Part shown: positions 1-10,521 of the stretch, one piece after another
How positions within the stretch are numbered: position 1 is the first letter of the stretch
Layout of the letters: every line of letters starts with the position of its first letter
Source of the DNA: a virus
Strand: one strand, 5' to 3'
Virus genome (UHGV): UHGV-0062500
DNA length: 10,521 bases
The notes under the pieces: generated by a model
What the model was told of the DNA's origin: nothing
Database searches by the model: none
What the model saw: the letters and a program-made list of their open reading frames with translations, nothing else
Translations under genes and position numbers: made by a program

Positions 1-142
1 TTTTGGCAATGTGTTTAGACACAATACCAGCCATAAGGTCCCGTTGAGTTGGAAAAACACGAGAATCTTTATTAGCATTCTCGTTCAAAAGGTCTTTATT
101 AGTTTTATGAATCAATCCTTCAATTTCTTTTTCAATTGTCAT
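1..142 (-). CDS. nrdD: Anaerobic (class III) ribonucleoside-triphosphate reductase NrdD, N-terminal 47 codons; gene continues beyond window start
   Basis: Minus-strand ATG at 142-140 overlaps the gene 49 stop (ATGA). Translation MTIEKEIEGLIHKTNKDLLNENANKDSRVFPTQRDLMAGIVSKHIAK is open to the window edge. The LLNENANKDS-V-PTQRDL-AGIV-KH segment matches the conserved NrdD N-terminal region as I recall it, and nrdD lies downstream of 49 in T4. Confidence 0.8.
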   Translation of the reverse strand, partial: MTIEKEIEGLIHKTNKDLLNENANKDSRVFPTQRDLMAGIVSKHIAK

Positions 143-612
143 TTTAAACTCTTTCTAAGCTGCTTCTTAAATGAAGCTATTAATTGTGTTTTAGTGTCAG
201 ATTCATTATATTCAAATCCTCTTTGAAGCATCTCGGCCATCATTTCCTCTTTTCCTAAACGAGAAAATTCCTTTGATTTATCTCCAACGAAGTTAGGGTG
301 AATATTATTTTGGGTGTAATCGGATTTTAAATAAGTAAGTAAATTTTCTAACCATTCAAGATAATCAACACCTTGTCCCTTTAAGCCAGAACGATTAAAT
401 TTATGCTTCATTTGACCTTCTGCGGCATTGCAGAGATTACAAAGCAATCCACGTACCTTTCCTGCTTTTGGTCCATTTAATTCATGGTCATGGTCGAGGT
501 GATTAGCTTGAACGTCAGGATTTAGTTCTCGTTGGCAAATTAAGCATTTACCATTTTGTGCATCATAAAATTTCTGTTTTTCTTCTTTATATAATTTGCC
601 AGTCAATAACAT
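139..612 (-). CDS. 49: Endonuclease VII (Holliday-junction resolvase), 157 aa
   Basis: ATG at 612-610, TGA at 141-139. Protein carries the paired CxxC zinc site (C23/C26 in GKCLICQ, C58/C61 in LLCNLCN) and the HLDHDH block. Sequence recognised from memory as T4 gp49. Confidence 0.9.
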   Translation of the reverse strand: MLLTGKLYKEEKQKFYDAQNGKCLICQRELNPDVQANHLDHDHELNGPKAGKVRGLLCNLCNAAEGQMKHKFNRSGLKGQGVDYLEWLENLLTYLKSDYTQNNIHPNFVGDKSKEFSRLGKEEMMAEMLQRGFEYNESDTKTQLIASFKKQLRKSLK

Positions 613-619
613 AATAAAA

Positions 620-642
620 CCCTTACCTTAAATAGATAAGGG
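620..642 (-). promoter_or_regulatory. RBS-sequestering hairpin in the gene 49 leader
   Basis: Minus-strand RNA CCCUUA-(11-nt loop)-UAAGGG: 6-bp stem, 620-625 paired with 637-642. The 3' stem carries the AAGGG Shine-Dalgarno 7 nt before the ATG. Consistent with the published translational control of T4 gene 49. Confidence 0.55.
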
Positions 643-650
643 TATTTATT
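643..650 (-). promoter_or_regulatory. Candidate T4 late promoter (AATAAATA, 7/8 match to TATAAATA) abutting the hairpin
   Basis: A transcript starting about 6 nt downstream would begin inside the 5' stem and could not form the hairpin. Confidence 0.3.
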
Positions 651-651
651 A

Positions 652-704
652 TTTTCAAGTATTGTAAAACATTCGATGCAATCGTTTATACTGTCGAATC
701 ATCT
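652..704. repeat. 53-nt direct repeat, copy A (about 89% identical to 865-917)
   Basis: ttttcaagtatt[g/a]taaaacatt[c/t]gatgcaatcg[t/c]ttata[c/t]tg[t/c]cgaatcat: 47 of 53 positions identical, offset 213 nt. Covers the 3' end and stop of the 58-aa ORF. Confidence 0.8.
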
Positions 705-831
705 TTTTAGTAGGACGAGAATAGGTTCCTACGCAAGTGGTCATATGAGGGTCCGTAGAATGTCCTTTAATAAAAAGTTTCCAAACCTTACCGCCATTTA
801 ACTTTTCAGTATAAACCAATTCGGTTTTCAT
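655..831 (-). CDS. Hypothetical small protein, 58 aa (MKTELVYTEKLNGGKVWKLFIKGHSTDPHMTTCVGTYSRPTKKMIRQYKRLHRMFYNT); possibly T4 49.1-like
   Basis: Not in the ORF track (under 60 aa). ATG at 831-829 with AAGG about 8 nt upstream; TGA at 657-655. Last 15 residues duplicate the C-terminus of the upstream 161-aa protein because of a 53-nt direct repeat. Confidence 0.4.
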   Translation of the reverse strand: MKTELVYTEKLNGGKVWKLFIKGHSTDPHMTTCVGTYSRPTKKMIRQYKRLHRMFYNT

Positions 832-842
832 TAAAATGCCTT

Positions 843-864
843 GTCAGAAAAAGAATTTTGAGTT
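843..864. repeat. 22-nt exact direct repeat gtcagaaaaagaattttgagtt, copy 1 (intergenic, just downstream of the pin stop)
   Basis: Identical to 919-940, offset 76 nt. With the 53-nt repeats it gives the minus-strand arrangement X-Y-X-novel-Y. Confidence 0.8.
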
Positions 865-917
865 TTTTCAAGTATTATAAAACATTTGATGCAATCGCTT
901 ATATTGCCGAATCATTT
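865..917. repeat. 53-nt direct repeat, copy B (3' end and stop codon of pin)
   Basis: Same alignment as copy A; encodes the shared C-terminus MIRQYKRLH(Q/R)MFYNT. Confidence 0.8.
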
Positions 918-1353
918 GGTCAGAAAAAGAATTTTGAGTTTCAAGCCATTCAATATATTCTGCCGCAGCTTGCATCAGGTTACCTTCATAATCATCAATA
1001 TCTTTTTTCAATGCCACTTTAGCTAATGCATATGAAATACGTTCACCTTGAAAAGCGGCTTTAGGCTTCTGAACATCTTGGCTAGTTCTCTCTACAACTT
1101 CCTCGATTTCACCATTTTCAACGGATTCAGTATTCCACAAACACCAATACGTAATTGGCTTATCATAGATGTTAATAATTTTTCCATCAGAAAGTTCAAT
1201 TTCAATAATTCCAGTGTCAGGCTCTATATCATCTTCACATTCTTTTGCAAGTTCACGAACTTTAAAGACAGTACCTGCACTAAGTTCCGGCCAGTAATTA
1301 CACAGCCCTGTATCAGCACGATTAATTCTAAACCACTTATCTACTGTAATCAT
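868..1353 (-). CDS. pin: Probable PinA (Lon protease inhibitor), 161 aa
   Basis: Track ORF 868..1371 starts on TTG; the first ATG (1353-1351, MITVDKWF...) is preceded by GGAG and gives 161 aa, the size I recall for T4 PinA. Position between 49 and nrdC matches the T4 map. Assignment is by length and position, not by remembered sequence. Confidence 0.55.
   Translation of the reverse strand: MITVDKWFRINRADTGLCNYWPELSAGTVFKVRELAKECEDDIEPDTGIIEIELSDGKIINIYDKPITYWCLWNTESVENGEIEEVVERTSQDVQKPKAAFQGERISYALAKVALKKDIDDYEGNLMQAAAEYIEWLETQNSFSDQMIRQYKRLHQMFYNT
919..940. repeat. 22-nt exact direct repeat, copy 2 (inside the pin coding sequence, encoding ETQNSFSD)
   Basis: Exact match to 843-864. Confidence 0.8.
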
Positions 1354-1504
1354 GTCCCATCTCCATATCAATTAAGTCATTTATCGTTGGTTCATTATAT
1401 ACTGTTTCTTCATCAGTGTAAACCGGTTCTTCCGGCTCTGGCTCTACAGTTTCCCATCTAGCCGCCCACCAAGGTTTAACCCCGAAGCTTATTAAGTTCT
1501 TCAT
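1337..1504 (-). CDS. Hypothetical acidic small protein, 55 aa (MKNLISFGVKPWWAARWETVEPEPEEPVYTDEETVYNEPTINDLIDMEMGHDYSR)
   Basis: ATG at 1504-1502, TAA at 1339-1337; the 3' end overlaps the pin start by 17 nt. Not in the ORF track. Overlaps the next candidate by 29 nt in another frame, so one of the two may be spurious. Confidence 0.3.
   Translation of the reverse strand: MKNLISFGVKPWWAARWETVEPEPEEPVYTDEETVYNEPTINDLIDMEMGHDYSR
1394..1422 (-). promoter_or_regulatory. Sigma70-type early promoter upstream of pin
   Basis: Minus strand gGTTTACA-17 nt-TATAAT: -35 at 1422-1417, -10 at 1399-1394, about 40 nt upstream of the pin ATG. Confidence 0.5.
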
Positions 1505-1646
1505 AATCAATCCAGGATTCTAATCCTGATGGCAAATCAGATTCAATTTCCCAAAGAAGCTCTTCAATTTTCTGAAGACGATCTAGTTCTTCGGCTGGAA
1601 TAGTAACCATTGACGGAGCTCGTGATACATTAATATCGTAAATCAT
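1476..1646 (-). CDS. Hypothetical small protein, 56 aa (MIYDINVSRAPSMVTIPAEELDRLQKIEELLWEIESDLPSGLESWIDYEELNKLRG)
   Basis: Track ORF 1476..1733 starts on GTG and overlaps the 77-aa gene for about 100 nt. I shortened it to the internal ATG at 1646-1644, which has only a weak GGGT upstream; an alternative ATG lies at 1610-1608. TAA at 1478-1476. Confidence 0.3.
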   Translation of the reverse strand: MIYDINVSRAPSMVTIPAEELDRLQKIEELLWEIESDLPSGLESWIDYEELNKLRG

Positions 1647-1863
1647 ATTTACCCAATTTAACCATACAATCGCCGTATTTCCACTTAGAAATAGACTTTT
1701 CACCATTAGAATAATAAACTTCGAGTTTAGCACGATTATTTTTAATTTGAATAACCTTGGCTGTCATCAAAGTTCCATACCCATAATAAACTGCAACTTC
1801 ATCACCTACATATACCGCGCTTCCGCGGTAATCATGAATATAGTCAGTTCCTTCGAGCATCAT
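1630..1863 (-). CDS. Hypothetical protein, 77 aa
   Basis: ATG at 1863-1861 overlaps the nrdC stop (ATGA coupling); TAA at 1632-1630. Uninterrupted 77-codon frame. Confidence 0.6.
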   Translation of the reverse strand: MMLEGTDYIHDYRGSAVYVGDEVAVYYGYGTLMTAKVIQIKNNRAKLEVYYSNGEKSISKWKYGDCMVKLGKYDLRY

Positions 1864-2123
1864 TTAAAATATTCTCGCAGTTGGTCAAATCCACCAATAT
1901 GACTTCCATCAGGAGCAAATACCTGAGGCATTGTTAAGCCGATTTGAGTATCACGACCTAGTTTAGTCAGAAGCTCAGCAATTTTCTCATCATCAAAAAC
2001 ACCTTTTTCCGGCATAATGTTGATAAATTCAAACGGCTGTTTCTTCACAGTCAAGAGACGTTTTGCATTATCGCAATACACGCATTTGTGGATGTTGCTA
2101 TCATAACCATATACTTTAAACAT
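1860..2123 (-). CDS. nrdC: Phage glutaredoxin/thioredoxin, 87 aa
   Basis: ATG at 2123-2121 with AAGGA 5 nt upstream; TGA at 1862-1860. Active-site CVYC (C14..C17) in MFKVYGYDSNIHKCVYCDNAKRLL...; recognised from memory as T4 NrdC. Confidence 0.9.
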   Translation of the reverse strand: MFKVYGYDSNIHKCVYCDNAKRLLTVKKQPFEFINIMPEKGVFDDEKIAELLTKLGRDTQIGLTMPQVFAPDGSHIGGFDQLREYFK

Positions 2124-2124
2124 A

Positions 2125-2367
2125 TTATTCCTTAATTCCTAATACTTGTTTAAAAGTCTCGTCGTAATCAAGACTTTGGCCCGTTTGTTCTTTATGTTTG
2201 TATATAATATCACTTACTTCTGATAGCATATTTTTATATGAACGAGTTAAAGCAGATTTAAGCACGCTGTATCTATCAGGAAATTTACCATGTTCATTAT
2301 AATAAGCTATTGCTAATTCACGGACTGCCTTTTCAGCAGTCTCCATATATTCTTTACGCTTGGTCAT
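2125..2367 (-). CDS. Hypothetical protein, about 80 aa ([51 protein letters not shown]...)
   Basis: Track ORF 2125..2508 starts on TTG and overlaps the upstream gene. I re-called the start at ATG 2367-2365, 14 nt before the upstream TAA; an alternative ATG is at 2346-2344. TAA at 2127-2125 sits 1 nt before the nrdC ATG. Confidence 0.45.
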
Positions 2368-2668
2368 TTTCTTCTCGGTCAAATCGGTGTTTACAATGGC
2401 GACATTTATAACGAAGATTACTAGTCTGCCAATGGACCAATTGCACCTGTTCAGTTCCACATTCAGGGCAATTAGGAACGTTTTTAGAAGCACGTTCGCG
2501 GCGTTCAACCATGACCATTACAGAATCCCAATTAATAGGGCTGCTATAATCATCACAACCATGAATCTTTCTACGCATTTCCAAATCGTCTTCTTCACCG
2601 GCCATAATAATTTTAATTAAACTGGAATTACTTGAAGCTGCAATGTCTTCTAATAAACGCTTTTTCAT
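2354..2668 (-). CDS. Small zinc-ribbon protein, 104 aa
   Basis: ATG at 2668-2666 overlaps the upstream TGA (ATGA) and has GAGGT 7 nt upstream. Contains CPECG...(17 aa)...CRHCKH, a C4 zinc-ribbon signature. N-terminal half is acidic. Confidence 0.6.
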
Positions 2669-3591
2669 TTCAATACCTCAATAGCATTACGTAAACCATT
2701 TGCTTTTGCATTAAGAGCTTTTAACAATTTGGTGTGTTCTGCAATTTGGGCTTCAACTTCAGTCAAACGGGCATTGAGATATTCACGTTCTTCACTCAGA
2801 TTATCAACCTTTTCTACTTTAGGCTCTTTTACAACTGTCTTATATGTATTAGGGTTCTTCAGTTTAATTAGAATGCGTGAACTGTATAACATTGAACCAT
2901 TATCTTCGGTTTCGTCATACATTTCCACTACGTCCATAATTTTTAACATCATGCGGAGTTTATAAGACAACGAACGAATAGTTTTGTTGTGCTTATTAAT
3001 TTCTTTAGCTGTCATGGTGCCGAGATTACGTGAGTAGTAATAAGGAACCTGGATATTAATTAATACTGATGAACCACCTGGCTTGTGTGTTACTTCATCA
3101 GCAATAACCCAATCCTTAACATGAACTGTATTTGTACGGTCATCGCCCGCGGTAAATAGTTTACGAGCATGCTTAAAAAGCATATTCACTTGGTCATTGA
3201 ATTGACAAGCGAATTTATCAGCAAATTTAGTTTCAGGAATGGTAGATAACCAATCAGCCAAATGGGTCTTTTTAACATCGTTAACAATAGTAAATTCAAC
3301 CAAATCAGTTATAGATGTCGCAGATTTAATGAAGCTCGGCTTCATAAAGTTTTTAATGTTATCACGAGCTACAGTAGAAGATAACATACGAGAACGTTTA
3401 AACCATTCAAGCAAATTGCCCAACGAATGAGAATAAGCGTTTTGAGTATCTTTACAGATATGATTTTCCTGGCCAACATATTGAAGGAAATCACGAAGAA
3501 TATTATTAATTACTGCTCTGTGTCCGATCTGATAATTGCGGTGTTTAGTAATAAGACTGTCAAAATAATCAATATAATGTTTACGAGTCAT
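2665..3591 (-). CDS. Hypothetical protein, 308 aa, with C-terminal coiled-coil tail; paralog of the upstream 340-aa protein
   Basis: Track ORF starts on TTG at 3642 and runs through a promoter. The real start is ATG 3591-3589, with a perfect GAGGAG 6 nt upstream. Shares LQYVGQ / EWFKRSR / MDVV blocks with the 340-aa neighbour. Confidence 0.7.
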   Translation of the reverse strand: MTRKHYIDYFDSLITKHRNYQIGHRAVINNILRDFLQYVGQENHICKDTQNAYSHSLGNLLEWFKRSRMLSSTVARDNIKNFMKPSFIKSATSITDLVEFTIVNDVKKTHLADWLSTIPETKFADKFACQFNDQVNMLFKHARKLFTAGDDRTNTVHVKDWVIADEVTHKPGGSSVLINIQVPYYYSRNLGTMTAKEINKHNKTIRSLSYKLRMMLKIMDVVEMYDETEDNGSMLYSSRILIKLKNPNTYKTVVKEPKVEKVDNLSEEREYLNARLTEVEAQIAEHTKLLKALNAKANGLRNAIEVLK

Positions 3592-3619
3592 ATTAATCTC
3601 CTCAGTAGAAAGTAAGAAC

Positions 3620-3649
3620 ATTATACCACATCCTTGTGGCAAAGTAAAC
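3620..3649 (-). promoter_or_regulatory. Sigma70-type early promoter upstream of the 308-aa gene
   Basis: Minus strand GTTTACT-17/18 nt-TATAAT: -35 at 3649-3643, -10 at 3625-3620, followed by the GAGGAG SD and the ATG at 3591. Confidence 0.55.
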
Positions 3650-4671
3650 TAGTTCAGTGCATTTAGTGCATTGTTCAGTTTAGAACGTTGCTTTGTCAGA
3701 TTTTGAACCCTTGACTGAGCTTGTTCTAACGCCTTTTCAGCTTCTAGCACTTCATTGGTCGCTTTAACGAGTTCATCATCTACTGCCTTAAGAGACTTCT
3801 CAATCGCGTCAGCGTGCCATTTTTCTACAGGTTTAAAATTTGAATTTTCAGTAGGAAGAAAACTCACTTTATTAAGTTTACATGCATCTATATTGCTTGA
3901 GCTATACATCCAAAATTTAGGATCGTTTGATAAGTAATTAGATAAATTTAAGTTATCTTGCAATTCCTGCTTTTTCTCTCGCGGGACTTCGTCCTTTCTC
4001 AAAAAATCGTATTTAAATGAAACGATCATATCAAGTTCATATGATGTTGTATCTAACTTAAATCGTTCAAAACGAGGTAAAATCTTAGATTGAACAGCAG
4101 CAACAACATCCATATACTTAAATGCTTCTGTCAGCTGTGATTTAAGACATTCACAAATTGAAAGAGAATTTTTAGTATTAGGCTTAAAGCTAATTCGTGC
4201 AGTTCTATTATTTTCTTTTAACGGTCTTACTTCCATCTGAAGAGTATAACCATCAAATTTCAGGTTCTTTAAGTTAATATCAGAGCCTTTTAATCGACTA
4301 GCAGTAGACAAAATTTGCTTTAATTGTTTACGGAATAGAGCAATAAATCTCCATTCAATACGATAATGATTTGGATTGAAAAATCCAGATGATAAATCGA
4401 CCTTACTTTGACCAACGCCTTGAACAATCAAAGGATTTTTATAATCAATAGTTTTACAGAAATCGGTGAGCTGTTCACGAGCAGTCATTTGTGTAATATA
4501 CCCTGCTTTACTAAAATTACGCACCCATTCACTGCTATTCGTATACTTAAAGTGATGAATAACACGATTAACTTTATCAGGGTCTAAATTATTTTCACAC
4601 AAAAATGTCATAACATCACGAGTATAGCTGGCATTACGAACCATATCTTCAATTTGAGAACGAGTTTTCAT
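3649..4671 (-). CDS. Hypothetical protein, 340 aa, with C-terminal coiled-coil tail
   Basis: ATG at 4671-4669 with AAGGA 5 nt upstream, overlapping the upstream TAA; TAG at 3651-3649. C-terminal 50 aa (LVKATNEVLEAEKALEQAQSRVQNLTKQRSKLNNALNALN) has a heptad-like pattern. Confidence 0.75.
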   Translation of the reverse strand: MKTRSQIEDMVRNASYTRDVMTFLCENNLDPDKVNRVIHHFKYTNSSEWVRNFSKAGYITQMTAREQLTDFCKTIDYKNPLIVQGVGQSKVDLSSGFFNPNHYRIEWRFIALFRKQLKQILSTASRLKGSDINLKNLKFDGYTLQMEVRPLKENNRTARISFKPNTKNSLSICECLKSQLTEAFKYMDVVAAVQSKILPRFERFKLDTTSYELDMIVSFKYDFLRKDEVPREKKQELQDNLNLSNYLSNDPKFWMYSSSNIDACKLNKVSFLPTENSNFKPVEKWHADAIEKSLKAVDDELVKATNEVLEAEKALEQAQSRVQNLTKQRSKLNNALNALN

Positions 4672-4679
4672 GGTGTTCC

Positions 4680-5567
4680 TTAAGATTTAAGTAAATCAAC
4701 GATTTTAATTAATTTTTCACGCTCAGATTTAGCTTTACTACTCAATCCAGATAGTCTGAAAATTTCATCATCATATTGCTGAATAGAAATATTTAGCTCT
4801 TCAATCTGCTTATTAAAATAAGCAATTTGTTCAGAATGTTTTTCATTACTACGAACTGGTACAGGTTTTGTAGGCAATTTAGTTGAACTGGATTCATCCG
4901 GGCGATAAATTAAAATACAACTTGAACCAATCGGACATTTAGCACCAGACACATATTCTAATGTTCCAGCTTCTTTTAAAATTTCAAAAGCTAAACAAAG
5001 ATGATGACCCATATTGGCATAATCTGTAGAGTGAGCTCTGACGTAATAATCATCTCCACGAATACTAAATTTAAAGCATTTAAGGTCTTCTGTATTATTG
5101 GTCTTAAAAATCATTTGTTTATCTAGACCTTTAGCTAATCGAGCGCCTAATGCTAATAATCGTCGTTGATTTTCCCACAAATCAGCAATCATTTGATCGA
5201 ATGACAATTTCGGCATTAGTCTACCATAAAGGTCATATCCTTTATTATAATTGCGAAGAATTTCACTCGCGTTAATACGAGACAACGCTCCAATTTTATT
5301 AAGGGCTTTCATGATGCGATTAGATAAACCCATTCCAGACCCGTTTGTTCGTTGTAAATGTTTATCTAATCCAAATCCAATATCAACTTTAAACTTATCT
5401 AATATTTCAGCATGAACATCTCTGTCAATAACATTCAAATCCAAAGTTGGGTTAAATCTATGAAAAAATTTATCTGGCTCTCCACGACGAAGTACAGTCC
5501 ATTCATTCAATTTTTTATTAACTAAAGATTTAATTACTGCATTGACATTATTAATTACTACTGACAT
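4680..5567 (-). CDS. Hypothetical protein, 295 aa, with C-terminal helical tail
   Basis: Track start is TTG at 5588. The first ATG (5567-5565, MSVVINNV...) has GAGGA 4 nt upstream and lies 8 nt after the upstream TGA. TAA at 4682-4680. Confidence 0.7.
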   Translation of the reverse strand: MSVVINNVNAVIKSLVNKKLNEWTVLRRGEPDKFFHRFNPTLDLNVIDRDVHAEILDKFKVDIGFGLDKHLQRTNGSGMGLSNRIMKALNKIGALSRINASEILRNYNKGYDLYGRLMPKLSFDQMIADLWENQRRLLALGARLAKGLDKQMIFKTNNTEDLKCFKFSIRGDDYYVRAHSTDYANMGHHLCLAFEILKEAGTLEYVSGAKCPIGSSCILIYRPDESSSTKLPTKPVPVRSNEKHSEQIAYFNKQIEELNISIQQYDDEIFRLSGLSSKAKSEREKLIKIVDLLKS

Positions 5568-5574
5568 ATTTTCC

Positions 5575-5982
5575 TCACTCAATTTCAATTTTACTAAATA
5601 TACAGAATAAGATGGAACAGACTATATAAGCACCACACACAGATTGAACTAATACCATTCCAAAGAACCAAACAATATTATCAAACAATGTCTGTTTTAC
5701 GTCGAAAGGACGTAAACTTACAGTAATATTATCGCCTTTTTCTATTGATGAATACATCTCTGGTGAAATATATTCGCTAAATCTATAACCGTCTTTGAGT
5801 TCATATACAGCAATAAACGATAAACTAGACCCCTTTCCTTGAGTTCCTGTAAGGGTATTAACTACAGTAACATCATAATCTTTATAATGCATATAATCAT
5901 TAATTGCGTAATAACCATATGCAACTACTACGCATAAACAACATATCAATAAATTCAATCTTTTAATTATCAACTGTTTCAT
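5575..5982 (-). CDS. Predicted membrane protein, 135 aa (N-terminal signal-anchor, C-terminal transmembrane helix)
   Basis: ATG at 5982-5980. Hydrophobic stretches LNLLICCLCVVVAYGYY (N-terminal) and IVWFFGMVLVQSVCGAYIVCSILFCIF (C-terminal) flank a polar domain of about 70 aa. Preceded by a middle-promoter-like sequence. Confidence 0.65.
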   Translation of the reverse strand: MKQLIIKRLNLLICCLCVVVAYGYYAINDYMHYKDYDVTVVNTLTGTQGKGSSLSFIAVYELKDGYRFSEYISPEMYSSIEKGDNITVSLRPFDVKQTLFDNIVWFFGMVLVQSVCGAYIVCSILFCIFSKIEIE

Positions 5983-6011
5983 AATAATCTCAATTAAAAG
6001 GGCTTAGAACC

Positions 6012-6036
6012 ATTATACCATCCTTGGTATAAAGCG
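6012..6036 (-). promoter_or_regulatory. Candidate MotA-dependent middle promoter upstream of the 135-aa membrane-protein gene
   Basis: Minus strand cGCTTTA (6/7 match to the TGCTTtA MotA box) - 12 nt - TATAAT (6017-6012). No acceptable -35 hexamer at 17 nt spacing. Confidence 0.35.
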
Positions 6037-6037
6037 G

Positions 6038-6565
6038 TTATGCGAGTACCGTCTTTAACCGTTCTTCAAACTTCCGAAGAGTATTTTGGCGTTCAGCTCT
6101 TTGCTTTTTGTAAGTTTCAATACGCTCTGAAATGAGAGTGTATCGTTCATTTACTGATTCTTTCATAAAATCAGGAATTTCACGAGAAGCTTTAATCTCA
6201 TCAAATTTATCAATAACAGCTTGCTCTTCAGCAATTAAGTTATCATACATTAAAATATCTTTCTTGATGAACTCAATATCTTCTTGAGTTACACGAGATA
6301 ATTTAGATGCTTTATCCTTTTTGTACTGTTCGTTAGTATCACGAGACCAGTGTAATGTACGATTTTTATTCGTATTCTTGTAAATTTCTACAATACCGAT
6401 CTCATCAATAATAACGATCCAATTCCAACGGGATTTGTAAATTTGTCCTCCATCAACAGTGATTTCACCTCCGATTGAGATGTCATTAAAGAACTTGCTT
6501 TGCGCTTCAGATTTAAATTTACCATCATTGTAATTTACCAGGTTGAAAATATCTTTAGCGTTCAT
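6038..6565 (-). CDS. Hypothetical protein, 175 aa
   Basis: Track start is TTG at 6625, inside the promoter. The real start is ATG 6565-6563 with GGAGG 8 nt upstream, located just downstream of an early promoter. TAA at 6040-6038. Confidence 0.7.
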   Translation of the reverse strand: MNAKDIFNLVNYNDGKFKSEAQSKFFNDISIGGEITVDGGQIYKSRWNWIVIIDEIGIVEIYKNTNKNRTLHWSRDTNEQYKKDKASKLSRVTQEDIEFIKKDILMYDNLIAEEQAVIDKFDEIKASREIPDFMKESVNERYTLISERIETYKKQRAERQNTLRKFEERLKTVLA

Positions 6566-6593
6566 TTTGTATTCCTCCGTAGTTGATAGTTGT

Positions 6594-6622
6594 ATAGTAC
6601 CACAGAGGAACGGTCTTGTAAA
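6594..6622 (-). promoter_or_regulatory. Sigma70-type early promoter upstream of the 175-aa gene
   Basis: Minus strand aGTTGTTTACAa-17 nt-TGgTACTAT (extended -10): -35 at 6622-6617, -10 at 6599-6594. The flanking 24-nt and 12-nt blocks are identical to the promoter at 8729-8757. Confidence 0.6.
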
Positions 6623-6625
6623 CAA

Positions 6626-6928
6626 CTAAAAGAAACTTCTTTCACAATTTTTTCCACTGAACCAGGCGCTCACTGCTTTCTTAGTCTCAGGAGCAGTGTT
6701 ATCCATAAACCATTCAAAGGCAGCCTTTTTATGATTCTGGAGGGCTTCTCGGGCTTTAATCTGCTCACGGTCTATTAACACTAACATATGAGCCTTTCTT
6801 GTCACCAGGGGCTTTTTATGATTTTTTGAATATTCCCAATCATTTGTCCATCGCATCGTTGTTGCGAATTGAAGTACAGCTTCTTTAATCTTAGTTTCGT
6901 AAATTTCACGAGCCTTTGAGTATAACAT
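6626..6928 (-). CDS. Hypothetical protein, about 100 aa
   Basis: ATG at 6928-6926 is preceded by GGAGG (spacing 5); the track ATG at 6940 has no SD. TAG at 6628-6626. Confidence 0.6.
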   Translation of the reverse strand: MLYSKAREIYETKIKEAVLQFATTMRWTNDWEYSKNHKKPLVTRKAHMLVLIDREQIKAREALQNHKKAAFEWFMDNTAPETKKAVSAWFSGKNCERSFF

Positions 6929-7010
6929 CACTACCTCCATTTACCGGTTTAATTCTAGTCATCTTTTTAATGGCAGTCCATATAATCTATTTCTGAACTT
7001 CCTTTTTGTC

Positions 7011-7729
7011 TTAGGATTCTTCTAAATGTCTTTTCTGAAAAGTTGATACCATACTACGATACGGTTCATTTGGATATCCGTGTTTTATAGCTTCCTTTGT
7101 AAATTTTCTCCATCCATATTTAGTTTCTTTCCAAAGCTCGAATAATTCATCTTCATACTGCCATATAGTTAAATGAGAACGCTTTGCAGCTTTAATTCCA
7201 TTAATATGCTTTTCTTTTACTGTAGGATTACTTAGTTTCTTTTTAATAATATTACTAACTTTTCTAACAAAAACTGGGTCCTTATATCGTTGCGAAGTTT
7301 TTATTGAAGTGTTTAATTTAGCTTCCGGCGTGGATGTGACCTCTTTCATCTTTTTCTTCATATGTTGTATATGATTAGGATTTTTCCATAAATTTATAGA
7401 ATGCTTTTTGCATTTTATCCTAGTTTCATCTGCAACCTTTCCTCCTTCACCCCCGTATGACAGGTTAACACAGTTTTTTCCATATTTCAATTTACCTGCC
7501 ATGATATATAATATTTCAGCTTGTACCATTTTATCATAATTATCAAAAACTTCTAAAACCGTTTTTGATAATATGTGGTCATTTGACACTTTTACACGTT
7601 CTATATAATTTCCACTACCAACATACGAATCATTGATGTTATTAGTTATATGTCGACCATAATAGTATTTCTTAATACCTGTCTTTAAATTTAATATTTC
7701 AGTTTTATAGATAGTAAAATATTTTTCAT
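7011..7729 (-). pseudogene. Seg-like GIY-YIG homing endonuclease, about 239 codons, disrupted by a 1-nt frameshift at an A5 run immediately after the start codon
   Basis: ATG at 7729-7727 overlaps the ATPase stop (ATGA) but that frame stops after 12 codons. The adjacent frame is open for 46 codons (7730-7590) with no ATG/GTG/TTG and joins the 192-aa track ORF. With six instead of five A at 7726-7722 the protein would read MKKYFTIYKTEILNLKTGIKKYYYGRHITNNINDSYVGSGNYIERVKVSNDH..., GIY-YIG-like and alignable to I-TevI NNKVYVGSAKDFEKRWKRH. The C-terminal half has repeated NUMOD-like basic motifs. Locally AT-rich, with no SD before the GTG at 7589. Confidence 0.45.
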
Positions 7730-8694
7730 TTTAATAATACCGTTTCAGCAATTTCTTCCCAACCGTTTTTGTCGGTCATAATAAAGTCAGCAAGATAAAG
7801 CGCAGTACGCAGTGAAACATTGCGTAAACGATTAACATTGACTTTCATCCATGATAATGCTTTATAAGTTTCTTCATCAGAAAGACCGCGCTTTTGCATC
7901 ATGTCAGTTGAAAGAATAACATCTTCAACCCTGACCATAATTTCTTCATTAGTGTGAACACCCAAATCCAAATAAACTGAGCGGGACACTAATGCTTGTA
8001 AATGTGGAGCAAGTTTAGTACCACGGTCTAATTCGCGGTCAATGTCAACGTTTGTGATAAAAACAATCGTTCCTTTAAATTCAAACTCACGCTCAATGCC
8101 TTTTTCTTCTAAGTAAGAAGATGCAGTGCTCCAGCAGACTTTACGGGTCTCTCCAGTGTCCAGAGCAGCTTTCAGAAGATTAAGAATGTCCATATCAGAG
8201 AAAACATCCACATCATCAATCAAAAGGACAGAATTCTCTTCACGATTATTCCAAAGCTGCTCATAAAGACCGATACCAGAGATTTTACCATTAATGCTTT
8301 TATACTCAATGTATCCAATATCATTTGCTTTATTTAAAGCTTTATCTAAAGAATACGTTTTACCAATGCCTGCTGCTCCTGAGATAATTAATGAACGAAT
8401 GTTTCCGTTAATAATACCATTCGTCATCATTCCCATAACATTAAATCTTTTATTAATGCGGGTTTTCATATCTTCATATGATTCTTTAACTTCTTCAACT
8501 TTTACACCATCATATGAAATGTCTGATTTGTAAACCCAAACACCGCGACGCTTACCGTCAATTTCAACAAAAACTTTACCATCTCCTTGCGCATCTACCG
8601 GAGCATTATCTGGGAACCATTCGCCTAAGAGCTCAAAAGTTCCAGAGATTTCTTTACCGAAGTAAATACCCTTATTGATAGTTACAGTTTTCAT
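7726..8694 (-). CDS. P-loop (AAA+-like) ATPase, 322 aa
   Basis: Track ORF starts at 8811 and reads through a terminator and promoter. The real start is ATG 8694-8692 with GGAG 7 nt upstream. Walker A ISGAAGIGKTYS, Walker B VLLIDDVD, sensor-1-like FITNVD; about 100-aa N-terminal domain before the P-loop. Confidence 0.8.
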   Translation of the reverse strand: MKTVTINKGIYFGKEISGTFELLGEWFPDNAPVDAQGDGKVFVEIDGKRRGVWVYKSDISYDGVKVEEVKESYEDMKTRINKRFNVMGMMTNGIINGNIRSLIISGAAGIGKTYSLDKALNKANDIGYIEYKSINGKISGIGLYEQLWNNREENSVLLIDDVDVFSDMDILNLLKAALDTGETRKVCWSTASSYLEEKGIEREFEFKGTIVFITNVDIDRELDRGTKLAPHLQALVSRSVYLDLGVHTNEEIMVRVEDVILSTDMMQKRGLSDEETYKALSWMKVNVNRLRNVSLRTALYLADFIMTDKNGWEEIAETVLLK

Positions 8695-8728
8695 TTTATT
8701 CTCCAAATCCGTATCAGTTGATAGTTGT

Positions 8729-8757
8729 ATAGTACCATAAAGCTTTATGCTTGTAAA
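8729..8757 (-). promoter_or_regulatory. Sigma70-type early promoter upstream of the ATPase gene
   Basis: Minus strand TTTACA (8757-8752) - 17 nt - TGgTACTAT (8734-8729), with an A/T-rich block upstream. Sits just downstream of the terminator, followed by the GGAG SD and ATG at 8694. Confidence 0.6.
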
Positions 8758-8777
8758 CAACTTTGTGAAAAATTTTT

Positions 8778-8806
8778 GAAATAAAAAGGGAGCCCGAAGG
8801 CTCCCT
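8778..8806 (-). terminator. Rho-independent terminator after the nucleotidyltransferase gene
   Basis: Minus-strand RNA GGGAGCC-UUCG-GGCUCCC (7-bp GC-rich stem, UUCG tetraloop) followed by UUUUUAUUUC, starting 2 nt after the TGA at 8810-8808. Confidence 0.8.
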
Positions 8807-8807
8807 A

Positions 8808-9821
8808 TCATTTATAATAACTTCGATGGTTTTCAAGATAGACCTTCTCAAGGAAGTCATCCCAGAAACTCATGTCTACTTTTTGTTGCATACCGTTCTT
8901 AGAAGCTTCAGTAGATGCTGCTTCTACTTGATCGACCACATCTTCCAAAAACTCTTGGACTGTTTTAAATGGATGTTTACCCAACTTCACGTCGAGAATA
9001 AATGGAGCATCTTGGAGTGGATAAATCAAGTCGCCAGTTTTGTAAATTTCCAATAGTTGAAGTCCACCACGACAAGCATGGCTCAGAGCTTTCCAGTCAA
9101 TACCTTCATTGGCTTCAGCCTTACGAGCACGTTCACCATATTCAGCATCTAATTTGTTCAGTGACTGCTTAAGCTCAATAAGAGAAAGCGTTGTCTGATA
9201 TTTACGACCCAACACAGTGTAGAACGTTTGTGGGCCTGTTTTCTCATGATTATGGAACACCCATTCACAGAATTCGTTTTCTGGAAGACGATGCTTAATA
9301 TCTTCAACTTTAGTGCGACGCTGCTTAATAGAACCATCTTCTTGGTAATCAACCCATTGCTCAGGGATTTGATTAACTACTTTCAATACATCACGTAATG
9401 CAGCCAAACGAGAACCCTTGACACCGTATTTAGAAGCTTGCTTACGGACATATCCTAAATATGATTTCATGTTAGTCGTATAAAAACGAGAACGGTTGTC
9501 TTGAATAAACTTCCACACATCAGGCAAATCAGATTTAACCACTAGTTCAGGTGGAGTGTGAAGCATATCTAATGCTACAGTTTCACCATCTGCTGCTAAT
9601 TTAAAGAAATATTTAAGACTGTATAGTTCATGGTCAATATCATCTTTAGTGTTTTTAGATGATGTGTTGTTAGTGTTTTTACTCATATGCTCTTTAACAT
9701 TTCCGATAAGAATATCGCGAGCAGAAGGAACAAAGATTTCTTTAAAATCTACATCAGATTCTGGGGTAGAAGTTCCATAAAGATGACTACCAAAATAGCT
9801 TTTCATTACTGTTTTCATCAT
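8808..9821 (-). CDS. Predicted Pol-beta-superfamily nucleotidyltransferase, 337 aa
   Basis: ATG at 9821-9819 overlaps the upstream TGA. N-terminal YFGSHLYGTSTPESDVDF is a canonical minimal-NTase motif (G-S-x10-D-x-D), with a candidate third acidic residue in TVALDML. C-terminal about 250 aa is helical. Intrinsic terminator immediately downstream. Confidence 0.75.
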   Translation of the reverse strand: MMKTVMKSYFGSHLYGTSTPESDVDFKEIFVPSARDILIGNVKEHMSKNTNNTSSKNTKDDIDHELYSLKYFFKLAADGETVALDMLHTPPELVVKSDLPDVWKFIQDNRSRFYTTNMKSYLGYVRKQASKYGVKGSRLAALRDVLKVVNQIPEQWVDYQEDGSIKQRRTKVEDIKHRLPENEFCEWVFHNHEKTGPQTFYTVLGRKYQTTLSLIELKQSLNKLDAEYGERARKAEANEGIDWKALSHACRGGLQLLEIYKTGDLIYPLQDAPFILDVKLGKHPFKTVQEFLEDVVDQVEAASTEASKNGMQQKVDMSFWDDFLEKVYLENHRSYYK

Positions 9822-10521
9822 TCAGCCTTATATTCAATAACAGGACATACTTTAGCTTTACGAGCTTTTAAAAATTCAACGATAATCGATTTCTTGGGTT
9901 GAATAGGAGGTAAACCTTTATACGCCCTATCAATATTTTCTACGTGTAAAGCATAATCCTTTTTCCATTTATAATCTTTATATTTTTCATGCAAATGTGC
10001 AGGAATAACAAATGAACCGATAATAAGTAAAACAACCAAAAGCGCAAGTATAAATGCTGATGGAAGAAGAGTCCATAAACTACCGAAAATAAGCCAACGT
10101 TGTAGGCTTTCTGCACAAATAATTGTTAGCCCTACGAGTATAGCACACCCAAAAATAGAAACGAAAAATGTAGGAATGGCAATAGACCAAAAATATGCGC
10201 ATAGTGTCTTAGGTCGTTGCCATTCATCGTTAAACAGTTTGAATAATTTATAGTGCCAAGAGTTTTCATTAATAATCATAATTATCCTTTCATTGAAGGT
10301 GTAACAGTTGTTAATCATAGCTTCAGCTTCTGATTTTGATAATGAAATTTCTCCATTGTTTTGACGAATAGAAATAAAATCCGGATGACGGTCACCACCA
10401 GCTTTTAAAACACACATATAAGTATCAGTTTCACCTTCAATATTTGAAATGATTGAAGCAGTTCCACATGAATGCGGTTTTTGATAAATCAATACAGCTT
10501 TTCTTCCGCCATTTGACTGCT
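9818..10521 (-). CDS. Predicted membrane protein (two transmembrane helices), C-terminal 234 codons; 5' end outside window
   Basis: The track start at 10492 is TTG and the frame is open to the window edge, so the gene is 5'-truncated. Hydrophobic segments YFWSIAIPTFFVSIFGCAILVGLTIICA and LIFGSLWTLLPSAFILALLVVLLIIGSFVI. TGA at 9820-9818 overlaps the NTase ATG. Confidence 0.6.
   Translation of the reverse strand, partial: QSNGGRKAVLIYQKPHSCGTASIISNIEGETDTYMCVLKAGGDRHPDFISIRQNNGEISLSKSEAEAMINNCYTFNERIIMIINENSWHYKLFKLFNDEWQRPKTLCAYFWSIAIPTFFVSIFGCAILVGLTIICAESLQRWLIFGSLWTLLPSAFILALLVVLLIIGSFVIPAHLHEKYKDYKWKKDYALHVENIDRAYKGLPPIQPKKSIIVEFLKARKAKVCPVIEYKAE

Follow-up and report, generated by a model that had tools for sequence, protein, structure and literature searches.

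We have analyzed the junction of pin, a 58-aa ORF (ORF58) and gene 49 in a 10,521-nucleotide stretch of the virus genome UHGV-0062500 (the window), and find that this Tequatrovirus locus is very probably a layered recombination scar. The C-terminal peptide with which Pin and the ORF58 protein both end is native to ORF58, a DUF7279 gene. The features of the locus are listed below; N and T denote two of the allele types described further on.

868..1353, minus strand: pin (PinA, Lon protease inhibitor), the 161-aa chimeric allele (pin161) counted from the ATG used in the T4 annotation and ending in MIRQYKRLHQMFYNT and a stop; residues 1-146 are Pin proper and residues 147-161 the DUF7279 tail.
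919..941, minus strand: repeat copy A1, which codes for ETQNSFSD within the live pin.
916..918, minus strand: fusion-junction codon CAA, Q (CGA, R in T4), the last pin-derived codon before the captured tail.
868..915, minus strand: repeat copy B, the last 15 pin161 codons and stop, which are the captured ORF58 tail.
863..870, minus strand: junction of the T and N parental sequences, where the pin161 stop TGA (870-868) runs into six A's (868-863).
832..865, minus strand: relic of the 3' end of a short (148-aa) pin, consisting of repeat copy A2 (843-865) and AAGGCATTTTA, as aligned with the pin148 ends of NBG2 and UFV06.
833-831 and 831-829, minus strand: TAA of the relic and ATG of ORF58, overlapping as TAATG.
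655..831, minus strand: ORF58, 58 aa, DUF7279 / phrog_3272, between pin and gene 49.
655..702, minus strand: repeat copy B', the native ORF58 tail MIRQYKRLHRMFYNT and stop; the original copy.
619..650, minus strand: gene 49 leader, with a late-promoter-like AATAAATA (650-643) and a 10-bp hairpin (643-619) over the gene 49 Shine-Dalgarno region.
139..612, minus strand: gene 49 (endonuclease VII), from the ORF list and the gp49 annotation in T4 and its relatives.

Two sets of direct repeats are found at the pin/ORF58 junction. The first-pass annotation, made from the sequence alone, had described a 53-nt segment at the end of pin that recurs 213 nt downstream at 89% identity, where it supplies the last 15 codons of a 58-aa ORF and thus gives two proteins the same peptide. 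Realignment upheld this description: the B repeat (652-704 versus 865-917) is collinear and ungapped with 47 of 53 positions identical (88.7%), and the 15 codons and stop within it (48 nt, 655-702 versus 868-915) match at 43 positions. Stretched to 65 nt (638-702 versus 851-915) the repeat is 83% identical and weak beyond 53 nt. The A repeat (843-865 and 919-941, spacing 76 nt) does flank the pin copy of the 48-mer on both sides, as had been noted, but it is an exact repeat of 23 nt, not 22. Both repeats are far above chance: the expectation in the window is 3e-10 for a direct match of at least 42/48 and 8e-6 for an exact 23-mer, and the longest exact repeat in 100 Markov-simulated windows averaged 13.9 nt, with a maximum of 19. 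The 23/23 identity of the A copies is limited to the sub-lineage of the window, RB33 and APTC-EC-2A; phages that otherwise share the arrangement match at 22/23. Gene conversion might account for the full identity of the two copies, but this idea was set aside as indistinguishable from a simple I/N polymorphism, since N-variant pin148 alleles exist (P0016, P0020, P0027). A simple tandem duplication does not fit, since the repeats form no contiguous head-to-tail unit but are nested and interleaved in the order A-B-A-C-B', and the A and B repeats differ in spacing (76 versus 213 nt) and in identity (100% versus 89%).

The similarity could in principle come from two copies of a conserved structured RNA or regulatory element rather than from a common coding history, the structured RNA being an alternative that the earlier annotation had itself named. 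A strong hairpin, picked up in a terminator-like scan, does lie directly downstream of B', in the leader of gene 49 (folding energy -19.7 kcal/mol, z=-3.75), but it falls outside the 48-nt repeat and is not duplicated. An Rfam scan of positions 500-1100 at E<=1 gave no family at gathering score and only two sub-threshold matches, both in the gene 49 hairpin region and one over most of B'; the best (ohsC_RNA, E=0.13) scored 25.5 bits against a threshold of 50 and covers 611-683, not copy B. Moreover, four of the five differences between B and B' are synonymous, a coding signature that argues against an RNA element, and we regard this reading as vanishingly improbable. The gene 49 leader is intact in every allele type (invariant columns in two alignments) and bounds every rearrangement on the right at a fixed position. 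Barth et al. 1988 are said to have described a regulatory role for it. In the literature on PinA and on gene 49 regulation we found nothing about the pin/ORF58 junction.

The ownership of the tail was assessed from the two protein families. ORF58 matches DUF7279 (PF23945) over the whole profile (1-53/53, residues 7-56, E=3e-17, 62.7 bits against a cutoff of 24.5) and phrog_3272 over residues 1-58, tail included (E=3e-34). By tblastn the family occupies 360 places in 358 records of the phage collection; a word-indexed homologue search returned 10 clusters only. Pairwise dN/dS is 0.08-0.32 across three genera and, judging by its sequence, ORF58 is a real conserved gene evolving as protein-coding. 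The best AF2 model (pLDDT 81.7) predicts three beta-strands and a C-terminal helix at residues 42-56. The tail is the sole predicted helix of the family and the site of most invariant DUF7279 residues, those in the tail being I45, R46, K49, R50, H52, R53 and F55 in the family alignment. Neither a Foldseek comparison of the model with the PDB (no match at E<0.1) nor a PDB sequence search with the DUF7279 profile provided a match, and hence neither gave a functional lead for ORF58; no mention of DUF7279 was found in the literature.

Pin matches PF10465 (Inhibitor_I24) over residues 4-140 (E=2e-46, 157.7 bits against a cutoff of 27) and phrog_2167 over residues 1-146 of its 146-position profile (E=1e-62). 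Both profiles end before residue 147, leaving the C-terminal 15 residues of pin161 outside the family domain, and residues 146-161 match phrog_3272 positions 43-58. Natural Pins of 148, 137 and 136 aa occur without the tail: the 148-aa form (14 protein clusters) ends in SDRAF or SDRAL, and the Mosigvirus Pins of 136-137 aa have the C-terminus LERRLS. A single fusion event is indicated by the one junction common to all pin161 alleles and by their shared Q in place of R53, a residue invariant in the DUF7279 family.

The first-pass annotation had read these relations with the opposite polarity, as a tail native to pin that was duplicated downstream and recruited as the C-terminus of a novel 58-aa ORF. 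The window alone, in the order A-B-A-insert-B', would fit a tandem duplication followed by an insertion. However, the tail belongs to the DUF7279 models and to homologues in four genera, some of them without an adjacent pin, and is missing from the Pin models and most Pin lineages; in addition, an independent fusion is found elsewhere in the tail in Mosigvirus ZQ3. The polarity must then be reversed, and the pin-native reading is highly improbable. Tail-bearing homologues of ORF58 are present in LHE83 and CLB_P2 (Dhakavirus), ATK48 and Shf125875 (Mosigvirus) and S16 (Gelderlandvirus), and those of LHE83, Shf125875 and S16 have no neighbouring pin. The homologues lie directly upstream of gene 49 in Tequatro-, Dhaka- and Mosigvirus, while in S16 the ORF downstream is a different one. 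Mosigvirus has two DUF7279 paralogues flanking pin and displays several rearrangements there: in ZQ3, a pin141 that was joined at a CGTTT microhomology and ends in the final 9 codons of ORF59; in p000v, a clean deletion; and in Shf125875, a crossover between the tails of the two paralogues (within ACTTTTATA) that removed pin.

Comparison of the junction across T4-like genomes, which had been suggested as a check, reveals that the presence of ORF58 is polymorphic and that the interval between pin and gene 49 exists in four allele classes in Tequatrovirus:

N: pin148, with its stop codon overlapping the first codon of ORF58; outgroups have this layout too.
T (including T4 and T2): pin161, differing from N by a 137-nt deletion that joins pin to the final 15 codons of ORF58.
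B: pin148, lacking 169 nt.
W (the window): pin161, then the 34-nt relic of a pin148 end, then intact ORF58; at least 103 records.

The distance from an anchor in pin to the gene 49 leader is 241 nt in N, 104 nt in T (-137), 317 nt in W (+76) and 72 nt in B (-169). This indel arithmetic is exact. The earlier suggestion of a recombination footprint is upheld, and the footprint is collinear. A systematic sample of 60 of 640 records contained 11 W, 7 N, 23 T and 6 B alleles, and 13 records of other genera. About 25 loci were read base by base; the frequencies come from the sample and from record counts that include many near-identical isolates. The 31-mer across the W junction is exact in 103 phage records. 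An exact scan of IMG/VR for this junction gave one contig only, and that collection was left out of the allele frequencies.

The alleles suggest the following history. In the N ancestor, pin148 (ending SFSDRAF) would have overlapped the ORF58 start through its stop (TAATG), with gene 49 behind the leader hairpin, and the basic peptide MIRQYKRLHRMFYNT would already have been ORF58's own C-terminal helix. N is taken as ancestral because a Pin-like ORF of Dhakavirus CLB_P2 (ending LRFSDEVF) overlaps its ORF58 homologue in the same manner, via TGATG. In a second step, a 137-nt deletion took out ORF58 codons 1-43 together with the stop and the final 2 codons of pin, joining pin in frame to the last 15 ORF58 codons to give the 161-aa Pin of T4, T2 and others. 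The T deletion junction (CGA|ATG) displays no microhomology in present-day sequences; a microhomology of 2 nt would require a parent with AGA ATG, the sequence found in ATK48 or P0006. For the third step, the most likely source of W is a mixed infection in which a T-type genome and a divergent N-type genome underwent an unequal microhomology join (CTTGAAA / A-run), leaving pin161 5' of an intact ORF58, with the 34-nt short-pin relic between them and the nested direct repeats A and B. In a fourth, the B repeats would recombine and delete ORF58 again, regenerating T-type alleles. Comparison of the aligned alleles shows the first two steps and the anatomy of the third; the exact crossover mechanism and the direction of interconversion between W and T we infer.

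Several comparisons bear on the third step. CTTGAAA is found at the end of B and again at the start of A. The W junction contains six A's, compared with three expected from a clean CTTGAAA crossover; the crossover point is unrecoverable and slippage may be involved; the length of the run varies, with 7 A's in PYps35T. The W pin tail differs from the ORF58 tail of NBG2 at 2/48 positions and from that of its own adjacent ORF58 at 5/48, and the W-type ORF58 is a distinct haplotype (dS 0.25-0.27 versus N-type), 100% conserved in 111 records; for these reasons W is considered an inter-lineage recombinant. The same interleaved structure could have arisen within one genome, through a 289-nt tandem duplication (pin148 3' end and ORF58) in an N genome and a 137-nt deletion in the first copy, with all T alleles derived from W by recombination between B and B'. 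The identical A copies of the window (23/23), the tail haplotypes common to T-type and W-type phages and a B repeat long enough for recombination all favour such a route. It needs three events against two, however, and B is closer to the NBG2 ORF58 tail than to the adjacent B'. The ancestral N-type junction codon, CGA, is preserved in T4, T2 and DalCa, while every W allele read has CAA; A1 differs from A2 in other W members; and no genome with two full copies of ORF58 was identified among the 358 records, the two extra of the 360 places being left out. We consider the intragenomic route unlikely.

The earlier annotation had also proposed that the repeats could delete the intervening ORF. Natural variants without ORF58 do exist, T4 among them, and T-type phages carry W tail haplotypes (RB14, phiD1 and VEc74 have the same pin tails as the W-type ECO4, Pinarejo and RB33), which suggests deletion through the B repeats. 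The 5' part of the VEc74 tail resembles B and the 3' part B' (TAC and a TAA stop), although the TAA stop could be an independent mutation. Sharing of haplotypes between W and T could also stem from ordinary homologous exchange in the flanks, with no B×B' deletion. Deletion between the A copies left no trace: the relic reads DKAF or DRTF before its stop, and no live pin allele seen has the ending expected of such an event. By the same token, N does not appear to be derived from W.

A further possibility is that ORF58 is a mobile cassette (homing-type or promoter/stem-loop PeSL-type) that inserts 5' of gene 49 with duplication of its target, the repeats being target-site or cassette-boundary repeats. 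ORF58 is patchy among close relatives and always adjoins a stem-loop, and small-ORF shuffling in T4-type genomes is said to be known from Arbiol et al. 2010. Yet there is no endonuclease gene in or beside the 213-nt segment, the left boundary has neither a minus-strand promoter nor a second stem-loop, and the sole promoter-like match near the junction (9/12, plus strand, 586-615) lies in the gene 49 leader. The alleles without ORF58 are distinct deletions whose endpoints do not coincide, three in Tequatrovirus (137, 169 and 213 nt) and two more in Mosigvirus, there is no single precise empty site, and the position is syntenic in three genera. The cassette reading is very improbable, and we retain that of successive short-homology recombinations.

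The part of pin that has truly been duplicated spans 832-865, the 23-nt repeat and 11 nt more, and is the dead remnant of a short-pin 3' end. It is non-coding today and lies +1 out of frame with pin161. AAGG (842-839), 7 nt 5' of the ORF58 ATG, is a likely Shine-Dalgarno sequence. In W phages ORF58 may thus be uncoupled from pin translation and have its own Shine-Dalgarno (AAGG or AGGA), plausibly optimised by selection, since live pin148 alleles lack these bases.

T4 PinA is described in a passage of PMC8835725, which cites Skorupski 1988 and Hilliard 1998, as an inhibitor of E. coli Lon. By family match, the pin161 of the window is a predicted Lon inhibitor. The AlphaFold model of Pin161 (pLDDT 57.9) is too poor to judge the packing of the tail on the Pin fold; a PDB sequence search with Pin161 gave no match, and no solved PinA structure was found. 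The tail on Pin may well be an accidental passenger outside the inhibitor fold. Most Tequatrovirus alleles are pin161, and R53Q has become fixed among these, a pattern that selection could explain. It is quite doubtful that capture of the DUF7279 helix was adaptive, with Pin and DUF7279 acting on the same host target (Lon or its partners). Hints of a common target are the conserved adjacency of Pin and DUF7279, their translational coupling and the two paralogues flanking Mosigvirus pin. If the capture were adaptive, 161-aa PinA would have gained an extra contact through a basic amphipathic helix acting as a portable binding module, the fixed R53Q would tune this helix, and the W arrangement would keep the module both on Pin and as a free-standing protein. 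The 161-aa PinA is the form used in all biochemistry.

T4 PinA, the sole biochemically characterised phage Lon inhibitor, is a chimera with 15 C-terminal residues from an unrelated neighbour gene. Knowledge of this origin should be useful for construct design, for a future PinA-Lon structure and for definition of a minimal inhibitor. The ancestral, fused, deleted and restored-with-scar alleles, with independent parallels in a sister genus, form a natural series that documents how short-homology recombination makes and unmakes small phage genes. The tail common to Pin and ORF58 has probably led to annotation transfer errors: in records of the RB33/APTC-EC-2A type, ORF58 is labelled 'hypothetical' or, wrongly in one record, 'host protease inhibitor'. 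Some Mosigvirus Pin starts are drawn too far out, through an unannotated DUF7279 gene.

The pin of T4 (AF158101, AAD42641; UniProt P07068), a biochemically studied Lon inhibitor, is of the same pin161 class as that of the window, with the fusion junction, Q at R53 and a Pin body that is ~93% identical. Unlike the window, T4 has no ORF58 and no A2 relic, its gene 49 leader follows pin directly, and its tail haplotype begins RMIQQ where that of the window begins QMIRQ. The RB33/RB32 group and APTC-EC-2A (KM607001, OK274152) have an arrangement identical to the window (pin161, relic, ORF58, gene 49) with point differences only: APTC-EC-2A is 99.8% identical over 841 nt, the relic has AGGACA in RB33 and AAGGCA in the window, and the ORF58 stop is TAA in RB33 and APTC-EC-2A and TGA in the window. 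NBG2 and UFV06 (MH243439, OP555980), which represent the probable ancestral layout, share the gene order, the tail and an ORF58 91-95% identical to that of the window, but have a pin of 148 aa (ending SFSDRAF), the TAATG overlap with ORF58 and no repeats. Like the window, the ZQ3 pin141 and the Shf125875 hybrid reflect independent deletions ending inside a DUF7279 tail, although at different junctions (CGTTT and ACTTTTATA) and in the genus Mosigvirus. The locus is an ordinary but well-resolved scar, a new example of a kind of event already known, and reveals no new mechanism or system. Deletions between short direct repeats in T4 rII are reportedly described by Pribnow 1981 and by Singer & Westlye 1988, and modular ORF shuffling in T4-type 'plastic' regions by Arbiol, Comeau & Krisch 2010. 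The locus resembles T4 short-homology events in its 0-9 nt of endpoint homology, in-frame fusions and presence/absence polymorphism of a small early ORF, and differs from the T4-type shuffling modules in that its boundaries carry no promoter/stem-loop cassette. Unlike known short-homology events, it has yielded a stable and widespread chimeric protein in the type phage, and elsewhere the donor gene has been restored beside it.

The window comes from a T4-like phage of the genus Tequatrovirus, and its closest relative, Escherichia phage APTC-EC-2A, is 99.8% identical to it across 841 nt around the repeats. The minus strand carries every gene at the locus.

Features of the pin locus, in order of transcription
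1860..2123, minus strand: nrdC, first in transcription order, with three small ORFs between it and pin
868..1353, minus strand: pin, 161 aa counted from the ATG of the T4 annotation
655..831, minus strand: ORF58, 58 aa, between pin and gene 49
650-643 and 643-619, minus strand: gene 49 leader, comprising the AATAAATA motif and a hairpin (-19.7 kcal/mol, z=-3.75), respectively
139..612, minus strand: gene 49, endonuclease VII, 3' of ORF58

An ORF at 1476-1733, upstream of 49.1, matches phrog_3402 (E=1e-39), labelled 'antitoxin from a toxin-antitoxin system', and is annotated in the same way in related records.

The first-pass annotation described a 53-nt segment recurring 213 nt away at 89% identity, and this is confirmed: 652-704 and 865-917 are identical at 47 of 53 positions without gaps. 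Within them the 15 codons plus stop agree at 43 of 48 positions between the pin copy (repeat B, 868-915) and the ORF58 copy (B', 655-702). The exact repeat reported around the pin copy does flank it on both sides, at 919-941 (A1) and 843-865 (A2) with a spacing of 76 nt, but its length is 23 nt instead of 22. Chance expectations are 3e-10 for the 47/53 repeat and 8e-6 for the 23-nt repeat; the longest exact repeat in simulated windows was at most 19 nt. The layout on the coding strand is pin...A1-CAA-B-(A-run)-A2-AAGGCATTTTA-ATG (ORF58 codons 1-43)-B'-gene 49 leader.

ORF58 matches Pfam DUF7279 (PF23945, E=3e-17) over residues 7-56 and phrog_3272 over residues 1-58. The 161-aa Pin matches phrog_2167, a model of 146 positions, over residues 1-146 and PF10465 over residues 4-140, while its residues 146-161 separately match phrog_3272 positions 43-58. 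The shared peptide had been taken for a duplicated pin 3' end; the tail lies inside the DUF7279 profiles and outside those of Pin, and that interpretation does not hold for repeat B. It does apply to A2 together with the following 11 nt, AAGGCATTTTA on the coding strand. Homologues of ORF58 were found by tblastn in 358 phage records, and tails from three other genera were read base by base.

Tails of ORF58 homologues
Dhakavirus LHE83: …MIRQFKRLHRSFYSTFEK
Dhakavirus CLB_P2: …MIRQFKRLHRSFYNV
Mosigvirus ATK48: …MIRQYKRFHRDFYNVY
Mosigvirus Shf125875: …QLRKAKRSHRNFYNIY
Gelderlandvirus S16: …LIRRYKRINRLFNF

No pin adjoins the homologue in LHE83, Shf125875 or S16. The C-termini differ in the 148-aa Pins (14 clusters), with SDRAF or SDRAL, and in the Pins of Mosigvirus, with ...LERRLS. 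Most of the invariant residues of DUF7279 sit in the tail (I45, R46, K49, R50, H52, R53 and F55), which is also the sole helix of a predicted fold of three strands and one helix (pLDDT 81.7 in the best AF2 model and 52-63 in the remaining four). On the strength of the profiles, the distribution of homologues and its role in the DUF7279 protein, the tail very probably belongs to ORF58 and not to pin, the 161-aa allele (pin161) being a deletion fusion.

A megablast search with window positions 560-1400 matched 640 phage records in discrete span classes. Base-by-base reading of representatives defined four Tequatrovirus alleles at the junction.

Alleles of the pin / ORF58 / gene 49 junction (length: distance between a pin anchor and the gene 49 leader)
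N (NBG2, UFV06): 148-aa pin (pin148) with ...SFSDRAF at its end; TAA stop and ORF58 ATG overlap (TAATG), and ORF58 and gene 49 follow; 241 nt
T (T4, T2, DalCa, RB14, phiD1, VEc74): pin161 without ORF58; N minus exactly 137 nt; 104 nt
B (BP32, T4_ev240): pin148 without ORF58; N minus 169 nt; 72 nt
W (window, APTC-EC-2A, RB33, Pinarejo, PYps35T, ECO4): pin161 and ORF58; N plus 76 nt, T plus 213 nt; 317 nt

Sampling 60 of the 640 records at even intervals gave 11 W, 7 N, 23 T and 6 B alleles, and 13 records from other genera. An exact match to the W junction 31-mer is present in 103 records, and 117 carry an ORF58 at least 95% identical to the window copy.

The N layout is ancestral, since the outgroup has it too: the ORF58 homologue of Dhakavirus CLB_P2 is overlapped via TGATG by a Pin-like ORF ending in ...WLEAQLRFSDEVF and a stop. 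The 137 nt missing from T relative to N consist of GCATTTTA and ORF58 codons 1-43; because 137 = 3×45+2, pin continues in the frame of ORF58 once they are deleted. The junction position does not vary among the pin161 alleles read, all of which have Q (CAA) at the DUF7279-invariant R53; this argues for a single fusion event.

Past the pin161 stop, W has a non-coding 34-nt relic of the pin148 3' end (832-865) ahead of the ORF58 ATG; the relic is +1 out of frame and keeps the terminal TAATG. The W pin tail differs from the NBG2 ORF58 tail at 2 of 48 positions and from the adjacent ORF58 tail at 5 of 48, and the W ORF58 forms a haplotype of its own (V6, H24, H29; dS 0.25-0.27 versus N-type). The simplest reading is that W would have arisen when a T-type genome recombined with a divergent N-type one, an origin we consider fairly probable from these comparisons. 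CTTGAAA, present at both the end of B and the start of A, would be the site of the join, and the position at which crossover took place is masked by the A6 run there (A7 in PYps35T). An alternative in which 289 nt were duplicated in tandem and an internal deletion came next, T descending from W, is improbable: it requires more events and fits poorly with the ancestral CGA junction codon kept in T4, T2 and DalCa. N is not derived from W: a deletion of that kind would give a pin with the DKAF or DRTF ending read in the relic, and none of the live alleles seen has one.

On Pin the tail looks like a passenger: it is outside the Pin domain models, is missing from many natural Pins and has undergone the replacements M44K, R46Q, H52N and R53Q in pin161 alleles, the last three at residues invariant in DUF7279. 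The predicted structure of the 161-aa Pin is of low confidence (pLDDT 57.9), and a PDB search found no PinA structure. ORF58 evolves like a genuine gene (dN/dS 0.08-0.32 in comparisons across genera) and is probably translationally coupled to pin in N phages. The W relic has AAGG (window) or AGGA (RB33 group) 7 nt 5' of the ORF58 ATG; these bases were not seen in live pin148, a pattern consistent with selection for independent ORF58 initiation. We found no fold or sequence match to ORF58 in the PDB and no literature on its function.

Several annotations at this locus deserve comment. The APTC-EC-2A homologue of window 655-831 (395-571 of locus L004) is labelled 'host protease inhibitor' in GenBank, apparently by similarity transfer via the 15-residue tail common to the 161-aa Pin. 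A 43-aa protein cluster (P0008) is a truncated ORF58 ending ...PTKR, a variant without the shared peptide; loss of one A from the ACTAAAAAGATGA run, which puts a TGA stop directly ahead of the tail, would fit. In Mosigvirus a second DUF7279 paralogue (MQVKLLY...HRNFYREY) lies directly upstream of pin, at ~1896-2066 in ATK48 (L008), where it lacks annotation, 1704-1874 in p000v (L009) and 1720-1890 in ZQ3 (L010). Clusters P0032 and P0035, 180-184 aa 'protease inhibitor' proteins (142 member sequences, e.g. Shigella phage ESh15), have over-extended start codons, since their N-terminal ~43 residues equal the +1 frame of this unannotated paralogue when compared with its frame 1 translation. The metagenomic P0037 (191 aa) joins the whole upstream paralogue in frame to a Mosigvirus Pin N-terminus, so that a single ORF has both Pfam domains, and could be a true fusion or a sequencing frameshift.

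Elsewhere in the window, the Pin body is mosaic at 1020-1060 (pin residues ~112-121), where a variable block reads KVALKKDIDD or KLAAQENNDG; the window and BP32 have one form and RB33, T4 and NBG2 the other, independently of tail type and ORF58 presence. A ~62-nt repeat at 6581-6642 and 8716-8777 (spacing 2135 nt; 27 nt at 93% and 28 nt at 75%, in register) carries in each copy a minus-strand promoter-like TTTACA-17-TACTAT with extended TG, and the copies are probably two T4-type early promoters ahead of small-ORF blocks. At 8787-8806 a perfect 8-bp GC-rich palindromic stem-loop (AGGGAGCCTTCGGGCTCCCT) precedes a minus-strand T-run; it is probably an intrinsic terminator and lies where a nucleotidyltransferase-like ORF (8808..9821) meets the ORF that comes next. 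The 192-aa ORF at 7011-7589 matches homing-endonuclease phrog_314 only at positions 228-423 of 574 (E=3e-23), possibly as a truncated or degenerate gene for a mob-type endonuclease.

T alleles vary in pin-tail haplotype. RB14 shares that of W-type ECO4 (QKIRQYKRLNQ) and phiD1 that of W-type Pinarejo (QKIRQYKRLHQ), while the VEc74 tail matches the window and RB33 on its 5' side and has TAC and a TAA stop, like the RB33 ORF58 end, on its 3' side. This pattern is suggestive of B×B' recombination and, with the hybrid VEc74 tail, fits the earlier prediction of repeat-mediated ORF58 deletion; ordinary exchange of the flanks could likewise have brought in or removed the 213-nt segment. That B×B' deletion actually produced some T alleles is slightly favoured.

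Mosigvirus provides independent parallels. Two DUF7279 paralogues flank pin in ATK48, p000v and ZQ3; in ZQ3 a 141-aa Pin takes its end from the final 9 codons of the downstream DUF7279 gene, with CGTTT microhomology at the fusion point, the p000v deletion is clean, and Shf125875 lost pin via a crossover within ACTTTTATA between the two paralogue tails. The gene 49 leader, which begins just 4 nt past the ORF58 stop, is intact in all of these Tequatrovirus and Mosigvirus rearrangements, and its retention at such close range probably explains why deletion endpoints cluster in the ORF58 tail. In the literature searched, T4 PinA as a chimera of Pin and a DUF7279 tail, and RB33-type phages with both chimera and donor gene, seem to be undescribed. 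T-even phages are well known for deletion, duplication and fusion at short homologies and for small early ORFs that are present in some genomes and absent from others in a mosaic pattern; the rII deletion studies and work by Arbiol et al. in 2010 reportedly describe such events.

Follow-up and report, generated by a model that had tools for sequence, protein, structure and literature searches.

Three small overlapping reading frames between nrdC and pin of a T2/RB-type phage are very probably genuine genes of an ordinary early cluster

Three small open reading frames (ORFs), here called A, B and C, lie within 527 nt between the genes nrdC and pin of the virus genome UHGV-0062500, and each of them uses a different frame of the same strand. 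Such an arrangement raises the question of whether all three are genes, whether one of them is a mere shadow or whether the region is a case of genuine overprinting. We analysed a stretch of 10,521 nucleotides of this genome, which is referred to as the window. Recomputation of the ORFs returned the coordinates given in the original prediction (Table 1), where the starts at 1863, 1646 and 1504 correspond to 0, 2 and 1 modulo 3 and therefore place A, B and C in three frames. The overlaps were found to be 4 nt (nrdC/A), 17 nt (A/B), 29 nt (B/C) and 17 nt (C/pin), in agreement with the two lengths that had been predicted for B/C and C/pin. The A/B overlap had been absent from that prediction. We conclude that A, B and C are very probably genuine coding genes which belong to established phage families and form an ordinary early cluster in the order nrdC-A-B-C-pin. 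All three genes are already catalogued and the cluster is already known.

Table 1. Features of the nrdC-pin region, in window coordinates
Feature	Position	Strand	Remarks
nrdC	1860..2123	minus	thioredoxin/glutaredoxin, 87 aa; upstream gene of the cluster; from the ORF list and the annotation in relatives
ORF A	ATG 1863 to stop 1630	minus	77 aa
G run at the A/B junction	1652..1654	minus	GGG here; resembles a Shine-Dalgarno sequence of B
ORF B	ATG 1646 to stop 1476	minus	56 aa
Hairpin TCAGGATTAGAATCCTGG	1512..1529	minus	just 5' of the ORF C start, in the codons of PSGLESW of B
ORF C	ATG 1504 to stop 1337	minus	55 aa; 57 aa if from TTG 1510
Early-promoter-like site GTTTACA-N17-TATAAT	~1394..1423	minus	inside ORF C; sigma-70/T4-early-like, 11/12 positions at 1422..1394
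pin Shine-Dalgarno GGAG	1361..1364	minus	7 nt upstream of the pin ATG; in the M-E codons of C
pin	868..1353 (ATG 1353)	minus	Lon protease inhibitor, 161 aa; downstream gene; from the ORF list and the annotation in relatives

The length of these ORFs by itself is not above chance in such AT-rich DNA, and an antisense ORF of 137 aa on the plus strand (1048..1461) is longer than A, B or C. The support for the three ORFs therefore comes from conservation and not from their length. In profile searches against PHROG, ORF A matched phrog_2112 (E 6e-42), ORF B matched phrog_3402 over residues 1-56 of 56 (E 2.6e-40) and residues 7-57 of ORF C matched phrog_2382 (E 1.9e-33). ORF A is also a member of the Pfam family DUF7205 (PF23835), where it scored 44.6 bits (E 1.5e-11) at a gathering cutoff of 27, and its protein is small and about neutral to basic. 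The family of ORF B comprises 78 protein clusters and 830 phage records, and PF26863 was carried by 50/50 clusters of ORF C relatives. A search of NCBIfam with A, B and C returned nothing meaningful.

Selection was observed to act on the frame of each ORF. Pooled pairwise counts, which are not phylogenetically independent and in which pS is near saturation, gave an in-frame pN/pS of 0.28 (bootstrap interval 0.19-0.38) for ORF A against 0.98 and 1.49 in its shifted frames, 0.50 (0.39-0.61) for ORF B, and 0.45 (0.34-0.59) for ORF C against 1.0 and 1.44. The ratios of B and C are only moderately low. Shifted frames as a whole gave values of about 0.7-1.75, and the in-frame bootstrap intervals of A, B and C were lower than the intervals of these frames (0.74-1.75). 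Frame-specific conservation had been proposed in the original prediction as the means of telling genes from spurious frames, and all three ORFs passed this test.

The window derives from a metagenome contig and represents a Tequatrovirus of the T2/RB type, not T4. Its best matches are T-even phages with up to 98.6% identity, and its NrdC protein is 100% identical to that of T4. All three ORFs are annotated in phage U115, and the A-B cassette is also present in T2. The suspicion against one of the ORFs had been based on a T4 map with two small genes between pin and nrdC. T4 actually has three, in the order pin, 49.1, 49.2, 49.3 and nrdC with overlaps of 17, 16, 4 and 4 nt, and only 49.1 is homologous to a small ORF of the window, which is ORF C. 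Since A and B are unrelated to 49.2 and 49.3, the T4 map is useless for judging which ORF could be spurious. The segment from C to nrdC is a swappable cassette, which holds 49.2 and 49.3 in T4 but A and B here, in T2 and in many RB phages, and this accounts for the misfit of the T4 map. The T4 map is thus not transferable to this region.

ORF A had been ranked the most credible of the three, yet its C-terminus is atypical through a one-base deletion found only here. The G run at the A/B junction was observed to be GGGG in 7/7 close relatives examined directly in a junction alignment. Furthermore, the best 30 of the 360 matching phage records have 99.0% identity and cover 102 nt against the 101 nt of the query, and this one extra base is consistent with a longer G run. 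With GGGG, ORF A is 71 aa long and ends in a TAA which is followed by 2 nt and the ATG of B. Deletion of one base from the run adds six codons to A and creates the 17-nt overlap with B. In addition, relatives have a stop codon 12 nt upstream of the B ATG, so that they have no equivalent of the 85-aa form of B (from GTG 1733) that appears in the mechanical ORF list and would overlap A by 104 nt. Both this extension and the A/B overlap are therefore due to the one-base deletion particular to the window sequence.

The 77-aa form of ORF A is probably either an artefact of the homopolymer or a variant that is peculiar to this sequence. We give roughly even chances to an assembly error in the homopolymer, by which the true gene would have 71 aa and would not overlap B. 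The GGG form was seen only in the window and in the metagenome contig UMED01029746.1, which matches positions 1..8829 of the window with 100% identity and is hence of the same source, and none was found among the IMG/VR contigs searched. Together with the longer run in the relatives and in the best 30 of the 360 records, this argues for an error, as does a public protein (P0130) with two homopolymer-type frameshifts in the same gene. However, the isolate genome of Shigella phage SH7 has GGGGG, by which A and B are fused, and real changes in the length of the run therefore occur. The six added residues also come after the conserved ...CMVKL(G) terminus and would not necessarily impair the protein. 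We also considered programmed slippage at the G run, with A, extended A and an A-B fusion as its products, and regarded it as unlikely because G3 and G5 are each present in one or two sequences out of hundreds.

Genuine overprinting, where one frame is born de novo inside another gene and both come under selection, could be suggested by the presence of three frames in 527 nt, by a 29-nt overlap that exceeds the usual 1-4 nt and by the 104 nt that the listed 85-aa B would share with A. Overprinting implies a substantial shared stretch with both frames under purifying selection, whereas the stretches shared here are merely 4, 17, 29 and 17 nt long, and the A/B overlap and the longer B exist only through the deletion in the window. 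T4 early genes across the same region also overlap, by 4, 4, 16, 17 and 14 nt, so that overlaps of 14-17 nt are found between neighbours there too. In the B/C overlap, which is the longest, 4/4 substitutions in loci L011 and L012 are silent in B and change the amino acid in C, which indicates that only the B frame is conserved in this stretch. Moreover, each of A, B and C is found elsewhere alone or in a different order. For example, B precedes A in L014 and L015, B and C are separated by another gene in L007 and L009, and in L011, L012 and P0026 B is present as the C-terminal domain of proteins of 105-118 aa, while relatives of ORF A at 61-72% identity were found in other gene contexts. On this evidence we regard overprinting as extremely improbable.

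The same question of a shadow is most pointed for ORF C, as the DNA of this ORF also appears to carry the signals for pin. By its sequence, ORF C is the orthologue of T4 gp49.1 (PF26863, phrog_2382), being 90% identical to it over 51 aa (UniProt P39490). The original prediction had placed the early promoter of pin within this ORF, and a promoter-like site that agrees with the consensus at 11/12 positions was indeed found there. Among relatives having the V-Y residues, the codons of the hexamers were observed to be fixed (GTT in 20/20, TAC in 19/21, TAT in 28/28 and AAT in 18/18) whereas other codons vary, although the -35 element is absent from the L049-L061 group. The GAG codon of the pin Shine-Dalgarno sequence is likewise fixed in 29/30 sequences. 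Part of the conservation of C, namely that of the VYT, YNE and DME codons, could stem from the promoter and Shine-Dalgarno sequence of pin and not from the peptide.

If this held for the whole ORF, C would be a non-coding shadow whose conservation reflects only the promoter, 5' leader and ribosome-binding site of pin. The fixed codons of these signals would fit such a reading, as would the omission of C from the RefSeq annotation of G9062, a weak Shine-Dalgarno sequence of its own and a protein that is acidic (pI 4.14), mostly predicted as coil and largely disordered (AF2 pTM 0.23). However, the best-conserved block of the peptide, KPW[YW]xARWETVEPE, precedes the promoter and keeps its amino acids with free codon variation, where five codons were observed for R, four for P and more than one for K, T and V. 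Almost all conserved residues of C show synonymous codon variation, and the KPWYAARWETVEPE part of the ORF precedes the promoter and the Shine-Dalgarno motif. The low in-frame pN/pS relative to the shifted frames points in the same direction, together with a frame that is open in 36 loci and a family that has been curated in Pfam. T4 gp49.1 has also been detected by mass spectrometry in a T4 proteome study, where it is assigned to the 'early RNA / late protein' class in Table S4 (PMC9697503). It is thus very unlikely that C is a shadow. The original prediction had offered a shadow or overprinting as the two choices, and neither applies, as all three ORFs are conserved in their own frames and their overlaps are short and terminal. 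Selection on each frame, the varied orders and contexts of the genes and the detection of T4 gp49.1 together argue for three genuine coding genes.

The start of ORF C is supplied by whichever gene lies upstream, as observed across the 36 loci. In the window its ATG lies 26 nt ahead of the B stop codon, within the D-Y-E codons of B. No good Shine-Dalgarno sequence precedes it; GGA is present 6 nt upstream and an AGGA lies inside a hairpin. The hairpin of Table 1 was considered as a translational operator for C and appeared to be incidental, because its codons vary freely and the hairpin is not maintained. The LPSGLESW motif of B to which the codons belong is itself invariant, with synonymous codons that vary freely among homologues. 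A scan of positions 700..2700 against Rfam gave a single chance match (E 0.22).

ORF B encodes an acidic protein (pI 4.15) that is predicted to be helical, and its AF2 model is of acceptable quality with a mean pLDDT of 78.8. Searching this fold with Foldseek gave no match in the PDB and only a relative of the same family in BFVD, and a sequence search against the PDB gave nothing below E 0.8. The family phrog_3402 is labelled 'antitoxin from a toxin-antitoxin system', but no antitoxin match to B was found in the Pfam, NCBIfam, PDB and structure searches. The neighbours of B differ among phages, and no recognised toxin was present among those seen (A, C, nrdC, pin and a 49.2-type gene). The label is a propagated name for which no support was found, and 'ribonucleotide reductase', as applied to T4 gp49.2, is probably another such name. 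Two known proteins resemble B in being small, acidic early phage proteins of ~50-60 aa, namely T7 gp5.9 and T4 Dmd. A Dmd-like antitoxin (acting against RnlA/LsoA) was rejected since Dmd belongs to another PHROG family and hhalign gave a probability of 0.2%. B shows a local resemblance to gp5.9 (MVTIPAEEL...; PF25708, E 5.6e-4) that extends over only 19 residues and was accompanied by a weak PHROG match, and a gp5.9-like RecBCD inhibitor was rejected on a score of 20.2 bits, which is below the cutoff of 24.5, and on an hhalign probability of 0.1%.

The arrangement of the cluster suggests how it may be expressed. At every junction the start codon is located at or shortly before the upstream stop codon on the same strand, which is the arrangement of coupled T-even early genes, and the short terminal overlaps would be consistent with translational coupling along a polycistronic mRNA of the early class. 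The TGA of nrdC and the ATG of ORF A share the sequence ATGA, so that the junction suggestive of coupling between nrdC and the 77-aa ORF is present as originally proposed. A would be coupled to nrdC through this ATGA, B would normally follow A as TAA, 2 nt and ATG, C would start within B, and pin would start 17 nt before the end of C. The DNA of gene C would then have three roles, as it would encode a conserved acidic peptide, carry an early promoter and provide the Shine-Dalgarno sequence of pin. With the promoter and Shine-Dalgarno sequence inside C, Pin could be produced by read-through as well as from a transcript of its own, for which a start near 1387 is predicted. We infer the activity of this promoter, as we do the biochemical roles of A, B and C. 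The literature searched contained no paper on 49.1, the A-B cassette or the mapping of the pin promoter, and a preprint on Mosigvirus early proteins does not mention the region.

The C/pin overlap of 17 nt was observed to be kept in 25/36 loci. It persists down to ~30% Pin identity, which is compatible with a module of gp49.1 and Pin and is no proof of a functional link. A conserved two-gene functional module, in which gp49.1 would work together with, or act upon, Pin and the Lon protease, for example as a co-inhibitor, decoy substrate or regulator, is a tentative idea that we consider rather unlikely; in such a module the same ~150 nt would encode the acidic, largely disordered gp49.1 and carry the predicted promoter and ribosome-binding site of pin. 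The significance of the cluster lies mainly in annotation, as all three ORFs deserve to be annotated in T2/RB-type genomes and some RefSeq records omit the gp49.1 homologue. A modest biological point is the putative three-role 49.1 gene, which stays closely linked to pin throughout the subfamily.

Comparison with T4 shows what is shared and what is exchanged. T4 gp49.1 is identical to ORF C from KPWW to the C-terminus, and its junction with pin is like that of the window, with the same position, the 17-nt overlap, GTTTACA-N17-TATAAT and GGAG before pin. The N-termini differ, with MKNLISFGV- in ORF C and MDYAI- in gp49.1, since ORF C takes its start codon from B whereas 49.1 takes its own from 49.2. 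The length shared with the preceding gene differs as well, being 29 nt for ORF C and 16 nt for 49.1. Genes 49.2 and 49.3 lie between 49.1 and nrdC, in the place that A and B take here, and their junctions are of a similar style, with 4 nt shared with nrdC and the start of 49.1 inside the 3' end of its upstream gene. However, they have no sequence relationship with A and B and belong to other PHROG families (phrog_2294 and phrog_4203). A close known counterpart is the A-B cassette of T2 and the RB phages (for example RB32ORF082c and RB32ORF081c, or U115_083 and U115_082), whose two genes lie between nrdC and 49.1 in the same order. Its A and B proteins are 88-100% identical to those of the window and are annotated as hypothetical in hundreds of genomes. 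In these phages A has 71 aa and ends 2 nt before the ATG of B, whereas A of the window has 77 aa and overlaps B by 17 nt.

The sequence identifies ORFs A, B and C, which lie between nrdC (a thioredoxin/glutaredoxin gene) and pin (the Lon protease inhibitor gene), as three real small genes of already known families in an ordinary, densely packed early-gene cluster. The original prediction of three small overlapping ORFs in three different frames is borne out by their coordinates in the window; its reading of one of them as a shadow or as overprinted is not. In this part of the window every gene is encoded on the minus strand, and neighbors overlap by 4 nt (nrdC/A, where the nrdC stop and the ORF A start share ATGA), 17 nt (A/B), 29 nt (B/C) and 17 nt (C/pin). 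A plus-strand ORF of 137 aa (1048..1461), antisense to pin and ORF C, is longer than each of A, B and C and probably shadows the minus-strand genes; ORF length is therefore no evidence for the three in the AT-rich DNA found here.

Features of the nrdC-pin stretch
Feature	Position	Strand	Size and remarks
nrdC	2123..1860	minus	87 aa
ORF A	ATG 1863 to 1630	minus	77 aa
ORF B	ATG 1646 to 1476	minus	56 aa; 85-aa version from GTG 1733 in mechanical ORF list
ORF C	ATG 1504 to 1337	minus	55 aa; 57 aa if from TTG 1510
Promoter-like site TTTACA-N17-TATAAT, G before it	1422..1394	minus	11 of 12 positions match; inside ORF C
pin	ATG 1353 to 868	minus	161 aa

For ORF A the family matches are phrog_2112 (E 6e-42) and, at 44.6 bits with a cutoff of 27, Pfam DUF7205; ORF B matches phrog_3402 across its full length (E 2.6e-40) and ORF C matches phrog_2382 (E 1.9e-33), with PF26863 present in 50 of 50 ORF C relatives from a large protein database. 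ORF B is represented by 78 protein clusters and was hit in 830 phage records, some of them from phages that infect Klebsiella, Enterobacter, Serratia and Citrobacter; ORF C was hit in 664 records. Frame-specific conservation, which the original prediction set as one check on these ORFs, was found for all three, where codon alignments gave in-frame pN/pS values of 0.28 for A (bootstrap interval 0.19-0.38), 0.50 for B (0.39-0.61) and 0.45 for C (0.34-0.59) against 0.74-1.75 in the shifted frames. The LPSGLESW motif of B is invariant, with many codons used for its S, G, L and E, and C shows synonymous variation at nearly every conserved residue (for example, five codons for R and four for P). The T4 orthologue of C, gp49.1, carries the class 'early RNA / late protein' in a time-resolved T4 proteome study (PMC9697503, Table S4) with identifications for 85% of the annotated proteins.

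Across 57 related loci in IMG/VR the three genes differ in order and context. L014 and L015 have nrdC, B and A followed by C and pin, whereas L007 and L009 have a 49.2-type gene between B and C. In L011, L012 and protein P0026, B makes up the C-terminal domain of proteins of 105-118 aa. In some relatives a protein ending in this domain, about 99-118 aa long, comes directly after nrdC (phrog_11244; L011:1324-1680, L012:1279-1635, P0026 and P0073), so that B acts like a mobile domain.

Window positions 1..8829 are 100% identical, in reverse complement, to the ENA metagenome contig UMED01029746.1 (9115 nt), so the window derives from (or overlaps) a metagenome assembly and not an isolate genome. 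A G run at the A/B junction (1654..1652) reads GGG in the window and GGGG in all seven close relatives examined directly, and the 30 best hits listed among 360 matching phage records all span one base more than the window does. In the GGGG form A is 71 aa, ending in CMVKLG, and its TAA falls 2 nt before the ATG of B, whereas in the GGG form A runs six codons further (KYDLRY) into B and the frame of B is opened upstream to give the 85-aa ORF. Among the IMG/VR and metagenome contigs searched, the GGG form was not found outside the window and its own source contig; the 77-aa A and the A/B overlap are therefore either a variant confined to this sequence or a homopolymer error. In Shigella phage SH7 (KX828711 42757-42857) the run is GGGGG, and A and B are fused in a single frame of 129 aa; five Gs possibly also occur in Ec_YwIITB1, with four in nearly all genomes. 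In L007 the run lies at about 1496-1500. The run looks like the Shine-Dalgarno sequence of B.

At the B/C junction, the ATG of C is read as T-ATG-A within the D-Y-E codons of B. L011 and L012 carry four substitutions in the 29-nt overlap, and since each of them is silent in B yet changes an amino acid in C, only the frame of B is constrained here and the first ~9 residues of C serve as a lead-in. The number of residues ahead of KPW in C ranges from 2 to ~9 across loci. Overprinting at A/B, B/C and C/pin was rejected; overlaps of 14-17 nt are normal among T4 early genes.

The 17-nt C/pin overlap is retained in 25 of 36 loci, even at ~30% Pin identity, and the GGAG located 7 nt ahead of the pin ATG is made by the M-E codons of C. 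GTTTAC-N17-TATAAT is the T4 early-promoter consensus. The pin early promoter predicted inside the 55-aa ORF is supported by the match of the promoter-like site and by near-fixed codons in the C alignment at the -35 (GTT 20/20, TAC 19/21) and -10 elements (TAT 28/28, AAT 18/18). The pin Shine-Dalgarno codon is likewise GAG in 29 of 30, whereas comparable codons elsewhere in C vary, as in the Y of KPWY (TAT 17, TAC 6). The -35 element is absent in one divergent group, L049-L061. A further E codon of C, in ETVEPE (~1450..1445; codon 12 of the KPW-core alignment, T-V-E-P-E), was GAG in 30 of 30 unique sequences while nearby E codons vary; no overlapping signal explaining it was identified.

Protein A (~8 kDa) has the conserved motif DYRG...YYGYG...SKWKYG.CMVKL. 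In a library of 1.8 billion proteins, its DUF7205-like domain recurs in tandem in a few large proteins, among them P0136 (8 matched stretches in 1192 aa) and P0139 (5 in 527 aa). B is acidic (pI 4.15) with three predicted helices (pLDDT 78.8), and a search with the predicted fold gave no structural neighbor in the PDB and, in BFVD, no more than a member of B's own family. Its name, 'antitoxin from a toxin-antitoxin system', is a PHROG family label (phrog_3402; RefSeq homologues) for which no support was found; B is unrelated to the T4 antitoxin Dmd, and a weak resemblance to T7 gp5.9 fails for the B family profile. C is also acidic (pI 4.14) and is predicted to be mostly coil. Among the three, the one lead to function is that C is tightly linked to pin.

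Judged by its sequence, the window is not T4. Its closest matches are other Tequatroviruses, with phage U115 at the top (98.6%), and the A-B-C arrangement is common to T2 and many RB phages. The U115 annotation includes A, B and C at 71, 56 and 57 aa; that of RefSeq G9062 has A and B and leaves out C. Between pin and gene 49, where T4 has only ~40 nt, the window holds a 58-aa ORF (655..831, minus; phrog_3272, E 3.4e-34) whose last 17 codons (KKMIRQYKRLHRMFYNT, then stop) nearly repeat the C-terminus of pin (DQMIRQYKRLHQMFYNT, then stop), and this looks like a recombination scar left by an insertion. The T4 gene 49.2 (NC_000866 47506..47826; phrog_2294) bears the product name 'ribonucleotide reductase', which appears to be PHROG-derived. 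P0127 (Escherichia phage UFV-AREG1, 70 aa) is chimeric, joining window-type gp49.1 residues 1-24 (MKNLISFGVKPWWAARWETVEPEP) to a gp49.2-like segment, and is either a recombinant of two cassette types or an assembly or annotation artefact. The original prediction placed two small genes at the T4 locus; T4 in fact has three, 49.1 (51 aa), 49.2 (106 aa) and 49.3 (102 aa), with overlaps of 17, 16, 4 and 4 nt in the pin-nrdC interval. ORF C is identical to T4 gp49.1 from KPWW through the C-terminal end, but gp49.2 and gp49.3 show no relationship to A and B, and the 49.1-nrdC segment is therefore a swappable cassette. Its breakpoint lies at the opening codons of 49.1, whose start codon thus comes from whatever gene sits upstream.

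Follow-up and report, generated by a model that had tools for sequence, protein, structure and literature searches.

What does a small early phage protein that carries a zinc ribbon near its C-terminus act upon? The question is raised by a short open reading frame in the 10,521-nucleotide stretch of virus DNA analysed here (UHGV-0062500; the whole stretch is called the window), the product of which had been suggested in a preliminary description to interact with the host RNA polymerase or with nucleic acids. The reading frame is located as follows:

2354..2668, minus strand: coding sequence of nrdC.2 (104 aa plus stop), from the ORF list and the T4 ortholog (NP_049700 / UniProt P39253)

It starts with an ATG at 2668, ends with a TAA at 2354-2356 (minus strand) and is a genuine gene, the ortholog of nrdC.2 of T4-type phages. 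Its product shares 94% amino acid identity with T4 NrdC.2 (NP_049700.1; P39253 / Y04N_BPT4; PHROG 1474) over all 104 residues, the differences being six substitutions (R33G, H36Y, S43P, I45V, S83N and Q103K), and 97% with the copy of RB3. T4 NrdC.2 was placed by tblastn at 2668-2357 of the window, and the PHROG 1474 profile matched residues 1-103 of the window protein with an E-value of 6.4e-44. As in T4, the gene is flanked by nrdC.3 and nrdC.1 within the early region gene 49-nrdC-nrdC.11, and the order nrdC.3-type / nrdC.2 / nrdC.1-nrdC on the early strand was found both in the annotated RB3 and T4 regions and by tblastn of T4 genes. The coding sequence is under selection, with dN/dS values of 0.11-0.42 overall, about 0.07 for the core and about 0.3-0.4 for the linker defined below. 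In T4, the RNAs of nrdC.2 and nrdC.3 belong to the early class, the NrdC.2 protein has been seen in proteomics, and the gene is non-essential, nrdC.1-6 being deletable. In the HIDEN-SEQ preprint (10.1101/2025.11.20.689424), for which the essentiality row and one comparison row of nrdC.2 were considered, the comparison row gives a log2FC of −0.87 with an adjusted p of 1.0 over 20 sites, and the panels neither flag the gene nor report a conditional phenotype for it. A literature search with the UniProt identifiers returned nothing on NrdC.2, and a DruSM1 knockout screen was set aside as not relevant to this protein. Catalogues already list the gene as T4 nrdC.2, and a TFIIS-like hint was published in 2006; its finding is therefore not a discovery.

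Many GenBank records name NrdC.2 a ‘thioredoxin’. This identity was rejected, as no Thioredoxin or Glutaredoxin Pfam match was obtained at E ≤ 1; the true NrdC, at 1860-2123, does match Pfam Glutaredoxin (E 4e-7). The name, as carried by NrdC.1, NrdC.2 and NrdC.3, is an annotation artefact that spread from the name of the neighbour in the absence of homology.

The C4 motif read beforehand near the C-terminus, CPECG-x17-CRHC, corresponds exactly to the ORF sequence. Equivalent to CxxC-x18-CxxC, it ends 12 residues before the C-terminus and takes up four of the five cysteines (positions 38, 67, 70, 89 and 92). The motif is not a product of chance: CxxC-x10-30-CxxC arose in 91 of 2,000,000 random sequences of 104 aa drawn with the local Cys frequency (1.26%) and in 306 of 200,000 shuffles of the protein's own residues, and of the 84 segments of the window that run for at least 40 aa without a stop, only one contains it. 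From homolog alignments and an AlphaFold2 model, the protein was divided into these parts:

2639..2668, minus strand: N-terminal motif, residues 1-10, MK..L.ED(I/L) in T4-like copies (homolog conservation)
2531..2638, minus strand: variable, partly acidic linker, residues 11-46, which holds the non-ribbon Cys38 (alignment, pLDDT, dN/dS)
2483..2530, minus strand: conserved alpha-helix, residues 47-62, with an R56-R57-E58 motif (AlphaFold2, family alignment)
2372..2470, minus strand: C4 zinc ribbon, residues 67-99 (AlphaFold2 strands, family conservation)
2459-2470, minus strand: knuckle 1 of the ribbon, C67-P-E-C70
2393-2404, minus strand: knuckle 2 of the ribbon, K88-C89-R90-H-C92

Residues K2, R4, L5, E7, D8, I9 and A10 of the N-terminal motif are invariant in 23 homologs, and the motif is retained even in copies from which the linker is deleted. 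The linker itself is indel-rich, is occupied by alternative cassettes in the alignment, varies in length between about 0 and 45 residues across loci and has AlphaFold2 pLDDT values below 50 at residues 14-16 and 21-39. Residues 45-100 were modelled with confidence as a helix followed by a ribbon (pLDDT 80-87). By 10-residue block the helix reaches a pLDDT of about 67-84, and the three predicted ribbon strands (75-79, 84-89 and 95-99) reach 84-87, with Q74-V-Q-L77 assigned to the first strand and F96 to the third. Among 143 family sequences, R56, R57 and E58 of the helix are conserved in 83%, 90% and 66%, respectively, whereas in the ribbon conservation amounts to 100% for the cysteines and R90, 99% for Q74 and Q76, 97% for K/R88 and 96% for F/W96. 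The preliminary description had made its ribbon depend on conservation of the cysteines in homologs, and all four ribbon cysteines were kept in 23 of 23 close homologs and in 147 of 147 representatives of the wider family, one of which has a CX4C first knuckle. With two conserved CxxC knuckles and a three-stranded AlphaFold2 sheet, the zinc-ribbon assignment was upheld, and NrdC.2 is predicted to bind Zn(II). The invariant polar residues lie together on one face of the ribbon, to which strand 1 contributes Q74 and Q76, and knuckle 2 K88 and R90.

The protein had also been called acidic, which is true of residues 1-45 only (pI 5.1). The whole of NrdC.2 has a pI of 6.4 and a net charge of −1 (18 D/E versus 17 K/R), and the core is basic, the helix carrying a charge of +1 and the ribbon of +3. 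Throughout the family, the conserved core has a mean charge of +4.2, with a positive value for 94% of members, in contrast to the mostly acidic extensions. Judged from sequence, the functional unit would be the basic helix-plus-ribbon module of about 55 residues and not the acidic N-terminal part. The T4-type protein taken as a whole is near neutral, a point against the nucleic-acid-binding reading given below.

In order to define the kind of ribbon present, profile and structure comparisons were made. No Pfam family scored above its own cutoff for NrdC.2; Pfam, NCBI-style names and the PDB sequence search all yielded nothing but generic zinc ribbons below threshold, so that assignment to a curated family was rejected, and Foldseek returned no PDB match below an E-value of 0.088. 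The fold and profile matches are to generic zinc ribbons only. Using hhalign, with single comparator sequences picked after the fact, the ranking was eL43 (95%), RPC10-N (83%), IS1 InsA (70%), the TFIIS C-ribbon (36%) and NrdR (1.5%).

The top-ranking eL43 (L37Ae; E 5e-8 on a 39-residue fragment, with PDB profile matches at E 0.03) has, like NrdC.2, a C4 ribbon preceded by a basic helix, but it is an archaeal/eukaryotic rRNA-binding ribosomal protein with a shorter hairpin. As the comparison was picked afterwards from the match list, the resemblance is one of generic fold and not of orthology. It does bear on an effect known from T4, in which the delta-tk2 deletion (tk to nrdC.2), ending in nrdC.2, abolishes the RNase E/G-dependent destabilization of host mRNA; a 2010 review left the responsible gene unidentified. 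The basic module, arranged like the helix and ribbon of an rRNA-binding protein, could as an RNA-binding ribbon be the missing factor. However, the deletion removes about 25 genes and the prior is therefore low. Srd has reportedly since been implicated in RNase E stimulation, which counts against NrdC.2, and the literature examined contained no link of NrdC.2 to RNA decay. We regard this role as extremely improbable.

The ribbon of IS1 InsA and of Zn_ribbon_IS1595 (PF12760) is also a C4 ribbon of similar knuckle spacing, CPxC...(Y/W)xCxxC(K/R)xxF, and InsA aligned with NrdC.2 at an hhalign E-value of 4e-5. Zn_ribbon_IS1595 was the commonest Pfam vote in the family (43 of 91 members at E ≤ 0.01, best E 2.5e-6), although on the window protein it scored 17.8-18.9 bits, below the 25.4-bit cutoff, and some members are labelled ‘transposase-like’ by JGI. 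Unlike these proteins, NrdC.2 has neither an HTH nor a DDE transposase domain and no IS context, being a stand-alone protein of 104 aa in a phage operon, and its family is set apart by the QVQL and KCR signature.

A different picture was obtained for NrdR, the N-terminal ribbons of which (E. coli 9fxk/9gex, S. coelicolor 7p37) gave the tightest superpositions and best local backbone fit of all (rmsd 0.9-1.2 Å over 39-40 residues, probability 0.97-0.99). Like NrdC.2, they have basic residues ahead of knuckle 2 and an (R/K)F..E pattern behind it; phage mini-proteins annotated as NrdR-like N-terminal were matched in BFVD at E-values of about 0.01-0.07, and nrdC is situated two genes away. NrdC.2 could on these grounds be an NrdR-like regulator that binds NrdR boxes or disturbs host NrdR, or else a zinc-thiolate redox client of the NrdC glutaredoxin. 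Against this, the hhalign value of 1.5% was obtained with the E. coli NrdR ribbon and indicates no sequence-profile relation, the Foldseek E-values were 0.16 or higher, the linkage to nrdC is lost in distant members, and the ‘thioredoxin’ label is without homology. An ATP-cone gave no Pfam match, the protein ending 12 residues past the ribbon, and no NrdR box, with ACACWATATATWGTGT taken as the consensus, was found in the window with up to three mismatches. Homology to NrdR was rejected on account of the hhalign value and the lack of an ATP-cone and NrdR boxes, and we consider an NrdR-like or redox function the least credible of the roles weighed here.

The preliminary description had suggested a comparison with TFIIS/RpoM-type ribbons and had named host RNA polymerase as a possible target. 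In such a scheme, NrdC.2 would dock on the polymerase, for example at the secondary channel, and tune early transcription. A TFIIS_C match at an E-value of 0.021 was already reported for one of six orthologs in the 2006 publication. The C-ribbons of TFIIS, Rpb9 and RpoM are three-stranded C4 ribbons with a Q-V-Q strand after knuckle 1, as in NrdC.2; in the hhalign alignment with TFIIS (E 4e-4) the QVQ strand and knuckle 2 coincide, Rpb9 (6upy_I) was the top PDB match in Foldseek (E 0.088, probability 0.98), RPA12, RPC10 and RpoM were among the weak PDB sequence matches, and the early timing of the gene would suit such a function. Closer comparison spoke against it. Zn_ribbon_TFIIS (PF01096) reached 11.0 bits on NrdC.2 versus a cutoff of 21 (E 0.4) and fell outside the top 25 Pfam votes of the family, the three of 91 votes for Zn_ribbon_RPB9 (PF02150) going to an N-terminal ribbon model distinct from PF01096. 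The knuckle spacing of 18 is shorter than that of TFIIS-type ribbons, and the invariant, catalytic RSADE acidic hairpin that TFIIS has between strands 1 and 2 is replaced by a HWQTSNLR loop, positions 79-86 being variable in the family. The Rpb9 superposition was poor (rmsd 4.6 Å over 48 columns, TMq 0.31), and ribbons unrelated to RNA polymerase fitted or scored better. Membership in the TFIIS/RpoM/Rpb9 group was rejected on three grounds: a Pfam score under the cutoff, the lack of the acidic hairpin and the poor fit of the superposed structures. We know of no homolog of the TFIIS-binding site in bacteria, and to our knowledge NrdC.2 is not among the known T4 RNAP-binding proteins. Docking on host RNA polymerase is consequently very unlikely in our view.

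The distribution of the module was then considered. The family comprises at least 422 clusters at 50% identity (E ≤ 1e-3), mostly of 55-80 aa and consisting of the core only, and is almost exclusively phage-borne and without a curated family. A degenerate DNA signature of the ribbon had nrdC.2 as its sole match in the window, with 0 expected. Outside the window, it matched 51 viral loci and gave three matches in the 596 Gb of cellular genomes scanned and none in a plasmid collection; a search of the window with Rfam gave no match. In one member the module is fused to the Rep3 replication initiator (WH1+WH2), and a 191-aa Vibrio phage protein bears the module at its C-terminus. In two of seven sampled contexts, divergent members are placed directly after DNA polymerase A within DnaB/PolA/DUF3987 replication modules, a prophage member is found near SSB and AlpA genes, with the SSB gene two genes downstream, and one further member resides among tail genes.

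These contexts, together with the position of the T4 gene in the nrd (dNTP synthesis) region, would be compatible with a replication-associated NrdC.2 that binds ssDNA, origin DNA or a replisome protein and aids replication or nucleotide supply. It should be considered that small host-interaction genes commonly lie downstream of polA in T7-like phages. In most T4-like genomes, moreover, the neighbours of nrdC.2 are accessory and not replisome genes, the member among tail genes does not conform to this role, and T4 nrdC.2 is non-essential, with no fitness cost reported in the HIDEN-SEQ rows considered. A function in replication is accordingly judged improbable.

The immediate surroundings of nrdC.2 in the window contain the following features:

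3620..3648, minus strand: early sigma-70 promoter, GTTTAC-17-TGgTATAAT (promoter scan, 10/12 matches, extended −10 TG)
2665..3591, minus strand: nrdC.3 (308 aa), coupled upstream partner (PHROG 1435; PF26897, precomputed)
2665..2679, minus strand: coupling junction, with the SD sequence GAGG at 2676-2679 in the last nrdC.3 codons (read from sequence)
2125..2367, minus strand: nrdC.1 (80 aa; 100% identity with T4), which shares 14 nt with the 3′ end of nrdC.2 (tblastn)

The T4 early-type promoter upstream of nrdC.3 is predicted to drive nrdC.3-nrdC.2-nrdC.1-nrdC, which, along with the early nrdC.2 mRNA of T4, bears out the early operon that had been proposed from the sequence. The nrdC.3 stop codon TGA (2665-2667) overlaps the nrdC.2 ATG (2666-2668) as ATGA, and the same 4-nt overlap with an upstream gene of 270-377 aa was seen in about 30 related loci. 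In T4-like phages, nrdC.2 is translationally coupled to the last gene of an array of NrdC.3-6 coiled-coil paralogs. Unlike T4, the window has no nrdC.4, and its NrdC.3 is only 60% identical to T4 NrdC.3, compared with 94-100% for the flanking genes. The AlphaFold2 model of NrdC.3 was poor (pLDDT 48.5) and confident only for the helix 266-307. A C-terminal helix that ends in (K/R)L..A(I/L)(E/Q).L(K) is common to partners assigned to different BLAST clusters, whereas hhalign of NrdC.3 with CC31p082, STP4a_082 and NrdC.5 gave no significant homology, so that what would unite the partners in one superfamily is solely their architecture and the C-terminal motif. The N-terminal motif of NrdC.2 and a coiled-coil upstream partner occurred together in 26 loci and were both missing in 13, with three and one discordant loci, an association that is phylogenetically confounded. 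In other phages, genes of unrelated kinds (DNA pol A, DUF3850) lie upstream with overlaps of 1-4 nt, so the coupling is not specific.

Three genes of the same block have experimentally supported counter-defence functions. T4 NrdC.1 is described as a Septu inhibitor in the HIDEN-SEQ preprint (10.1101/2025.11.20.689424), NrdC.5 counters Dsr1, and gp49.2 inhibits OLD. All three resemble NrdC.2 in belonging to the early dispensable block, in their direction of transcription, in their small size and in the lack of known domains, but are unrelated to it in sequence or fold.

This island context argues for NrdC.2 as a protein-binding anti-defence factor or adaptor, the rigid ribbon of which blocks an immunity protein or serves as a structural subunit of NrdC.3-6 and makes no contact with nucleic acid. 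A small, early and non-essential protein would suit this role, as would the translational coupling and the C-terminal helix shared by the partners. The indel-rich linker and the divergence of NrdC.3 among well-conserved neighbours suggest an arms race, and weak Pfam matches to Lar (restriction alleviation) were seen in 3 of 91 members. However, the same part of the protein is conserved across very different hosts and replication contexts, which is unusual for an inhibitor of a single target, and the core is uniformly basic. Furthermore, NrdC.2 itself was outside the gene set tested against OLD, and the HIDEN-SEQ panels, in the rows considered for the gene, report no conditional phenotype (10.1101/2025.11.20.689424). 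We consider a purely protein-binding function somewhat unlikely, although it has to be taken seriously.

The explanation that we favour, albeit tentatively and at less than even odds, is that NrdC.2 is a zinc-stabilized, nucleic-acid-binding accessory module of the host-takeover and counter-defence block, which possibly acts with a partner of the NrdC.3 type. Early in infection, the target of the module would be DNA, RNA or a complex of nucleic acid and protein. In the T4-like lineage, the module would have acquired the N-terminal helix (MK..L.EDI) and the variable acidic linker; its translation there is coupled to that of the last NrdC.3/4/5/6 array gene, and it may associate with the product of that gene. 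The nucleic-acid interactor put forward in the preliminary description would agree with the basic and invariant polar face and the Rep3 fusion, and the best profile matches (eL43, RPC10-N and IS1 InsA) are all RNA- or DNA-binding ribbons. That Q74, Q76 and R90 do not vary among very diverse phages speaks against a sequence-specific reading of DNA; a conserved protein or structural target would account for it just as well. Zinc ribbons mediate protein-protein contacts too.

A more far-reaching version of this explanation, which is speculative and improbable, would make NrdC.2 the shared ribbon subunit of a modular counter-defence system, in which its conserved N-terminal helix docks on the conserved C-terminal helix of whichever NrdC.3/4/5/6 paralog is co-translated, NrdC.5 with its effect on Dsr1 being one of these. 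Through the invariant basic ribbon, the complex would be anchored on nucleic acid or on an immune protein that senses it. In a wider sense, the helix-plus-QVQL/KCR ribbon might be a widespread and hitherto unrecognized phage module that targets a universally conserved nucleic-acid-associated host component.

NrdC.2 is among the few uncharacterized genes of a T-even block in which gp49.2, NrdC.1 and NrdC.5 were recently shown to neutralize bacterial immunity. The unit worth testing is the basic helix-plus-ribbon with its invariant Q-x-Q / K-C-R face, a module that recurs in at least 422 phage clusters, is hardly ever met in cellular genomes or plasmids and, in T4-like phages, is coupled to the NrdC.3-6 array.

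The window belongs to a Tequatrovirus (T4-like) genome and carries gene 49 (endonuclease VII), pin, nrdC and the nrdC.1 to nrdC.11 block, all on the minus strand. The small protein picked out earlier from its cysteine pattern coincides exactly with one open reading frame, nrdC.2, and the early operon setting proposed for it was borne out by a canonical T4 early promoter just upstream of nrdC.3:

2354-2668, minus strand: nrdC.2 ORF, 104 codons
3648-3620, minus strand: T4 early promoter (GTTTAC, 17 nt, TGgTATAAT)

The encoded protein is 94% identical to T4 NrdC.2 (NP_049700.1; UniProt P39253) and 97% identical to its RB3 ortholog, falls into PHROGs family 1474 (E 6e-44; labelled 'unknown function') and is flanked by nrdC.3 and nrdC.1 as in T4 and RB3. 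The genes nrdC.3-nrdC.2-nrdC.1-nrdC follow one another closely: nrdC.3 and nrdC.2 overlap by 4 nt, nrdC.2 and nrdC.1 by 14 nt, and a 1-nt gap precedes nrdC. By tblastn, nrdC.2 matches were found in 1,052 phage records, mostly from phages of Escherichia, Klebsiella, Shigella, Enterobacter, Yersinia, Salmonella and Aeromonas. NrdC.1, NrdC.2 and NrdC.3 (2125-3591, minus strand) are labelled 'thioredoxin' or 'NrdC-like thioredoxin' in many GenBank records and in PHROG 9774; as none of the three shows thioredoxin or glutaredoxin similarity, the label is a name propagated from the adjacent nrdC. The RefSeq entries of RB3 and T4 likewise label gp49.2 'ribonucleotide reductase'.

nrdC.2 is a real, expressed and dispensable gene. 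Time-resolved omics of T4 classed its mRNA as early and detected the protein with 'middle' accumulation kinetics (PMC9697503 supplement). Pairwise dN/dS against homologs was 0.11-0.42 overall, and at moderate divergence ∼0.07 on the helix-ribbon core compared with ∼0.3-0.4 on residues 1-45. In the insertion data listed by a HIDEN-SEQ transposon study, T4 nrdC.2 is given as 'non-essential', with insertions tolerated at 20 of 21 sites, and one conditional comparison row there gives no significant effect; genome-reduced T4 can do without the whole nrdC.1-6 fragment. The T4 deletion delta-tk2, which abolishes host mRNA destabilization, spans tk to nrdC.2, and it is highly improbable that NrdC.2 is the factor responsible.

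The C4 motif reads as first described (N-C67-P-E-C70-G, 17 residues, C89-R-H-C92-K-H) and stops 12 residues short of the C-terminus. Chance is a very poor explanation: two CxxC pairs separated by 10-30 residues arose in 91 of 2 million random sequences of 104 residues generated with the local cysteine frequency, in 0.15% of shuffles of NrdC.2's own residues and in one of 84 stop-free segments of the window. The four ribbon cysteines, on whose conservation the preliminary description hung, are invariant in 23 close homologs and present in 147 of the 147 top representatives of the wider family, one of them with a CX4C first knuckle. The label 'acidic' had to be withdrawn, the pI being 6.4 with 18 acidic and 17 basic residues; only residues 1-45 are acidic, and the helix and ribbon carry net charges of +1 and +3, respectively.

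An AlphaFold2 model built from the 23-sequence alignment was confident for residues 45-100 (block pLDDT 67-87), predicting a helix at 47-62 and then a ribbon of three strands (75-79, 84-89, 95-99), and gave low-confidence helices for the first 40 residues. Foldseek revealed no significant match to this model in the PDB (best E 0.088). The top matches were Rpb9, a/eIF2-beta and the N-terminal ribbon of NrdR, which gave the tightest superposition (0.9-1.2 Å over ∼40 residues). Among predicted viral structures significance was limited to family members, followed by phage mini-proteins labelled NrdR-like, TFIIS-type or Lar (E 0.01-0.1). No Pfam family reached its cutoff, and family members were spread over generic ribbon models (Zn_ribbon_IS1595, 43/91; Zn_ribbon_8, 33/91; more rarely PaaD, DUF7129 and DpnI). 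When calibrated by hhalign against single sequences, the family profile scored 95% with eL43, 83% with the RPC10 N-ribbon, 70% with IS1 InsA, 36% with the TFIIS C-ribbon and 1.5% with NrdR. The likeness is to C4 ribbons generally and singles out no function, and membership is solid for two things only, the T4 NrdC.2 family and the zinc-ribbon fold.

The TFIIS/RpoM, NrdR, IS1595/InsA and thioredoxin groups were each tested, and NrdC.2 lacked defining features of all four. As an object the protein is already known, since the gene has been catalogued for decades and a weak TFIIS_C similarity was reported in 2006 (PMC1524935). That similarity fits the earlier proposal of an RNA polymerase interactor of the TFIIS/RpoM type; with the poor superposition on Rpb9 (4.6 Å, TM 0.31), such a role is very unlikely. 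A link to NrdR or to redox chemistry, suggested by the close NrdR superposition and by the nrdC neighbourhood, is hardly credible given the hhalign result.

An exhaustive profile search of 1.84 billion representatives yielded 422 clusters at E ≤ 1e-3, most of them of 55-80 residues and matching only query positions ∼45-100. This makes the helix and ribbon the conserved unit and the first 45 residues a lineage-specific addition. Beyond the putative zinc ligands, conservation extended to Q74 and Q76 (99%), V/I75 (98%) and L77 (91%) in the ribbon, to R90 (100%), K/R88 (97%) and the aromatic residue 87 (86%) around the second knuckle, to F/W96 (96%), and to R57 (90%) and R56 (83%) in the helix, with a spacer of 16-21 residues (mode 18) between the knuckles. 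The core has a mean charge of +4.2, with a positive value in 94% of members and one of +3 or more in 75%; extensions at either terminus are acidic in most cases. A degenerate DNA signature (C-x3-QVQL-x10-KCRxC) matched once in the window (0 expected), three times only in 596 Gb of bacterial and archaeal genomes and at 51 loci in the viral collection, and a separate tblastn of the core protein against the plasmid collection gave no match. The family is essentially phage-borne, its members being named 'hypothetical', 'transposase-like' or 'thioredoxin' at source.

Beyond the T4-like phages, the ribbon is found in gene modules of early or replication type. Its settings there are a DnaB-Gad2-PolA-ribbon block, a PolA-ribbon-DUF3987 block, a stretch that shares synteny with T4 Y05C and RlaP (nrdC.11) and also contains Ro60, and a prophage block containing SSB, AlpA and integrase; one more copy is surrounded by tail genes. 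A 191-residue Vibrio phage protein has the module as its C-terminal part, and in one protein the module is joined to a Rep3 WH1-WH2 initiator. The settings beside PolA and Rep3 suggest a replication-associated role, which as a special case is unlikely. Three phage contigs from metagenomes (genes at 2300-5186) carry a distant member of the NrdC.2 family directly 3' of the gene for DNA polymerase A, itself preceded by a gene matching Pfam Gad2, named for an anti-Gabija protein; judged by these annotations, this is another case of the ribbon adjoining a putative counter-defence gene.

The 51 viral loci are mostly T4-like in appearance. At ∼30 of them the NrdC.2 homolog starts 1-16 nt inside the 3' end of a same-strand gene encoding 270-377 residues, usually with a 4-nt overlap (ATGA), and the downstream neighbour varies (nrdC.1/nrdC, nrdC.7, others). 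By BLAST, 21 of the upstream partners cluster with NrdC.3, and the remainder form CC31p082-like, STP4a_082-like and NrdC.5-like clusters; NrdC.3 and NrdC.4 are detectable paralogs, and for the other partner types hhalign showed no significant relationship. The C-terminus of almost every partner is a long helix closing with the pattern (K/R)L..A(I/L)(E/Q).L(K), also found in NrdC.5 and NrdC.6 of the window, and confidence in the AlphaFold2 model of NrdC.3 is limited to this helix. The N-terminal motif MK..L.ED(I/L) and such a partner co-occurred at 26 non-redundant loci, with 3 and 1 discordant and 13 having neither. This suggests, short of proof, that the N-terminus of NrdC.2 and the C-terminal helix of the partner are in contact; phylogeny confounds the association, as all motif-bearing copies appear T4-like, and the terminal conservation may in part reflect an embedded Shine-Dalgarno GAGG (2676-2679). 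A third caveat is that unrelated upstream genes elsewhere show short overlaps too: DNA polymerase A in two cases, DUF3850 in another, and a prophage protein of 472 residues.

NrdC.3, NrdC.5 (DUF7235) and NrdC.6 (2665-5567, minus strand) and T4 NrdC.4 all have a predicted terminal coiled-coil helix, in which an L..A(I/L)..L motif recurs in similar form, and have in common an L(K)xM(D/N)VVE-like motif further inside the protein. A single paralog family that has diversified is a possibility; by hhalign the homology is not significant. Inspection by eye of the NrdC.8 translation (6038-6565, minus strand) indicates a C-terminal helix there too, with many charged and leucine residues.

In the T-even block, three genes have been shown experimentally to counter bacterial defence systems. 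[quoted passage not shown] Window NrdC.3 is 60% identical to its T4 counterpart compared with 94-100% for NrdC, NrdC.1, NrdC.2 and NrdC.5, and nrdC.4, 49.2 and 49.3 had no match in the window, a mosaic pattern typical of accessory, fast-turnover loci in an arms race.

Other features of the window were also recorded. A 65-nt direct repeat (638-702/851-915, 83% identity) duplicates the 3' end of pin, an exact 23-nt repeat lies at 843-865/919-941, and the products of pin and of a 58-aa ORF (655-831, minus strand; phrog_3272) have the same C-terminal end, MIRQYKRLH(Q/R)MFYNT. The arrangement suggests that recombination at the repeat introduced a cassette of ∼213 bp carrying a small gene between gene 49 and pin, which in T4 and RB3 are separated by 42 nt only. 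Between nrdC.9 and nrdC.10, a 192-aa ORF (7011-7589, minus strand) matches the PHROG 314 homing-endonuclease profile over its middle part alone (positions 228-423 of 574) and matches no Pfam family. It is probably what remains of such an enzyme after truncation or decay, with the catalytic domain missing. A perfect GC-rich hairpin (8787-8806, AGGGAGCC-ttcg-GGCTCCCT) between nrdC.11 and nrdC.10 has a terminator score on both strands, and no Rfam family reached its gathering threshold anywhere in window 1-10521.

We tentatively favour NrdC.2 as an accessory early protein whose zinc-stabilized basic module would bind nucleic acid or a nucleic-acid-protein complex through a face formed by the invariant Q74/Q76/K88/R90. 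In T4-like phages it would be made stoichiometrically with an NrdC.3-type coiled-coil protein, the two probably acting together in a counter-defence and host-takeover programme. The main alternative, a purely protein-binding inhibitor or adaptor, would suit the coupling to the partner, sits less easily with the conserved basic core and is somewhat less likely. A small zinc-ribbon early protein will not surprise the specialist; what is added is the delineation of a conserved basic module with its signature, breadth and phage restriction, its coupling to the NrdC.3-6 array, and correction of the 'acidic' and 'thioredoxin' labels. Its position in a validated anti-defence island makes NrdC.2 a sensible and cheap experimental target.

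Follow-up and report, generated by a model that had tools for sequence, protein, structure and literature searches.

Probable relatives of the anti-Dsr1 protein NrdC.5, with predicted coiled-coil tails, in the nrdC region of a T4-like phage genome

T4 is the best-studied of all phages, yet almost all of the genes in its nrdC.1-nrdC.11 block are annotated as hypothetical. One member of the block, NrdC.5, counteracts the bacterial immune protein Dsr1 (Srikant, Guegler and Laub 2022, PMC9391042). A T4 clone without nrdC.5 fails on two hosts, ECOR17 and a dsr1-carrying MG1655, and nrdC.5 supplied alone on a plasmid allows the T4 deletion mutant to plate again on the Dsr1 host (PMC9391042). According to a 2026 preprint (PMC12803255), Dsr1 uses its TPR sensor to recognise the major capsid proteins of phages. 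Counter-defence proteins of T4 also include at least two of its internal proteins, IPI and IPIII.

The window analysed here, a stretch of 10,521 nucleotides of the viral genome UHGV-0062500, corresponds to the nrdC region of a T4-like phage (Tequatrovirus), with the genes on the minus strand. Three consecutive ORFs of 295, 340 and 308 amino acids had been predicted; these lengths are correct (the 308 residues being counted from the ATG downstream of GAGGAG), and all three ORFs are on the minus strand. Together with a context gene they are:

4680..5567, minus strand: NrdC.6 ortholog, 295 aa (phrog_2257, E 5.6e-152; 97.6% identity with RB3 'nrdC.6')
3649..4671, minus strand: NrdC.5 ortholog, 340 aa (Pfam DUF7235, E 5.1e-120; phrog_2351)
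2665..3591, minus strand: NrdC.3 ortholog, RB3-type allele, 308 aa (phrog_1435; 99.7% identity with RB3 NrdC.3)
6038..6565, minus strand: NrdC.8, 175 aa, context gene upstream on the same strand, with a heptad tail at its C-terminal end

The 340-aa protein is the ortholog of T4 NrdC.5. It matches DUF7235 from end to end (401 bits against a cut-off of 30; residues 1-340 on profile positions 1-307), 324 of its 340 residues are identical in T4 NrdC.5 (NP_049703), and its gene occupies the position of nrdC.5 in T4, with nrdC.6 on one side and nrdC.4/nrdC.3 on the other, an arrangement shared by T4 and RB3. By this similarity it is likely to be anti-Dsr1 as well. NrdC.5 and NrdC.8 are 95% and 99% identical to their T4 counterparts, while NrdC.3 exists within Tequatrovirus as two alleles at 61% identity, and the 308-aa protein shares merely 186 of 306 residues with T4 NrdC.3. 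All three have a full-length match to a PHROG family of their own (E 1e-116 to 1e-164), and these families – phrog_1435 (NrdC.3 and NrdC.4), phrog_2351 (NrdC.5) and phrog_2257 (NrdC.6) – are all annotated 'unknown function'. Newer Pfam families (PF26897, PF26899) were found among the precomputed labels. The families are kept apart in PHROGs and in Pfam alike. The three proteins had no match to PADLOC models of defence proteins at E <= 0.01, and no similarity to solved structures (PDB, searched with profiles too) or to defence and anti-defence models was found. In GenBank, genes of the nrdC.1-nrdC.11 block are widely mislabelled 'thioredoxin'.

The 340- and 308-aa proteins had been described as two tandem paralogs on the grounds of short collinear blocks. 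Aligned pairwise, they scored no better than shuffled controls: the best BLASTP E was 0.76, which is not significant, and the Smith-Waterman score was 45 against 38.0 +/- 5.6 in shuffles (z 1.24, p 0.13). Pairwise statistics of the 295-aa protein against the other two were likewise at shuffle level. In a profile-guided alignment the MDVV block does fall in the same columns, but VQGVGQ/LQYVGQ and NPNHY.../NAYSH..., two-thirds of the blocks, lie ca. 65-85 columns apart. All of this would be expected if the three were unrelated early proteins with generic coiled-coil ends and a merely compositional similarity. NrdC.8 is a case in point – it carries a similar tail (heptad score 0.68 at residues 144-175) with no detectable homology to the NrdC.6, NrdC.5 or NrdC.3+NrdC.4 profiles (hhalign P >= 0.095). 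An early-promoter-like repeat is found upstream of NrdC.8, at 6581-6642.

At the level of profiles, however, the paralogy stood. NrdC.5 matches the combined NrdC.3+NrdC.4 profile over 228 columns that run from residue 50 to the C-terminus, tail included (hhalign 95.5%, E 1.6e-8; 95.9% with extra members). NrdC.3 and NrdC.4 are recognisably similar (BLASTP E 2e-6; shuffle z 10; hhalign 98%), and on these alignments NrdC.4 is the bridge between the NrdC.5 and NrdC.3 families. Two remote proteins also match the combined profile, P0107 (93%) and one from Klebsiella phage KP1_67 (96.7%), the latter encoded at the syntenic locus and with a helical tail at its C-terminal end. It is thus very likely that NrdC.5 is related to NrdC.3 and NrdC.4, though more distantly than these two are to each other, and the tails are, as aligned, part of a full-length homology and no shuffled cassette.

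The profile of NrdC.6 matched that of NrdC.3/4/5 at residues 73-149, a span of 77 columns (hhalign score 39.8, 61.5% probability, P 7.8e-5). None of 300 shuffled controls reached this score – 150 shuffles by column gave at most 19.7, and 150 by block at most 34.0 – and reversed controls did not reproduce the match either. No relatives of NrdC.6 were retrieved by a profile search with NrdC.5+NrdC.3 at E <= 0.001. On these 77 columns NrdC.6 is, somewhat more likely than not, a remote member of the NrdC.3/4/5 superfamily; the 295-aa protein would then probably share more than a tail with the other two. AlphaFold2 models of NrdC.5 and NrdC.6 have their secondary-structure elements in the same order, though these are low-confidence models (mean pLDDT 40.7 and 45.4), and Foldseek fold searches (TM ~0.2) were uninformative because the body models lack confidence (pLDDT < 50). 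The idea that the proteins are unrelated is very improbable in view of the profile-profile matches, which lie mainly in the non-coiled bodies (158-228 columns, E 5.5e-6 to 1.6e-8), the linking position of NrdC.4, the NrdC.6 controls, and the independent remote members that keep the layout at a syntenic locus.

The family comprises NrdC.3, NrdC.4, NrdC.5 and probably NrdC.6, and is restricted to T4-like phages; out of 1.84 billion representatives, the NrdC.5+NrdC.3 profile search matched 15 at E <= 0.001. Its layout begins with N-terminal helices that have a conserved '(K)sR.LS...A.d.L.nF.K' motif, followed by a long helix, 'F..eF..N...L...A.RL..GD.R', and a short beta-meander. Next are a helix with '...L..AL..MD.VE' and a variable, probably disordered linker, and the protein closes with a C-terminal amphipathic helix of ca. 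50 residues (6.5-7 heptads) ending in ...L..A...LK.

The predicted early promoter between the 340- and 308-aa genes is present, and comparison with T4 located a deletion junction beside it:

3620..3648, minus strand (read from 3648 to 3620): early-type promoter GTTTAC-N17-TG-TATAAT that drives nrdC.3, the same as the sequence upstream of T4 nrdC.4
3581..3588, minus strand: deletion junction with an 8-nt microhomology, ACTCGTAA

The window is identical to the T4 sequence upstream of nrdC.4 up to ATGACTCGTAA, and thereafter identical to T4 nrdC.3. The 8 nt are the codons ACT CGT AA (Thr-Arg-Lys/Asn), which nrdC.4 and nrdC.3 share at their 5' ends, and close relatives have ca. 1 kb extra at the junction that codes for NrdC.4. 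The comparison indicates that nrdC.4, present in T4, has been lost from the window by deletion at this microhomology, and it is because of the loss of this bridging paralog that nrdC.5 and nrdC.3 are adjacent here. Other rearrangements are found elsewhere: P0056 is an NrdC.5/NrdC.3 fusion protein, the NrdC.4 type is absent from Mosigvirus, and the NrdC.3 type is absent from Gaprivervirus and Dhakavirus. The paralogs are gained and lost independently of one another, and the array changes via duplication, divergence, and deletion or fusion between paralogs. With its microhomology deletion, paralog fusion, genus-specific sets, and divergent alleles beside neighbours nearly identical to T4, the locus illustrates the evolution of such an array.

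All three proteins had been predicted to end in coiled-coil tails, the 295-aa protein in a helical tail similar to those of the other two, and the evidence bears this out:

4683..4844, minus strand: NrdC.6 tail, residues 242-295, kinked at Gly274 (AlphaFold2 helices and heptad register)
3652..3822, minus strand: NrdC.5 tail, residues 284-340 (AlphaFold2 single helix and heptad register)
2668..2814, minus strand: NrdC.3 tail, residues 260-308 (heptad register)

The last 52 residues of each protein form a single unbroken heptad register, in which the a/d positions are 80-93% hydrophobic (NrdC.5 93%, NrdC.6 80%, NrdC.3 80%) against 19-27% at the other positions. Counted from the C-terminus, this register is the same in the tails of NrdC.3, NrdC.5 and NrdC.4. 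A heptad score – ad hoc and of our own making, not a calibrated predictor – peaks in the three tails, above every other part of the window's proteins, and shuffled tails equal the observed value in 0.2-1.4% of trials. The tails are also enriched in Ala, Leu, Glu and Lys (40-58%, compared to 26-30% in the bodies), and that of NrdC.5 has neither Pro nor Gly. In the AlphaFold2 models the tails are the sole confident parts, with a helix at 284-339 in the 340-aa protein (pLDDT 72-88) and helices at 242-271 and 277-294 in the 295-aa protein (pLDDT 70-77). That the tails are coiled coils is therefore highly probable; whether they drive homo-oligomerisation is an evenly balanced question. In the T4 reference sequence a 1-nt deletion removes most of the NrdC.6 tail, so that laboratory T4 can do without the tail, or else without the gene as a whole.

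The tail is more conserved than the body in three orthologous groups (NrdC.6, NrdC.3 and NrdC.4) and in some of the NrdC.5 orthologs. Across genera, NrdC.6 tails are 56-68% identical and the bodies 28-45%; between the allelic types of NrdC.3, tails are 70-82% identical and bodies 54-60%. In the NrdC.5 orthologs of Gaprivervirus and Dhakavirus, conservation of the tail does not exceed that of the body. Tail identity is 56-82% within orthologous groups and 23-35% between NrdC.3 and NrdC.4, the one between-group pair measured.

This pattern bears on the original prediction that the shared terminal module points to a common partner or assembly, in which the tails of neighbouring proteins would bundle together or dock on one partner as a single complex. 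The tails are of equal length and register and share a terminal ...[KR]..L..A...LK across families, the genes are neighbours with early promoters, and NrdC.6 and NrdC.8 each occur in 742 phage records. Conservation within groups and divergence between the NrdC.3 and NrdC.4 tails is, however, what would be expected of self-specific coils. Paralog content varies from phage to phage, with NrdC.4 absent from this window itself, and NrdC.5 alone, in trans, rescues the T4 deletion mutant. A common assembly is unlikely on these grounds, and the prediction as worded lacks support.

The conserved tail could instead be the inhibitory element itself, for example by insertion in the TPR solenoid of Dsr1- or Avs7-type sensors, with the body as an accessory. 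Helical or C-terminal peptides are common ligands of TPR domains. The Dsr1 sensor is such a domain (PMC12803255), and the tails are the best-conserved part in most groups – the last 59 residues of NrdC.6, ca. one-fifth of the protein, hold more than one-third of the columns that do not vary between Tequatrovirus and Mosigvirus, surface positions included. A perfect a/d heptad pattern is, though, seen more typically in helices that bundle with one another than in peptide ligands, and the bodies are also conserved enough for families to be definable across genera, which makes this quite improbable. In a broader version the C-terminal helices would be a family-wide interaction module, directed against host immune sensors (TPR solenoids of the Dsr1/Avs7 type, for example) or forming combinatorial hetero-oligomers, and the array would be a single inhibitor, multivalent and reconfigurable, with several pattern-recognition receptors as its targets; this is decidedly unlikely too.

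The explanation preferred here, by a little over even chances, is that the three genes belong to a single family of accessory genes, early, non-essential and diverging fast, which forms a counter-defence array of proteins with a variable body and a coiled-coil tail. Its members would be stoichiometric counter-defence proteins. The variable body may recognise a host immune protein, presumably by direct binding – for NrdC.5 this would be Dsr1, a SIR2 NADase with a TPR sensor – and the tail could form a homo-oligomer, with a gain in avidity for immune proteins that are themselves oligomeric. Different immune proteins, or variants of them, would then be covered by paralogs and divergent alleles. 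Since one of the three is the ortholog of the anti-Dsr1 protein of T4, the other paralogs become candidate counter-defence genes, a role that for NrdC.3 and NrdC.6 is tentative, at somewhat less than even chances. The link to NrdC.5, the one member with a phenotype, makes concrete candidates of the orphans NrdC.3, NrdC.4 and probably NrdC.6, and provides a testable domain model with a diversifying body and a conserved coiled-coil tail. The gain is moderate – this is no new kind of system, and the mechanism proposed is an inference.

The T4 internal proteins IPI, IPII and IPIII are likewise a small set of accessory proteins with a short terminal module in common, and the original prediction took their capsid-targeting sequence (CTS) as a precedent. 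Under this analogy the nrdC proteins would be targeted to the capsid by their shared module, packaged in the virion and injected with the DNA. The counter-defence role of IPI and IPIII would fit, and the N-termini of NrdC.3, NrdC.4 and NrdC.5 (MKTRKHYIDY, MTRNEYIKS, MKTRSQIEDM) loosely resemble the CTS of IPII and IPIII, MKTYQEFIAE. The T4 module, however, is N-terminal, has ca. 10 residues with a protease site at its end, and directs packaging, whereas the module shared here is a C-terminal heptad helix of ca. 50 residues within a full-length homology. The N-termini of the three window proteins (MSVVINNVNA, MKTRSQIEDM, MTRKHYIDYF) lack the terminal (L/I)xE of the CTS, where the prohead protease cuts, and a search of the main texts in a library of papers found no report of these proteins in virions. 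Furthermore, the intergenic promoter ahead of nrdC.3 is of the early type, and NrdC.5 is functional when it is produced in the cytoplasm of the host. The analogy is unsupported, and packaging is extremely improbable.

A functional parallel may be DSAD1 of phage SPbeta, also a phage protein that acts against a defence-associated sirtuin; it neutralises oligomeric DSR2 by binding to its sensor region. By analogy, the DSAD1-DSR2 pair might serve as a working model for the action of NrdC.5 on Dsr1, in which NrdC.5 would bind its target directly. No sequence relation between DSAD1 and NrdC.5 was found, and the target of NrdC.5 is Dsr1, with its TPR sensor, and not DSR2. Among the nearest described systems is T4 NrdC.5 itself, for which the published work gives a function without a mechanism, domain analysis or relatives. 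Its anti-Dsr1 role was already known; new here are the profile links among NrdC families that PHROGs and Pfam keep separate. To the described protein this analysis adds a probable coiled-coil tail and a relation to NrdC.3, NrdC.4 and, with less certainty, NrdC.6.

Hundreds of Tequatrovirus (T4-like) genomes match the 10.5-kb window at 95–97%. It spans gene 49, pin, and nrdC to nrdC.11, every one of them on the minus strand. The three ORFs under study had been correctly predicted in position and length (295, 340 and 308 aa), and take their names from the annotations of RB3, T2, VR5 and T4:

4680–5567, minus strand: NrdC.6, 295 aa, phrog_2257
3649–4671, minus strand: NrdC.5, 340 aa, Pfam DUF7235 (E 5.1e-120), phrog_2351
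2665–3591, minus strand: NrdC.3, 308 aa, phrog_1435

All three are already known T4 genes, one with a published counter-defence role. Residues identical to the T4 reference number 324/340 in NrdC.5 and 251/274 in NrdC.6, but only 186/306 in NrdC.3, which in the window is an RB3-type allele (99.7% identity to RB3). Many GenBank phage records label NrdC.3 to NrdC.8 'thioredoxin', a label evidently carried over from the 'nrdC' of the gene names; no thioredoxin family matched any of them.

The coiled-coil tails that the original prediction placed on all three proteins are real. In the last 52 residues, read in a single register, 80–93% of a/d positions are hydrophobic, compared to 19–27% elsewhere, and there are only 0–2 Pro or Gly. 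An ad hoc, home-made heptad score over 28 residues peaks at the three tails (0.66–0.80), with the other proteins of the window at 0.62 or less except for the NrdC.8 tail; shuffled tails attain the observed scores in 0.2–1.4% of trials. Ala, Leu, Glu and Lys make up 40–58% of the tails and 26–30% of the bodies. AlphaFold2 models NrdC.5 residues 284–339 as one helix (pLDDT 72–88) and places helices at residues 242–271 and 277–294 of NrdC.6 (pLDDT 70–77). Only the tails of these two models are confident – the bodies are below pLDDT 50. The input alignments, drawn from the window and from homolog searches, held 20 NrdC.5 and NrdC.3 sequences for the 340-aa protein and five sequences for the 295-aa protein. 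Foldseek matches of both models in BFVD were sequence-driven (TM ~0.2) and were discarded as evidence; they comprised the models' own orthologs and, in the phages Melville, CBH8 and Merlin, proteins of ~330 aa that may be further relatives.

The 340-aa and 308-aa proteins had been proposed as tandem paralogs on the basis of three short collinear blocks. Pairwise alignment gives this no support (BLASTP E 0.76; Smith-Waterman against shuffles z 1.24, p 0.13), and in a profile-guided alignment MDVV alone of the three blocks coincides, the other two being offset by ~65–85 columns. The link comes from a fourth gene, nrdC.4, which encodes 333 aa, sits between nrdC.3 and nrdC.5 in T4, RB3 and most relatives, and is absent from the window. 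NrdC.4 and NrdC.3 are clearly paralogous (hhalign 98%; BLASTP E 2e-6 across 226 residues; shuffle z 10), and NrdC.4 has a tail of the same kind at its C-terminus. Family alignments were built from orthologs in Tequatro-, Mosig-, Gapriver- and Dhakavirus. When the resulting profiles are compared, NrdC.5 and NrdC.3+NrdC.4 match at 95.5% probability (E 1.6e-8) over 228 columns. This match runs from NrdC.5 residue 50 to the C-terminus, and the tails therefore belong to the homology. At profile level the paralogy holds, though at a much greater distance than the blocks implied.

The paralogy probably extends to NrdC.6. Pairwise and single-family profile comparisons of NrdC.6 with the others were not significant, but against an enlarged NrdC.3/4/5 profile it scores 39.8 (61.5% probability, P 7.8e-5) over residues 73–149, a segment that contains the motif '...ALNKiGaLSR.NA..ILrNynKg' as well as 'EN.rRLLALgARLa.G.DkQM'. 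With the profile reversed, P is 0.46; the maximum score is 19.7 in 150 column shuffles and 34.0 in 150 twelve-column block shuffles, so that none of 300 reaches 39.8. The low-confidence AlphaFold2 models of NrdC.5 and NrdC.6 agree in the succession of their elements, which runs from N-terminal helices through a long helix, beta-strands, another helix and one more strand to a linker and the tail helix. The linker motif ALKDLIDELN of Mosigvirus NrdC.6-like proteins resembles the NrdC.4 linker, TLEDLI.NLN. On these comparisons, NrdC.6 is a somewhat likely member of the NrdC.3/4/5 family. A resemblance arising purely by chance, as the pairwise statistics of NrdC.5 and NrdC.3 taken by themselves might suggest, conflicts both with the profile matches, which extend across the bodies, and with the shuffle and reversed-profile controls.

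One further protein of the window has a heptad tail:

6038–6565, minus strand: NrdC.8, 175 aa, heptad tail ending ...RIETYKKQRAERQNTLRKFEERLKTVLA

Its tail has a heptad score of 0.68, but there is no support for NrdC.8 as a fifth family member (hhalign P at least 0.095). It is unusually conserved, being identical in the majority of ~740 phage records; NrdC.8 and NrdC.6 are each found in 742.

The family has a narrow distribution. Among 1.84 billion cluster representatives, no more than 15 proteins matched the NrdC.5+NrdC.3 profile at E <= 0.001; some are of the NrdC.4 type, and one, P0107 (328 aa), is a remote member. Relatives of P0107 with 22–25% identity are carried by Klebsiella Jiaodavirus phages; among them is KP1_67 (324 aa), which is encoded at the syntenic locus, has a helical tail at its C-terminus, and matches the combined NrdC.3/4/5 profile at 96.7% (E 4.5e-10). 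On this evidence the family is an old one in the Tevenvirinae and is essentially confined to that group. A search for related loci with P0107 as query found no relative, and a homolog search with a mixed alignment of the four families returned mostly T4-type NrdC.5 and four Mosigvirus NrdC.6-like proteins. Two unusual proteins were retrieved. P0056 (299 aa, from metagenome and Logan assemblies) is a natural hybrid that joins NrdC.5 residues ~146–270 to NrdC.3 from '...NMLFKHARKL' on, a composition that indicates deletion or fusion between paralogs of the array. In P0103 (173 aa, L008:120–641) the N-terminal 120 residues are unrelated sequence and the rest is a near-identical NrdC.5 tail; on the contig, the promoter and start of nrdC.4 come next. 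The single source of P0103 is an 803-bp metagenome contig. Its first 479 nt had no match among the other loci compared, and tblastn of the P0103 body against the phage collection found none either. Either a genuine module swap or a chimeric assembly may explain P0103, and because of the possible chimerism it was set aside as evidence for a mobile tail module.

Within orthologous groups, conservation is usually higher in the tails (here the last 50 residues) than in the bodies. Tail and body identities are 56–68% and 28–45% in the NrdC.6 group, 56–64% and 41–51% in the NrdC.4 group, 70–82% and 54–60% among NrdC.3 allelic types, and 66% and 37% between NrdC.5 and its homolog P0099. The exception is NrdC.5 of Gaprivervirus and Dhakavirus, where the two are about equal. 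Between groups – NrdC.3 and NrdC.4 were the sole pair compared – the tails are just 23–35% identical. The tails do agree in length, in their register as counted from the C-terminus, and in ending with ...[KR]..L..A...LK. Inherited, group-specific coiled coils under purifying selection would be expected to look like this; a recently shuffled common cassette would not. The original prediction had taken the shared tails as a sign of a common partner or assembly. A common partner or a hetero-assembly is possible but disfavoured: the tails are group-specific, the paralogs are lost independently of one another, and NrdC.5 alone is sufficient for the one phenotype on record.

Near the 3' end of nrdC.6 in the T4 reference NC_000866 (L007:9997–10160), there is a 1-nt deletion, GAGCTG-ATATT versus GAGCTGAATATT. 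The resulting frameshift removes most of the tail from the annotated 275-aa product, though the tail is still encoded nearly unaltered in the +1 frame. The deletion is either a recent laboratory-strain mutation or a sequencing error.

NrdC.3 has two allelic types in Tequatrovirus, ~61% identical (2665–3591 in the window versus L007:6934–7860 in T4), and a third (~77%) in Mosigvirus. The genes flanking these alleles are 95–99% identical, and within the alleles the bodies diverge more than the tails. The promoter predicted between the 340-aa and 308-aa genes was located:

3648–3620, minus strand: early promoter, GTTTAC-N17-TG-TATAAT

Its position reflects the loss of nrdC.4. The best-matching phage records all have ~1 kb extra at the nrdC.3/nrdC.5 junction. 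In this part of the window (3581–3648, minus strand; compare L007:7861–8973) the sequence is identical to the T4 nrdC.5/nrdC.4 intergenic region through ATGACTCGTAA and then continues as nrdC.3, which places the crossover within ACTCGTAA, 8 nt common to the first codons (5' ends) of nrdC.4 and nrdC.3. The loss is a clean recombination at ACTCGTAA. The promoter is therefore that of nrdC.4 and now drives nrdC.3, which has come to lie behind the nrdC.4 promoter and ribosome-binding site.

Other features were noted elsewhere in the window:

7011–7589, minus strand: ORF of 172–192 aa between nrdC.9 and nrdC.10
7726–8694, minus strand: NrdC.10
8808–9821, minus strand: NrdC.11, adjacent to NrdC.10

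A 65-nt direct repeat (638–702 and 851–915, 83% identity) covers the 3' ends of two adjacent genes and sequence downstream, so that a 58-aa DUF7279 ORF (655–831) and pin (868–1353) share their last 15 residues, MIRQYKRLH(R/Q)MFYNT. An early-promoter-like block, GTTTACAAG ... TGGTACTATAC, is found upstream of nrdC.8 (6581–6642) and of nrdC.10 (8716–8777); the copies are 75–93% identical to each other, and repeats of this kind could act as substrates for recombination. Between nrdC.9 and nrdC.10 the T4 reference has no more than ~95 nt; the RB3 annotation at this position reads 'putative site-specific intron-like DNA endonuclease', and Pfam found nothing in the window's ORF at E <= 0.01. NrdC.10 and NrdC.11 pair a P-loop protein (weak AAA/STAND-NTPase matches, below gathering scores) with an RlaP-type nucleotidyltransferase (E 9.3e-11), a pair kept across the T4-like genera examined.

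The only experimental datum on the NrdC.3–NrdC.6 families concerns NrdC.5. A T4 clone with compensatory deletions could no longer plate on ECOR17; deleting host dsr1 restored plating, plasmid-borne dsr1 protected MG1655 from the clone, and T4 nrdC.5 expressed alone restored infectivity (Srikant, Guegler and Laub, eLife 2022, PMC9391042). Dsr1 (WP_029488749.1 in E. coli) is a SIR2-domain defence protein, still termed poorly characterised in later papers, with a TPR sensor reported to recognise phage major capsid proteins (2026 preprint, PMC12803255). No enzyme or known domain could be detected in the four families, there was no meaningful hit in PADLOC or NCBIfam, and the NrdC.5+NrdC.3 profile had no match among PDB sequences. 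For NrdC.6 the profile search of PDB sequences brought up nothing but GST matches at chance level (E > 0.5). NrdC.3 residues 29–85 weakly matched the SAM-like domain at the N-terminus of tyrosine recombinases (Pfam E 0.073, NCBIfam E 0.0015); since only 1 of 21 family members shared this match, it was rejected as chance.

From the lack of a detectable enzyme or domain and the NrdC.5 phenotype, the proteins are inferred to be stoichiometric inhibitors of host defence. The diversifying body would perform recognition, a flexible linker would join it to the tail, and the coiled-coil tail would oligomerise the protein. Oligomeric state and partners are inferences as well, and so are the roles played by NrdC.3 and NrdC.6. 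An attractive but conjectural variant would make the tail the active element, plugging the sensor. Supporting an arms-race role are the 61% NrdC.3 alleles amid 95–99% neighbourhoods, paralog sets that differ among genera, the nrdC.4 deletion, and the P0056 fusion. New here are the common architecture and kinship of NrdC.3, NrdC.4, NrdC.5 and probably NrdC.6, and the nomination of NrdC.3, NrdC.4 and NrdC.6 as counter-defence candidates.

Two known systems offer comparisons. Capsid targeting, the precedent first suggested for the shared module, is not supported: the module is C-terminal, and no cleavage motif of the capsid-targeting sequence (CTS) type is present. The M(K)TR.EYI... N-terminus of NrdC.3/4/5 (2665–3591 and 3649–4671 in the window; nrdC.4 at L001:4047–5048) loosely resembles the CTS MKTYQEFIAE of IPII and IPIII (L010), a lead only; the motif is too short to evaluate, and the terminal I-x-E cleavage motif is missing. 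The working analogy for NrdC.5 acting on Dsr1 is DSAD1 acting on DSR2.

Follow-up and report, generated by a model that had tools for sequence, protein, structure and literature searches.

The window, a stretch of 10,521 nucleotides, is a segment of a T-even (Tequatrovirus) phage genome. It carries endonuclease VII (gp49), pin, nrdC and the nrdC.1-nrdC.11 block, and all of these genes lie on the minus strand. The phage assembly comes from a human-gut metagenome and corresponds to the ENA metagenome contig NODE_1633, which has cov_2.49713 in its name. Between nrdC.10 and nrdC.9 we found a gene for a seg-like GIY-YIG homing endonuclease whose reading frame is broken close to its start (Table 1). 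On the plus strand of the gene region the only open reading frame encodes 43 aa (7408-7539), and promoter and terminator scans inside the gene gave nothing above background.

Table 1. Features in and around the seg-like gene; positions are those of the window, and residue numbers refer to the frame-corrected protein.
Feature	Position	Strand	Description
Whole seg-like GIY-YIG homing endonuclease gene (RB32ORF093c orthologue)	7011..7729	-	Frameshifted pseudogene, probable null allele; ATG at 7729, TAA stop at 7013-7011
A5 run	7722..7726	-	Site of the -1 deletion; A6 (codons 2-3, AAA AAA = Lys-Lys) in all intact alleles examined
Residual ATG-set frame	7691..7729	-	12 codons, MKNILLSIKLKY, then TAA stop
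N-terminal GIY-YIG catalytic domain, out-of-frame remainder	7440..7721	-	Corrected residues ~4-97; TIY 6-8, YYG 23-25, E72, N89
C-terminal all-helical region with NUMOD3-like repeated helices, presumed DNA-binding	7014..7430	-	Corrected residues ~101-239; from model secondary structure, NUMOD3 matches of relatives and SegB alignment
192-aa GTG-started ORF reported by gene callers	7011..7589	-	Tail of the broken gene
nrdC.10, upstream neighbour	7726..8694	-	322 aa, AAA-ATPase-like; stop overlaps the endonuclease start
Recoded nrdC.10 3' end, endonuclease carriers only	7726..7746	-	Left insertion junction; putative altered target/immunity region
nrdC.9, downstream neighbour	6626..6940	-	Homology with endonuclease-free genomes restarts right after the endonuclease stop, at ~7010

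The endonuclease ATG (7729-7727) overlaps the TGA of nrdC.10 as ATGA and is directly followed by AAAAA (7726-7722). An earlier note on this DNA had described this overlap with the stop of the ATPase gene, the A5 run next to it and a frame of only 12 codons, and the sequence bears out all three. The adjacent frame is open from just past a TAA at 7733-7731 to the TAA at 7013-7011. Its first 47 codons, up to the GTG at 7589, include no ATG, GTG or TTG; the note was right that this part is start-free, and its figure of 46 codons was a trivial miscount. When one A is inserted, the frame gives a 239-aa protein starting with MKKYFTIYKTE. The gene spans 719 nt in the window and 720 nt in intact alleles.

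The predicted effect of the extra A was confirmed by the match of the corrected protein to intact phage proteins. In tblastn it is 100% identical to those of NIC06P2, PTE-Eco15 and F26 and 99.6% identical to the T6 protein, and the full identity rules out a chance ORF. An intact 720-nt CDS is present in T6, RB32 and RB51, where its start overlaps the nrdC.10 stop and it is annotated as seg-like (RB32ORF093c). This label stands in the annotation of RB32, RB14 and RB51 and is noted in T6. The gene itself, a 'putative site-specific intron-like DNA endonuclease, similar to seg', occurs in RB32, RB14, RB51, T6, RB5-RB9 and RB33. It shares with the window gene the site between nrdC.10 and nrdC.9, the start/stop overlap and, after frame correction, 99-100% protein identity. 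The two differ at codons 2-3, where the window has A5 and the others A6, so that the window frame is broken. Seg-like GIY-YIG genes have already been counted in T6, RB32, RB14 and RB51 (Petrov et al. 2010, PMC2993671, Table 5). On this sequence comparison, the window gene is an allele of the already-annotated seg-like GIY-YIG homing endonuclease gene of T-even phages. Literature searches for RB32ORF093c and nrdC.9 found no study of the gene. For nrdC.10, the literature searched discusses a weak AAA-ATPase motif alone.

The Seg-like GIY-YIG identity proposed in the earlier note is supported by PHROG, tblastn, a family profile and the AlphaFold fold. The corrected protein matches PHROG 314 'homing endonuclease' (1.9e-30), and in tblastn it matches VR26 segA (5e-14), SegH (1e-6) and T4 SegB (9e-6). 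The GIY-YIG or NUMOD match that the note had looked for in Pfam did not appear. Pfam and NCBIfam scans of the corrected protein (hmmscan, single sequence) gave no match even at E <= 1, and a single-sequence search of PDB sequences gave chance-level matches only. We attribute the Pfam miss to the sensitivity limit of single-sequence hmmscan, and it is outweighed by the profile and fold evidence.

Since a word-indexed protein search gave two proteins only, an exhaustive representative search was needed to build the family. With HMMER it gave 1,438 relatives at E <= 0.001, and 60 of these were used for the family alignment and profile. Pfam assigns SegE_GIY-YIG (PF19835) to 25 of the 60 aligned relatives, GIY-YIG (PF01541) to 20 and NUMOD3 to 18. 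In hhalign, the family profile aligned with T4 SegB at a probability of 100% (E 7.2e-40, 191 columns, reaching residue 205) and with I-TevII at E 1.3e-8. Against PDB sequences the sole match was the I-TevI catalytic domain (1LN0), which was weak (E 0.21). In this weak alignment the invariant Glu and Asn of the family pair with I-TevI positions 75 and 90, as do the family consensus IY and YiG with the IY and YVG of I-TevI. We take E75 and N90 to be catalytic positions of I-TevI.

Among the 60 relatives, Y8, G25, E72 and N89 never vary, and Y23 is found in 59. For I-TevI Arg27 a candidate counterpart is R45 (helix 41-48), but the conservation of this position is not clear, with Arg in 25/60 and Lys in 9/60 relatives; H27 is far better conserved (57/60). 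The AlphaFold model on the family alignment (pLDDT 95.7) has the N-terminal beta-beta-alpha-beta-alpha order of the GIY-YIG fold, followed by a chain of helices. T-I-Y 6-8 and Y-Y-G 23-25 sit on model strands 4-14 and 20-29, and E72 sits in helix 65-86. The C-terminal model region is a string of ~15-residue helices; the protein itself has no NUMOD3 match, while 18/60 relatives do. Judged by profile and predicted fold, the corrected protein is a Seg-family GIY-YIG endonuclease.

The homology with T4 SegB and the other free-standing GIY-YIG homing endonucleases of the SegA-G and SegH group is clear. Like these proteins, the corrected protein combines an N-terminal GIY-YIG domain with a helical, presumably DNA-binding C-terminal region, and its gene is also free-standing between genes and patchy among close relatives. 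It differs from them in its insertion site, nrdC.10/nrdC.9, and the identity is ~24-31%. I-TevI, unlike the window gene, is intron-encoded and has a zinc finger and a helix-turn-helix in its DNA-binding part. Cleavage and homing have been demonstrated for several Seg proteins (PMC2988022, Table 1), and the window gene is of the Seg type by its sequence.

The alignment of the locus across T-even genomes, which the earlier note had suggested, revealed a presence/absence polymorphism. A locus megablast against 50,697 phage records gave 503 T-even-like records. The whole segment is present in 67 of them (~13%), the remainder have the flanks only, and all intact alleles examined have A6. The site between nrdC.10 and nrdC.9 is empty in T4, T2 and the T4-like NR1. 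In T4, which the note had correctly taken to lack a seg gene here, the two genes are separated by a spacer of 94 nt.

On the left side of the insertion, carrier and non-carrier sequences cease to be homologous six codons before nrdC.10 ends. The carrier end reads GAA ACG GTA TTA TTA AAA TGA (E T V L L K stop), and the empty-site end in T2 and NR1 reads GAG GTT ACT CTT CTG AAA TAA (E V T L L K stop). With a target site in the nrdC.10 3' end and immune carriers, one would expect just such a recoded stretch at the junction. We infer from this pattern that the 3' end of nrdC.10 may hold the target site and that recoding would make carriers immune. Homologues with 45-46% identity were found in a Klebsiella Jiaodavirus and in Serratia phage 92A1, in each case immediately after an nrdC.10 orthologue (74% and 60% identity, respectively). 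Their position indicates that the endonuclease lineage tracks nrdC.10 across genera. The recurring link to the nrdC.10 3' end in three phage groups suggests that nrdC.10 is the likely target gene of this Seg-family enzyme.

The lesion of the window gene is the loss of one A from the A6 run. All eight other carrier alleles that we aligned (T6, RB32, RB51, G157lw, NIC06P2, FL23, RB3 and AR1) have A6, and five of the eight are intact throughout. In the alignment with T6, RB32, RB51 and G157lw, A5 versus A6 is the sole difference at the gene start. Among the matches listed, only FL12 matches the A5 sequence exactly, and the 59 others (59/59) span 91 nt for the 90-nt query, consistent with A6. Of the 60 tblastn rows listed, 57 were single-piece and full-length.

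Independent lesions are present in other carriers. The window strain has A6 to A5 at gene nt 4-9; FL12 has the same change (gene nt 4-9) together with A3 to A4 at ~nt 416; G157lw has A6 to A5 at nt 247-252; RB3 and RB10 have G5 to G12 at nt 277; and AR1 has T5 to T4 at nt 454-458. Disrupted alleles occur in 7/67 records, which represent five phages (~1 in 10), and in the carriers examined every lesion lies in a homopolymer. The endonuclease gene has 11 homopolymer runs of at least 5 in 719 nt, compared with 4 in the 969 nt of nrdC.10. The Serratia homologue has an in-frame TGA. Purifying selection on the intact alleles is seen in their variable codons, of which 6 are synonymous and 5 nonsynonymous, over ~138 and ~579 sites (ratio ~0.2). 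The window copy has no private amino-acid change, which suggests that its lesion is young.

Phage homing endonuclease genes are typically marked by frameshifts and premature stops (PMC10055350), and T4 keeps a defunct gene of this class, I-TevIII (PMC2790892). As in T4 I-TevIII and the frameshifted genes of ICP1, a small lesion inactivates the gene and the remaining sequence persists (PMC2790892; PMC10055350). The window lesion differs from these in being a single-base change, apparently very recent and without other damage. Such an allele could therefore still revert, or be rescued if it recombined with an intact one.

Taken as a whole, the window probably holds a homing endonuclease gene that is already known, here as a recent null allele in which one A of A6 has been lost. 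The intact A6 form would encode 239 aa, and its translation is probably coupled to that of nrdC.10 through the ATGA overlap. During mixed infection, T-even genomes that lack the endonuclease would be cleaved by it close to the nrdC.10 3' end, and recombinational repair would copy the gene into the cut genomes. The recoded nrdC.10 end would protect the carriers. In the window strain, replication slippage has probably removed one A at codons 2-3; translation would then end after 12 codons and no endonuclease would be made. The window allele would thus stand for the degeneration phase of the homing cycle. The earlier note had offered three causes for the broken frame, and of these decay fits best and expression by slippage finds no support. 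The third, a sequencing error, keeps some weight, albeit little.

A sequencing or assembly artefact is the main rival to a recent null allele. The phage gene would then be intact, with a true A6, and the A would be missing only through a homopolymer miscall in a low-coverage contig. We consider this unlikely. The k-mer coverage is indeed low (~2.5, from the cov_2.49713 in the contig name), and an 8-nt indel at ~10315 separates the window from its sibling assembly (L006; scaffold_810), which implies either a mixed population or a fault in one of the two assemblies, if not in both. An otherwise pristine gene without a private amino-acid change would also suit a miscall, and the disrupted alleles in deposited genomes are all at homopolymers, where sequencing errors concentrate as well. 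Against this, A5 is found exactly in the contigs of four assembly records (NODE_1633, k127_16470, scaffold_810 and UMED01029746), which makes the base call independent of the assembler. Where they overlap, the four contigs are 100% identical, save for the one 8-nt indel in scaffold_810; they are probably from one sample or strain and so do not count as independent biological replicates. Labels on the contigs are ERR414412 / PRJEB5224 and SAMEA2338790. A search for independent A5 sightings in public contigs gave none in IMG/VR, and the one metagenome contig found was the window strain.

A5 is also present in the unrelated isolate genome FL12, which further argues against an artefact. FL12 is ~96% identical overall and has no other derived site in the gene in common with the window strain. 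As the sole independent A5 it points to recurrence at a hot spot. A6 runs are classical hot spots of spontaneous frameshifts in T4 (Streisinger slippage model, rII), which makes a real mutation plausible there. Single-base indel errors in runs of 5-6 nt are rare with short-read chemistry, and this also speaks for a real mutation if such chemistry was used.

We find it very improbable that the A5 allele is still expressed, be it by programmed -1 ribosomal frameshifting, by transcriptional slippage or as a phase-variable on/off switch for a toxic endonuclease. The two diverged phages with the same A-run lesion, the window strain and FL12, and the undamaged remainder of the ORF in the window would be in line with such expression. 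However, FL12 has the only other aligned allele with the shifted arrangement, the remaining eight of eight being A6 and in frame, and the span of 91 nt in 59/59 other records among the matches listed agrees with this. The FL12 copy is dead regardless, owing to its second frameshift. In the zero frame the sequence is G AAA AAT, which does not fit the slippery heptamer pattern X XXY YYZ, and the predicted folding of an 81-nt segment that includes the run is no more stable than that of its shuffles (MFE z -0.37). Efficient transcriptional slippage by bacterial RNA polymerase needs roughly 9 or more A's, and the five A's here are far fewer. Programmed frameshifting and slippage were therefore rejected: the arrangement is not conserved among carriers, and there is neither a heptamer nor a stimulatory structure.

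The retention of the ATG AAA AAA start could be read in the same direction, since distant homologues down to 46% identity also begin with ATG AAA AAA TA in frame. This is more simply explained by the coding sequence, the A6 run being just Met-Lys-Lys-Tyr (with Lys-Lys as AAA AAA) in AT-rich codons. A contingency switch at codons 2-3, in which slippage between A6 and A5 reversibly toggles a costly endonuclease in phage populations, would explain the recurrence of the lesion in two lineages, the retention of this start across genera and the otherwise undamaged gene. We give it only a slight chance.

It is equally improbable that the 192-aa GTG ORF is independently translated as a nuclease-dead DNA-binding protein derived from the endonuclease, which might act as a site-specific repressor or shield the target site. 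The ORF is long, it is called as a gene by automatic pipelines and, in the model, it would keep the whole C-terminal helical DNA-binding region; however, no Shine-Dalgarno-like sequence was seen upstream of its GTG or of the next in-frame ATG, and translation from this GTG would begin within the catalytic domain, past beta strands 1-2, and would probably yield a misfolded product. Its conservation as a gene of its own, which the earlier note had named as evidence against a frameshifted endonuclease, was not seen in any relative: the relatives conserve the full-length 239-aa ORF with its upstream codons, and the stand-alone gene was rejected on this ground.

The main practical consequence of a recent null allele is an annotation correction, and otherwise this is the ordinary death of such a gene. 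For the 192-aa "hypothetical protein" of the pipelines, the annotation should be changed to the tail of a seg-like homing endonuclease pseudogene that carries a frameshift. The locus is also a small illustration of the life cycle of homing endonucleases, with the gene present in ~13% of the T-even-like records, about a tenth of its carriers inactivated, and the lesions always in homopolymers. Mildly interesting by-products are the view of how the gene decays across its 67 carriers and the steady association of the lineage with the nrdC.10 3' end. In AR1 and RB68, the RB32ORF093c gene is mislabelled as segE.

The endonuclease gene is also damaged in the records of other phages. In RB3 (L011) a run of G5 has become G12 at nt 277 of the gene, an insertion of 7 nt that splits it into the two ORFs under which it is annotated. 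We infer that RB10 carries the same lesion. The expansion is unusually large and may have arisen from a sequencing error in the RB3 and RB10 records. In the AR1 and RB68 records the gene is wrongly labelled segE.

Homologues with 45-46% identity to the endonuclease occupy the same place, after the nrdC.10 orthologues, in Serratia phage 92A1 and Klebsiella phage KEN25_1. The Serratia homologue is broken by an in-frame TGA, and its annotation lists two hypothetical proteins; the Klebsiella copy has GGA at this position.

Between the endonuclease stop and nrdC.9 lies an inverted repeat, GGCAGT...ACTGCC, which is intact in T6, T2, NR1 and RB3. The window has a private C-to-A change inside it, at position 7000, and its version of the repeat folded no better than shuffled sequences.

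Another palindrome is found shortly 3' of the nrdC.11 stop codon, within the spacer ahead of nrdC.10. On the minus strand it reads AGGGAGCC TTCG GGCTCCCT TTTTATTT, and it resembles a strong intrinsic terminator or an RNA-stability element. It is terminator-like when read on the plus strand too. The mechanically called nrdC.10 ORF (window 7726-8811, 361 aa) begins at an ATG overlapping nrdC.11, and all annotated relatives start the gene 39 codons further in, from 8694, which gives a product of 322 aa.

Features of the window phage and of related phages
Feature	Position	Strand	Description
Fused ORF	9818-10492	minus	224 aa; T4_y05I-like 3' end joined in frame to the phrog_944 membrane protein gene
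Hairpin	8787-8806	minus	perfect 8-bp GC-rich stem, TTCG loop, then a T-run
Endonuclease homologue	L016:2501-3211		Serratia phage 92A1
Endonuclease homologue	L017:2501-3217		Klebsiella phage KEN25_1

Upstream of nrdC.11, the window phage differs from T4 and FL12, which have the homing endonuclease gene mobD there. The window phage lacks mobD in this region (window 9818-10521 and L006:2247-4782, L006 being a sibling assembly of the same strain), where nrdC.11 is preceded by the gene for a 153-aa membrane protein and two T4_y05I (mobD.1-like) paralogues. When the window was compared with L006, 8 nt (TTAAGTAT), flanked by TTAA direct repeats, were present in L006 and absent from the window at about 10315; otherwise the two are identical. 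In the absence of these 8 nt the 3' end of a T4_y05I-like gene and the phrog_944 gene form one ORF in the window, whereas L006 has two distinct genes here, one of 173 aa and one of 153 aa. Either the phage population is heterogeneous at this point, or the low-coverage window contig is misassembled.

Gene content also differs between nrdC.2 and nrdC.5. T4 has two genes there (L015:8934-11996), nrdC.3 of 927 nt and nrdC.4 of 1002 nt, while the window (2665-4671) has a single gene with a 308-aa product of the Pfam family Phage_T4_Y04OP. Judged by this gene count, the window phage seems to lack one paralogue.

Follow-up and report, generated by a model that had tools for sequence, protein, structure and literature searches.

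Introduction

The textbook example of RNA repair serving phage counter-defence is the reversal of PrrC damage by T4 Pnk and Rnl1. Nucleases that excise the wobble nucleotide, such as RloC, have been proposed to defeat repair by these two enzymes.

The Pseudomonas nucleotidyltransferases (NTases) PfRlaP and PaRlaP were reported to add 1-2 NMPs onto the RNA 3'-OH, with a preference for a mimic of cleaved tRNA, and to restore the aminoacylation of over-damaged tRNA; in E. coli extracts, RlaP labelled RNA only (bioRxiv 10.64898/2025.12.29.696909). In the same work, the characterised RlaPs fell into SSN cluster 1a, and T4 NrdC.11 was assigned to RlaP SSN cluster 5 with no function given. In jumbo phages, the distribution of RlaP mirrors that of RNA ligases, and the enzyme was predicted to put back nucleotides removed by RloC-type nucleases (PMC7824862). 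Nucleotide restoration by RlaP in general was put forward by Burroughs and Aravind 2016 and also in bioRxiv 10.64898/2025.12.29.696909. The idea is thus already published for the family and is not a discovery from the DNA studied here.

A literature search covering several spellings of the gene name yielded no functional study of nrdC.11, and no report of a genetic link between this gene and resistance to PrrC or RloC was found. The T4 segment nrdC.11-mobD.3 can be deleted (PMC9825161), which is consistent with an accessory role.

Results

Identity and family of the NTase gene

The window, i.e., the whole stretch of 10,521 nucleotides that was analysed, was found to be a Tequatrovirus (T4/T2-like) segment extending from gene 49 to nrdC.11 with every gene on the minus strand. 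The ORF at 8808..9821 (minus strand; 337 aa from the first ATG in the ORF list) encodes the T4-type NrdC.11, which belongs to a long subfamily (~310-340 aa) within the RlaP family (PF10127) of Pol-beta NTases. The protein was 97-99% identical to its homologues from T4-like phages; with the T2 protein, the identity was 99%. The RefSeq product name of the AR1 and T4 genes is "nucleotidyltransferase". Its match to PF10127 scored 42.3 bits against a gathering score of 23 (E 9.3e-11), and its match to phrog_388 "nucleotidyltransferase" had an E-value of 4e-136. A precomputed PF10127 match was present in 240/240 homologues among the matches listed. The family comprised 835 clusters (50% identity) at E <= 1e-30, and nrdC.11 is kept in hundreds of T-even-like genomes. 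In the annotation of most database homologues, the start is placed at the second ATG, 9818 (336 aa).

An earlier note, made from the sequence of this DNA, had treated the enzyme as uncharacterised and had left its clade open. The protein is in fact a known one, already named as NrdC.11 and as an RlaP member in bioRxiv 10.64898/2025.12.29.696909. Among the clades which that note had considered, profile comparison placed it in PF10127 (RlaP), and no sequence match was obtained to a CD-NTase family in PADLOC or to an MNT or aminoglycoside-NTase family in Pfam.

Active site and fold

The NTase signature, comprising the GS loop plus the first pair of metal-binding carboxylates, was located at 9747..9791 (minus strand). 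Here, G11-S12 is followed after ten residues by D23-V-D25, i.e., the GS-x10-DxD motif lies within the first 25 residues, exactly as had been read from the sequence. In 146 representatives with 33-55% identity, G11 and S12 were invariant, and D23, D25 and D63 were at least 90% conserved. In 126 further NrdC.11 homologues, S12, D23, D25, D61, D63 and D85 were invariant. D63 (9633..9635, minus strand), located in strand 62-68 of the model, is the probable third catalytic carboxylate. The GS, SDxD, D63 and D85 of NrdC.11 were aligned with the invariant GS, SDYD, D72 and E94 of canonical short RlaP. All catalytic residues and about 30 other residues were invariant down to 33% identity. The conservation of the catalytic acidic residues, on which the earlier note had made its proposal depend, was therefore found in both sets of homologues.

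The AF2 model of NrdC.11 had a pLDDT of 89.6. Fold comparison revealed an alpha/beta NTase fold like that of the solved Pol-beta members, in agreement with the assignment as a Pol-beta-type NTase. The nearest solved folds were Hailong HalB (PDB 9dbh/9dbj), which was the best match, and the NTase-like protein 3c18. Sequence searches of the PDB with the NrdC.11 protein, the family profile and the canonical RlaP profile gave no relevant match.

Beta-rich insert after the NTase core

It had been supposed that the NTase core is followed by a helical domain of about 250 aa. A helical domain does exist in the model, but this part of the protein is not purely helical, since it contains a conserved five-strand beta insert at about residues 153-210 (9192..9365, minus strand) specific to the NrdC.11-type subfamily. 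The strands of the insert in the AF2 model were 155-159, 165-169, 185-192, 196-203 and 206-209. In this region, W176, L179, P180, E183, H184, Y201, V203, C204 and G205 were nearly invariant among the 126 homologues.

In the intact protein, the Pfam RlaP match covered residues 7-135 only (profile positions 23-142 of 249); once the insert was deleted, the match end shifted from profile position 142 to 176. Comparison of the NrdC.11 family with 14 canonical RlaPs by hhalign aligned 120 columns with a probability of 55% (E 1.2e-4). Homology to canonical RlaP (about 250 aa) was thus detectable over the N-terminal ~130 residues and not over the full length. NrdC.11 could owe a different substrate to its C-terminal half and the beta insert.

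Gene neighbourhoods of NrdC.11-type homologues

Gene neighbourhoods were compared for NrdC.11-type homologues with 33-47% identity, in phages and in cellular genomes. In 7 viral loci from two lineages, a gene for an HD and P-loop kinase protein was followed by an Rnl1 RNA ligase gene and then by the NTase gene. In 8 phage-like contigs, a small HD phosphohydrolase gene lay directly 3' of the NTase gene, overlapping it or within tens of bases, and in one of these contigs, genes for RtcB and a ligase of the Rnl2 type were also present within 4 kb. A canonical short RlaP was encoded nearby in about 24 of the 80 cellular loci, nearly always in tandem directly downstream; RtcB was found within 6 kb in 10 of the 80, and Ro60/TROVE stood beside the NrdC.11-type gene in some. 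Neither in the window nor in T-even phages does an RNA ligase, kinase or HD gene adjoin nrdC.11, which is flanked by genes for a membrane protein and a P-loop ATPase.

Transcription unit and the following gene

An intrinsic terminator (8777..8806, minus strand) starts 2 nt past the nrdC.11 TGA and has an 8-bp G+C stem, a UUCG loop and a U-tract; read from 8806 to 8777, it is AGGGAGCC-UUCG-GGCUCCCU followed by the U-tract. Its folding gave a dG of -18.4 and a z of -3.5, and 0/200 shuffles folded as well. In five related phages, a TTCG loop was found at the equivalent position, with a different stem in each.

The terminator is followed by a sigma-70/T4-early-type promoter for nrdC.10 (8729..8757, minus strand; promoter-like TTTACA-17-TACTAT with TG). 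A simple promoter scan gave 22 sites against 16 +/- 4 expected and was uninformative alone. The promoter was called because the match is TG-extended, because it lies within a 62-nt block that has a second copy at 6581-6642 upstream of the following unit, and because AR1 has the nrdC.10 promoter at the equivalent site. Hence, the GC-stem/UUCG terminator and the fresh early promoter reported from the sequence were both confirmed, and the hairpin position is kept in relatives.

The earlier note had also regarded the membrane protein and the NTase as a separate transcription unit. This holds for the 3' end, which is well defined. The 5' end, however, lies outside the window and takes in at least two more genes in relatives: in AR1, the nearest strong promoter-like site is upstream of mobD.1, two genes further up. 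The nrdC.11 unit probably starts further upstream and, in relatives, comprises four genes or more.

The first gene of the following unit is nrdC.10 (7726..8694, minus strand), which encodes a P-loop/AAA-like ATPase (phrog_1250, 5.5e-166; weak AAA Pfam matches) and is parted from nrdC.11 by the terminator and the promoter. In AR1, it is annotated as 322 aa; the corresponding start, at 8694, has a GGAG Shine-Dalgarno sequence. A 361-aa ORF at 7726..8811, overlapping the nrdC.11 stop, was rejected because it spans the terminator and the promoter, whereas the annotated 322-aa start has the GGAG sequence. NrdC.10 was also rejected as an obligate partner of NrdC.11, since it is missing near homologues at <= 50% identity and the terminator and promoter lie between the two genes.

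Genes upstream of nrdC.11

A 154-aa membrane protein gene (9818..10282, minus strand; phrog_944 "membrane protein", 1.1e-50) precedes nrdC.11. Its product has two long hydrophobic segments (hydropathy, KD>1.6), and its stop overlaps the nrdC.11 start in the ATGA at 9818-9821, so the overlap with a two-transmembrane-helix gene that had been noted earlier is real. The same note had placed the start of the membrane gene outside the window; this proved incorrect, because the gene has its own ATG, at 10282, and an AAAGGA Shine-Dalgarno sequence. The counterpart in AR1 is ar1_100 (153 aa). Among related phages, 443 records have the membrane gene as a gene of its own that starts at the ATG equivalent to 10282.

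Further upstream lies the 3' part of a y05I-like gene (10283..10521, minus strand; PF24448 T4_y05I_C, 7.3e-14), which in the window is fused in frame to the membrane gene. Alignment to AR1 revealed an 8-bp gap in the window at about 10311-10315, and this deletion was found in 0/443 matching phage records. The frame of the membrane gene is open to the window edge because the deletion fuses the preceding y05I-like ORF to it.

Most T-even-like loci have a homologue of the membrane gene upstream of nrdC.11. T4, however, has none beside nrdC.11, so the two genes do not form an obligatory pair. The membrane protein was rejected as an obligate NrdC.11 partner for the same reason and because it is missing near homologues at <= 50% identity. 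Neither NCBIfam nor PADLOC gave a match for NrdC.11, NrdC.10, the membrane protein or the y05I fragment.

Discussion

Proposed function of NrdC.11

It is proposed that the T4-type NrdC.11 is an RlaP-family NTase that would add NMPs to the 3'-OH of broken RNA and thereby serve counter-defence by RNA repair. The probability of this reading is put at roughly 0.6. It had been stated previously that the substrate could not be inferred from the sequence. This was too pessimistic: RNA ends are suggested as the substrate because of the RNA 3'-OH biochemistry of RlaP and because Rnl1, RtcB, HD-kinase and Ro60 genes are neighbours of the homologues.

D23, D25 and D63 would coordinate two Mg2+ ions, and in a template-independent reaction with NTPs, one or a few NMPs would be added to the 3'-OH of broken RNA. 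The likeliest substrate would be the 5' half of a tRNA whose anticodon loop had been cut by a host anticodon nuclease, and the full-length anticodon loop would then be resealed by a phage 5'-P/3'-OH RNA ligase. Because 3'-end addition would be followed by ligation, counter-defence through RNA repair is a possible role, in which NrdC.11 would complement the T4 polynucleotide kinase/phosphatase and RNA ligase 1. In this scheme, the action on RNA, how many nucleotides are added and the involvement of anticodon nucleases are inferred. The gene would stand at the end of a polycistronic unit, early or middle, that stops at the UUCG-loop intrinsic terminator and would be translationally coupled to the small membrane-protein gene.

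Alternative explanations

An enzyme acting on RNA 3' ends might have a task other than anticodon-nuclease repair, e.g., rebuilding of tRNA CCA ends or tailing of host or phage transcripts so as to alter their stability. The fold, family and biochemistry would be identical, the T-even nrdC.11 is unlinked to pseT or rnlA, and the co-occurrence of a second, canonical RlaP in bacteria suggests a division of labour. However, the recurrent context of the distant homologues consists of ligases (Rnl1, Rnl2-type and RtcB) and end-healing enzymes, and no Pfam match to a CCA-adding/poly(A) polymerase (PF01743) was obtained even at E <= 10; such a task is rather unlikely. That NrdC.11 has lost its function and is an inactive or decaying remnant is hardly credible: the laboratory deletion of the T4 segment (PMC9825161) would be compatible with this, but the ORF is intact and full length, the catalytic and about 30 more residues resist divergence, and both the 835 clusters and the retention in T-even-like genomes speak against it.

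Could the product be something other than an extended RNA? The best solved fold match is HalB, an oligo-dA synthase, and the fold alone therefore does not discriminate between functions. NrdC.11 might be imagined as a CD-NTase- or HalB-like synthase of a nucleotide signal or oligonucleotide, by which the immune signalling of the host would be disturbed or imitated. The HalB match is, however, confined to the generic NTase core; no cGAS/CD-NTase appeared among the PDB fold matches and no PADLOC family was matched. Tested members of PF10127, to which NrdC.11 belongs, act on the RNA 3'-OH. The homologues occur in the company of RNA ligases, RtcB, Ro60 and HD phosphoesterases and not of effector genes, and no effector-like neighbour of nrdC.11 was found in the window or in the AR1 annotation. 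Synthesis of a signal is thus improbable. It is quite improbable, too, that a protein or small molecule, bound by the C-terminal helical bundle, is the nucleotide acceptor of NrdC.11, as for an MNT antitoxin AMPylating a HEPN toxin or for an aminoglycoside/lincosamide NTase. Structural matches of that kind were weak (Foldseek E > 1e-3; identity 5-16%), and Pfam gave no sequence relation to those families. A search for an MNT-HEPN or aminoglycoside NTase (KNTase-like) family match, a HEPN domain with the Rx4-6H motif or a HEPN partner gene nearby found none of these. The gene neighbourhoods of the homologues indicate RNA repair, and the labelling of RNA alone in E. coli extracts (bioRxiv 10.64898/2025.12.29.696909) also argues against a protein or small-molecule acceptor.

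Comparison with known systems

The ORF in the window is the same gene as T4 NrdC.11 (NP_049709, T4p095) and its T2/RB-phage orthologues. As in these phages, it lies between nrdC.10 and the mobD/rI region and is followed by the same terminator and promoter. In T4, the mobD homing endonuclease gene lies upstream of nrdC.11, whereas the phage of the window, like T2/AR1-type phages, has the membrane-protein and y05I-like genes there; the 8-bp deletion that fuses these two ORFs in the window is absent from the 443 matching phage records.

HalB (9dbh/9dbj) and 3c18 are more remote. They are 9-16% identical to NrdC.11, only about 115-127 residues superpose, there is no sequence-family relation, and the genomic context differs; HalB makes its oligo-dA as a defence signal.

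Canonical RlaP (PF10127) resembles NrdC.11. In both, GS, SDxD, a third Asp and, before an SP, a conserved acidic residue are present in the N-terminal NTase module, after which come a helical domain and a long C-terminal helix. The linkage to RNA ligase or RtcB seen for RlaP in many genomes recurs in distant members of the NrdC.11-type subfamily but not in the window or its T-even relatives. However, NrdC.11 is ~80 residues longer, has the conserved beta insert at about 153-210, and its C-terminal half is unalignable by profile methods. Considering that the long form often adjoins canonical RlaP in bacteria, the two are probably not functionally identical. It may tentatively be suggested, as a doubtful extension, that the long RlaP, with its own beta insert and an unrelated C-terminal half, is a functionally distinct paralogue of the characterised RlaPs, that in bacteria it would act beside canonical RlaP and RtcB, and that in T-even phages it would be the third enzyme missing from the classic T4 tRNA-repair pathway, restoring the nucleotide(s) excised by RloC-type anticodon nucleases so that Pnk and Rnl1 could regenerate a functional tRNA. 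If NrdC.11 does restore a lost nucleotide, this would add a step to the RNA-repair arms race of the best-studied phage, and a gene family that counts thousands of phage and bacterial members would gain a function.

The T4 repair pathway of Pnk/PseT and RNA ligase 1 against PrrC and RloC belongs to the same proposed arena as NrdC.11, the reversal of anticodon-loop damage. In T-even phages, pseT and rnlA are not adjacent to nrdC.11. The Rnl1-type 5'-P/3'-OH ligase needs a 3'-OH, which is the end made by RlaP, and in some phages, the kinase-phosphatase, Rnl1 and NrdC.11-type NTase genes form a single cassette.

Identification of nrdC.11 and its gene order

All long ORFs of the window were found on the minus strand, including endonuclease VII, the NrdC thioredoxin and the nrdC.1-nrdC.11 series. 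By megablast, the window matched 893 phage records, mostly Escherichia, Shigella and Yersinia Tequatrovirus, with identity up to ~96-98%. The best protein match of the 337-aa ORF 8808..9821(-) was a phage T2 protein (99% identity). In the RefSeq annotation of phage AR1, the local order is nrdC.10, nrdC.11 ("nucleotidyltransferase"), a 153-aa gene, a 173-aa gene and mobD.1, and nrdC.11 of T4 (55435-56445) is also labelled nucleotidyltransferase. From these annotations and the protein match, the ORF was identified as NrdC.11. A second ATG directly follows the first and is the start of most database copies (336 aa). PHROGs returned phrog_388 "nucleotidyltransferase" (4e-136); NCBIfam and PADLOC gave no match, and the sequence search of PDB matched no solved structure.

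The order membrane gene - nrdC.11 - nrdC.10 was common in T-even-like loci at NrdC.11 identity of at least 52%; in the loci examined below ~50%, neither neighbor was present. Outside the closest relatives, the membrane protein was only 23-50% identical, and its gene was absent from T4-type genomes, with mobD in T4. NrdC.10, a P-loop/AAA-like ATPase of unknown function (phrog_1250), was encoded beside nrdC.11 in T-even-like phages only. Its true start is almost certainly the ATG at 8694, which has a GGAG Shine-Dalgarno sequence and gives 322 aa, as annotated in AR1; a 361-aa ORF, 7726-8811(-), was rejected as nrdC.10 since it runs across the promoter and the terminator as far as the nrdC.11 stop, which it overlaps.

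Between nrdC.9 and nrdC.10 lies a 192-aa ORF with a GTG start, 7011-7589(-). It matched phrog_314, a family of homing endonucleases, but only in the middle (positions 228-423 of the 574 in the profile); Pfam gave no hit. In AR1, segE occupies the equivalent position, and the ORF probably represents a free-standing homing endonuclease that has been truncated or is decaying. Downstream of gene 49, a 65-nt direct repeat was observed at 638-702 and 851-915, with 83% identity between copies and a spacing of 213 bp. The two copies extend over the ends of small ORFs, and the encoded proteins terminate in ...MIRQYKRLH(R/Q)MFYNT.

Transcription unit and upstream membrane gene

The earlier note had described a separate two-gene transcription unit closed by a strong terminator and followed by an early promoter. 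The terminator was confirmed: two bases past the nrdC.11 stop, the sequence reads AGGGAGCC-UUCG-GGCUCCCU, then UUUUUAUUU. The hairpin had a stability of -18.4 kcal/mol (z = -3.5), and none of 200 shuffled sequences was as stable. A UUCG hairpin occurred at the same position with five different stems in related phages (L007, L010, L011, L015 and L017); this covariation around a constant loop is consistent with function. The promoter, TTTACA-17-TACTAT preceded by TG at 8757..8729(-), was also present as described and is conserved in AR1; it agrees with the T4 early-promoter consensus. The 62-nt block containing it and the downstream leader (8716-8777) is repeated 2135 bp away at 6581-6642, ahead of the unit that follows downstream; the same early-type promoter cassette heads two successive units.

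The restriction of the unit to two genes probably does not hold. Its 5' end is outside the window. In AR1, neither a terminator nor a strong promoter-like site was seen from mobD.1 to nrdC.11; the nearest good promoter match was upstream of mobD.1 (TTTACA-17-TATAGT with TG, 10 of 12), and the nearest upstream terminator follows rI.-1. Therefore, the unit is probably longer: besides the membrane gene and nrdC.11, it would include mobD.1 and the y05I-like gene at the minimum. In a 98.5%-identical phage (L008, ~7010-7060), the terminator lacked its 3' arm, and the nrdC.10 promoter lacked its -35 part. Because half a hairpin is joined there to the -10 region just downstream of the nrdC.11 stop, nrdC.11 and nrdC.10 may be co-transcribed in that phage.

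As had been noted, the first nrdC.11 ATG overlaps the upstream TGA as ATGA, and the upstream product is a two-helix membrane protein, with two long hydrophobic stretches and a match to phrog_944 "membrane protein". Its start had been placed off-window; it is instead the ATG at 10282. The equivalent ATG starts the 153-aa AR1 gene, with an AAAGGA Shine-Dalgarno sequence, and the AR1 y05I-like gene ends two bases before it in a different frame. Compared with AR1, 8 bp (TTAAGTAT), flanked by TTAA direct repeats, are missing from the window at ~10311-10315; without them the y05I-like gene (PF24448) has no stop, and its ORF runs in frame into the 154-aa membrane gene. Since all 443 phage records matching this stretch retain the 8 bp, the open frame is a peculiarity or error of the window sequence. 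The deletion may be genuine variation, the result of slippage or an error of sequencing.

Active site, predicted structure and relation to RlaP

The N-terminus of NrdC.11 reads MMKTVMKSYFGSHLYGTSTPESDVDFKE..., and the GS-x10-DxD motif previously pointed out is exact: G11-S12, ten residues and D23-V-D25. A scan of 1.84 billion representatives yielded 3298 family clusters (formed at 50% identity) with E <= 1e-3, and 835 with E <= 1e-30; almost all were full length (~300-350 aa). Among 146 representatives 33-55% identical to NrdC.11, G11, S12, Y132, H248, R251 and P268 were invariant, and D23, D25, D61, D63 and D85 were at least 90% conserved. In a second set of homologues (n=126), the invariant residues were S12, D23, D25, D61, D63, D85, Y124, Q128, Y132, R138, R231, D242, K244, H248, R251 and K279. 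The earlier note had named two outcomes as refuting, a different fold or acidic residues that vary among homologs; on both counts the result spoke for a nucleotidyltransferase (NTase).

In the AF2 model (pLDDT 89.6, pTM 0.75), an alpha/beta NTase core extends to ~residue 110 and is followed by helices, a five-strand beta insert at ~155-209 and a helical C-terminal region ending with a long helix, 317-336. Within the NrdC.11-type subfamily, residues of this insert hardly vary. Thus, the helical domain of ~250 aa proposed earlier is, by the model, not purely helical.

Pfam assigned residues 7-135 to PF10127 (RlaP, "RNA repair pathway DNA polymerase beta family") with 42.3 bits against a cut-off of 23. 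The genome scan also found canonical short RlaPs encoded directly beside NrdC.11-type genes, one of which scored 261.6 bits over the full Pfam model. When a profile built from 14 of these neighbors was compared with that of the NrdC.11 type, only 120 columns aligned (residues 7-133; probability 55%, E 1.2e-4). In this alignment, the GS of NrdC.11 corresponds to the canonical GS, S22-D23-x-D25 to SDYD, D63 to the invariant D72 and D85...P90 to the invariant E94...P99. From these correspondences, the metal triad is likely to consist of D23, D25 and D63. After removal of the beta insert, the Pfam match extended to profile position 176. Together with the partial profile alignment, this indicates that NrdC.11-type proteins are a deeply diverged, longer RlaP subfamily, in agreement with the placement of T4 NrdC.11 in SSN cluster 5 and of characterised RlaPs in cluster 1a (bioRxiv 10.64898/2025.12.29.696909).

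Repair-gene neighborhoods

Seven distant phage loci (L074-L078, L080 and L084), in two lineages 58% identical to each other, carried an RNA-repair cassette in the order 380-aa HD + P-loop kinase (PF01966 + PF13671), 112-aa ORF, Rnl1-type RNA ligase (PF09511, 7.5e-25) and NrdC.11-type gene. A small HD-domain gene lay directly downstream, overlapping or tens of bases off, in eight phage-like contigs (L006, L068, L072, L081, L083, L088, L090 and L091); in one phage-like locus a metallophosphoesterase took its place. In L090, RtcB and an Rnl2-type ligase were within 4 kb.

The cellular sample comprised 80 loci from Desulfobacterales, Nitrospirota, Alphaproteobacteria and others, some on Mb-scale contigs. 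A canonical RlaP was near the NrdC.11-type gene in ~24 of them, nearly always in tandem directly downstream; RtcB was within 6 kb in 10 of the 80, and Ro60/TROVE was present in 2-4. The bacterial tandem RlaPs were ~250 aa and on the same strand as the long NTase (L096, L099, L112-L114, L122, L123, L129, L147, L148, L157, L159, L161, L164, L168, L169 and others). Two paralogous NTases per repair operon suggest a division of labour or a heteromer. Neighbors of these kinds are the standard components of RNA end-healing and sealing systems.

Proposed function and comparison with known systems

Two Pseudomonas RlaPs studied by Carruthers, Fatma and Huang labelled only RNA among E. coli macromolecules, needed a 3'-OH, added one or two NMPs, favored the 5' half of a cleaved-tRNA mimic and were required for restoring aminoacylation of over-damaged tRNA; the authors proposed RlaP as the antidote to ribotoxins of the "smart" kind, e.g., RloC, whose cut is followed by nucleotide removal, and marked T4 NrdC.11 as an RlaP "of unknown function" (bioRxiv 10.64898/2025.12.29.696909). 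Wobble excision by RloC has been described (PMC2610378). Earlier, Iyer et al. had observed that the occurrence of RlaP in jumbo phages follows that of RNA ligases, and had predicted that nucleotides are restored ahead of ligation (PMC7824862).

The family assignment of NrdC.11, its fold, the conservation of its active site and the presence of repair genes around members of the subfamily are shown; substrate, product length and biological target are inferred. The best-supported reading is a template-free repair enzyme that adds NMPs to RNA 3' ends. NrdC.11 would take up a broken RNA in the cleft that separates its NTase domain from the helical domain and, using D23, D25 and D63 with two Mg2+, would extend the 3'-OH by one or a few NMPs; the 3'-OH end would then pass to a 5'-P ligase (Rnl1), and tRNAs that lost nucleotides to host nucleases would be rescued.

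Other activities were considered. A signalling or oligonucleotide synthase is suggested by HalB, the nearest solved fold, but this likeness spans the generic NTase core only. NrdC.11 might also modify a protein or a small molecule, as MNT- and ANT-type NTases do, or serve another function at RNA 3' ends, e.g., CCA repair or tailing. That the gene is a dispensable relic would fit the deletability of T4 nrdC.11-mobD.3 (PMC9825161), although the strong conservation of the protein argues for function. The earlier note was therefore largely right in observation and right in kind, but under-informed, in interpretation. The gene, its NTase nature, the RlaP assignment and the RNA-repair hypothesis are all already in databases or the literature, in which no experimental study of a T4-type NrdC.11 enzyme was found. 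Added here are the distinct long subfamily with a conserved beta insert, its tandem occurrence with canonical RlaP in bacteria and its presence in one cassette with a kinase-phosphatase and Rnl1 in some phages.

A plausible source of the 3'-OH needed by the NTase is its HD or metallophosphoesterase partner; in T4, the 3'-phosphatase of Pnk could supply it. The HD-kinase fusion of the phage cassettes, an HD phosphohydrolase joined to a polynucleotide-kinase-like domain, would be an end-healing enzyme whose architecture differs from that of T4 Pnk.
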